Shown one piece after another: positions 1 through 64,000 of a DNA stretch of 64,000 nucleotides (the stretch's first letter is position 1; every line of letters starts with the position of its first letter). The notes under the pieces were generated by a model. It saw nothing but the letters and a program-made list of their open reading frames with translations. It was not told the origin of the DNA and did not search any database. The DNA is from Piromyces finnis finn (lineage: Eukaryota; Fungi; Neocallimastigomycota). The position numbers and the translations under genes were made by a program. Location of the stretch: assembly GCA_002104945.1 (NCBI GenBank), contig MCFH01000019.1:372001-436000 (forward strand). Reading direction: 5' to 3'.

Positions 1-2310
1 ATGAAATAATAATTATAGCAAAATAAAAATAAAATCAAAAATAATTCAGTAATATTATAATATCTTTAGAATTAGTCAACAATAACTTGTGTGTCTATAT
101 CTTTAAAAGATGTATATGAAAACAAGGTCTATATATATATATATAAAGTAAAAAAAAAAAAAAGAATAAATTAATATCTATCAATTAAATTTTAATATTA
201 TTAAATATAGATGATATAGTAAAAGATGAATCATTATCATTATCAATAATAATAATAATAATAGTAATATTTAGTATACGATTAGGTATTATCATCAATC
301 ATTACTATTATTATTACTATTATTTCTTTATTACCACCACCATCATTACCACCACCATTTTATTTTATTCCTATTAATTAGTGGTTCATTTATTAAAAAA
401 TTTTTAATATACTTTTAATACTATTTTATATAAAAAAGTATAAAAACTAAAAAATTAAATTTTTATATTTATTTAATATATTAAAATATAAAAATTTTTT
501 AATTAATAAAATGGGAATTTTTTTTTAAAAAAAAAAAAAAATTTATAGCAATCATAGTGGTAATGCTTTGATGGCAGTAGTAAAAAGTAGGGAAAATAAA
601 ATTTTTATTATCAATTGAATAATTGAAAGTTTTAATTTTTTTTATTTCTCCTACTTTTTTTAAGCTACTTTTTTTTTTTTTACCTTTAAAAAATGGTTTA
701 TTAAAAAAAATTAAAAAAATTTCCTTATCCCCTACTTCCAAAATAAAAAGATGAAAAAAAAAAAGAAAAAATAAAAAATTAAAAATTTTTAAAATAAAAT
801 GAAACAAATTAAATTTTAAAGTTTCTATTATTTTGAACATTTTGATTGGTCAGTTGATACGTTGTTCGATTTTAACGTAGTTAAATAATGTAATTAAATT
901 TTGAATTTTAACCTTTTATGGTTCGTTGGTGAAACTTTAATAAATAATAATTTATAGTAGATAAAAAGGTATATTTTTACCTTTAACAAAGGGACTATTC
1001 ACAAGGTTTTAAAACATAGTTATAAATGTATAAACTATTGTATACACTGTATACATTGTATACAAATGGAAATGAATAACTATTCTATTATATTAATGTG
1101 TAGAGAAGGATTTTCTATATAATAATTATAATATAAATGAAACCCTTTACCAATTATATATTTAGTTGTATTAAACTGTTTTGCATCAAATTGTTTATTC
1201 ATTCTTTTATGTATAGTAATGAAAGTTTATATAGAATAATAATAATAAAAACATTAAAATATAAAGTTAAAAAGTTTAAATTTTTATTATTATCAAAATA
1301 AAGTTTTAAAAAGCTTTCTATAAAAATTTTTTTAAATGTGAAAAATCTTAAGAAACTTGTTTTATTAGTATTATTGAGTTTCCATAAAGGGAGAAAACTC
1401 TAAAAAAACCTTTTTCAAATTAGATAGAATAGAATAGTAAAAATGATAAAAAAAAAGATTTCCTCATAGACATCCTCATCTTGATTATTTTTAAATAGCA
1501 TAATTCAAATATTCATATATAAATAAATGATATAAAAAAATAATTGTTATTGTGGATTTTGTATATTTGATTCTACTGATTACTATACATTCAAATGGTA
1601 AAACTTTTTACATAGTTTAATACTTTTTATAGTTTAATAAATTATAAAATATTATATTGAATAGGATAAAAAGGCATTATTGTGTATCCTATTATCAAAA
1701 TTAAAAAAAAAAAGATGATATATAATAAAATCAAATCATAAATAAATTTAGAGTTCTATAAATCCATGTATTTAATATTTTTCAAATTTCTTTTATTTAG
1801 TATAAAAAAGACCTATTAGTATTTTTAAAAAGTAGAAATAATGGTATAAAAAAGGTTGATTAAATGGGATGAAATAGTATGGTCTATATTATTTCATGAT
1901 GATTTTATTCATTGAATATATAAGTAAAGTCAAACATAAAGTAATAAATAACATTAAAATAAGAATTTTTACATACTAAATGATTAAAAAATAGTCTTAT
2001 TACATAATAAACCTTTTTTTTTTTTAACTATCTTTATAAAGCTTTTCTTTTCATAAAGTATTCCAGTATTTCATCTTTTTTCAAAGTATCATTATAAATT
2101 TTTATACAATATATTACAATATATTATAATATATATTTATCTGATTTTTTAATTTAAATTTCAAAATGAATCATTAAATTTATTATACATTAAAAATTAA
2201 TAAAAAAAACTGTAATTAATATTATTAGTGGAAAAGTAACTAAAAAAAATTATTATTAAAAAAAGGAAAAAAAAAATTTTTTTATCTTTACAGAAAAAAT
2301 AGTATAAAAG

Positions 2311-4821
2311 ATGTCTCAAGAAATTATTAAGATTGCTGAACAAGCTCGTCAAGCTTCTCTTGTTTTACAATCAACTACCACTGAACAAAAGAACGCTACT
2401 ATTAGAAAGATTAGAGAATTCCTTGAAAAGGACAAGGATGCCATTCTCAAAGCTAATCAACAAGATTTAGAAGTAAGTTTTATTTTTTTTCTTTTTTTTT
2501 TTTTATTTTTTTGAAAACTTAGAGTAGATGATAATAGCATCGAAAAAAAAAAAAGTATCGAAAAATATTAAAACCTACAAAATAAAACAAAAATAAAAGA
2601 GGAACTTATCAATAAAATAAATAAAAATAGTATTGTTATTACTGCATTTTATTTTATTTTTTTTTTAAAATAAAGAGATTTAATAATAATAAAAAATAAT
2701 AAAACAACAATAACAATAATAATAACAACAATAACAATATAAACAAGATAAAAAAAATAATAACAATAATAGTGACAACAACTACAATGATAACAATAAA
2801 GATAACAAAAAAAAAAAATAATAAAATAAAATAAAATAAAATGATTATACTTAAACTTTTTAATTAAATTAAAATAAATAAATAGAAAGCCAAGGCTGAA
2901 GTCGAAGCTGGTCGTCTTTCTGCTTCCCTCTTCAAGAGACTTGATCTCTCTAGAGGTGACAAGTACCAATCATTATTAGAAGGTGTTTCTGATGTTGACA
3001 AGCTCCCAGACCCAACTGGTAATTTTTATTTTTGATATCTTAATAATGATAAATAAAAAATAATAATTTAAAAAAACAAGATAATAATAACGTCAGAAAT
3101 AGTGAAAAAAGGATTATATAATCATTATTTTTATTAAAATCAAAAATGATCTTAAACATATATATCAATTATTTAAATAAAAATAGGTAAGATTACTTTA
3201 GCTACTCATCTTGATGATGGTCTCGATCTTTACAGAGTTACTTGCCCAGTCGGTGTTTTACTTATTATTTTCGAAGCTCGTCCAGAAGTTGTTGTTCAAA
3301 TTTCTTGTCTTGCTATTAAGTCTGGTAAATCATAAGAATATCTTTTTTTTTATTAATAAAGAAATAGAAATTTTAACTACTTGTGTATTAATTAAAATTA
3401 TTAATATTTTTTTTTGATTTAAATAATTTCAAATTAATCAATCAATCAATCAATGAAATGTTATAAATAATATATAAATTTTAAATTCAAAAAGGTAATG
3501 CCGTAATTCTTAAGGGTGGTAAGGAAGCTTACAATTCCAATGTTGCTTTATACCAATCATTACAAAATGCTATCAAGTCTCTTCCACCAGAAGAAGCCAT
3601 TCCATTAGCTTCTGTTCAACTTGTTTCTTCCCGTGATGAAATTAATGAATTATTAGGTTTAGATCAATACATTGATTTAGTTATTCCAAGAGGTTCCAAG
3701 AAGATGGTTAGATACATCCAAGGTAGTACCAGGTAATTATATTAAACCTACATCTTTCGTATATACAACAACACCAATATTTATGAAATTGGCATAGATA
3801 TTTTTGAAAAAGTTTTATTCATAATAAAGATGGATTATAATTGGTGAACTTATTATAGTACTATTTTAAATTTTTTAAGTCAACCAACAAGGAACATTTT
3901 TTTTAATTCAATATATAATGATATATGTAGTTATTTGTTTCCTCTTTTAAGTATATAATAATATATATTAAACTTTTTCACCATTATTTTTTCCTCTTAT
4001 AATACATTTGAAATATATAGAATTCCAGTCTTAGGTCATGCTGATGGTTTATGTTCAACCTACGTTGATGAATTTGCTGACATTAATAAGTCACCAAAGG
4101 TTGTTACTGATGCCAAGGTTAACTATCCAGCTGCCTGTAACGCTACTGAAACTTTACTTATTCACTCTGCTGTTTTAGAAAGTCAACTTCCAGCTATTGC
4201 TAAGAGTCTTGTTGAACAAGGCGTTACTATGAGAGCTGATGAACGTGCTTTAGCTGTCTTAAAGACTACTGATATCCCAGCTGACAAATACCAAGCTGCT
4301 ACTGAAGAAGATTTCGATACTGAATTCTTAGAATTAACTATTGCTATCAAGGTCGTTGATTCCTTACAAGAAGCTATTGGTCACATCAACATTCACGGTT
4401 CCCACCACACTGAAAGTATTATTACTGAAAAGAAGGAAAATGCTGAATTATTCATGGCCAAGGTTGATGCTGCTGGTGTTTACTGGAATGCTTCTACTCG
4501 TTTCGCCGATGGTTTCAGATACGGTTTCGGTGCTGAAATTGGTGTAAGTATTCTTGGATTTTTAAACTAATTTGTTGACACCATGAAATTTTTTAAAAAG
4601 TAAAAAAAAAATATATATATAATAATGATGTTTAACGATGCTTATATGCTATTTTAAACAAATAGGTTAGTACCAATAAAACTCATGCTCGTGGTCCAGT
4701 TGGTCTTGAAGGTCTTGTTATCTACAAGTACAAGCTTTACGGTAGTGGTAATGCTGTTGGTGATTACGGAGCTGGTAAGAGATCATACATTCACTCCAAG
4801 ATCCCAATTAACCAAGATTAA
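2311..4821 (+). CDS. PRO2: Gamma-glutamyl phosphate reductase (glutamate-5-semialdehyde dehydrogenase), 449 aa, 6 exons
   Basis: Exons 2311-2472, 2886-3018, 3187-3324, 3495-3732, 4021-4543 and 4666-4821 splice in frame (GT-AG) to 1350 nt. ProA motifs: [76 protein letters not shown]. Confidence 0.97.
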
Positions 4822-7427
4822 ATGATTTAGTGAAAATAATTAATAATTTATATATCAAAGAAAAAAGTATTTTTCTTAAAAACTATCCTAAATTAGATAG
4901 TATTTTTTTTTATTTTTACAAGGCACATAAAAAAGCAAAAAAAAAAAAAAAAAATAAAAATTTAAAGGGAAAAACAAGTTGTAACTATTTCAGGAAGAAG
5001 AAAAAATAGTAAAAATAATACAAAATATCAATATTATAAAATCAATTGCAAATAATCTACAAATAAATAAAAAATAAATAAAAAAATATATGAAAATAAA
5101 TAGTTTATTCATGTTGGAAATGATACATTATAAGCTGATACTCTGATGAGAAAAAAAATATATATGGATTAGAAAGGCAAATAGATCACTCGATTCTACA
5201 TAAAAATATCTAAGGATTATATATTATACATAAGAATATACTTTAGAATTTTTCTATTATTTAGTTTTCTTTGACAATTCATCATATTTTAAAGTTTTAA
5301 ATTTTTATTTTTATGAAATATTAATTTTTATTCTATTTGAAATGTCTGTTACAAATTAAGAAAACTTTGAAGTCATTTTCTATCTTAATCACAATAAGGA
5401 ACAGAAATTATAGTCCTATTTATAATATACATGGACATTCAATATTTATTTATTTATTCCGTTTAAATATTGAATTTTATACATATTTTTTGGATCTTTT
5501 TTTTTTTTAGTTAAAATTTAAAAATCACTTTCAGTATAATTAATTTTCATTTACATCTTTTTGATCCTTGCTTTTTTTAAAAATTTATTCATAAGATATA
5601 TCGTCAAGTTTTTTAAAAGATAATGCAATCTCTTTTCAACCGTTCATTTTATTTCTGAATAAAAAGTTTTCTTGCTTACTTTCTTGGTAAATAAAAAACA
5701 CTTTCTCCCAACCTATTTCTGGAACGTTTTTTTTCGTTTACTTTTTAATCATAAAAATATTTGTGTTACATTAACTTATTTCATATATTGCAATATATTG
5801 TATACCATATATTAATTTAATTGCTAAATCATTAAATTTTAATGATTAAATTAAATTCAATATTTGTTATTACATAAAAGGTTTTAGTATTACTGATATT
5901 AATATATTATTAATGTATTTTTAATATATTTTTATTATGTAATCAATATAAATAAATTAATAACCATATTAAACTCTATTAAATGAGAAAATAATAATTA
6001 ACGTATATTTGAATTGAATGTAATATATTATCAATTATATTTACCCTTTTTCAAATGTTACAGTATAATAAATATGGAATAAATATATTATACTTGTATA
6101 TAAACAATATATTTTAATATATGGATATAATAAAGTAAATTAGGAAAAGATTAAAAAAAATAAAAATATAAAACTCTTTATTAATATTGTGATTCTACAA
6201 TATTAAAATGAAATCTAACCCTATCACTAATTAATAATAATTATTAATAATTTCAAGATTAAATTAATTCTTTATATTTTATCTTTATTTTTTTTTTTTT
6301 AAAAAAATATATTTATATATTATTTATATTATTTATCTTTAATCTGTAAATTGTGATAATTGAGTTGTTTTTTTAATGTTATTATCTGTTTAATCTCTTT
6401 TAATACAATAAATAAATAATATTAATCTAATATTTATTTATATATACAAAAAAAAGTAAACAATAGTCATAATATCTATTAAAATAAATATTTCAAAGAT
6501 TGAATATAAATGATATGTGATAATTATATACATTTAAAGTCTTTATTTAATAGAAATTAAAATTGAAAAGAAAAAAAAAAAATAAGCAACAACAACAACA
6601 ACAACAACAATAAATAATAATAATAATAAAAACAGAAACAAAAATAAAATAATAGAATAAAAATTGAGAATAATAACAATATCACTAAAAGAGTAATTTA
6701 AAAATATTTTTATTAACAGTTTTTTTTTTTTTTTTTAAATATATTTTCTATCAAGGAATATATATGTATGCAAAGTTTTTTATATCACAAAAAATTAGAA
6801 ACTGTTAAAAAAGAATATTTTTAAAGTAAAAGAAAAATAATAAATGCTATTTTAATTTTTTAAAAATATTACCAAAAAAAAAAAACTATCGAGTTAATTC
6901 AATCAATAAAGAAAGAAAATTGACAAGGTTTAAAATAAATCTTTAAAAAAATTTACGAAAACCACAATAAAGTGACTTTTTTTTTTTACACCATTAAATC
7001 TATTATTAGAGTCTTTTAATTTATTATTCATAAGTAATCAATTTAAGTAAACATTTCGAATGAATGATATTCATTTAGATATATTTTATTAGTAAATTAT
7101 ATATATAAAATTTAATGATAAAAGATTAAACAAAAATCGAAGATATTTTGTGAATTTTCTATTTATTTTTTATTTATTGAAACTCATAACCAAGGCATAA
7201 CTATAATAAATAAAAAGTATTGTATAATATAGTTTTAGTTTTGAATAAATAAATTTATAATAATTTCAATACAATTTTTAGTATTAACATCCAATTAATA
7301 ATTTATAATACTATATCAATTTCTTTAAACATTTTTATATATAAAAATAAAAACTATATAAACAAATCAAATATTATATATATGTATAACAACAATAACA
7401 AAAAAAAAAAAAAAGAAAAAGGAAACA

Positions 7428-10400
7428 ATGAGTAATCAAGGAAAAGATAATGAAATTGTTATACCACCAAGATATGAAACATTAGGTAGATCAAGACCAA
7501 GAAATAATGCACAAGCTAATACACAAGGTGTACAATCACCAAATAATCAAGCTCAAAATTATCCAGCATATATGACAAGTCCTGGATTAATGGCATTTCA
7601 AAGAGTGCCTCAACCTTCTCAAGGTAGGTATCAGTACAATTCACCACCACAATCAAGAATGTCAGTGATGTCAGCCTCGGGAATTAATTATAATAACTAT
7701 GGTACAGTTAATCGACAAAATTCACCTGCTTTAAATCCATATCAAGTACCAAGAGCCACTTCTCGAAATACAAGAGGAATTGGTGGTTCAAATACTCCTA
7801 ATACCCCATCAGGATATTATCCAGTAATTCCAACTAGAGATATTTCAAGACAAGTAAGTTCCCCATCAGCACCTCCAACGATGTATAGACATTCCCCAAG
7901 TTCTTCAGTTTCTTCATTAAAAACAATTACCGATAATCCTATAAAGAATACTGTTTATTTATCAAGGAGTAATACAACTGCAACCGAAAATCCATATAAA
8001 AATCATGCCCCAAAGAATTCCATTTCAAACTTATTTACAGATGAAGCAAAAACTATAGAAGATCCAATTATACCTATCAGAGGAAAGAGTTCTCGTTCAT
8101 CACTCAAAGCTAATAATTTATCCCAAAAAGGAAGCAGTGAAGTATTAAATACAAGATCTGCCTCACCATCAATACAACCAATGCAACCAACCCAAACATC
8201 ACCTGTTCATCATCATATTCGTAGTCAAAGTTACACTTCATTATTAGCAAATAATATAAAAGTTAATAGTAAAGCTAGAAGTAATAGTAGTAGTAATGTT
8301 TATAACAACTCCTCTAATAATTTACAAAACAATGCTTTGTTGAATAGTCGTCAAACAAAGTCAGAAGATAATGTTATTACGAAACCTTCTTGCCTTAGTT
8401 GCACTACATCTACACCAATATTATGTAATAATGAGCAAGAATTTAATTCACCTTCCGAGTCACCAATTATGAGTCGTAATAATTCATTTTCTCCAAGTTT
8501 AAGTGCTGTCAATGAAAGTTTTTCATCTCAATCTCCTAGTTCCCCAGTTTATGGATCATCACCTGTTGATAGCAATAAGCGTGATATAATAATACCTCCA
8601 CGAAGACAGAAATATAAAACACAATCTATATATTCTAACTTCTCTGTAATGACAACCACTGGAGAAGTAATGGAATATGGAGGTGTTCAAAATATAGATA
8701 CCAATAATATTGAAGAAATGTTGAGAAACGGTGCATTTTCATCAACAGAATCCATTAATAATACTATTCATCATGAATTAATTACACAACCTATTATGGA
8801 GACTAATACAGAATCAAAGGAACCTATTGTCTTCCCAACTAGAACTAGTGCTTCCAAACAACCAAGAAACTCTATATTCCCTTCAGAATTACAGGAAGAT
8901 CCAACCAAAAATTCTACCTTGAATGTTACTAATGATAGTTCAAGTAATGTTAATTCCACTACCGTTAGTACCGAAAATATTGCAGAAGAAAAAGAAGAAA
9001 TTGATATTATTGACCATTCAGCTCTATTATCTGAAATTGCAAACGAATTTATCAACTCTATTCCATTAATGAGACAAGTTAAAGATTCTATTGAATATAC
9101 CGATTGTTTCACTGGTGCTGATGCTGTAAGCACTATTGCTTCTTTAATTGGCACTAAAAATAGAAAATTGGCTATTGCAATTGGTCGTTCATTAGAATCT
9201 CAGTCTCTTTTCCATGATGTATTATATATGAATGATTTGATTGATTCTCAAGAAAATATTTATCAATTACAAGCACGTCCAAATATATCCTACAATCGTG
9301 AGTCCAAATTAGATATAAGTGCTATTATTGGTGATTATATTGAAGATGATTCTATGTACATAGCTAGTCCAAAGCAAATATCATCAAACAATAATGATAA
9401 TATTTTAATGAATAATACTCAAAATGATTTACCAAATGGTGTGTTTGTTGCTATTGCATCTTGTTATTCTTTAACTTGTACTGATGATACACCATGCTAT
9501 TCATACACTTGTCCAAGAAGAAAAGCCTACATTTTAAAATCATCATTAAAAGATTCAAAACCACAACATACTCAAAGCAGTGAAGATGATAATAATTGGT
9601 CTACTACTGTTGATAAGAATGTATTAGAAAAAGTTGATGATCATGAAAGAAAAAGACAAGAAGTTATTTATGAATTTATTCAATCTGAAAAGGAATATGT
9701 TGATGATCTTCTTTCTGTCATTAAGGTAACTATTTTTTTATTTTTTTTTAATTATTTTGAAAAAAATTGTCGAGTATATCTTTTTTTTTTTTTTATCATT
9801 AAATTAACTTTAAAAAAAATTGTCATTAAAAATAAACCCATATTCTATAAATTATTAAATATTATAATATTAATATATATTTATATTGAAACCAACAACA
9901 ACAACAATGAATATAAATACAATCAATAGCTTATTAAAAGACCGTTAACAGAAGGAGCAGTACCAAAGCTTGATGCAAGATTTGTAAATATTGTTTTTAG
10001 TAATATAGAAGAAATTTTCAGTGCCAATGCCCCATTTTCTTCAAGATTACAAAGTATGCAACAGCATAATTCTATTATTGAAGTATTAGGTGAAGTTACA
10101 TTAGAATATGTTAAAAACTTTACATGTTATATAAGATATGGTGAAATTCAACCATTAGCAAAAGAATTTTTACAATTTCAAAGAAATGCTAGTAGTGGTT
10201 TAGAAGCCTTTTTAAAAGAGATGCAATCAAAAAAGGAATTTAGAAGATTGCCATTAGAAAGTTTCTTAGCTCGTCCAACAACAAGACTTGGTAGATACCC
10301 AATTCTTATAAAAGATATTCTTAAACATACAAAGGAAGATCACCCAGATCAAAAATTATTAACTTATACTATGGAAATTATTCAAAATATTTTAAAACAA

Positions 10401-12389
10401 GTCAATGAAAAAGCAGGTAAAACCACCAATAAAATAAAATTAGATCAATGGGCTAGATCCTTAGATCAATCAACATTAGAAAAGGTAGAAGATATTTTAG
10501 TTCTTAAACCAAATAGTCCTCAACGTGACTTTATTAGAGAAGGTACTTTATTATTAAAAAGAGAAGGCACTACACCACAAGAAGTAGATGTTGTCTTTTT
10601 AGATAATGCCTTTGTAATCACACGTAAAAAGGTTAATACCATTGAAATGATTAGAAAACCAATACCTGTACAATTGATACAATTAGCAGATAATGAAGAA
10701 CAAGATAAAATTAATAATAAGAATTTGAAGTTTAATGAAAAAAGATATTCCTTTTCTATTACTCATATGGGTGTAAGAACTTATACTTTTATGACAAAGG
10801 TTTATTCAGAAAAGAAATCATGGGTTGAAACCATATCAGAAAGACTTAAACAGGTTCAAACTAGTTGTATTGAATTATTTAGCATTTTTAGTTGTCGTTT
10901 GAAGATTAATTCAGCTGTTGTCGTTAAGGATGATGTTATGATCTTTGCAAACGAAAATGGTCTTTATACCAATATTGGAAATACATTAACCATGATTTTA
11001 CCATTACAAAGAATTACAAATATTGATATTATGCCAGATGCAGGTTTATTATTTGTATTAATTGGTAAGTTTTTTTTTTTTTATTATTTTTCTTTATAAT
11101 ATTAAAATAATTCTAATCCTTGTTAGGTAGTCAAGGGTTTTTAAAAAAATCTTTTATTGTAAATTTTTTTATAATAATACTAAAAAAAAAAAAAAAAATT
11201 TTCGAAATATTTAATATCACAATCATTATCCTATTCTTCAATAACAGATAAAGAAGTTATTCCATATAGTATTGATGCCTTATTAAAGGGTGATCTTGTA
11301 GGTAATTTCAAGAAGCCAAGAAAACTTTGTTCAGGTATATCATTTATGGAAATTGGTTTTTGTGATGGTCATCATTTGTTGTGTGCAGTTAAAACTGCCA
11401 ATACCAATTCAACAGTAAGATCTTATGAACCAAATCAACCATTAATTGATGCAATATCTTCCAAAACAATCAATACCAAGGTTTCAACTATTGATGTTTT
11501 AATACCACACAAGGTAAAATTTAGGAATAAGACAATAATACTATATATATATATATATTAATTTTTATTTTTATTCTTTTTTATTTTTTTTATATATTTC
11601 GTTTTGTGACGATATAATTAAAAGCAATTTTATATTCCTGCTGAAGCAAAATCAATTCAATTTTTAAAACGTGATTTATGTGTTGGATGTAATAAGGGAT
11701 TTGAAGTTGTTAATATTAATACTTTGACAACTCAAAGTTTATTTAATACACATGATCCTGCCTATGAATGGATTATAAAGGCAGAATATACTCCAGTAAA
11801 ATTAATAAAAACAAATAGAGGTGATTTCCTTGTCTGTTATAATAGTAAGTTGAGAGTTTTTATTTGTCGTGAGAACAAAAAATAATAGTGGAATAAAAAG
11901 ATATAATTTTTTTTTTATTCGTAGTAAGAAAAGATAATAATTGATTAACAATAATTTTATATTTCTTTAATTTTTATTAAAAAAAAAACAGAGGTGGGAT
12001 TTTTCCTTGATAAAAATGGTAATCCATCAAGAGGTAATAATAGAATTTCTTGGTTAAATCCAGCAACAAATTTCGGTATGTATTTACATTATTAAAAAAC
12101 AAACGATACAATCATATATTTTTATTAATAAAATAAATATTAATTTTCTTTTTTTTTTGTTTATTTTTTGCTTGTTTTTAAAGCCTATATTTCACCATAT
12201 ATTCTTGCCATTGGTAATGAATATATAGAAATTTGGGATGAAAATAATGTAGATAGTGTTAAACAAATTATATATGGATATAATATTAGATTATTTACGA
12301 GTTATACTGGTGATGCAGTATACATTGTATCAGGAAATGATATTCATGTTATATCGAGAATCATTCTTTCAAGAAAACGCACGCAATAA
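7428..12389 (+). CDS. ROM2: Rho1 guanine nucleotide exchange factor, Rom2/Rgf1 type (disordered N-terminus, DEP, DH, PH, CNH), about 1402 aa, 6 exons
   Basis: Exons 7428-9725, 9930-11064, 11248-11513, 11625-11844, 11992-12075 and 12184-12389 total 4209 nt in frame. DEP: DCFTGADAVSTIASL...GRSLESQSLFHDV. DH: ERKRQEVIYEFIQSEKEYVDDL, RRLPLESFLARPTTRLGRYPILIKDILKHT. CNH: FYIPAEAKSIQFLKRDLCVGCNKGFEVV. Confidence 0.93.
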
Positions 12390-13324
12390 AGCGTAAACTC
12401 TTAATATTTCTATTCTCCAATTTATATTTGAATTTTTTTTTTTTTTTTTTTACACAATTTATCATTAATCAAGTATAACAAAGGATATATAAGAATAGAA
12501 ATAAAATTCATTATATATAAATTAAAATTTAGAATAAAAAAAAAAAATTATACTAATAATAATACTAATTTAAAAAAAAAAAAATTTAAAAGGTATAAAA
12601 ATTAAATACCATAATTATTTTATTACATTATAATAAAAGAAAATAAAAAAAAAAATTCTTTTATTATTTCAATCTAACAGATAATAACAATAATATTTAA
12701 TAGAAAATCAGAAAAAAAAAAAAAAATAAAAAATAAATAAAACTAATACAACAATTTTATTCATTAAATCATATTTTTCATTAAAAAAATTTTTTTCCCA
12801 TTTACTAAATAAATAATTATATATAAAAAAAAAAAAATAAATAAATAAAATATATATATATTCATTTGTAACGAAATTCCAGTCATTATAATTTAAATAA
12901 CAAAAACAACAAAAAATAAAAAATAAAAATAATAAAAAAAGCAAAAAATAAACAATAAAATAAAAATAAAATAAAAAAAAAAGTAAAAAACAACTAAATT
13001 CTTTTAAATAAATAAAATAACAATATAAATATATAATAATAAAAAAAAAAAAAAAATTAGAAAAAAATAATGTACTTGAAGTATTTACATAGTATTGTCA
13101 CTTTTTTTTTTTTTTTTTTTTTAATTTTTTATTATCTTTTTTTAAAAGAATGAAATTTTAAAAAATATAGGACTATGCAATATATATGAGTGTGTGTATG
13201 TGTGTTTATTTTTAAATAATGACTATTTGTTTTAATGTAAAGAGAATTTAATAATAGCTTTTTCTTTCTTTCTTTCTTTTTTTTTTTTTATTGGTTTTTA
13301 CAGCAATCCCAATTTTTTGTATTT

Positions 13325-14113
13325 TCAATTAAAATGACCATGAGTACGACTTTTACTTTGGAAATATTTTTTATGATTGGGGTTAACGTTTTTTAAGGTG
13401 TATATTACAAAACCACAAATTGTTAAGAGTAAACCGATAACAAAGATGGAAAATTTTGTATCTTTTTTAGAAACTTCTAATGCCGGTTTAGTATTTTTTA
13501 TCATTTTACGTTGACCTGTTTTACCAACAAATTTCTAATGATTTTTAATGATTTTATATATGTATATAAATATAAATATAAATTATTATTATCAAATAAA
13601 AGAATATAGAAATTATGGATTATTTTTTATTATAAAAAATATTATTTAAATTTAATTGTTTTTTTTTTTTTTTGTTTTTTTGAATTACATACTTCAAGTA
13701 TTCCTTTAGTAGTAACAGAAATAATGTCATGATTATCGGAAGCTTCACCAGTACTAGCAGTAAAGCCAATATATCCAGAATTTGGTAATTGTGGATTATT
13801 AATGGTGAAACAATTAACATATTCTGTATTTTCATCATTTGTAAGACTAACCTTTTTTTTAATTTATATCCATTTGATTTTTATATTATATATAATTTAA
13901 ATTTGATTGTTAATATTATTTTTTTTTCTCATAGGCATAAAAGATATAATTTTAATTTATTTGTGTTATAATCGTATTATATTAGAATGATAAAACGAAA
14001 TAGAAAAAAAAAAAAACCCTACTTCTAAATATTTATCCTTAATGTATACAATTTTAGCTTTGGTGGAATGATTTTGATCCCTCTGTCATAAAGAGAATTG
14101 CAAATATATATAT

Positions 14114-14153
<40 letters not shown>

Positions 14154-16195
14154 CAATTAATAATTTTTTTTAATAATATTAATAATATAAAAATATAAAA
14201 ATAGTATAGTATTAATCGGTTTGTTTTGTAGTAGTAGTAGTAGTAGTAGTAGTAGTAATAACCAATAATTATAATATTTTATTTTGTTATATTTAAAAGA
14301 TTGAATTTTATTTTACAATTTTCATGGAACAAGCATCAATAACAGAATCTTCACCATCATTATCTCTATTATACTGAAAAAAAGATTAATAATAAATTGA
14401 TTTAATATAAAATCATTTGAATTGTTTTATTATTATTTTACTTTTTATAATTTTTTAAAATTATTTATAATAATAATAAAAAAAAAAATTATTTGGATAG
14501 ATTTACAGTTAATTGACCATCACCAACCATACCAGAAATTCTTGGGAAAGCATACTATCATATATATAATATAATTTATGATTATATAAAAAAGTTATTT
14601 TTTTTTAGGTCTTTTTCATTTAAAATACTTTTATTATATATATATAACAGTAATTATTATTTTTGATAATATATTATAAAAAAAAAAGGAAATAATAATA
14701 AGTAAAAAAAAACAAAACAAAAAAACAAACATACACCATGTTTTGAATTAGCAAAAGTATCTAAATAAAATATAAAAAAAAAATATAATAGAGAAATATT
14801 AATAATATTAAAAAATTTTTTTTTGTTTCATTTATAAAAATAAAATATAACATTATTTAGATAGAAAAAAAAAAAAAAGACTTACCAAAAAATATACCCA
14901 TTCCTTTAAAGTTTTGAATATTTCCAAAAGCATCACCTTCAACAGCTCTTTCTTTAGAATAGAAGAAAGCAAAACCATCACCATTATTGTTATTTTTACC
15001 ATGAATCTTTTTTTTATTATAAATTATATTAAAAAAAAAGAAATAAAATATTATTATTCTTGTTTGAAGAATATTGTCAAAAAATATTTTAATTATATTA
15101 TTATAGTATCCTTTATAATTTGATTGAAAACTATAATTCTTGACATATATTATAAAAAAAAAAGATAAATATATATATATATATTTAAATTACTTTATAT
15201 TCAAATTCAATTTCCCAACTACTAGATATTAATGGAACTTTTGACCATAACCATCCTTGTTTTGAGGGTAAATTTGGAGTTAAACGAATATAATTGTTAA
15301 TTTCCATAATAGTAGAATTACCAAAACTCCAATCACTAGATAAAGTATAATAATTATAGAGGAAAAAAAAAAAAAGGAATAAGAATAGATATTAATATAC
15401 TTTTTTTTTTTTTCAACAATAATAAATATATATTCATCATCATTATTATTATTTTATAGTTTTTTCTTTTCTTTTATTGTCTATTTTATTTAATTTTTAT
15501 TTTTTCTTCCATTTTATTCATCCTATTTTATTGCTATACCCATTTAATAAATAATGATAAAAAAAAACAACATATCTATAATATCTCAATATATATTTCT
15601 TCTATCAAGTTGTATTGACGTGTTTGCATTATTCCATACTAATAATAATATTCAAATGTTTTTATATATATATTATTCTTTTTTCTTTTTTTCTTTTTCT
15701 TTTGTATTAATATATTAGCTCTTTATTTTCTTTAATTATTGATGGTTCATCCATTTCATTTATTCTCATCCTTTGAAATATAAAATATATACATCTTATT
15801 TTAAAATACTCCTATTCCATTATATCTATTATGTTTACTTCTTTTATTATTTTGAATATATAACTATAGTAATAAAAATAAAATAAAAGAATGTTTTAAT
15901 AATATTTTACACATTTCTTAAACCTTGGTCTATACATTATATATTTTCAAGTAATAATAATAGTAATAGTAAATATATATATATAAATATTGTAAAAATG
16001 AACATATTAGTCTATAGTTTTTTTTTTTTTAAATTAATTAATAATAATGAAAACAAAAAAAAAAAAATTACTGATATATGGTGGTTTTAAACTCAAATTC
16101 TTTATATCATAATACATCACACTGTCATCAGATACGACAGACTTGGCAAGCAAAGATATTACAAGGGCGAAACTAGAAATAGTTTTTGAAAACAT
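13325..16195 (-). CDS. L-type (legume-like) lectin cargo receptor, VIP36/LMAN2/ERGIC-53/Emp46-47 family, type I membrane protein
   Basis: Signal peptide MFSKTISSFALVISLLAKSVVS. Spliced exons give LSLKPPYINQGLRNVDWSFG (19-nt exon 15911-15929), YIRLTPNLPSKQGWLWSKVP, WEIEFEYK, GDGFAFFY, FKGMGIFFDTFAN, FPRISGMVGDG and GYIGFTASTGEASDNHDIISV. A C-terminal TM segment FSIFVIGLLLTICGFVIYTL is followed by a short tail. Not seen in the ORF track because the exons are short. Confidence 0.92.
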
Positions 16196-16677
16196 TTTTT
16201 TTTTTATTCCAAAAAAAAAAAAAAAGTATATACTTTTTATAATGTTCTTAAAGTAAAAAAGGATAAAAGTAAAAAAAAAAAGATTTTTTTTTCTTTTTCA
16301 TAAAAAAATAAATATATATATATGTATATGTAAATTTATATAAAATACTTTTAAATAATATAAAGTATAAAAAGTTTAAAAAAAGGAAAAAAAAAAAGTT
16401 TATAAAGGTGTTAGTAATACCTTGTATAAATATTGAAAATAAAGGTCAAATAAAAAGCAAAATGTATAAATAAACGTAAATATACAAACATAAATATAAA
16501 CATTAATATAGGTATATAGAAATAATAATGATAAAATAAAAAATCATCTAATTTTCTTTTCCCTTTTCCCTTTTCCCTTTTTTTAATTATAAATTAAAAA
16601 TTTTAATATTTAAAAAGTTGGTAAGTTTTTAAATTAAAAATTTAATTTAATAAAATAAATTTAATTTTTTTTTATTT

Positions 16678-16807
16678 AATATATGTCCTAGATTTATGAA
16701 GGATTTAACCAGAATTTCTGGCCAGGAAAAATTGAACACTAGACAGAAATTTAACCATGAATAATTAAGGTGAAATTTTTATATTTTAAAAATCTAGGAC
16801 ATATATT
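16678..16807. repeat. 130-bp segment bounded by a perfect 18-bp inverted repeat
   Basis: aatatatgtcctagattt (16678-16695) and aaatctaggacatatatt (16790-16807). Confidence 0.75.
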
Positions 16808-17008
16808 TGAATCTAGTAAAATTAACAAGGACACCAACCAGCGCCAGCAAGACATCTATTAGTAAAAAAAAAAAAAAAGGTGTTGAGAAAATAAATGGTT
16901 AATGGTTATTTTTTCTTTTTTTTATGTATATTAATAAATCATTGCCATTCTGGTAGAAGAAATTGTAATAATAATAATAATAGAAAATAGATAAAAAAAA
17001 AAAAGAGA

Positions 17009-17070
<62 letters not shown>
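17009..17070. repeat. (ATT)n microsatellite, about 20 units
   Basis: Direct reading. Many shorter (AAT)n, (TA)n, (GTA)n, (TTTA)n and poly-A/T runs occur throughout, e.g. T39 at 14115-14153. Confidence 0.9.
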
Positions 17071-17071
<1 letters not shown>

Positions 17072-17663
17072 ATTGATATAAAGAAAAAATGAATAAGCAT
17101 TATATATAGATATTTTTTTTAAAAAAAAAAAGAGTAGTAATAGGTAACACTTTTTATCTTGATTTAACACATATTATAGATTGCTGACTTTTTTATTCAT
17201 ACTTTTTTTTTTATATATATTTTAAACATAAAAAGAAAAATGTGTTAACCGTGAAAATTCATATTATATATATAATAAATATGCATTTTTTTGTTTATTA
17301 ATTTAAATTTTTAAAACAAATATTTTTAAAGGATTTATAAATAGTATATAATTAATTATAAAGCTTTTTCTTCCTCTTACTATTATTAAATAATTACAGA
17401 TTAAAGTATAATAAAACAAGAGAATTCATTAATTTAAGGGAAGATATTGAAAAGGATGGTAAAGATCATACAAATTAAATATATAAATATAAATATATAA
17501 ATAATTATTTTTATTTGGGTATAAAATTATTATTATTATTATTTTACATAAATTGTGATAACTCTATTGAAATGGATCCTTTTTATTGTTTATAAGTGAA
17601 ATAAAAATTATAATTATATTAATGAGAAAAAAAAACCTATATGTTTCATTATTGATTATAATA

Positions 17664-17703
<40 letters not shown>

Positions 17704-17716
17704 CATGGGAAAATGA

Positions 17717-19025
17717 TTATTTGGATAATTCATAAAGGTTAGACATACTTTCTAATTTTACATTTCTGATATTTAAAAATTTTGATATGAATTCCATGAT
17801 GGCTCTTGTTTCAACCTAGAAAACATATAAATTTATAATATTAAACATATAAATTAGACAATTATAATTCAAATACCTTTTATATATTTTGAAGATTTTG
17901 TATTGTATTCATTACCTGGGATGAAACCATATTATGATTTTTTCCTGGAATAATTTTATGATTAAATTCTCCACATAAAGATTTAATAAATTGGGCCTAG
18001 AATTATTTATTTGATGATTATTAAACGTATAAAATAGAGTTTAAAAATTAAATATTAAAATAAAAAAAAAAAAAATTGTTTTGATAATGCAAATAATTAT
18101 TTTTATAATATATTATAATAGTTAAAAAAAAAAAAAAAAATTTTTGAAGAAAATTAACAAGCAACTAAACTTACATTATCCTGAGCTTCTCTAACACTAA
18201 TGGTTTCATCTGCAGAACCTTGAGTAATAAAAATTGGGACACTTTTGTTTATAGTGTTCCACTTTTCTTGACATCCTTTTATACCTAATCTTTTTTCTTC
18301 TTCTAATAAATAACCACTAATACTGATAACACCTCCTATGGCAGCTTTAGCTCCAAAAATGGCAGAATCTAAAGCTATTGTACCCCCTTGTGAAAAACCA
18401 AAAAAGAAAATTTGACGATAATTATATTTATATCTATTGACTAATTCTTCAACGAATTTAGATACCATATCTCTTGTTTTTAATAATCCTTGCATTCTGT
18501 AGGGTGAAGCACTTGTTAATACTATTTATATAATGGAGGAAAAAAAATATATATCGATTTTATTATAGGAATTATTAGAGATAGTTTCATTATTAAAATA
18601 AGATATAAAAATTTGAAAAAAAAAAAAAAAAAAAAAAATTATTTCATTTATATTATTTTAAATTTATATATATATAAAAGGACATTTACGTTCTCCATAA
18701 TTATCAAAAGAAGGATACCAAGCTGTACCTTCATCGAAATAAGGAATTGGAAATGGTGCTTCAAGGGCAACAATAGCCGTTTGAGGTAAATTTATTTTTT
18801 TACCAAAATTTAAGAAATTGGAAGGATTATCCCCTTTTTTTTTTTGTTAGGATTATTTTAATTATTTATTTTTTGAAAAGTTTATTTTAACAATGGTATT
18901 GTATTTTCCAGTTTATATAAAATTTTTTCATTTTATAATTAAATAAATAAAAAAATTATAACATTATATAATATGTATAAAAAAAAAAAGAATATTTCAA
19001 TTAAAAATAAATATATAAAAATACA

Positions 19026-19064
<39 letters not shown>

Positions 19065-19248
19065 TCCTCTATTTTTTTACGTATATATATTTTAATATCA
19101 ACTTACCGAGTCCGTGAAAAAGAACAAGAATGTTATTATTAAATTTATCTTTACTATCAGCATATTTAAATTTACAAAAATTGAAATCTGAAGATTTTAA
19201 TGGGTCATGATTAACACTTTTTATATATTCCTTAACATTAATATCCAT
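17717..19248 (-). CDS. Phospholipase/carboxylesterase (alpha/beta hydrolase, acyl-protein thioesterase-like), 5 exons
   Basis: Spliced product has ILVLFHGLGDNPSNF, VALEAPFPIP...AWYPSFD, nucleophile motif GFSQGG, acid in QGSADETI and His in GKNHNM, giving an intact Ser-Asp-His triad. Confidence 0.9.
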
Positions 19249-20459
19249 ATTTTTATTTATTTTATATCAAAGTAGTTTAATAAATAATTGATGCTAATAG
19301 CAAGAACACTAATTTTATTATATATATTATTTTTATAATTTTAATAAAAAGAAATGTGTAAAAATTTTAAGTTTTTTTTTTAATAATAATTAAATTTTTT
19401 ATAATTAAAAATAGGATATGATTGGAAAAAATTAATTTATTAAAAAATAGGTTCATTTTCAAATTAGCAACTTTTTTTTTTATTATAAAAAAAGTAAATA
19501 TGGATGATGTTGTAAAAAGAACTATATTTATATTCTCAATAAAACAATGATTTCTTTTCTTTTTTAAAAAAAAGACTTTTATAAACAAAAAGAAAAAAAA
19601 AAAAAAAACCACACCATTAGTTTTGAAAGAAAGAAAGGGAAAACCAACCAAAGTACTTTTTTTCTAAAAATAAAAATAATTAAAAAAAATAAAAATACTT
19701 TTATTGAATATGACGATGATATTTCTAATTACTTTTACAATGGAAAGGACACTTTTGATCTAATATTTTAATAACCTCTTTAAAGTTTAAACAATTATTC
19801 GCAATGCTATATTCCCTAGATAATTAAAATAAAATAACATATTGTTTCTTGTTTTATTCTATTATATATTTTAGAATTTTCATTAATAAAAAGACTTTTA
19901 CAGATTCAATAGTATTAGTCTTGATATACATTTTAAATGGTTGGAGTAGTAGTGTTCATTTTCTTTTCAATATTAAAAAGAAAAAAAATAGTTGTACTTT
20001 GAGGTATCAAAGACTTTAATTACTACCCTCTTTTAAATATATCCCTGATTTATCCAAATAGTAAAATCTTTATCATTCAATATACCAAAAAATAAATGAA
20101 AAACTTTCTATACAATAATTATTCTTAATTTTACTATCAATGATAAATAATTTAATATATATTCCAAATTTTTTTTTTTTTTTTTTTTGGCTAAACACTG
20201 CATTTTACTTTATATAATTTAATATGAAAAATACTTTTTTTTTTAATGCATTTTTTATTGCTTATTTTATTTTGTTTGCTTAAAAATTGATTTGAATATA
20301 GTTTAATAAAACAATTTTTTAAATTTGTTTCTTAATTCATTAATCAATTAATAAACTAATAATAGGTATTGATTATATTTAAATAATATATCACAAAATT
20401 GTTAATATATTTTTTAATGTCAGTTTTTTGGTAACTTAAAATTAGTTTTTTTAATTAAT

Positions 20460-21328
20460 TTAGTTAATCTTGAGTAATTCAACCTATTTAATTAACATAA
20501 ATAAATAAATAAAAAAAAGAATATTTAGTTAATACTAGTTTAAATACCCTTTTATTTTCCAATTATAAATATAATTTCGAATTTTTTCTTCTTTCCACTT
20601 ACATCAAAGACAAGAGTAGCCTTTGGTGGGATAACACCACCAATACCGTATTCACCGTAAGCATCTTCGTAGGTCTACATTTTAAAAATAATAGAAAATA
20701 GAGTTGTTAGTTATTATATCAGAAAAATATTTTTTTCCATCATCTTAATGCTACGTCTATTATACATACGATGGTAAGAACAGCTTGTTCACCAAGACTC
20801 ATTTCTGGAACAGCCTTATCCCAACCAGAGATAACTCTACCAACACCAATTTGAGTAACGAATGGAGTTCCACGGTCACGGGAGGAATCGAATTTTCTAC
20901 CATCTGGGAACTATTTGTTCATATATATAAGAATAAAATTTCATAAATAAAATTGAACTATTACCCAATGACATACATATATATTTTTTTCTTTCTTTAA
21001 AAGAAAATGATACTTACAGTACCAGTGTCTATAAAAATATTGATTTTTCGTTTTTAATTAATATAAATTGTTTTTTAAAAAAATATTAATAATTATTGAA
21101 TACAACATTGTTGCTAAAGTATTAAATATTTATACATATTAATTAATAAAAAATACTTACAGTGCATGGTAACAGTGTCACCCTAATTTTTATATTAAAA
21201 AAATTTTTTTAACATTATTAGTTGACAATTCAAAATTTTCGTCTCCAATAATAAAAATTTAAAATACTAACCTTCTTTGGGTAGTGGACACCATCTCCAG
21301 CCTTCTTAATTTCCTTAGTGTAAGCCAT
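20460..21328 (-). CDS. FPR1: FKBP12-type peptidyl-prolyl cis-trans isomerase, 108 aa, 6 exons
   Basis: Exons 21328-21272, 21182-21161, 21028-21018 (11 nt), 20910-20770, 20674-20603 and 20483-20460 total 327 nt. Motifs: [63 protein letters not shown]. Confidence 0.97.
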
Positions 21329-22521
21329 TTTCTATTTTATAAATATATAAAAGGTTTATTAGAATTCAATTTTCAAAGAATAAAAAATAGATTGATTTCA
21401 TAAAAATAGCATATAAACTTGAATTAGTTTTAAAAAAAAAAGTTTATTTTAATTTCAAAGTATATATAAATGGTTATTTCTTATTCCTATCTTTTTTTTT
21501 TTTTGCTTTTGCCTTTATTAAAGCATAAAATGCTTTATATTCATCAAATTCTCCAAAGATTTATAGATTTACTTTTAAATTGTGATCTTATTTACCTTTT
21601 ATAAAATTGAGTTATAATAAATAATGAAAAAAATTATAAGAAAAAAATAATGAGAGAATTTTTCTGCTTTTAAATATTCCTAAAAATGATGGTGAAATCT
21701 TTTTCAAATTTTAAAATTAATGAGATCAATTAAATAATTTAACAAAATAGTATATTACATTATACTGTAATATATATTTTTTAAATAGAAAAGAAAATAA
21801 ATTAAATTTAATTATTTTTAATTCATTCAAATTTTATAGATAAAATGAATAAATTGCTCTATTTAATTGAATGTATTGTTTATATATGGATTATATATTA
21901 TTAAATTAAATAAGAGATCTAAATTAAATGATGCTGGTTACTGGATAATCCATCATTTTTTCCAATCATATTGGTTGAATCATAAATATATGTAATAAAT
22001 AGAATAAATCATATGTAATACATGTGATATATACTTTACTATTTGGATTGTTAGCAATTACTAGAAAAAAAGGCTATTTCCATAAAACCTAATAAAAATA
22101 CATTTAAAATATATCAATAAAAAGAAAAGAGAGATGTACCTTTAAATAAAATAGATCATTTATAATAAAAATAGAATATGTCAATAAAATGTATAAAATC
22201 GTAGAGTAACATGTCATGTCATTTAATAAAATTCTTATTTTAATTTATATGACATCAATGTATACATAACGTGTTATATTACTCATTTTTGTATTTGAAA
22301 TTAAAAATTCAATTTTTAGCCAATGAACGGTAATCTTTTTCTTCATTATTATTCTCTTGTATTTTTATTTTATTAATAAAATACTACACTTTTTAAAATT
22401 ACACAAGAGCGGAAAAAAAAAAAGAGCGTGTATAACAATATACAAATTCAAAAAATTGTGATATTAAATAAAACAAAAGTATATTCAATTTTTAAAGTAT
22501 AAAATAACAACATAAACAATA

Positions 22522-23665
22522 ATGGCTGATATTAAGGTAGATGTTTATAGTGATATTGCATGTCCATGGTAAATTTTTATCCATTTTTTAATTATACATC
22601 ATTTTTATTTTTTAGTTGAATGGAAATTTAATAGTATATGAAGCATAGATAATTATCTTAAATTGACTATGTCAAATTATAGTAATTTTGGAAAACTAAA
22701 ACATTTCCTTTTTTTTTGATAACAAATGAAATTAATTTTTTTTTTTTTAAAAAAAAAAAAAAAAGAAATGTCATTAAAAAAAAATATGAAAATATAAATT
22801 TATTAGTTTTTTTTTAAAAAAAAAAATAAAAAGAAATAAACAATTTGTATTATTATTACTGCTTATATATTTACTTAATATTCTTTTTTTATATATATAT
22901 AAAAAAAAAATTAAAATGAAAAAAGGTGCTATGTCGGTAGACAAAAATACCATATTGCTTTAGAAAAAATGAAAAGTTCATATCCAGAAATTAAAATTGA
23001 AACTGTTTGGCATCCATATATGATTGATCCAGCTACCAAGTCTAATGGTGAAAAGTACATGGACTACAATGTAAGACGTTGGGGTGGAGGTAATAAATAA
23101 AATAATAATAATAAACTATTGATAGACTTTTTTTTTTATTATTATTAAAAAATTTTTATTTTATTTTATTTTTTATATTTTTTTTTTTAAATAATAAATA
23201 TGGTATATGTATATATATATATTAAAAAAAAAAAAAAAAGATGGTTGGACCTATGAACTTAGAGATGCTGGTAAACCAGTTGGTGCAAATTTTGCTAATT
23301 GGAAGACTTGGCCAAATACTTTATTAAGTCATTGTTTAGTTACTACTGTTCTCGATAAAACAAATGATTCAGCTAAGGGAGATGAAGCTGTTGCTGCTTT
23401 ATTTGAAGCTACTTATGAAAAGGGTGAAAATGTTAGTGATCCAAGTGTTGTTGCTAGAATTGGTAAAGAAAAATTTGGTTTAGAAGAATCAGAATGGAAT
23501 AATGATGAACGTAAAAGAATTGTTAAACAAAAAGATATTTTTGCTAAAAGAGAAATGGGTATTTCTGGTGTTCCTTACTTTGTTATAAATGAAAAGTATG
23601 TTTTACACGGTGCTCAAAGTCAACATGTCTTCTTTAACGCCTTTAAGAAAGTTGCTGGACTTTAA
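22522..23665 (+). CDS. DsbA-family (FrnE-like) thioredoxin-fold oxidoreductase, 211 aa, 3 exons
   Basis: Exons 22522-22568, 22926-23089 and 23241-23665 total 636 nt. IKVDVYSDIACPWCYVG (CPWC split by intron 1), WHPYMIDP, cis-Pro loop GISGVPYFVINEKYVLHGAQ. No signal peptide. Confidence 0.92.
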
Positions 23666-24293
23666 AAAACATTTTACAACATTAAATGTTTTTTTTTTTT
23701 TTTTTTTTTTTTTTATTTTATTTTCCAATACAAATAAAAATAGTAACAAACTAATAAAAAAAAAATCATTAACAAAAAGTAATTAACCTTTTTTTTTTTT
23801 TTTTTTTTTAATACTTGATAAAATTAATCCTTTAAAAACAAAAAACAAATAAAATAAAAATTAATTTTTTTTTATATATTTTATAAATTTATTATTTTAT
23901 TATATATCGTTTTTCTTTTGGGTTTTTTGAAGTGTTTTTTTTTTTTTTTTGGTTTTTGGTTTTTTTTTTTTAGATATAATTATTTAAATGGAATTAGAGT
24001 TTAAGAATTCAAAATAATATTAAAAAAAAAAAAAAAACATATATTATTCTAAAACTATTAAAAAAAAAAAAATTATAAAGTATAAAAATTAAGGATTTAA
24101 AAATAATAATAAAAAAAAGATTGAATGAATTTACATATATATTTAAAAAAATAAAATTGTAGATTTTTTTTTATAATACATTGTATTATTATTTTTCGAT
24201 ATAAATATATATATAATTTAAATTATATTTCTCATTAAATTATATAATGATTTCTGATTGTAAAAGAATAAAAAAATTATCCCCCTCCCTCAT

Positions 24294-27200
24294 CTATGAT
24301 TTCTTTAATAAATTAATGTACCATGAAGATCTCTTGTTAGCATTTGAATTTGGATCTAAATCACTGTAATGTGACATATTGGCATATCTTTAAAAAATAC
24401 AAAAATAAAAAAAAAAAAAATTAGATATTTTTTAAATATTGAGAAAAAAAAAAAAAGTCTCATTATATATTTCAAATTCAATTTATTTATATACCTTTCT
24501 TCAAAGTTTTCTTGTGGAACGTTTTGACCACCTCTTAATGGCTTAGCAATACGTGAAGCATTCCACATCCAACTATTATTGGATGAACTATTTTGAGCTC
24601 TAGCCTCTTGTAATCTTTCTCTCATAGCAGTTAATTGAGTATCGAACCTATAATAATAATTGTAGATAAGTATATACATTCATAAATAATAATAATAAAA
24701 AAAAAAAAAAAAGTATTTTACTTACTTTTGGTTTTGTAATGTTAACTTTTCTTGAGCGTCTTGTAAAAGATGTTCTAATGTTTGAATACGTTCATTTCTA
24801 GCCATTAATTTTCTATCAGCAACAACAATTTCCTTCTTTAAAGTTGAATTTTGTTCAACAAGCTGTTATAAAAGAATAAAAAAAAAATACATTTTTAATT
24901 ATTTTATTAGAAATCAATAGTTTGATTCTTGAAAATATTTTAATTTTTTTAATTAAAATAAAAAAAAGTTAAAAAAGAAAAATATAAATATAAATATATA
25001 TATATATATTTACTTGTTTTTGAACATTAGTTAATTGTTCCAAGTTACGTTCTAAGAAAGTCATCTTTTGTTGTTGAGTTTTATTATTACTACTACGTAA
25101 GATGGTGTTGTATTGTTCACGAGTTTCATCTAATGAAAGTTCTAATTCAACAACCTTTTCACATCTGTTTTGTAAATCTCTCATTAACTTCTTCTTCATG
25201 GTATCGAAATCAGCTAATTGTTGACCCATAGTTTGCTTAATTTTTTCTAATTCTTCTTCCTTCTTGGTTAAGTCTACTGGCTTGTTGCTATTAGCAGTCT
25301 TCTTTAAGTTTTCAAGAGCATTTTGAAGATTTTGGGTTTGTTGCTTAAGTTCATCAGACATTCTTTAGTAAAAACAAGGATATATATCAATATTCATTGA
25401 TTAATACATTAGACAAACTAGAGAATAATTATTGAATAATTTTTTAATATCTATTTAATAGGTTTTTATACATACTGTTCAAGATTAGCAATTTCTTCAT
25501 CCTTTTTACTAATAATTTCTTGGTATTTATTAATTTCTTGTTGTTGAGCTTCTTTCTTTTGATTATATTGCTTTTCTAATTTTTCCTGGATATTAATATA
25601 TATATATTAATATTATTAATATTTATAAATATGTTAACTATTTTCAAAATATTTACCTTTAATTCTTTAACAAAGTTTTCATCTCTTGTTTCACCAGCTT
25701 CATCTTCAGCAATAGTTTTTTCTAAACAAGAATATTATTAACATTTAATTCATAATCTTCATTGCAAATATATTAAACTACTACTATTGATTTAACAATA
25801 AATTCCTACCTAATAATTCTTCATATTCTAATTCTAATTGGTTCATTCTATTTTCCATATCACGTTGTTTCTTTACTAAATCGGAATTTTCTTCCTTTAA
25901 TAAAGTGGATTTGATGACTAATTCATTTAATAAGTTTTCTTGTTGGTTAGTCTTCTTGTTAGCTTCAATTAATTCTTCATATTGCTTTTGGATTTCTTCA
26001 GTTGTAGTTGGTAAAGCAATTTCTTGTGGTCTACCATCTAATTGAGAAAGAGCAGCTCTAATTTGCTTTTCCTTTTCATCAATTAAATTCTATGAAAAAA
26101 AAAAAAAAGATTAATAAATATATTTTCTTTTTTTTTTTTTTACTTTATTTTATATGATAGTTGAAATGTTATATTTACAGATGGAGCTAATTCAGCCATC
26201 ATCTTTGAAATCTTTTGGATCTTTAATTTTTCCTTTCCGTAATCAGCATCACCTCTGGTAGATTGAGCTTCAATTAATTGTTTCTAAGGCAATATTGAAA
26301 AATTTGAAATGTTAAAATAATTTAATTTACGATTTTTAATAGTTCGTGCTATTATTGAACAAGGTTTCCATACCTTTAATTCTTCAACTTCCTTTGAAAG
26401 TTCTTGATTACTTTCCTTTAAGGAGTCCATCATAATGGTAGTTTCCTTATTTTCAAAAGTAATCTTTTCTAATTGAATCTTGAAATCGTTAACCTTTGAA
26501 GACATTTCCTTGTTATCCTATTTAAAAGTATTGATATTCTTTATGAATAATGATTCTCTCACTATTTTATTTTTTGATATATAAAATATATGATATTTTA
26601 ATACTTACAGAAGACATTTGATTTTCTCTTTCTTTTAAGAAGGTTAATTCTTCCTTAAGATCTTCAGCAATCTTTCTAGCTTCCTTAAGTTCCTTTTCTT
26701 TTTCAGTTAATTGATCGGACATTTCACCTTCTCTTTTTAAAAATTCTTCACGTTCATCATCCATAAGTGGTGGTAAAGCTGGAGTAGCAGCTCTAGATGG
26801 AATATCAACATGGGATTGAACCTCACTTGGTGATTGAACATTATCAATGTATTTACCAGCTCCAGTCTTTTGGAATGAAACATATTGTTCTTTTGGAACA
26901 GTAGTACCAGATCTCCAAAGAGTAATTTCACCTTCTAAATCAGCAATGTAGGTTTGCATAGTAGCAAGCTTTCTCTTAACCTTTGTTAAAAGGGCTTTAA
27001 GTTCAGCTACACTTAATTCTTGGTTAATCTTGGCCTTATTCTTAATAGTCTTTGCTCTATTAATTGATTTAGAAAATAAATGTTACACATACATTAATAC
27101 GAAGTAAAATTAATATTATAATTGTGAATTTCAAAATATATATTGATATGATTTTAATTCCTTAATTAAAATCATAATAATTAATGAAAACTTTGATTTC

Positions 27201-28936
27201 AATAATTACTATAAATATATTCTAGATTACTAGATTATTAATCTGTAATTAAATTTATTTCTTTTATACTTTACCTTATACCAAATCTTAAAGTAGATAA
27301 AGTTTCAGTATCGTTAAATGAAGATGGAGAACAATTAATAATTAATGTAGTTCTGGAGTTACCACCAAGAGATTCTTGTAAAATACGAGTAAGCTTACTG
27401 TCACGATATGGAATGTGGGATGACTATAAACGTATATACATTTATATATTTGTTGATTAGAAACAAGTAACAAAATAAAATTTTATAAATTTTAATATTA
27501 TAAAAAAAGACTATATTCATAATTCATTTAAAGTTATGAATATTCTAACTTTTATACTTTAAAATCTTTATTTATGTACCTTTCCATCAGTTAAAGCGTT
27601 AATAACCATACCAAGAGCAGAAAGTGATTTATTAATTTTTTTAGCTTCTTCTAAAGTTTGACCAGTAGCACCAGTCTTACCGACCTTTTCAGAACCAGCT
27701 AAATCAACCAAGTAGATTTTACCACTCTTTTGAGTACCATTTGTTAAGTCCTTTTGGTTAACAGTAACAACAAAAATAGAGTGTGATCTAGAACTTTCAG
27801 CATTCATGTCTAAAATTTATAAAAATTGTATTCATTAGGAACTAACCATTTTAAAATTCTTACTATATATATACATGAAATTTACTTGTAAAGGCTACAA
27901 CTCTAGATGCAGCACCACGCTTCATAACTTCAAAAACTTCTTGTACAGAACTTACATAAACTTCCAATAAACCCTTAACATATACACCACGATTCTTTTC
28001 TTCATGAATTGGTAAATTATCGTTACTTGCTATATTTTTAAAATGCAATATATATTGATTGTTAATACACCATTGTATTTTCTTTTTAACAAAAATCTTG
28101 ATTTCTAATATAAAACTTACGATTTAATAAATCTCTAATTCTTTCCATATAAATTTCCATATATGAAACTTTAACAGTAAATTCAATAGTTGATGGAGCA
28201 TCCATAATAGTTGTGAAAATAGCTTCAATAATACGTGGGATAACACCTCTAGTGTCATCATTATCAATATCAGAACCCTTTAAATTTAATTTTTTTTAAA
28301 ATAATATTGATTTAAATATTTTATTCATCGGATCGTTTCTTTCAAAAAATTTTAGGAATATAATGAACATACCATCATAGAATAGGTCTTACCACTACCA
28401 GTTTGACCGTAAGCGAAAATCTATTATAATTATTATTGATAAATGATATTAATTTAAAATTTTTGTTTTATCACAGTTTATTATAAAAGTATTATTAATT
28501 ACTAATACATACTGTTCCGTTATAACCTCTCATAACATCTATGTATTTTATTAGATATTAAAATTAATTTATGTTTATTTATTATGTACGTAAATATATT
28601 AGTTTCCTTACCTCCAACAATTGGAAGAGCGGTGTATTCAAAACATTCTTTTTGAGTACAATTCCAGTCAAAGATTTTATCGAATGTGAAAGTACCTGGA
28701 TATTCTTTACTCTTTTTTTTTTTTAAAAAAAAAAAAGGTTACTTTACTGTAATATAATTGAATATTGATATTTTGTACATTAAACATACTTCTAATGAAA
28801 CAGTTTGACCATCTTCATGAATGTTGACACAATTAACACCACCTTCTTTAATTTCTCTTGCATTTTGTGGTCTGAAACGACAAACTACACGAATGTTGTT
28901 ACCAGTTTCAGCGGAAGCAGGACGTCTAGAAGCCAT
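24294..28936 (-). CDS. kinA: Conventional kinesin heavy chain (kinesin-1, fungal KinA/Nkin type), multi-exon
   Basis: [13 protein letters not shown]-loop [15 protein letters not shown], switch [12 protein letters not shown], switch [42 protein letters not shown], coiled coils, [16 protein letters not shown], autoinhibitory RIAKPLRGG, and fungal tail [13 protein letters not shown]. Confidence 0.97.
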
Positions 28937-29118
28937 TTTTACCTATTTTATAATTTATTTATTCATTTAATATTTGAAATATTTTTTTTTAAATTTATGT
29001 TAAAGATTATTTATTATTTTAAAAGATAAAATGTAATGTTATTATTGATAAAATAAAAGATATTATTATTATAACATTAATATAAAATTTTCGATTTTAT
29101 AATTAAAAAATATTGTAT

Positions 29119-29130
29119 ATTCCCGGGAAT
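29119..29130. promoter_or_regulatory. Perfect 12-bp palindrome ATTCCCGGGAAT, candidate transcription factor site upstream of kinesin-1
   Basis: Isolated GC-core palindrome about 185 bp upstream of the kinesin ATG, in almost pure A/T sequence. Confidence 0.35.
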
Positions 29131-29554
29131 GATAATTAGTTTTTATTTAATATACTTTATACTATTTTATTATTAATAATAATCTATTTTATAATATTTT
29201 ATTATTGTAAAATATTAATTATTTTTTGTTAACAAATTATTAATAAAAAGAATAGTGTATTAATTTTTTATATTCTTTTGTTTACTTTTTCATTTATTAG
29301 TTAATAAATATACCATAATAATAATAATAGTAAATACTATTAATTAATTGATTAATCAATAATCCTTTTATTATTATTTTGTTTATTTATTTATAATAAA
29401 TCCTCGAATTTCATCTTGCTTTTTATACAAAATTTTAATTTACATTTTTAGTTTTTTGTTTTATTTTATTTTTATTTTTATTGCTTTTTATTTTTAATTA
29501 TTTTTTATTATATTTCTCTTAGAGTTATCATACAAAATAAATATTCTATAGTCG

Positions 29555-29589
<35 letters not shown>

Positions 29590-32500
29590 TTTTCATTTCA
29601 TTCTTTTTTTTCGACATTAGAAACTGAAGGTTTTATTTATTTATTTATTATTGTCTAATTGCTTATTCAATTTAAGTCAAATATTAAAAGTATAAATAAA
29701 ATTATACATACTTTTTTGTTACTTTGTTTACTTTTATCAAAAGTTTAATAATGAAAAATTATGGTTTGTTTATAATTAAATTTATTGATATAATCAAAAA
29801 TAAACAAAAATTTATTTTTGCTAAATTATCAATTCTATAATATTTATGTCTAAATATATATTTTTGTATATTTTTTGAATTTTTGTTGATAAATCAATTT
29901 CAACTTTTTAAACAATTTTTATCCTTTATCCTACTATTTAAAAAGAACAAAAAAAAAAAAAGGAATAATACAAATCACAATTATAATTTAAATATATATA
30001 AATAGTATATAATAATGTAATTAATATAAATATATATATTTAAAAAAGGATAAGCAAATATCAAATTTATAAAATAATTATTTATATTTATAAATAATCT
30101 ATTTAAAATGCTTATTTAATAATAATAATAATTTTTTTAGGTTGTAGGATAAAAAATTAAAAGAGATATTGCTAACTACAAAAAATATATAAAAATATAT
30201 ATATATAAATAATTAATAATTAATAATAAAAATTTTATATTAAATTTAATTAAAATAGAATTTTGAATAATAAATATTAAAAAAAAAAAAAAAAAAACGG
30301 TCAAAAACACTTTTCAATATCTAAAAAGAATAAAAAAAGAAAGAAAGAAAAAGAAGCATATAGAGTATTGCATTTCTCTTCCTTTCTAAATATAAAAGAA
30401 TATTTAATGATTTAATATTATTATTAACATGAAATGTTATTAATATTAATAATAAAAAAAAAGATATATCAAGGCTTAGTTTCATTTAATATTATTATAT
30501 ATATATGTTAATTGTACTTTTTTGAGAAAAGAAAGCGTAGCATCACATTAATTAAATGGTTCATTTTAATCATAATGGCTACTAAAAAACCGATTTTATA
30601 ATCTTACTTTTATAAAAAAAAATAAAAACCAACATAAAAAAAAAATGACCTACACTATTACAATATAGATTTTATTTTTTTTTTTGAGTAACTTGGTATT
30701 GTTACAAATAAAATTTCATATATAAAATCATTAATGAATGTAATTCTAGGCTAATACTAGTTTTCTATTTTTTTTCTAAATTTACAAATATTAATAAAAG
30801 GAATTACTTTTATTCTTTTTTTATAGACACTAATAGGCTCACTTTTAATAATAATCGGGTTTGATTAATTATTCATAGGTATAATTATTAATAGCATTAT
30901 TGATACTATCTTTTCATGATTTCTTTTATTTTGTATTTAGTACAATATCTCTTTATATTCTAATATATGTATATAATATATTAAATATATTAATCTCCAA
31001 TTTTAATTGAATAAAAAAGAAATGAAATATTAACTTTAAATAATATTATTTATGAAATTGTTGATGGAATAACTTTTTGCCTTATTTGGAAATTACACCA
31101 CTTTTTAATATATAATATATAATAAATTAATATATTTTTCATATAAAGAATATATTTTAATATATTGATTAATGATTAAAAATTTTAAATTTAATAATTA
31201 TTCATTCATTTACTTTTTTATATATTTATTTATTTATTTACTTATTTACCAGTTTATTCACTTCATTATCCATTCATTTATTAAGCTATTAATTTATTTA
31301 TTTTACTATTTATTCATTCATTTATATTTAATGTATATATTAAACAACAGAAAGATCTTTTAATTTAAAAATGTTTTTTTATCTAATTATAAAGGTGATG
31401 CTAACTATGCTTTTAGAAAGTTTTATTATGACATTTGTTACCCCTTTTTCATATTAACTCTATTTATTTTTTTAATTAATACTATTATTCTTTAATAAAA
31501 ACTCAAATATTAAAGATACAGTTTTCCATTTACAAACCCTATGCCAACATTTGCTAAAGGGAGTCATTCATTTCTCTCAATCTAATAATTAGAAATATAG
31601 AGAAATTGTTGTTAGTGATAAGCAGATCTGAAACCTACATTATCATTTAGTATATCGCTGTGTTATTGTCTTTCAAATTATACAAGACTACATCTATATA
31701 ATTATATTTTTTTGTGATATATGAATACATTCTTTATCCTTTAGTCACTTTTCAAAATTAAAAATACTCTTTAAAGTAATTCAATAATAAAAAAAAAGAG
31801 ATTTTAATGGACGAATGCGTTACCATTATTTTTAAATATCTTTTTTATTACTAAACTACTAAAATAAAGAGTTTTATTAATTATATCAAGATATATTTGA
31901 TAATATTTGATAAATATAAAAAAAGAAAAATGTTTTTTTATTTTTTATTTTAATAGTTTAAAATTATTTATCATTGGAAAAGGATAATACTAGTAAAATG
32001 TATATAATGTAGATATTATATGTAGTATAAGCATTATAAATAATATCCTAATCCATATATGAATTATTAATGATTACCTTGTATTTGAATATTAAATGAA
32101 GAAAACTTTAAAATTTTAATAATCATCATTATTCATTTTTTGTAAGTGTTTTTCTTTATATTCTTTAGGTATAATATGAAATATATAATAGTAAAAAGAA
32201 GATATATCAATAAAATATATAATAAAACCATTAATAAGAAATATTTTTAAGAAATATTAAAGTTTTAAGTTTTTTTTTTTTTTTTTTTTTTTTTTTGGTA
32301 TAAAATGGCTAACAATTTAATTTAATTTTTCTTTTTTTTTTTTAATTCCTTTTTGTATATTTAAAAAAAAAAAAAAAAAAATTCTTGGTAATATTAAAAT
32401 AAAACAAAACACAAAAAACCAAACTAAATATATAAAAAGTAAATAATCAAAAAAGATTTTCTTTAAATAAATGTATAAAGAAAATATCAGTAATATTTTA

Positions 32501-33044
32501 AAGGAATAATAAATATAAATAAATAAAAGAATTTGGAATAATTGTTGAATCATTAAAAAAATATGTATATAATAATATGATACAAAAAGAAGAAAAAAAA
32601 AATATAAAAAGAAGAGTCTCAATGATCTCTCAATGTTACATAGCTAACTGTTTATTTTGATGATATATTTTCTATTTTTGTTTAATAATATTACTCAAAT
32701 AAAATACTTTTTTTGAAAGCATATATTTTTTAAAAATATAACATTATTTTAAGATAAAATTTATGAAATATAAAATATTTTTATTTATTTATTTTTTTGG
32801 ATTTAAAAATTTATAAAACTAATTATTATTATTATTATTATTATTATTATTGTTATTTTTCTATAATATTGTAAATGTTATATTTATATATCCATATCTT
32901 ATAATATATATTAAAGAAATTAATAAACAAATCAATACTATTTGAAAAGCATATTTATTTTATAAATAATTGCATAGTTGTATTTGTAAACATTTTGCAA
33001 TTTCTGTAACAATAATTAGCTTTAGAAATTTTAGACAAAATATC

Positions 33045-36000
33045 ATGAGTTATTTCAATAATATAATGCCGAGAATTGTTAGTATATTTATATTAGCAAT
33101 TCTTTCCTTAAAAGTCAATGCTATTAGTTTCCCAGGTGTTCCAAATAATTATAAAGAAGGCGAAAAAATTCCAATTTTAGTAAATTCCTTAGTTTCTTCA
33201 AACACTGCCTTCCCATATGATTATTATAACGAGCACTTTGGATTTTGTCAACCAGAAGATGGTCCAACTTCAAAAAAGGAATCATTAGGTAGCATTCTCT
33301 TTGGTGACCGTTTATACGATTCTCCATTTGATGTAAATAAATGAAATGTTTTATATCTTTAATATTTTAGAGTTGGAAATTGAAATTAATTTAAAATAAT
33401 AATGAAAATATTTATAAAAAATAGATTTATATGTTGAAAAATGATACTTGTCAAAGTCAATGTAGAGGTAATGTTACAATTGATGAAGTTAACGCAAAAT
33501 TTATTAATGAAAGAATTAGAGAACAATATAATATTAGATGGTAAAGTATAGTATATAAATTCATTTATATAATTGTTTTTATTTTTTTTTTTCAATGACC
33601 ATAAATATAAATATTTTTAATACTCTTTTTTTTTTTTTCCTCTATCAAGGATTGTTGATAATATTCCAGCTGCTAGAAAAATGTTAACAGAAGAAGGAAA
33701 GATTCTTTATAGTGAAGGTTTTGAACTTGGTTTAATTGATGTAAATATATAAAAGAATATAAAAAATATTTCATTTTACAAATCAATAAAATAAAATATT
33801 TAAATTGCAAAATAATAATAATAATAAATAAATAAATAAATAAAAAACAGGAAGAGGGAAATCCAGCATTAAATAATCATTTTGATATTCAAATTGAATA
33901 TCATATTAATAATGGAAGATACCGTATTGTTGGTGTTCTTGTCTGGCCATATAGGTAATTCTTTATTATCAATTATTTTAAAACAAATTATTAATTTTGT
34001 TTTAACTTTATTAAAATTTTATTAAAAAAAAGTATAAAGAATATAGACAGAGAAAATAAGTGTGGTAATATCGATTCAACTGAGCATTTATATCTTTCTG
34101 AAACTTCTCCAACCACTTTTACTTATACATTCAACGTTATTTGGACTGTATGTTTGAAATAATAGAATAAAATAAAAAAAAAATGAAAAATGAAATATAA
34201 TTATTTAACTATAAAATAAAAATGACACTTAATAATTATGATAATCTTCTTGAAATATTTTCAAAAGGAATCCCCTGTCGCTTGGGTTACTCGTTGGGAT
34301 CATTATATTTACAATCCAGATGCTGAAACACATTGGTTAAGGTAAACATAAATTCTAAAAAAAATATTATATACTTTTTTTGAAGATTAATAAATAATTA
34401 ATTAATTTCTATTTATTTACATAAATATAGTTTAGTTAATTCATTTGTTATTGCTATGATGTTAACTGGTATGGTCGCCATGATTATTATTAGAGCTTTA
34501 AGAAAAGATATTATTAGATATAACAGAGCTGATTTGGTATATTATTGAATAGTTTTTTTTTTTTATTGTATAAAATTATAATTGAAGGGTAGAGTATAAT
34601 ATATATTAAACTATTTCGTTTTATTATTATTTTGGTGTCAATAGGAAGATCAACAAGATGAATATGGTTGGAAATTAGTTCATGGTGATGTCTTTAGAGC
34701 TCCATTCCATAGAATGTGGTTATCTGTATTATTAGGAAATGGTGTTCAATCTCTTTTAATGTGCTTTATAACATTATGTAAGTTTTAAGACAATATCTTA
34801 TTCGTTTGATTATTAAAAAAATATTAATTAATAATAAAAAAAAAAGAATGATTCTCATCTTTTATATATATATGTATAATTTAATTTTTGTTATAATAAA
34901 GGTTTTGCTGTTTTAGGATTCTTATCACCAGCTAGTCGTGGTTCAATTCCAACTGTAATGATTTTATTTTATCTTATTTTTTCATGTTTCTCTGGTTACG
35001 TATCTGCTCGTATGTACAAGGTTCAAGGAGGTGAAGGTTATAAGAGAAATGCCATATTCACTGCTTTCTTATTCCCAGGGTAAGTTGTATAAAAAATGTT
35101 GATATTATGGATATTTAGATTTTTCAATGGAAAATTTTTTCTTATTTAATAATCTATTTTATCATTAATCTTTTTTTTTTTTTTTTTTTTTTTTTAACAT
35201 CATTATTTTAACACTTACTAGTGCTGTTTTAATAACCTATCTCTTCTTAAACATGTTCATGATTGCCAATGATTCTTCTGGTGCTATTCCATTTGGTACT
35301 TTAATTTTAATTCTCACCATTTGGACTTTAGTTTCTATTCCATTATGTTTCTTTGGTGCTATCATTGGATTTAAGAGAAGATCTATTCCATTCCCAGTTA
35401 GAACTAATCAAATTCCAAGACAAGTTCCTGATCAAGTAAATATTTATTTTGTTGATAATGGATATACGATATATTATATATATTTTCCATTTCTATTGAT
35501 TAATACCTTTTTTAAAAATATTATTATAGCCAATGTATTTAAGATTTATTCCATCTTCTCTTATTGGTGGAATTTTACCATTTGGAGCTATTTTTATTGA
35601 AGTCTTTTACATTATGAACAGTATTATTTTCCATCATATTTACTCTATCTTTTCATTCCTTTTCCTCGGTTTCTTAATTTTAATTATAACATGCGCTGAA
35701 ATCTCCATATTGATTTGCTACTTTAGATTATGTTCTGAAGATTACCGCTGGTGGTGGCACTCTTTTGTGTAAGTTTTAATAATAATACTATTCCTTTATA
35801 AAGAAATGGAGTGTATGCCATATTTTCTAATTTCACTCGTTTCATTTTTTTTTAATATTTAAAAATTATAGAACATCTGGTTCCTGCGCACTCTACATTT
35901 TCTTATACAGTATTCTTTATTACTATACCAAATTATCATTTGACTCCTTCTCCTCTACTGTATTATACTTTGGTTTCTCTGCCATATTTTGTTCTTTCTT

Positions 36001-36281
36001 CTTTATTATTTCAGGTAAATTTATTGAAAATAAATTTATAAATTACCCTTTGTTGATGATAAATTAAATTATATTATTATTATTATTATTACTATTATTA
36101 GGTACTATTGGTTTCTTTGCCACTTTCTGGTTCTTAAGAAAGATCTACGGGTAAATATTATTATTTTTAATCAATTCTATATTATATTAGTTTCATATAT
36201 AGGTATGAGGGTATTATAAATTAACTCTTTTTTTTTTTTTTATTTAATTATCACTATAATAGATCCATTAAAATTGATTAA
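33045..36281 (+). CDS. EMP70: Transmembrane 9 superfamily (nonaspanin, Emp70/Tmn2/TM9SF2-4) protein, multi-exon
   Basis: Signal peptide, then ESLGSILFGDRLYDSPF, LNNHFDIQIEYH, WVTRWDHY, THWLSLVNSF, EYGWKLVHGDVFRAP, PVRTNQIPRQVP, GGILPFGAIFIE, CSEDYRWWWHSF. Ends in the KxD/E Golgi motif GSIKID*. Confidence 0.95.
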
Positions 36282-37001
36282 ACAGAATATCAATTCAAGC
36301 AAGAAAGAAAATGAATATTTTAATAGAACTTTTTTTAAAGTGAAAGAATTTCATAAAAATTTATTAAAAAATTCATCACAATTAAAAATTAAAATAATAA
36401 TTTATATCATTTCTCAAAACATTTAATTTTATATAAATTATATTGTTATTATACTTTATTGACAAAAATAAAAAAAAAAATATTATATTAACAGTTTAAA
36501 ATTATATATCATTATTACTTTCTTTAATATATCAATAACCGCATAGTAATAATATAACTATTAATAAATTAATAGAAATAGAAATAAACTATAATAAAAT
36601 TTATACATAAAAAAAAAATAATTATTAAAAAATATATATCTTTATATTTAATATTCCTTGTATAATTTTATTTTATTTTATTTATTTTTTATTTTTTTCC
36701 CCCTTAATAAATACTGCTATTCACCGACGATTTAATAATAAATTTAAATCATATTATATTAATTGTTTATAGAGTTTCAAATGGCATTACATTTATCCAT
36801 TCATTTTAAAACTATGGGTATTAAGGGGAAAAAAAAGGATTTAAATAAATAGAAAAAAGAAAAAAAAGATTAAATAATAATAAATATTTATATATATAAA
36901 GTAAACCAATTTAAAATAAATGATTTAACAATTATTCAAATAAACATGTAAAGGATCATTGTTAACATAGTCAATAATAACATATTAATAAAAAATAAAA
37001 A

Positions 37002-37034
<33 letters not shown>

Positions 37035-37182
37035 CACTTTAATGATAATTTTTATATTTATTAATATTTATTATGTATTTATTTTTATATTTGAATTAAA
37101 AAAAAGAGATAGATAAAATGTAAAATAATTTAAAATAGGATGCATTTTTTTTATTTTTTTTTTTTTTTTTTTAATTTGAAAT

Positions 37183-38853
37183 TTAAAGTTCCATTGTATT
37201 ACAATAATCATTAAGAAGTAGTTTTGCTTCTTCAATTGTTAAATGACAACAAAGAGGAGTAGAACCTAAAATATAATGTGCTTCTTTATTATAAAAAACA
37301 ATAGTGGATGGTGGTTTAATAGGACCAATAATATTGGATACTTGACCATTAAAATCATTATTACTAGTTAAAAATGTTGTTAAACTTTGTGGTTGACAAT
37401 AACATGAAGGTAGAGGAATAAATGAATAATTATTGTATTTATTACAAGTTTTTAAATCAATTTCATACATTTTGGTTTGGATCCAAAAAAATCTTTAAAA
37501 AAAAAAAAGGAAAATTACAATTATGTGAACAATAGAGTATTAATAATAAGAAGAAAAAAAAAAAAAAAGATTAATATACCTAAATTCAACATCACAATCA
37601 TAGGTAGGGTATCCTTTCCAACACATAACATCTTTAATATAATAAATATTATTTTCTTCACTATATATACAATCTAAAATAGAATAATTTTGATATTCTC
37701 TATTAAAATAACAATAATAATTTAGGTGTATAAATATTAATATTGGTTTCAACATTCGTTCATTTAATATTCCAAAAAAAAAAAAAAAATATTACCTAGA
37801 TAATGGATTGCCACCTGGTATATTAGAATAAAAAGTATTTATTATTGAACCTGTGGTTATTTAAAATAAAATATTATATTTTTATTATTTGTCTTGTCTT
37901 ATTTTTTTTTTAAATATTTGTAAAAAAAATAATAAAATAATTCAAATTTACCATCAATTCTTCTACTGACCGTTTTTCCTATATAAATTAATGGATAGTT
38001 ATAATATTAATTAGTTTATATAAATTAATCTAATTAGTAAAAAAAATTTTTTTACTATTTTTATCATACCATTATAGGAAATAACTAAGCATGGTATACC
38101 ATCGGGTATCTTAACAGCAATCCAATTAGTTTCGAAATCGTTTGGTATTTCTTCTAATTTTTCACTCAACATTAATTGATTTCTAATAAAAAAAGAAAGA
38201 AAGAAAATATATATATATATATATTATATATACTTTTGGTAAATAATACACCTTGTCTACACATTTCTACAAATATATCTATTATAAAACTAATAATATA
38301 TTACTAACATAAATTCATTCTTTTTCTTCTTATGCTTATTCTTCTTATTCTTTTTGACTTTCTTATCTATATCCATTCCTTCTTCTTGATGGTAACTTCC
38401 ATTATTGTTTTTTTCAATTCTACTTTCATTTTGATTTTTTGATATATTATTTTTATTGGAAATTTCAATTTCAGAATCAGAATCATTTTCTGAATTTTCA
38501 TTTTGAATTGAAAATTCAATTAATTTTCTAGCTTGATTTACTAAAGAACTTCTTTTCTAGTTATTAAAAAAAATAATAATAAAATAAAATAAATTCCAGG
38601 GTTATATTATAATATTCAATGGATATCTTAATGTTTAATATTTTATAATGAAATTTTAAAAGAATTAAAAATCTTTTAATAATACTTGTCTCTGTTCTTC
38701 CAATATTCTTCTTCTTCTTTCTTCCTGTTTTTCTTCTTTTGTTTTTGAATAAAAAGTAGCTTTATAGTCTTTTTTTCTAAAAGAGGTACTATTTTCTTGT
38801 TCAGTTTCATTATTCAGAGTAAAGGTGAAAGTAAAATTCTCCATTTTTTTCAT
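37183..38853 (-). CDS. SNUPN: Snurportin-1 (m3G-cap-type snRNP nuclear import adaptor), divergent, about 6 exons
   Basis: IBB-like KQEERRRRILEEQRQKRSSLVNQARKL, then [65 protein letters not shown] and FYNKEAHYILGSTPL. This is collinear with human SNUPN as I recall it. Start may be 38844. Confidence 0.9.
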
Positions 38854-39804
38854 TTTATATATATATTATTAAACTTGTATATATAAATGATATAAACTAT
38901 TAATATTATTAATGTTATTGATGTTAATATTTCTATTTTTATTACTATTTATTTTTCTTGTTTTTATTTGGCAATGTTAAAAATAAATTTTCAATTTATT
39001 ATTATTGATTTAATTATTAATGAAATGAAATTTCAATTTATAATAAAGAATTTAAATTTTATTTTTTAAATAAAATGTAGAAATAAATGTACACATACTT
39101 TTTTTTCTTTTATCCTATAAATATGGTTTGTGGTAGATATATATATTTGTTACTACTGCTATTTTCTTTTTTTTTAAAAGATAGATGAAATTGTGAAATT
39201 TGATTTTAAAATGTATTCCTTTTTTTAATTAATTAATTATGAAATTTTTTAATTTATAATAAAATTTAATTTTAATAATTAAAAGGAATAAATTTTAAAA
39301 AATATAAATATACCATAAAATCCCTCAAAAAAACTGTTTTTTAAAAAATTCTAAAGTTACACAATACTTTAAATATATTGTTATATATTCATCAATATAT
39401 TTATAATAAATTAAAATTCAATTATAATAAATGGAAATCATAAATTAAAATTAACTTTGATTGGGTTAATTAAAAAGAAACTATAAAAGAAGAAGTTGTA
39501 AATTAAAAAAAAAAAAATTGAAGACTTTATACTATTTTTTAAAATTAGCAAGGAAATAAAATTGAAGTAATTCTTTAATTACTTTTGCTCTTTTTTATTT
39601 TTTTTCTATTCATCATTAACATTTTATTGTTTAATAATATCAAAAACAACAAAAAGTTATGGATATAAAATTTAAAATTATCTGAATTTTTAAAATAATT
39701 ATAATTTATTATTAATTTTATTATTATTATTACTCAGTAACAAAATAAAAAAAATATAAATTTCAAATTAAAATTCTATCTGTTAACTAAATCATTAATA
39801 TAAA

Positions 39805-41146
39805 ATGACTACTGAAACAAGTGTTATAACCAATAAAAAATTATTAAGAAACCAACTAAGGAATTTACTTAAAACAATAACTGAAAATGAACTAGTATAT
39901 CAATGTAGGCTTATAATATTTGTTATATATATTATTTTAAAATAATCATGAAGAAAATAACATATATATTATATAAAAAAAATTATTATAATAAATTGAA
40001 ATATAAGCAAATGAAATTTTTAAAAGAGTCATTTCATTAAAAGAATATCAAGAATGTAAAAATATTAGTATATATTTGCATATGCCAAAAGGTGAAGTAA
40101 GAACTGAAAGTTTACTTAAACATGCTTTAAAATCAGGAAAAAATTGTTATGTACCCTATATTATTAATGGAACTGAAATGGTTAGTTATAAAAAAAAAAA
40201 AACATTCTTTTATTATAAATATAATAATAATTGTAGTAAAGGAAATCATTAAATAGAATTAAAATTTATTAAAGGAATTTCTATCATTTATAAAATTTAT
40301 AAAATGAATGGTAATTATTAATAATTTATTATACTATTGAAAAAAAAGGAAATGGTAAAAATCAATTCTTGGGAGGAATTTTTATCATACCCAAAAACTA
40401 AATGGGGTTACCCAGAACCAAGTGGTATGACTGAGAATTCAACTGGTATATATTCTAAACAGTATTTTAAAAATATATCAAATTTGTTATAACACAAATT
40501 AATAATTTTATAAAACCTACAAACACTATTACTTCTATCATTATTATTAATACAAACAATACCACTAATAATAATAATAATAATAAATGAAGCCTTGAAA
40601 AATAAAGAGGGCTTAGATTTAATAATTGTACCAGGTAAATATTGTTATATATTTTTTTTTCGTATAATTTATTAAATCCAATTAATGTATAATTATTTAA
40701 AAAAGGAATGGCATTTGATTTAAAAGGAAATAGATTAGGACACGGAAAGGGGTAAATTATAATATTTTTTTATTATTAATTAATGTTTTAATATAATGAA
40801 TAATACAAATTATATAATAAATATTTTATCAATTGGGTAATATAGTTATTATGATAGGTATATTGAAAGAGCTAAACAATTTTCAAAATTAGGAAATAAA
40901 GAAGGACCATATTGTGGTATGTTATATATATAATATTATAAATATACTATTATATAATCGAATTTATTTATAATAATTTATTATGTTGTTTAAATTGTAA
41001 TAATATACCATGTCAATATAAAGTTTCGCTTTCATTGAATGAGCAATTATTAGAACAAGATATACCAACAAATCAATTTGACGTGAAACCTGATATAATT
41101 ATTACACCACAAGGTTCAGTTTCACAAATAACACAAAAAACTGAAG
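39805..41146 (+). CDS. MTHFS: 5-formyltetrahydrofolate cyclo-ligase (MTHFS/Fau1); 3' end open, see fusion finding
   Basis: Exons 39805-39904, 40008-40180, 40349-40445, 40593-40634, 40706-40751, 40846-40916 and 41024-41146 are in frame. Motifs: [71 protein letters not shown]. Unspliced, the frame runs to a stop at 41253 through intron-like sequence. Confidence 0.92.
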
Positions 41147-41293
41147 GTATTTTTTTTTTCCATAAGATGATTAATTTTTTTTACGATAATTATAAACGGC
41201 GGTATTTAAATTACTATTTTAAAATACATAAATTCTATATAATCCATATATAATAATATATATTATTTACCCATTCTTTAATAAGAAACTAAA

Positions 41294-41838
41294 ATGGCTG
41301 AAACTGAAGAAGTTAGTTTTATAAAAATTTTAATATATATCATAATTTTTTAAAAAAAAAAAAAAATTGAAATTTAACAAAACTCTAAATTATAAAAAAT
41401 AAAATTTTCGATAAAGTTAGAAGACTGGGAACTTGAAGAATTTGAACCAATTGCTGTTCCAACAATGTAAATTTCATAATATAATATAACATTTTCAACT
41501 TAACAATATTATACTTAATACTATTCAATATTATAAATAATAGTGAAAAGAAACAATATTCTTTACAAACAGAATCATATATTAATGGATATACTCCCCA
41601 GGTAAAAAGCATGAATTTATTAAAACATTAATTTATAATAATATCATTGTGTATTTATTTTTATTATCTGTTTATACATAAAAAGGTAAAAATCTTAAAG
41701 AGAGATAAAGATGAAGTTAAACAAAAGTTTGAAGAAAGTCAAATAAAAAGAACAATAATAAATACAAAAAAGTCATTAGCAGAAAGAGAAGAAGAATATA
41801 GAAAAGCAAGATTAAAGATTTTTGGAAAATCAGAATAA
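41294..41838 (+). CDS. SZRD1: SUZ-domain protein (SZRD1-like), 92 aa if started at its own ATG, 4 exons
   Basis: Exons 41294-41311, 41417-41466, 41544-41601 and 41686-41838. MAETEELEDWE...PQVKILKR...KKSLAEREEEYRKARLKIFG matches the SUZ signature. Confidence 0.82.
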
Positions 41839-42325
41839 ATATTTTCATAGAATAAAAAAATATATATAAAGATTTTGAATAAAGAAATGAAAAATAAAAA
41901 TAAAAAGAAAGAAAGAATCACACAGCTTTATGTATTTAAATTTTGATATTACAATAATATAACTTTAAAATAAATTTTAATAATATCATTTTCAGGATAA
42001 TTAAAATATAATCATCATTAATACAAATTGTATTATATTACACATTTTTAAAAGTTTTCAAATTGACTTGTAGAATTTGAACATCTTTTTATATATAAAA
42101 AAGAATTTGAATAGAAATATTTTTTAAAAGACAAATATTACTTGTTATTTAGATTTTAAGCATACTCGAAATATATTTATTTCATTATTATATGATTATT
42201 ATATATGGTATAAAATGATACAGACTATATACATGTTGATTTTTCAATTTTTTTCTTTTTTTTTTTTTTTTTTTTTGAATTATACAAAGTTAGTGCAAAA
42301 GTCTTCCAACCAATAGCATTATATT

Positions 42326-43361
42326 TTAAAGTAAATGAGTTTCTTTAAGTTTATGTATTCTGGAATATTTATCAGGATTATTTCTTATTTTAATTTCTTC
42401 AGGAATAACTTCATCTAGTTTGTCAATTTTACTTATAATATCTGATATCAGTATTTGTGTTTTTTCGATATTATCTTCTACTTTTTGTACTATTTTTAAT
42501 TAATAATAAAATTTTAGTATAATGAATGGAATAAAAAAAAAAAGACAAAAGTTTATAAAAAATTTTTTACTATGACTATAAAATACAAAATATTATATTA
42601 CTTAGTTCATTCCCTATAAGTTGATATCCATTTTGCTTGGTTTGACTCAAGCGTTTTGAAACGCTACTATCAATATCATTGCAATAAGTTGATAATTGTT
42701 TGAAATTTTCAAATAATATATTCTATGGATAATGTATTTCCATTATTAAATAAAAATGTATTGTCAATTTAAATATTATATCATAATAATTTAATATATA
42801 TGAATAGTATTTTACTTGATCTTTAATGACTGTTTTTGAACATTCCATTAAATATTGTTGATATTGCTCAAAAAAATTTATAAATGGTTGTGGATTTAAA
42901 GTTTCTTTAGAATAACAAGCAAAAAAAAAAAAAAAAAAAAAGGTATATTTAATTATTATTTATTTAAAAGGTATATTGTAAATTTTGTTTATCAAAATTT
43001 ACCTGGAATGTTTTGATTTCGTTTATTTGAAAAAAGGGTATTCCAATTTGGACCATCAATAGTAGAAAGAAGAGGTTGAACCTTTTATTATTATTATTTA
43101 TTTTGTTTTTAATATGTATAGATTTTATGCGTATTAAAAAATTGTATTTTTTTTAATTTCGAAATATTACCTTTTTAATACTATTTAACGTTTCTAATTC
43201 AGGTTCTGATTTTTGCTCTTCTTTCCTTTGATTAACCACAATAATTTTTTCAGTTGGATCTTCCTTTTTTACATATACATATATTATTGTTACTACTATT
43301 TTATATTATTTTAAAAATAATGTTTATACTACTTTTATGGCAATTCAATTATTACTTTCAT
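42326..43361 (-). CDS. BORCS5: BLOC-1-related complex subunit 5 (BORCS5/Myrlysin/LOH12CR1)-like
   Basis: Hand-spliced: EKIIVVNQ...EPELETLNSIKKVQPLL...LNPQPFINFFEQYQQYLMECSKTVIKDQNILFENFKQL...IQKVEDNIEKTQILISDIISKIDKLDEVIPEE. This parallels human IVVVAQ...DPDVIKLQEIPTFQPLL...[20 protein letters not shown]...RLNSMLPE. Start codon is inferred from a 6-nt coding exon. Confidence 0.75.
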
Positions 43362-43792
43362 TTTAAAATAGCTTTGGTATTTAATAGACAATATTATTAA
43401 AATCTTTCTATTTGACTATTTATTTCTCCATATCTATAGTTGTTACGCCGTTGTTATTATTATTGTAATAATAAATGTTTTCTTAATCTTTTTTTTTTTT
43501 TTTTGTTCGTCCCTTTTTAATAAAAAAAAAAAAAAATTATTTGTGTTACTTTAAAATTTTTACTAATTAATTTTTCTTTTATTAACAGAAATTAAAATTT
43601 TTATCTCCTTTTATTAGAATATAATTTTTAACACTTTTTATTAGAATATAATTTTAAAAATTACCAGCATATTAATATATTATATATATATATATATAAA
43701 AAAGAGAGAAATTCCATATCTTTATTAATAATTGTTTACTATTAAAAAAACAGTATATATGATAATAAAATTTTAAATTTTGATAAAATAAA

Positions 43793-46690
43793 ATGGATAT
43801 TTCTACTTTTGGTCAATTTAGTACCCAAGGTGTACTAATTAAATTTAGTGATTTAACCATCCTTTGTGATGCTTCTCTTTTTACCATAAACCAAAAACCT
43901 CTTCCATTTGTGGATTATAATATTCAAGAAATGGAAAATGTTGAATACATATTTATATCCAATTTTTATCAAATGATGGCCTTACCACTCATTACAGAAT
44001 ACACTCATTTTACAGGAAAAATATATGCCACAGAACCAACAGTTGAATTTGGACGGTAACAATTATAGAGATAAATATATACATATAATTGTAAAAGTAC
44101 CTCATAACTGGATAAATACTAAATGTTTAAATGTAAAATTTATAATGATTTAAAATTTGAAATTTATAAATGAATGTATAAATAGATTATTAATGAATGA
44201 GCTTGTTCATGAAAAAGAAAAATATTTAATTGGAAAAGATTTTTTAAGAAGGTATATAATATTTTTTTTAAGAAAAATAAAAAAAAGTTTATATTATATA
44301 GATATTAAAATAGAGTAGAGAAAAAAGAATCTAAAATTCCATTATATTTTAAAATATATATAAAATCTTAATTTTAAAATTTGTTTAGAAATTTCAATCC
44401 AATTTTTAATAATCCATTATATTCAGAATATGATATCAATTCCTGCATTGAAAAAATACAATATGTTCATTATGGAGAAATATTGGTATATTTTAATATA
44501 TTATTCATTTAATATAATTAATAAATTATCAACTATTCATGCATACCCTTCATTTTAATTTTATAATTTTTAAAGAGTTTATCAGAAGACACCAAAGTTA
44601 TAGCTTCAAGTTCGGGTTATTGCTTAGGTGGAACAAATTGGTCTTTTTTAAATTCAGATAAAAAGGTAAATAATAAGAATGAAAAGAAAAAAAAAGTATA
44701 AAACGAAAAAAAAAAAAATAATAATAAATGCTTTGAAAACATATATTAAGAATAATAAATCATTGTAATATATTATAATATTATTAAAATCTTTATTTCA
44801 TAAAGGTGGTCTATTTATCATTATCTTCTTTTCAACATTGTCATCAATGTCCTTTACAAATTGAACCATTATTAAATCCTGATGCTCTAATTATTTCAGG
44901 AGGAATTGCTATTAATAATTTTGATATCAATGAGTCTATTAAAAAAATTATTTCATCCATAAGTAAATATATTTTAAAAAATTATATTACATTAGCAAGA
45001 AAAGAGAGATATCATGATAAATATATATATATATATATATATATAGTAAACATTTCATTAATATATAAAAATAATTTTTGTGTATTGCTTTTTTTTTTTT
45101 ATAAATTAAAATAGTGTTTACACTTCAAAATGGAGGAAATGTTATTATACCCGCTTTATCTTGTGGAATTATTTTTGATATATTAGAATACTTAAGTATT
45201 TATACCAAAGATATTAAAAATCATTCTTATCATGTAATATCTCCAATTGCTAAACATTCACTACACTATTCAGGAATTTTATCGGAATGGTATTAAAATT
45301 ATTAAATATTTATATATATATTTAATTAAATACTATTTAATCTTTATTAATTAAACTCACATCTACTTATTCGAAAAATATATAATATCGATAATATTTT
45401 TCAAAGGATGAATGAAAAACACAAAGATAGAGTATATCAACAAGAAGAACCTATGAGATGTCATGAAATGTTAAATAACGGTCAATTACATACACATTTC
45501 AGTATTCAAGACTTTTTCAAAAATAAAAAATCTGAATCTTCAATTATATTTATTGATCATCCTTCTTTAAATATGGGTGATGTAATACCATTAATAAATC
45601 TCTGGAAAAATGATCAAAAAAATACCTTAATATGGATAAGTAAATTATTCAAATTACTTATAGACTTTATAATATATTAATATTCATAGTCATATTAAAA
45701 AAAAATTTTTTTTATTATGTATATATTAATAGCACCTACGGATGACTTACCAGAGATTTTAAATAATTTTCAACCACTCTATTTAAATGTTCAATATTGT
45801 CCAATAGATATTAGATTAAATGATAAACAATTTAAAGATTTAGTAGAAAAAATAAACCCAAAAGAAGTTTTATTACCGGAGTCTCATTTTAAACCATCTC
45901 GATTAAGTATGACATATCCTGATGATGGTTTATATTTAAAATATGGACAAAAAAGTTACCATCTTTATGACAAAAATAGGATAAAATCAGCATACATTAC
46001 AGAAGAGGTAAATTAAATAATTATTTAAATTTATTATATTATCTCTATTAAAAATTATTACAACATATGATGATACAAATATTTAAATTTTTATTTTTTT
46101 TTTTTTCTTTTATTTTTCTATTTTTATGCTGCTATCTTTTTTAAATATATATATATTCTTTTTTTAATAAATAATTAAGCTTGCTAAAAAACAATTTCCA
46201 AAATATCATAATGAAACCTGTTTATATTATCCTTATCGAGGTGTCTTGGAATTTACTAATGGAAAAATATATATTAAATCATTGAAAGCTTACGAAGATA
46301 GTGACCTTGATGTTAAATACAAAGAAATTGATATTCAAGATCTTTGTCAAAAAATTAGTAATGTTAGTATATATTAATGGATATTAATTGATTAAAATTA
46401 AAATAAAAAAAAAAAAAAAATCATAATATTTTAATAGATTTATAATTAATAAAATTTATCGATTATTTATTTTTGATATAATACAGTCTGGCCTTGGAGA
46501 AACATTAATTGAGAAAAATTATGATTATACATATATTAAATTACCTGTTTATCATGCTTTACTAAAATTCAATAATAGTTCAATTCAAATAGAAACAACT
46601 AATAACAAAATACGTAAAAAGATATATGATATAATTAAAAATATATTTGACTTAACTACCGATGGAAATGAAAAAAACAACATAAACTAG
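43793..46690 (+). CDS. INTS9: Integrator complex subunit 9 (catalytically inactive metallo-beta-lactamase/beta-CASP), multi-exon
   Basis: [129 protein letters not shown] and [10 protein letters not shown] are all INTS9-family blocks. Confidence 0.88.
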
Positions 46691-46919
46691 TTTTTTTTTT
46701 TTTTTTTTTTTTATACATATACATATACATATACATATTTTTGATAAACAATAATAATTAATATAATCCAACATAAATTAGAAAAATAAAAAATCAAATA
46801 AAAAAGTTATTAATCATGTAAATAAAAGGAAATAAACATTTTATATATATATATATATATATTTTTTTTTTATTAATTTATTCATTTATTTAATTATTGT
46901 TTTTTAAATAGAAAATATA

Positions 46920-47860
46920 TTAATGTAATTTTAATGAAGATGGATTAATTTTTTTAATATAATTAACAACTTTAACATCATTAATTGATTCATTATCTTT
47001 ATTTATAGTATCAAAAGTTCTAATATAGTCACTAAAATTAAAGCTTTTAAGCGTTGGTTTAGGCGAATTTTGTATATATATATCGGAATTAGAATTACTG
47101 TATATTGAATTATCTTCAAGGTTAGATAATGGAGATTGTAATGTTGGACAATCCATTTTATAAATTGAATTATTAAAATTATTATTTAGAGTTGACTCAT
47201 TACCTTCATTTTCATTTATAGATTCATTTTCATTGCTCTCTAAAGAATCATCAATGACAACTTCATTAGCATTTACACAAATAATATTTTCAAAGGCTTT
47301 ATTATTATCATAAAAAATATTGGTATAATGGTAAGAGTCTTTACTATTTAATTCATGATTATTAGAATTATGGTTGGCGTTCAAATTCGTTATAACATCT
47401 AAATCTAAATTGGATCGGTTATTATTATCTATCTCTTCGTGAAACGTTATGGAAGCACTAGGAATTATTAATCTTAATTGCGTTTCATTTTCGTCATTTT
47501 CATCACTATTCTTTTCCTTATTATTTTTTAATTTTTTACTTGAGCTTTGATTAATGTTCATGCTCTTTTTATTACTTAAAAGTAAATCTGTTTTTGAACT
47601 AATTGTATTAAGATCTGAATTACTATTATTATTACTTAACAAAGTGTCTCCGTCCTCAATATTAATAGATAAGTAGGAATCTTCTAATATTTTAATATAA
47701 TCAGAGTTTGATGGAAGATTCATTAGGCTGGATAAATCACATTTTTTTAGTTTGATTTCTTTTCTATCACTTGTTATTTTTTTTGTAGATTTAGAATTAT
47801 CATGATTTGACGTTGATTTTGAAGAGGATGCCAGTGTTAATTTTGTTGATAATTTTGACA

Positions 47861-47911
<51 letters not shown>

Positions 47912-49390
47912 TATTATTATTAAATTTGCCATCTTTATTCATTTTTGATTTAAATGTATTTTTACTTTTTGCTTTTTTAAGTGAATTAGACGTTTTATTT
48001 TTGGATACTGAATAATTACTTTTACCAGAATTTATATTTTCAAATTTATTGATATTCTTTTCATGAATTATGGTTTTTTTACTAATAATAGATATATTTT
48101 TATCCTTAATTATATTTTTATTTTTGATATGACTACTATTATTATGATATACCTTTGGTATTTTTGACGATGAAGATACAGTAGAAACAATATTTGAATA
48201 TATATTATTACTTTCCTTACTGTAATCATCATTGGTATAGTTATCATTGGCATATAATATATATGAAGATTCAGAATTGGGTATGTCATAATTTATATTA
48301 TTAGTATTATTATTTGTATTATTAAATTTTTGAATTTTTACTTTATTTCCTTGTATTGATAAATCTTCTATTAGACTAGCCTCTACATGTCTATTTAAAC
48401 TATTATTATCTATTCCATTTTTTATTACTTTTTTCTTTGATTTTCCAGTAGCTTTTGTTGCTGAATTAATATTATGAGATTCTTTTTTCTTTGATTTTAT
48501 ATAGGAGATTAACTCATTATTATTAGGTTGATTATTAAAAAGAAAGTCAAAAGAATTTTTCTGATTAGAATATAATATATCAGTTATACTTGTTGATGTT
48601 TCATTTGATAATAACGAACTAGCAGATGAAATTAATGAACTTTCAGATAATAAATTTTCATTTAAAAAAGTTGAATATGTTTTTCCAAAATTTTTTTTAT
48701 GATAACTTTTCACTATTATTTATAATATATTATTAGATATTTTTTTTTTTTGTATGTATGTATGTGTTAACAATAAAATGATTAATATTTAATAAATATC
48801 TTTATATTTTTTATTAAAAATTTTATTTACAATTAGGATAATCATATATAGATTCAGTAGATATTGAAGATGCAGAGGATAATGTTTTATTTGTTACTAT
48901 TGATTTATATTTCTGGTTTTTATTTTGTAATTTTGTTAAATTTTCGTCAATTAATATATTTTCAATACTTCTATTAATTTTGCTTTCTAAATTTATTTTT
49001 GAAATATCATCCTGAATATGGCTATAGGATTGTCCATCTATTGTATATATTTATATATAAAATTGAAAAATAAATTACTTTCTATACTACTATTATACAG
49101 TAATCAATAAATAATTTATTATTACCTTCAATATTCTTTTTATACGTTTTTTTTTTTTTTTTTTTTATTTAATAAAATATTAATAAAATATATAAAAAAT
49201 TAAATATTTCATTTCCTTATTTATTATATAAAAAAATTTAAAAATTTTGTTTCATTACATTATATGTTTCTGTAATATTAAACTTTGATTTTGGAAATAA
49301 CTTATTATTCATTAATTTTATGCTATTATAATTTGAATTTTTAAATAAAGGACTTTTATATTCATTATAATCGGATTTGTTAAACAACAT
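46920..49390 (-). CDS. Hypothetical Asn/Ser/Lys-rich, largely disordered protein (about 700 aa); no recognisable domain
   Basis: A 1.8-kb stop-free exon (46920 to about 48715) in very AT-rich DNA is unlikely by chance. Upstream exons near 48830-49048, about 49125-49134 and 49260-49390 join in frame through GT-AG introns. Start codon uncertain. Confidence 0.7.
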
Positions 49391-49879
49391 TTCTTGATAA
49401 TTACTCTATTTTTTTGACTATCTATTTGCTATTAATTCTTATTTCTGTAATTAGAAGAAAAAAAAATAAAAAAAAATAATTAGAAGAAAATGGGGAAAAA
49501 AGAATTTTTTTTTTTTTTTTGATTTCTATATTTGTTTTAGTAAAACTTTAAAATGTTTATTTAAACCGAAAAACTGAATAACTTTTAAACATAAATTAAC
49601 ACTGTAAGTAAAAACAAAAAAAAAAAAAATAGATAAAAATAATATTTAAAAATGAATAATAAAGGAAGCAGTTTTTCAATAACTTTTATATATTTTATCA
49701 ATTTTATTTTAAAATTTCATACATTTATTAGTATATTTTTTTTTAAATATATCTTAGAATAAAACTATATAATTACTTATTTAACATTCTATATATATTT
49801 TTAATAACTTATTCTATATAAATATATATTATTAATAATAATATTCTATTTTATACTTAAAAATAAAAAATCAATAAAC

Positions 49880-52800
49880 TTAAGCATAGAACCTATTTAA
49901 AAATATATATATATATATATATTTATATATAAATAATACATTAATATTTATAATTATATTAAAAAAAAAAAGACTATACACTATTTATTATCCTATACTT
50001 ACTTTTTATTAATTAAGTGAAGTAATAAGTTGACATTAATTTTAGCTGTATCATCGGAAATAGATAATACTTGAATTTCATCATATTTGGCTTGAAGTAA
50101 TTCATCTAAAGTAATATCAATTGAAATTGGATCGAAGATTTTGGATGCGATAGTTTTTGCAACAATAGTGAAGACACCAGGTTCATCTGATGAAATAGTA
50201 AATTTAATGGCACTGTACATTTTTTGAGGTATGCCTTCAATAGAAACTAACACACCACGCTTGTATAATTGATCTGCAGTATATTGATAAGATCCGAATT
50301 TTGGTACCTTTCCTTCTTTTTCCAACTTTTTCATGTAATAATATTGTTTAGAGAAGATAGTTGGTTTTGATTTTCTATAAATTTTGATTTAATACAATGT
50401 ATAAATATGAATATATAAATGAATACATATATATTTAATGGTTGTTTTTACAATTAAATATATTTTAACCCTATAAATATGTTAATTTAAAAAAACTTAC
50501 GGTTTCTTATTATTGGAAATTTGGTTTCTACACATATCAATGTAATTATTGTATGTTTCCTTTTGTGATAACAAATATTCTTCTTTTTGCTTAAGATTTT
50601 CAATAGTTTGCTTTAATTTCTTAATTTCATTAAGTCTTACTTCACGTTGAATATTTTTATTTCTAAGTTCCTTTTTGTCAAAAAAAAAAAAAAAATTGTA
50701 AAATATTAAAAGTTTATTACTTACAATTACTCTATATATTATATTGTAATTACAATTTAATATAAAAATAACAATCAATATTTACTTTTCCTATGATATT
50801 CAATACAGCTTGATATTCATCTTCTTTTTTAATGTCATGATAACCTTCTAATTTTTCTAAGTTTTCAAGAGTTTTTTGCTTGTATTCAGCTAATGTAGAT
50901 TCTTTAAGATTATGAAGAGATATACTAAGTTCTTGAGAACGTCTAATTTCATCTTCTTTAGCTTCAATTTCATTTTGACTTTTGTAAACGCTATTATTGG
51001 ATTTGTTAACACTATTATTAGATTTACTAATATTATTAGCATTACTGCTAACACTAACAGCAGACTTTGATAAATTTCCTGAAGACTTTACGACATTGGA
51101 ATTGGATTTATTTACACTTGTTTGAGAATTATGTGCTGAATTTGGATTAGACTTGTTCCTTAAATTATATTCTAATTCTTTCTTTTCTTCTTCTCTCTTT
51201 TTCTTTAATTGTTCTTCATTTCTAATCTTGCGATCAATCATTTCTTGGAATTTCTTTTCATCCTTATCAGTAGTTTTGTCATTTAATATATTTAAGATTG
51301 ATGAACCATTTTGTATCTTTAAAATATCAAGAATCATATTCTTTGTTTTTCTGAATAATTGTTTCTTCATACTTTCTTCATCATCTATTATTTTAAAAAT
51401 TCATATTAATATCATGTGGTATTAAATATATTAATATATATATTCATTTATATAAAAATACCCTTTATATCAGCAAAACCATTAACTAATGGTAAATTTA
51501 TTACTTTTTCGCTGGTTTCTGTTGAGGATGGTTCACCTAAATTATTTAATATTAATCTTAATGGATCTTTTTCATTTACTTCCTGTTTCCCCATCAAATA
51601 AAATATACATAAATAAAATTAATATTTTAATAAAAAATTAAATTATTTTCATATTTTATACATATTATTTTAATCTTACAATATCATCAATATGTTCCAA
51701 GATACATAAATGAGTTTCAATAATTTCCTTTGGTGAAATGAAAATAACTGGGTTACTAGTTTTGGTTAAATCATCAAACTCATCAATTTGGAAATGAACT
51801 TCTGGAGCATCAACACAAGCAACTAAAATAAAAAAAAATTAAATTATAATTATTAATAATAATATATTTAAAAATTAAATTATATTTATATATATTGAAA
51901 TTTACCTTTATTGAAGAAAACAGCAAACTTCTTTGCTGCAATACTAATAAATTCATTTAATGGTTGTAACCATGGGTTATCATCAGCAAATGGTTTATTA
52001 GCTGAAATATTATGTAATAACTTTGCAACCTATTTATAAAGGTGTAAAAGATAATTGTATTAATAATATTAATCTTTATAAATATATTATTAATATTAAT
52101 GGGAATTTACTTCAGCAAGGTTTTTACGTTGAGTTTGTTCAATTGTAGCATCAATAATATCAAATCCTTCAGGAGCACTGATATTAGCATATAGTTTTAA
52201 AATATATTTTATTAATTAGTTTAATTATTTTTTATTTATTTATAATTGATATTTTATTATTATAATTTTATTTTATTCTTACCAAATAACTGGGTTAATA
52301 TATCTATAGTAAATTAAATTACCCAAGATCTTTGTAACATCAGCTTGATTATTTGGCCATTTTTTGGTAAAGTATAAAGATAATTCCATAGCAATACATC
52401 TAATACTGTATGTCATCTTTGGTAAAGAGTCAATAATAGCATCTAAGAACTTTGTTGTAATTTCCTTTAATTTTTGAAGATCTATCATTAATATAATAAA
52501 GAATATAAATTTTAATATGGCATTCTTTATTTTTAATGTATTTTTTTAAATGGATTAGTAGATTATAATTATACTTACGAATAATGTACTTCTTTTTGGT
52601 TTCTTCATCATTTAAAGCTTCCTTAGCAGTAACATCATACTTTCTCTTCGATGGTTGACCAGTTTTAAATTCTTCTTCTCTAATAAGAGTTTTATAAATC
52701 TAATATAGAATTTTTAATTTTTTAGTATCATTAGAATTTATTTTTCAAGTTTTATTTTTTTTTATATTAAAATATTAATAGTTACAGAAATTGGGTCACT

Positions 52801-55800
52801 TTCTAATTCTAATCCTTCACATGATATAACACTTTTAATAAGTGGTTGTAAAAGATCACGAAGGTATTGAAGTTCTTTAGCACCACTAAAAATATGTATT
52901 GATAAAAATTTTTATGAATAAATTATATTCAAAAAAAATTATGCTTTTCTATATATAATACAATATAGTAAATACTAACCGACTGTAATGTGTAATTAAT
53001 TTAATGAAAATAGGATTAACTCTCCAGAAATCATTAATATCATTAATATCTTCAACTTCATATTCAATAGTTTTCTACAATATATGTAAATTTATATGAA
53101 TATAATCATTAGTTTTATAGCTTATACGATAAAAAATATTTATCATTTAACTATATAAACCTTAATTAAATTTAAATATAAATATTCTTCTCTGTTATTT
53201 TGGGCATAACCATACAAAGACATAACGATGTCTTCTATAGTTTTAATTTGTGAAGAACCAATACTGTTTAATCTAATCATCAATTTAGAAAGATATTTTT
53301 GGTTGGTTTGAACCAAGTAAAATAGATTTTGGTAAAGTTTATATTTTCTACGACTTTCTTTATCTGAACTCTTGGTTGAAAAGATACTTTCAGAGCCTTC
53401 TATACTCTGAGCATTCTTCTTCTTCTTCTTTGATGAATGAACAACTTCTTGTAATGAAATTTTATTCTTAACTAAAAGTTCAATTTTAATATCAAGTGAA
53501 CTAACTTCTTTTTCTAATTCAAGATTATCCTTAATCTTTCTAATAACTAATTCTCTCAAGAATTCCATTTCTTTTATAATAATATAAATTAAAAATATAT
53601 ATATATTAGAATAAAAGTTTTATATTTTATTAATAGATAAACTCTTTAGTATTATTTACCTCCTTCATAATCAAAATCGCATGAATCTTCATCAACTATA
53701 TTAAGATAATTATGAATTGTTTTAGAGGATGGTTTCCCTTGCTCTGATAAACATTTATATTATGATTTATATTATTAATAACTTTTTTTTTATTTTTTTA
53801 AAAACAATATTTATATAAAATATATTATTATATTTACTTAATTCATCATAACATTTCATAGCCTTGCGTCTTCTGTAAACGGATTGAATTTTGATAATCT
53901 TATCATTGTTTTCATCATAATGCTTCTTTTTATCTAAATATTGTTCTCTTGCTATCTTTCCACGAACCATAGCTTGTATCTATAATTATTTTCACAGTAT
54001 ATAAAAAAAAGAAAATATTATAATTAATTAATAAACTAAAAACATAATAATTAAATATATATATTTAATTTAATATAATACAATACTTTAATAATTGATT
54101 GTTCATTATCTTTTAATAATTGTTTTCTTTCATTGTATTTCTTTCTTTGTAAGAAACCTCTTGTTGCAGCTTGAATCTTTACAATTTCATCCTTATGTTC
54201 TAATATATAACCATATTCTTCCTTATACTTTTTTCTTGCTATATAACCTCTTGCAATACTTTGAACTGCTACAATCTTGTCTTGATTTTCTTTATAATAT
54301 AATTCTCTCTCTTTTATATATTTAATAATGTGTTTATTTATAATTTTTAATATAATAATTATTAAATAAAGATATAAATTATATATTTAAATACTAATCA
54401 ATTACTTTCTTCTTCAGTAAGTTCTGGTTCCTCGACACGATCTAAATGTATATTAATAACAATTAATTAATTCATTTTTTTAATTATTACTATTAAATTT
54501 TATCTATAGTATTAAATAGAATCATTTAATACTTACGCATTTCAACCATTTCTTTATGAACAGCAGCTTCAACATTTTTGAATTGAGGTAATTGAAGACC
54601 ATTTTCTTCGAAATTTTCTTGAACAGTATTTAATTGTTCCTCTGTTATAATACGTTTGTTAATATTATTACTATTACTGTTATTATTATTTTTTTGTTTT
54701 ATTTATTATTATTTTACCTGAAAATTCCAATTTTCCTACTAAATCCTTTACAGCTGGATGAAGAAAACCTGTAACTTCTAAGAAGTGACTATATTTATAT
54801 TTATATTATTGATATACTCATTAATTTATTGATTATATATAAATTAATATTTATCTATAATCAATAAAAAATACCTTAAAGCGTGTAAACAGTAAATGAC
54901 TTTAGGAATATTTTTCTTATCATAAAGATCAGTTAATTCAAAAACAAAATTCTGTTTTATATATATATATATTTAAAAATTCATTTTTCAAATAAAATTA
55001 GCATAGAATAAAAAAAGTATAATAAAATATTATCATAATTAAAAATTATATTTCTAGAAATTTACTTCTGGGAAATTAATATTTTTCATAACAGTGAATA
55101 AATAATTAATATTATCAGAGTGTCTGAATTGAAGTTTTTCAGCCTATAATAAATAAATATTATATAATTTATTTAACATTTATTTTAAATTTCAATAAAA
55201 AAAATTTTTTTTTCTTTCCTATATTTACATCGAAAATTTTTTTAACACTTCCAGGTTGAATAATTTTTGCTAATTTTGCTAAAACAATACCTCTTCTTAA
55301 TTGTTCTTCAAATTCTTTTGAATCAATTTTTTCTTCAATACAACGTTCAATCCATCTATTTGATTGAAATTATAGTATTTTATTATTATTTATTATTTTA
55401 AAAAAAGAAAAAAAAATCAAATATTCTTTTCTTTTATTTCTAATATAAAATATTCTATTTACTCTTTTGCTTCTTCAACGTGACATAAATATTCATAAGC
55501 TTGGAGATTCTTTCTTTCAATATCCATCCAATCTTTATTATATTCATGTTCACCTTCCTTAGCTATTTTACGAAGTCTTCTACGATCTTGGAATAATTTA
55601 TTACCATTTCCATCTTTTTAATATTTATATATTTCATTTATATTTATTTTTATTTTAATATTTTGAAAAAAAAACATTTTTATAATTATAAAAACATTAT
55701 CGTTATAATTTTAATAATTTACCTTTACTTGGTGAATTGATACTTCTTTCACTAGTGCTAGATAAATCTGAATTATTTGAGCCTTTTTCTCCAGAGGCTG

Positions 55801-55885
55801 ATATATCATTTTTTTCTTCGACTTGATTTAATAAATTATCTGAATCAACAGTTTCATTTAATTGAGTAGAATCGTCTATATCCAT
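49880..55885 (-). CDS. IQG1: IQGAP (CH domain, IQ motifs, RasGAP-related domain, RasGAP_C), multi-exon
   Basis: WMDIERKNLQAYEYLCHVEEAKEWIERCI (CH start), IQ motifs IIKIQSVYRRRK and IQAMVRGKIAR, REEYLYLNLIK, GNLIYYRYINPVI, GSYQYTADQLYKRGVLVSIEG, and C-terminus NVNLLLHLINKKFYA*. Confidence 0.95.
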
Positions 55886-56581
55886 ATTCTTTTTTATTCC
55901 ATTATTAGTAATATATAATTTATGCGCACACACACAAAAAAAAAGGGAATATTAATATAATTATTATATTTTATTTTGTTTGATATAATTATAACACAAC
56001 ATTAAAAAATGATTTAAAAAAAAAATTAACTTTCTTTATTTCTTTATTCTATTATGAATTATTATAATAATATAAAATTCGATATAAAAAATTTATATCT
56101 TAAATAACTATTTTTAATAACTACTATTTAATAATTGCTTTTATTGCTATAATAATTCTTAATAATAATAAATAATGTGATATGTAGATATGCAAACTTA
56201 CAAAATCTTTTTTAGTTTTTTTAATAGGTTGTTATGTTATATTAATACTCAATAAATGATTATAGCAAATAATAAAATAATATTTATATTGTTTTTTATT
56301 ATTATTATTATTATTATTTTATTATTTTTTAATATTATTTATTTGATTTTTTTTTTCGATTTATTTTTTATAATGTGTATGTTTAATATTCTCAATTTTT
56401 GAAAAATTTACAAAGTTGAAATACTAAAAAACAATTATACAAAAAAGTTTTTAAAAAAATCCGAACATTAATTATATATAATTAATAGTAATATATATGT
56501 ATAATAAGATATATAATAAGATTAGAAAGAATAAAAAAAGATATTCATTTTTTTAAAAAATAAAAAAATAAAATAAAATAA

Positions 56582-56840
56582 AAATATTATTAGAGTTTCA
56601 ATATTTGTCTCACTGAATATAAAAACTTATATTTTATAGTAATAAAATTAAAAATTAAATATATAACTTTTTGTTTTTATTTATATCTTTTTTTTCTATA
56701 TACTCTTTTTTAAAAAATAAAAAAAAAAGTTATATAAATATACTTTATTATCATCAATATATATTAGTCATTAGGGTTTTTAAATTTTATATTTATATTA
56801 TTTTAAAAATGAGACAGATTTAAAAACTCTAATAATATTT
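56582..56840. mobile_element. Candidate MITE/foldback element with about 31-bp imperfect terminal inverted repeats
   Basis: aaatattattagagtttcaatatttgtctca (56582-56612) matches the reverse complement of 56810-56840 at 27 of 31 positions. No ORF, and no clear TSD. Confidence 0.4.
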
Positions 56841-57863
56841 ATCTTTAAAAAAAAAATCAAAAGAATTTTTTGAACGTAAACTTAATTAAATAGAAAGAAA
56901 AAAAAAAGAAAAAAAAGAAAAAAGAACTCAAATTAAACAAAAATAATATAGAATTTGAAATTCTTTAATATTTATAAGCTATATTTTATATTTTAATAAA
57001 TAATAAAATTGCAATATCATACTATATCAAAAATTTTTAACATTTACTATACAATAAAAAAGATCAAAACTTTATTATTTAGTAGTAAGAGATGGTTTTT
57101 AAAAAATTATAATATAAATAATAACAAACAACAAAAAATGCGCCAGCTTTTTAAGTATGTAATTTTAAAGCCTAATTGTAAAAATATTATAATAACATTT
57201 GTTTATTATAACAAGTTTATTATATCAAATATAAAAATTAATTATAGAGAAGTAAAAAAATATATTATATATTATATAGTATTTATAAAATATAACTCTA
57301 TATAAATACTAAATATTAATTACATCAATATTTGTATTCATTATTTATTAATTTTTATACCCAATTATTCTATTAAAAATCCAATTTTTTACTTCTTCAT
57401 AAAATCCTTTAAAAAATACATTTTATATATTTTACTTAAAATTGAATAAAACCTTAGAGAAAGTTTACACATCATAAAAACTTTAATTTTAATACTACAA
57501 AGTAATTTTTCCTTAAAATATATTTATATTAAGTGAACTTTTTTTCTTTTTTAATTAAAAGAAGGAAATATATAATATTTTTTTATTATTTTTTTTTATC
57601 TTTAATAATACAAAAATAAAATGAATATTGTTGAATTGATTGTTAAATTATATAATTCATTAAATGAAATAATAAATGAAATATAATAATACTTATATGA
57701 ATATATATATATTATTATTATTATTAATTTTTGAATGCTATGATATATATGAGATAAATGAATACTAAATACTAAATAATAAGTAAAATATTTAATAAAT
57801 TAAATTATGCTGTTAAATATATATTAAAAAAATATGTTAATGAAAATTTTTTAAATTATACTC

Positions 57864-60202
57864 TTATTTTTCTTCGGTTTCATTATTTTCATTGTTATCA
57901 GTTTTATCACTTTTACCAAATGATAACCAACTCTTAATTTTACCAAATAAGCCTGTATTATTTCCTTTTTCATTCTTACTACTCTTTTTTGATGCTGAAC
58001 TCTTTCTAGAAGATATTGATAATAAGGATCCACGTTTTTCCTATTTTTAATATTTTTCAATATTTTTAGTTTATTATTATTATTATTGAGAAGTTTGATT
58101 ATTAAATTCATTTTATATATAATAAAATTATATAATATTAGTTAAACCCTTAATAATATTTTATATAATATTTAATTTATCATTAATAAATTACCTTCTT
58201 CTTCTTCTTCTTTAAACTTTCTTTTGAGCCATCTAAATCTTCATTAGAAGTTTGTAAGGATTCCTTTGATTCTGATTTCTTTCCAAGTCTATCTATAATT
58301 TCAATATGAGATTCTGATTTTTTAACTTCAGCTTCTTTAATTTCATCAACCTTATTTTTAGCTTCAGTTTCTTTTTCCTTAGCCTTTTCTTCTTTTTCTT
58401 CCTTTTTCTTTTCTACATCCTTTTTAATTTCATCAACCTTTTCTTTAACTTGCTCTTTAATTTCAGCTGCCTTTTCTATAACTTTTTCGGTTAAAGAAGG
58501 TCCGGCTTCTTCTTTTTCTTTTTCTTTTTCTTCTTCTTTCTCCTTAGCTTTTTCTTCTCTTTCTTCTTTTTTTTGTTCTATATCTTTCTTAATTTCATCA
58601 ACCTTTTCTTTAACTTGTTCTTTAATTTCAGCTGCCTTTTCTATAACTTTTTCGGTTAAAGAAGGTCCGGCTTCTTCTTTTTCTTTTTCTTTTTCTTCTT
58701 CTTTCTCCTTAGCTTTTTCTTCTCTTTCTTCTTTTTTTTGTTCTATATCTTTCTTAATTTCATCAACCTTTTCTTTAACTTGTTCTTTAATTTCAGCTGC
58801 CTTTTCTATAACTTTTTCGGTTAAAGAAGGTCCGGCTTCTTCTTTTTCTTTTTCTTTTTCTTCTTCTTTCTCCTTAGCTTTTTCTTCTCTTTCTTCTTTT
58901 TTTTGTTCTATATCTTTCTTAATTTCATCAACCTTTTCTTTAACTTGTTCTTTAATTTCAGCTGCCTTTTCTATAACTTTTTCGGTTAAAGAAGGTCCGG
59001 CTTCTTCTTTTTCTTTTTCTTTTTCTTTTTCTTTCTCCTTAGCTTTTTCTTCTCTTTCTTCTTTTTTTTGTTCTATATCTTTCTTAATTTCATCAACCTT
59101 TTCTTTAACTTGTTCTTTAATTTCAGCTGCTTTTTCCATAACTTTTTCGGTTAAGGTTGGTTCAGCAACTTCTTTAATTTCTTCTTTTACTTCTTCTTTT
59201 TCTTCTTCTTTGACTTCTTCTTTAACTTCCTCTTTTTCCTCTTCTTTGACTTCTTCTTTGACTTCTTCTTTTACTTCTTCTTTGACTTCTTCTTTAACTT
59301 CTTCTTTAACTTCTTCTTTGACCTCTTCTTTTACTTCCTCTTTAACTTCTTCTTTGACTTCTTCTTTAACTTCTTCTTTTATTTCCTCTTTTTCTTCCTC
59401 TTTGACTTCTTTAACTTCTTCTTTTACTTCTTCTTTTTCTTCTTCTTTGACTTCTTCTTTAACTTCTTCTTTAACTTCTTCTTTGACCTCTTCTTTGACT
59501 TCTTCTTTTACTTCCTCTTTAACTTCTTCTTTGACTTCTTCTTTAACTTCTTCTTTTATTTCCTCTTTTTCTTCCTCTTTGACTTCTTTAACTTCTTCTT
59601 TTACTTCTTCTTTTTCTTCTTCTTTTTCTTCTTCTTTGACTTCTTCTTTAACTTCCTCTTTTTCCTCTTCTTTGACTTCTTCTTTAACTTCTTCTTTTAC
59701 TTCCTTTTTGACTTCCTCTTTGACTTCTTCTATAGTTTCTTCTATACAAACAACATTATTAATATTTCCACCTTCATCCTTTTCATTTGGTTGATCAGAA
59801 TCAAATACCCATTGATCATCAACAATAAATTTATAATATATTTTTTGTTTAAGTGGAATATCGACTTCTTTACTAAAAGAGCCATCTTCATGTTTTGTTA
59901 AGACTTCATCTTTAGTCCACTGTTTCATGCCATAATAAAAATAAAATATTAATTATATATACCAATTATAAATATATTTAATATATATATATATATTTAC
60001 ATTATTAAATGTTCCAGTAACAATAACTACGTTTGGTGAACCTTTATTCCATGTAAATCTTTATAATATTGTTAAATATGGCATATTTATAAAAAAAAAT
60101 TTAGAATACAAAAATCATATCTTTTATTTCTTAATTTGATATATATACTATATACAATAATGTTGATAATTTATTATTATATACATACTTATGCAAAACC
60201 AT
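57864..60202 (-). CDS. Glycogen-binding CBM48/AMPK1_CBM domain protein with Glu/Lys repeat arrays (Crp1/Mdg1-like architecture)
   Basis: Spliced N-terminus MVLHKFTWNKGSPNVVIVTGTFNNW...YYKFIVDDQWVFDSDQPNEKDEGGNINNVV is a CBM48 signature. EEVK and 55-aa repeats follow. Probable last exon ends GLFGKIKSWLSFGK...EEK*, though the acceptor choice for that exon is uncertain. Confidence 0.85.
58380..59160 (-). repeat. Coding tandem repeat, 165-bp (55-aa) unit, about 4.8 near-identical copies
   Basis: The anchor gaaggtccgg recurs at 58496, 58661, 58826 and 58991 (period 165), with a variant fifth copy at 59156. Confidence 0.95.
59161..59730 (-). repeat. Coding 12-bp minisatellite (EEVK)n with a higher-order 177-bp duplication
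   Basis: Repeated ttcttctttgac/ttcttctttaac units. The irregular KEVKEEEKEEIK block recurs at 59404 and 59581 (177 bp apart). Confidence 0.93.
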
Positions 60203-60982
60203 GCTGTTATATTTTATTTTCTTTATTAAAGTATGAATTATTAGAAATATGTTTTTTTTTAATAGTTATAACTATAATAAAAAAATTTTTTATACATTTA
60301 TAATTAATGTTAGTATATACTTGTAGTTACTACTATTTTAAAGGAACAAAAAACTTATTTAAAATTTACAAAATAAAATTGTATAATAAAAATAATAATA
60401 TAAATAAAAAATAATATTATATTATTCTATTATATAACAATCAAATATAGTATAGTATTGTTTATATTCAAATTGTTTTCAAATAATTTTCCTTTTCTTA
60501 TTTTCTTATAAATAATAAAAAAATAAAAAAATATTGTTTTTAACAATTTTTTTCAAGCATATATAATTGATAATGAAAAAAAAAAACTTTGATATAGATT
60601 TTTAAATGGTGTATTACTTTTTAATTACAATAATCGGTTACTTTTTGGTTTTATTAATTAATAAAATGTTTTATTACAAAAATTAAATAACATGAACTGT
60701 TGAAAAATAAAAAAAAAATAAAAAAAATAACAAAATAAGATTTTTCCTACTAGCTTAACACAACAAATATAAGTATAGTTTAAACTTAAAATAAATCAAT
60801 ATTTAATGTATAAAATGTTATTTTTCAATTAAAAATTTTAAATCTTATTTTTTATAAAAAAAAAAAAAGTATTAAAATTATAATTAAAAAACATATTAAT
60901 ATTTTAAATTACTCTTATTAAAACAAGATATTAATAATAGCAATTTTAAATCAAAAATTATAAAGATAGAAAAGTTTATAAT

Positions 60983-61041
60983 AAAATGAAGCTGACTGAC
61001 ATTGTCACAGGTTCATTTTATCATAAATGAACTTGTGACAA
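60983..61041. repeat. Triplet of alternating-orientation 16-18-bp motifs forming a 17-bp hairpin
   Basis: ttgtcacaggttcattt (61002-61018), 6-nt loop, aaatgaacttgtgacaa (61025-61041), with one G-T pair. A third related copy starts at 60983. Confidence 0.7.
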
Positions 61042-61235
61042 ATTACTTTTTTTATTATTATTTTTTTACACTAAAAAAAAAAAAAAATCACAAAATTTAA
61101 ATAAATTGATGTTGTTTGCAACATGTAAATTAACACCAAGCTCTATTATTTTTGAAATTCGGAATAAAATATCGAAATACTACATTATATATAAATTTAT
61201 TTTATTTTTTAACTATATTTTATGTATTATTCTTA

Positions 61236-61285
<50 letters not shown>

Positions 61286-61891
61286 TTATTCCATTCCATT
61301 CTATTCTATTTTCTATACTTTTAACAATTAAAATAAAATCAGTATTAATAAATAATTATATTATGTTATTAAATCTTTATATTTTTAAATATAAGTAATA
61401 AATTTATATTAAACTTTAATCTCATTCAAACGTTGCATATAATATTAAAACTAATAAAAATTGAATAGTAAAAAAGTATTTTCAATTCTTTTTTTTTTCA
61501 TAATAACTATGATAATAATATATCAGTAGTATTAATGAAATTTTATAATTTTTTATTATAATAATAGAATAGATTTTAATAATGCATCAGAAAATTAATA
61601 TGTTTACAATAGTTGAAGTTATATTAATAAAAATATTATTTAAAAAGTATATGTTTTAACTTTAAATAAAAAAAATAATTAATGATATGAAAAATAATTA
61701 AATGGTATAATTGAAATAATTTGGTGATATAAATATCATATTAACATAATAATTTAATAAAAACAATAGTATTCTTTTTTTCTTAATGAAAAGTTCATGT
61801 ATATATATATATACATTTACAAAAAACCAAAGAAATAAAAATATTTTATTATAATCTAAATCTTTGTCTATGTATATACTTTATAAAATTT

Positions 61892-62244
61892 TTATAGTTT
61901 ATAATTAACTTCTTCGTAGTTATCATAATCATCGTCATCATCATCATAATATTCTTCAGAGCTTTCATTTTCATTTTCTTCTCCATGTATTTTTGGATGA
62001 TATGGACATACAATTCCACATGGTTTATATAATTTTAATATATAATGACATTCAGCAAGACCGCTGTAAACAGCATTTAAGAATACTGACTCTCCGTAAG
62101 AACAATGTAAATGGAATACTAATAAATTGAATTATAGAATAATTAATAATTTAGCAATTTTTTTTTAAAATTTAAAAATAATAATAAGCATTTAATATTC
62201 ATCAAAAAAATAAATATATGAATATTAAAAATACTATAATTATA

Positions 62245-62286
<42 letters not shown>

Positions 62287-63922
62287 GAATAAAAACTTAC
62301 AAATACGAGTTTGGTATCCTTTCCATAAAGCTTGAATTTTTGTTGCCGCTTTATTTCTTGTATCAATTTTAATTGCTCTAATTTTTCTAGCTTGATAATC
62401 TTTCCATGCCTTTTGTATTTTATATACACTACTTAATACTATTAATGCTTGTCTATAAAAATTTTTTTAAAAAAAAAAAAGAAAGAAAGAAAAATTATTA
62501 GTGTAACTTAAAAATTAATTTTTGAAAAGTAGTAATAAAATTCTGACCTTTTCTTTATCATTGTATTTCCTAATTCCTTTAATTCTGTTAATAAAGCAGG
62601 TTTAATAAGCTTACGAAGATGATAACCTTTTAAAAAAATATAATGAAAAAAGAAAAAAAGATCATTATAATATTATTTTATTTTAGTATCAATTAATTAT
62701 TTTTTTGGTTAATATTATAAAATATTATTTTAAATTGCTCATTTGTTTTTTAAAATATATATATATATATAAATGAAATATTACCTTTCCAATATTTTTG
62801 AATAACAATAGCTGATTCAATTTTCTAATATGGATAAATAGTACATTACATTAAAAGTAATTTATTAATACTTAATAGGTACTAGATAATTATTAAAAAT
62901 GATAATATTATTACCTTTTGTAGTTTTCTTTGTTCAAGAATAGCTTCATATTTAGCCTTCCACCATGTAGAAATAACTTCAACAGCGTTATTAATATCTA
63001 TAGAAAAAAAAAGTAAATATAATATAAAATATGTAGTATAAATAAAATAAAATTAACATAGAATTTAAAAAAAAAATAATAAATTAAAAATAATAGTTTT
63101 GATGATAATTTTTGTTTTTGTTTTTTTTTTTTTTTATTTTTTACCTTCAATTTTTCTGTTAAACATTTGAGCAATTTCACTATTATGGTATAATGTCCAG
63201 CATTTATATTTTGTTTGAATAATTTGAGCAGCTCTATTCAAATCAGCAATAGGTTTATTATATATACATTGGAAAAGTTTTGCCTTAATATACAGTGTTT
63301 TTCTCCAATTTCTTTGAATAATAAGAGCAGCATTATCTTTAATTTTGCTTTGTCTTTCCATTTTATTTCTATACATTCTTTGAATAACAATAGCAGCATT
63401 ATTGTATCTTCTTCTGATTTCATTACGCATTCTCTTACCAATATATCTTCTCCATGCTATAATAAATAATTATTTTTTTAAAAAAAGAAAAAAATAGTTA
63501 ATTAAATGTATAATATAATAATATATGTATTTAAAAAATTAAATAAATATATATTAAAACTTTACCTCTTTGAATTTTAATACATGCGAAAACACGACAA
63601 TAAGCATTTGGAGGAAATTGCGAAAAACTTTTTTGTTGACTATTAACTAATGAATCATTGAACGAATTCTTCTCATAATCCTATTTTTTTTTCAATCAAC
63701 AATATTAACAAAATATAATTTAATTCACATGATGTAAAAAAAATTATAACAGTAATACTAATATTTTATTAAATTTACCTCAAATAATTTTTTCTCTTCT
63801 TCTGGAAGATTTTTTTCACTATCAAGGAAATTAGGCCTTAAAATAAAAGTGTTGTCAAATTTCTTATCTTTTAAAAGTTAAAAAAAAATAGTATAATAGT
63901 ATTAAATAGATAGTCAATTAGG

Positions 63923-63969
<47 letters not shown>

Positions 63970-64000
63970 CATTTTATACATTTGATTAATATACATACTG
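61892..64000 (-). CDS. Multi-IQ-motif (calmodulin-binding) protein, 5' part outside window
   Basis: Seven in-frame exons from 63867 down to the stop at 61892 give about 8 IQ motifs (e.g. ACIKIQRAWRRY, AALIIQRNWRKT, SAIVIQKYWKGY, AATKIQALWKGY), then a Cys/His cluster and an acidic tail. Confidence 0.8.

Follow-up and report, generated by a model that had tools for sequence, protein, structure and literature searches.

A very probable in-frame fusion of MTHFS to an SZRD1-like SUZ tail in Piromyces finnis and its anaerobic gut-fungus relatives

In the 64,000-nucleotide stretch of Piromyces finnis DNA analysed here (the window), the exons of a folate enzyme, MTHFS, run as far as the conserved end of the enzyme without meeting a stop codon, and the ATG of a small SUZ protein follows shortly downstream, which raises the question of whether positions 39805-41838 hold two neighbouring genes or one gene whose product joins the two. 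The earlier note on this DNA had favoured an in-frame splice between them. The region has a G+C content of ~18-20% and is rich in short GT..AG introns, and rebuilding its exons by hand and by script yielded a one-gene model on the plus strand with 11 exons, 939 nt and 312 amino acids. Its parts are given below, where P0156 is the deposited P. finnis protein, P0001 a protein retrieved with exon 2, L012 a transcript contig from a close relative, and A1 and A3 are orthologue alignments.

39805..39904, plus strand: exon 1, with the ATG at 39805, a phase 1 end and the donor GTAGGC; the relative's transcript L012 aligns to 39802-39904.
40008..40180, plus strand: exon 2, the MTHFS domain core; Pfam PF01812 at 35.3 bits (cut-off 27), 93% identity to residues 35-91 of P0001.
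40349..40445, plus strand: exon 3, for which the longer donor (40445/40446) is correct; the SGMTE..ST segment is found in all orthologues, and the match to P0156 is exact only with the longer version.
40593..40634, plus strand: exon 4 (..GLDLIIVPG), from the exon model, identity to P0156 and the L012 alignment.
40706..40751, plus strand: exon 5, with the MAFD.. motif, whose columns are invariant in orthologue alignment A1.
40846..40916, plus strand: exon 6, with the YYDRY... motif, from the exon model, identity to P0156 and the orthologue alignment.
41024..41146, plus strand: exon 7, the last MTHFS exon, which ends ..AAA ACT GAA G in phase 1 and has no stop codon; L012 aligns to 41023-41146.
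41147..41285, plus strand: intron 7, the fusion intron, 139 nt, GTATTT...AATAAG, phase 1.
41286..41311, plus strand: exon 8, a 26-nt mini-exon (..ETKMAETEE); positions 678-705 of L012 match 41283-41310 and continue immediately from the exon 7 block.
41417..41466, plus strand: exon 9, with the acidic LEDWELEEFEPIAVPT motif, in which alignment A3 shows no variation at the W, E and P columns.
41544..41601, plus strand: exon 10 (..YINGYTPQ), from the exon model, identity to P0156 and alignment A3.
41686..41838, plus strand: exon 11, the SUZ domain; Pfam PF12752 at 45 bits (cut-off 25), a stop TAA at 41836-41838 and a predicted helix at residues 293-308.

A shorter version of exon 3, with its donor after 40424, was considered and rejected; it gives a protein of 305 amino acids, 7 too few, and only the donor after 40445 fits the orthologues and the deposited protein.

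Exon 7 ends at the very point where stand-alone MTHFS proteins terminate. The donor that follows, GTATTT, is the weakest-looking among the ten donors of the gene, and the fusion intron contains a single other AG, 19 nt past this donor. Removal of the intron joins the two parts in frame as G|AA ACT AAA ATG GCT (..TEETKMAETEE..), the SUZ ATG at 41294 lying 8 nt past the acceptor. All the coordinates and letters that the earlier note had given for this junction, namely the exon 7 end at 41146, the donor, the acceptor at 41285 and the distance to the ATG, proved correct, and its in-frame splice of a 139-nt intron into an 11-exon gene for 312 amino acids equals the deposited P. finnis protein. It had also described an intron-like tail on unspliced MTHFS, and we indeed found that when intron 7 is kept the frame stays open for 35 further codons (GIFFFHKMINFF...) before a TAA at 41251-41253. 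By our own rough estimate a stop is expected at about 1 codon in 10 at the local base composition; an open tail of 35 codons is uncommon, yet possibly compatible with chance, and the case beyond chance therefore rests on conservation and on the transcripts of relatives rather than on the window. A ciliate-type genetic code, considered as the reason for the missing MTHFS stop, was rejected, since translation with the standard code gives the deposited protein exactly, so that no exon holds an in-frame TAA or TAG, and glutamine is encoded by CAA throughout.

The deposited protein was reached through a search of a representative library with exon 2, which returned the 315-amino-acid P0001, 93% identical in that part; P0001 as query then led to P0156, that is BCR36DRAFT_583145 of Piromyces finnis, a hypothetical protein of 312 amino acids to which the spliced window model is identical and which took the place of the joined model in searches. 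A Pfam scan of P0156 gave PF01812 at 155.7 bits (cut-off 27), covering the profile from 1 to 186 of 186, and PF12752 at 45.6 bits (cut-off 25) over residues 260-312, and these two domains alone, with no RRM and with no SUZ-C at E <= 0.01. The identities of the two halves as first read from the window were thus upheld, exon 2 and exon 11 each scoring above the Pfam cut-offs. In the P. finnis assembly (56.46 Mb, 232 contigs), MTHFS is single-copy, with one locus and no second MTHFS gene, and a profile of the SZRD1-like tail matches only the fused locus, leaving no SZRD1-like gene outside it. With the Pfam SUZ model, a single further SUZ gene of a different kind turns up on contig 1 (G000:C1:582701-582868), at which Pfam detected SUZ alone in the one open frame examined and which may be of the R3H-SUZ type. 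In P. finnis, the fused gene is the only source of MTHFS and of the SZRD1-like SUZ module. As to novelty, the earlier note knew of no described example, and this stands only in part: our literature searches on MTHFS with SUZ or on MTHFS with anaerobic fungi found no paper describing the fusion, but GenBank and UniProt already list the fused protein as a gene model. A search of the ESM Atlas returned single-domain MTHFS clusters only.

The enzyme half closely follows stand-alone eukaryotic MTHFS (human, PDB 3HXT/3HY3), whose full-length domain it shares. In the alignment with human 3HXT (E = 1.3e-38), residues 6-206 of the fused protein pair with 5-199 of the human 203, and K11, R15, P137, D142, R147, G149, G151, G153, Y154, Y155 and D156, which align with the human enzyme, are invariant or nearly so in A1. 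The K..LR and GHGKGYYD motifs are conserved in the fused protein, and we take the N-terminal K..LR, PG.AFD and G.RLG.G.GYYD to be the nucleotide and substrate motifs of MTHFS. The MTHFS domain, from residue 1 to ~210, is complete and looks catalytically intact. The difference from the stand-alone enzyme lies beyond it, where the fused gene has no stop at the usual C-terminus and goes on for ~100 more residues with the SUZ domain. AlphaFold2 predicted a confident MTHFS fold, a disordered stretch at residues 212-290 (pLDDT <50) and a helix at 293-308 in the SUZ core.

Outside the gut fungi, the best match to the tail profile was a spider SZRD1-type protein of 156 amino acids with PF12752 and PF12901 (E = 4.4e-5). 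The fused tail resembles animal SZRD1, a small protein in which an acidic N-terminus and a motif containing W accompany SUZ; unlike SZRD1, however, it has no SUZ-C (PF12901), the chain ending right after SUZ, and in P. finnis the module occurs only as the C-terminal tail of the enzyme and not as a stand-alone protein. The combination by which an SZRD1 orthologue is recognized, SUZ together with SUZ-C in a small stand-alone protein, was thus not found, and the resemblance is confined to the N-terminal and SUZ parts. In human SZRD1, the SUZ domain is needed for UPF1 binding (PMC10470013). The R3H-SUZ proteins (R3HDM1/2, ARPP21, yeast Rbs1 and Neurospora PRD-2) are described in the discussion of the same source as modulating the UPF1-dependent decay of target mRNAs; they have SUZ in common with the fused fungal protein, which carries no R3H domain.

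The same two-domain protein is found across the anaerobic gut fungi. The check proposed in the earlier note, a search of related fungi for the 5-FTHF_cyc-lig and SUZ domains in one chain, returned 14 clusters at 90% identity, whose proteins are 303-331 amino acids long and 58-85% identical to P0156 and which include Piromyces, Anaeromyces robustus (BCR32DRAFT_326107), Neocallimastix lanati (KAG4094022.1), N. californiae (ORY22930.1) and further lineages. In P. finnis, A. robustus (L015:4674-4833) and N. lanati (L018, ~4781-5139), a homologous phase-1 intron sits at the same site, the last MTHFS exon of N. lanati likewise ending ..AAA ACT GAA G|GT, and in 3/3 genomes read, those of the same three species, no MTHFS stop is present at the conserved end. 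Orthologues always encoded as two genes without conservation of phase, the pattern named beforehand as speaking against a fusion, are therefore not what the relatives show: their orthologues are fused, and the phase is 1 in three genera. The order snurportin on the minus strand, fused gene on the plus strand, and LOH1CR12 (minus) or Lactamase_B_6 (plus) is shared among the gut fungi.

The linker between the halves varies among lineages in both length and sequence, and the orthologue alignment has the frame kept across indels in every case. The start methionine of the SUZ part is kept in 6/14 orthologues and lost in the other 8/14; Piromyces and Neocallimastix retain an in-frame ATG, and in A. 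robustus an ATG is present at the acceptor, out of frame with the conserved tail. It follows that in most lineages the SUZ part is not separately translatable from that site, and the ATG at 41294 is probably a relic, the start codon that the SUZ gene used when it was still separate. Rough dN/dS estimates (NG86, against three relatives) placed the MTHFS part at 0.13-0.17 and the tail at 0.22-0.34, which indicates purifying selection on both halves.

Transcripts of relatives give direct evidence for the joined mRNA. For most fused orthologues, the whole ORF of 933-954 nt runs uninterrupted on intron-less contigs of ~0.9-1.7 kb, and since the gene in the genome is broken up by ten introns over 2 kb, these short contigs derive from spliced mRNA. 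P0001 was found on 15 Logan contigs, of which the 8 listed each come from a different run, and P0287 on 13 contigs of <2 kb, of which the 5 listed each come from a different JGI sample. A close relative, 85% identical at the protein level, provides the 1038-nt transcript contig L012, which can be aligned to the window as 11 blocks with their ends at the exon edges; the block running to 41146 is followed directly by the one from 41283-41286. For N. lanati, transcripts of the same species are available (L019-L023), and L019, when aligned to the genomic sequence L018, skips ~359 nt between the last MTHFS exon and the TEE mini-exon. Thus, the fused mRNA is expressed in relatives, in at least three genera of gut fungi. 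As for P. finnis, four runs that are probably RNA contain 0.35-0.37 of the sampled 31-mers, where a fully spliced mRNA with UTRs is expected to give 0.36, an mRNA retaining intron 7 0.44, and genomic DNA 1.0; reads of four candidate RNA runs aligned to the window gave chance matches of 20-30 AT-rich nucleotides only. Within P. finnis, support for the fusion is limited to the deposited gene model, the 31-mer share and the intact conserved frame.

Based on this evidence we conclude, with a probability of about 0.92, that 39805-41838 on the plus strand is one 11-exon gene encoding a bifunctional protein of 312 amino acids, which consists of MTHFS and a mostly disordered, SZRD1-like SUZ tail of ~100 residues. 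With the same high confidence, given to the explanation as a whole, we place the origin of the fusion in the anaerobic gut fungi (Neocallimastigomycota) or on their stem, and hold that selection has maintained it. Among the matches listed, named MTHFS proteins from chytrids, Blastocladiomycota, Mucoromycota, Dikarya, animals and oomycetes have PF01812 as their only domain and are mostly ~180-240 amino acids long; one outgroup fungal MTHFS model among them has 366. An ancestral adjacency of MTHFS and SUZ was rejected, the downstream neighbours in Gaertneriomyces and Paraphysoderma being EMC6 and cyclin. In the simplest history, the MTHFS and SUZ genes would have become neighbours in the gut-fungus lineage, and a donor at the MTHFS C-terminus, by splicing to an acceptor within the SUZ leader, would then have bypassed the MTHFS stop. 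The join is made by removal of the phase-1 intron 41147-41285, which sits at the ancestral C-terminus. The marks of a conjoined or read-through gene, two complete parent ORFs with transcripts of their own and the chimera as a minor product, were not found at this locus.

Animal MTHFSD combines an MTHFS-like domain and an RRM in one chain, so that there, too, the MTHFS fold comes together with an RNA-binding module. MTHFSD has been characterized as an RNA-binding, stress-granule protein (PMC5773659). The fungal fusion differs from it in having SUZ instead of an RRM, in arising in another lineage, and in that its MTHFS half is the only canonical MTHFS of the organism and not a divergent paralog; in view of these differences in module, lineage and type of MTHFS, the two fusions are convergent and not homologous. 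This agrees with the earlier suggestion of a lineage-specific fusion independent of MTHFSD, given that the listed outgroup MTHFS proteins are single-domain and that MTHFS has no SUZ neighbour in the two outgroup genomes.

A fusion, even if real, could be functionally neutral, its tail being a passenger kept for the expression of SUZ with no coupling of folate to RNA, and we regard this as a serious contender, only somewhat short of even odds. The linker is variable and disordered, a free paralog exists in Neocallimastix, lineage-specific fusions of unrelated genes do occur, and since MTHFS and SUZ are not neighbours in the two outgroup genomes, nothing points to an older functional linkage. 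Against neutrality, however, the join has been retained in at least three genera with purifying selection acting on both halves, and the pairing of an MTHFS-like domain with an RNA-binding one came about independently in animal MTHFSD. The paralog in question, P0300 of Neocallimastix, is a true stand-alone SUZ protein of 99 amino acids; its downstream neighbours are the same as those of the fused gene, there are no MTHFS exons within 6 kb upstream of it, and its nearest relatives are fused tails, that of P0298 at 79% identity and that of Neocallimastix itself at 74%, a pattern suggestive of a later partial duplication. Its existence means that the tail can occur unattached to MTHFS.

We consider it unlikely that the locus has a dual output, in which the fused protein would be accompanied by a regulated MTHFS-only form, through retention of intron 8, or by free SUZ from an internal start. 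Forms that retain intron 8 do recur, since five proteins of 234-237 amino acids in three 90% clusters (P0163, P0277, P0282, P0283 and P0286) end just past the TEE mini-exon, and one protein of 246 amino acids retains intron 9; in P. finnis, retention of intron 8 would add 13 codons before a TAA, and the in-frame ATG is still present in Piromyces and Neocallimastix. Retention of intron 8 may be regulated and yield an MTHFS-only protein. Assemblies of total or metatranscriptome RNA, however, routinely include partly spliced pre-mRNA, and the short forms may be just that: other introns are retained as well (intron 6, in frame, in P0161 and P0299; an MTHFS intron that splits L014 into two ORFs), and the tails that retention adds are not conserved (VIIQ, VLY, F). 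Among the shorter isoforms aligned, none retains intron 7 and none ends as a free MTHFS. For free SUZ, no transcript starting at the SUZ part was found, and the ATG is lost in 8/14 orthologues. What free SUZ models there are come down to artefacts and a separate paralog. The stand-alone 92-amino-acid SUZ protein of Piromyces sp. E2 (P0270), rejected as evidence for two genes, adjoins 2253 nt of N at the place expected for MTHFS. P0271, a 141-amino-acid 'SUZ protein', does not qualify as a transcript of free SUZ: its start is a methionine inside MTHFS (..RNMENPYC..), and since its contig also bears a 167-amino-acid MTHFS ORF, it comes from an intron-retaining fused transcript. The dual output with free SUZ that had been offered as an alternative in the earlier note therefore finds no support in the P. 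finnis genome, the models elsewhere being a gap artefact, a split ORF and the Neocallimastix paralog.

That there are two separate genes, whose products would be a free MTHFS with a short junk tail and a free SUZ, the fused model and contigs being read-through chimeras or artefacts of annotation or assembly, is highly improbable and, for the relatives, largely refuted: a plausible N-terminus (MAETEE..) does start at the SUZ part's own ATG, a stand-alone SUZ protein does figure in the annotation of Piromyces sp. E2 and the GTATTT donor is weak, but that model adjoins a 2.25-kb N run at the expected place of MTHFS, the enzyme lacks a stop at its conserved end in the three genomes read, no unfused transcript occurs among ~45 cluster members, the frame is conserved across linker indels while the ATG is lost in most lineages, and the 139 nt between the parts leave no room for a terminator and a promoter.

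A single fused gene is thus our preferred reading, and it may be asked what the join would do. An active MTHFS with a flexible SUZ adaptor might tether the enzyme to RNA or mRNP partners, and by analogy with human SZRD1 the partner of the tail could be UPF1. That the fusion couples 5-formyl-THF metabolism to mRNA surveillance or translation, the tail bringing the sole MTHFS to UPF1 mRNPs or folate status modulating SUZ/UPF1, is a speculative idea that we hold to be quite improbable. On this idea, the recurrent isoform that retains intron 8, with its premature stop, would probably be subject to nonsense-mediated decay and could make up an autoregulatory loop.

For the organism, the analysis supports the P. 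finnis gene model and traces the stand-alone SUZ model of Piromyces sp. E2 to the edge of a scaffold gap, where the MTHFS exons would be expected. For the family, a conserved fusion predicts that its partners, a folate-salvage enzyme and a small SUZ protein, work together, and the fungal fused protein would be well suited to tests of this, being short, present as the sole copy in the genome and canonical in its enzyme half. With this fold paired independently with SUZ in the fungi and with the RRM of MTHFSD in animals, a link between folate metabolism and RNA becomes testable, and if the coupling were true, the fungal protein would be a convergent counterpart of animal MTHFSD.

We found that, among the annotated loci of the relatives, synteny around the fused MTHFS-SUZ gene is conserved in the gut fungi, with a snurportin-1 gene lying upstream on the opposite strand and a LOH1CR12 (-) gene, a Lactamase_B_6 (+) gene or both lying downstream. 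The corresponding flanking regions in the window are:

37183-38853, minus strand, region flanking the fused locus upstream
about 43793-44059, plus strand, region flanking the fused locus downstream

The open reading frame at 43793-44059 (+) is a candidate for the start of the Lactamase_B_6 gene.

Two deposited models of relatives depart from the full-length fused protein, and both are probably faulty. In Piromyces sp. E2 a protein of 92 amino acids, PIROE2DRAFT_11623, is annotated as a 'free SUZ' protein; in its contig (KZ150946.1, L013), a 2253-nt run of N at L013:1658-3910 separates the snurportin gene from the SUZ exons. Since this run occupies the place where the MTHFS exons are expected, the fused gene has probably been modelled here in truncated form. 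A phase-1 splice onto the acceptor 5' of the annotated ATG would also keep the reading frame. The N. californiae model P0291 (ORY22930.1), at 276 amino acids, is 37 shorter than the 313-residue N. lanati and transcript forms, and because its match to these longer forms starts at the YDRY motif and extends through the C-terminus, its 5' exons were probably mis-modelled.

Other SUZ loci were found as follows:

G000:C1:582701-582868, minus strand, the sole further SUZ-domain locus in the P. finnis genome (locus L002:733-1689)
L024:6001-6631, JACVTC010000034.1, locus of the SUZ paralog P0300 in N. lanati
L025:6001-6631, MCOG01000080.1, locus of P0300 in N. californiae

The P. finnis locus has an open frame of 319 amino acids with SUZ at its start, and its product may be an R3H-SUZ type protein. 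P0300 is a stand-alone SUZ paralog of 99 amino acids carried by Neocallimastix, whose gene shares with the fused locus both its exon structure and its downstream neighbours, LOH1CR12 and Lactamase_B_6. The 6 kb upstream of the P0300 gene contained no MTHFS exons and no called gene in either species, and a search for a transcript contig encoding P0300 found none.

At the transcript level, the start codon in the fused mRNAs of the relatives (L004-L010, L019 and L020) is preceded by a long 5' leader, about 300-340 nt in length, and the N. lanati leader is collinear with the genome, positions 2-412 of transcript L019 corresponding to L018:2694-3109. For the four probable RNA runs X1-X4, the run index gave 35-37% of the 31-mers sampled from positions 39750-41950 of the window as present, while none of their contigs aligned to exons in this interval, some records having been filtered out; this mismatch is technical rather than biological.

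Contigs retaining one intron recurred among the relatives, in three separate clusters at 90% identity:

41312-41416, intron 8 of the fused gene, with homologous introns in relatives

The proteins from these contigs are 234-237 amino acids long and stop soon after ..TEE, the end of mini-exon 8. Such transcripts would have a premature stop and yield an MTHFS lacking the SUZ domain, and their recurrence could reflect either noise or a regulated isoform.
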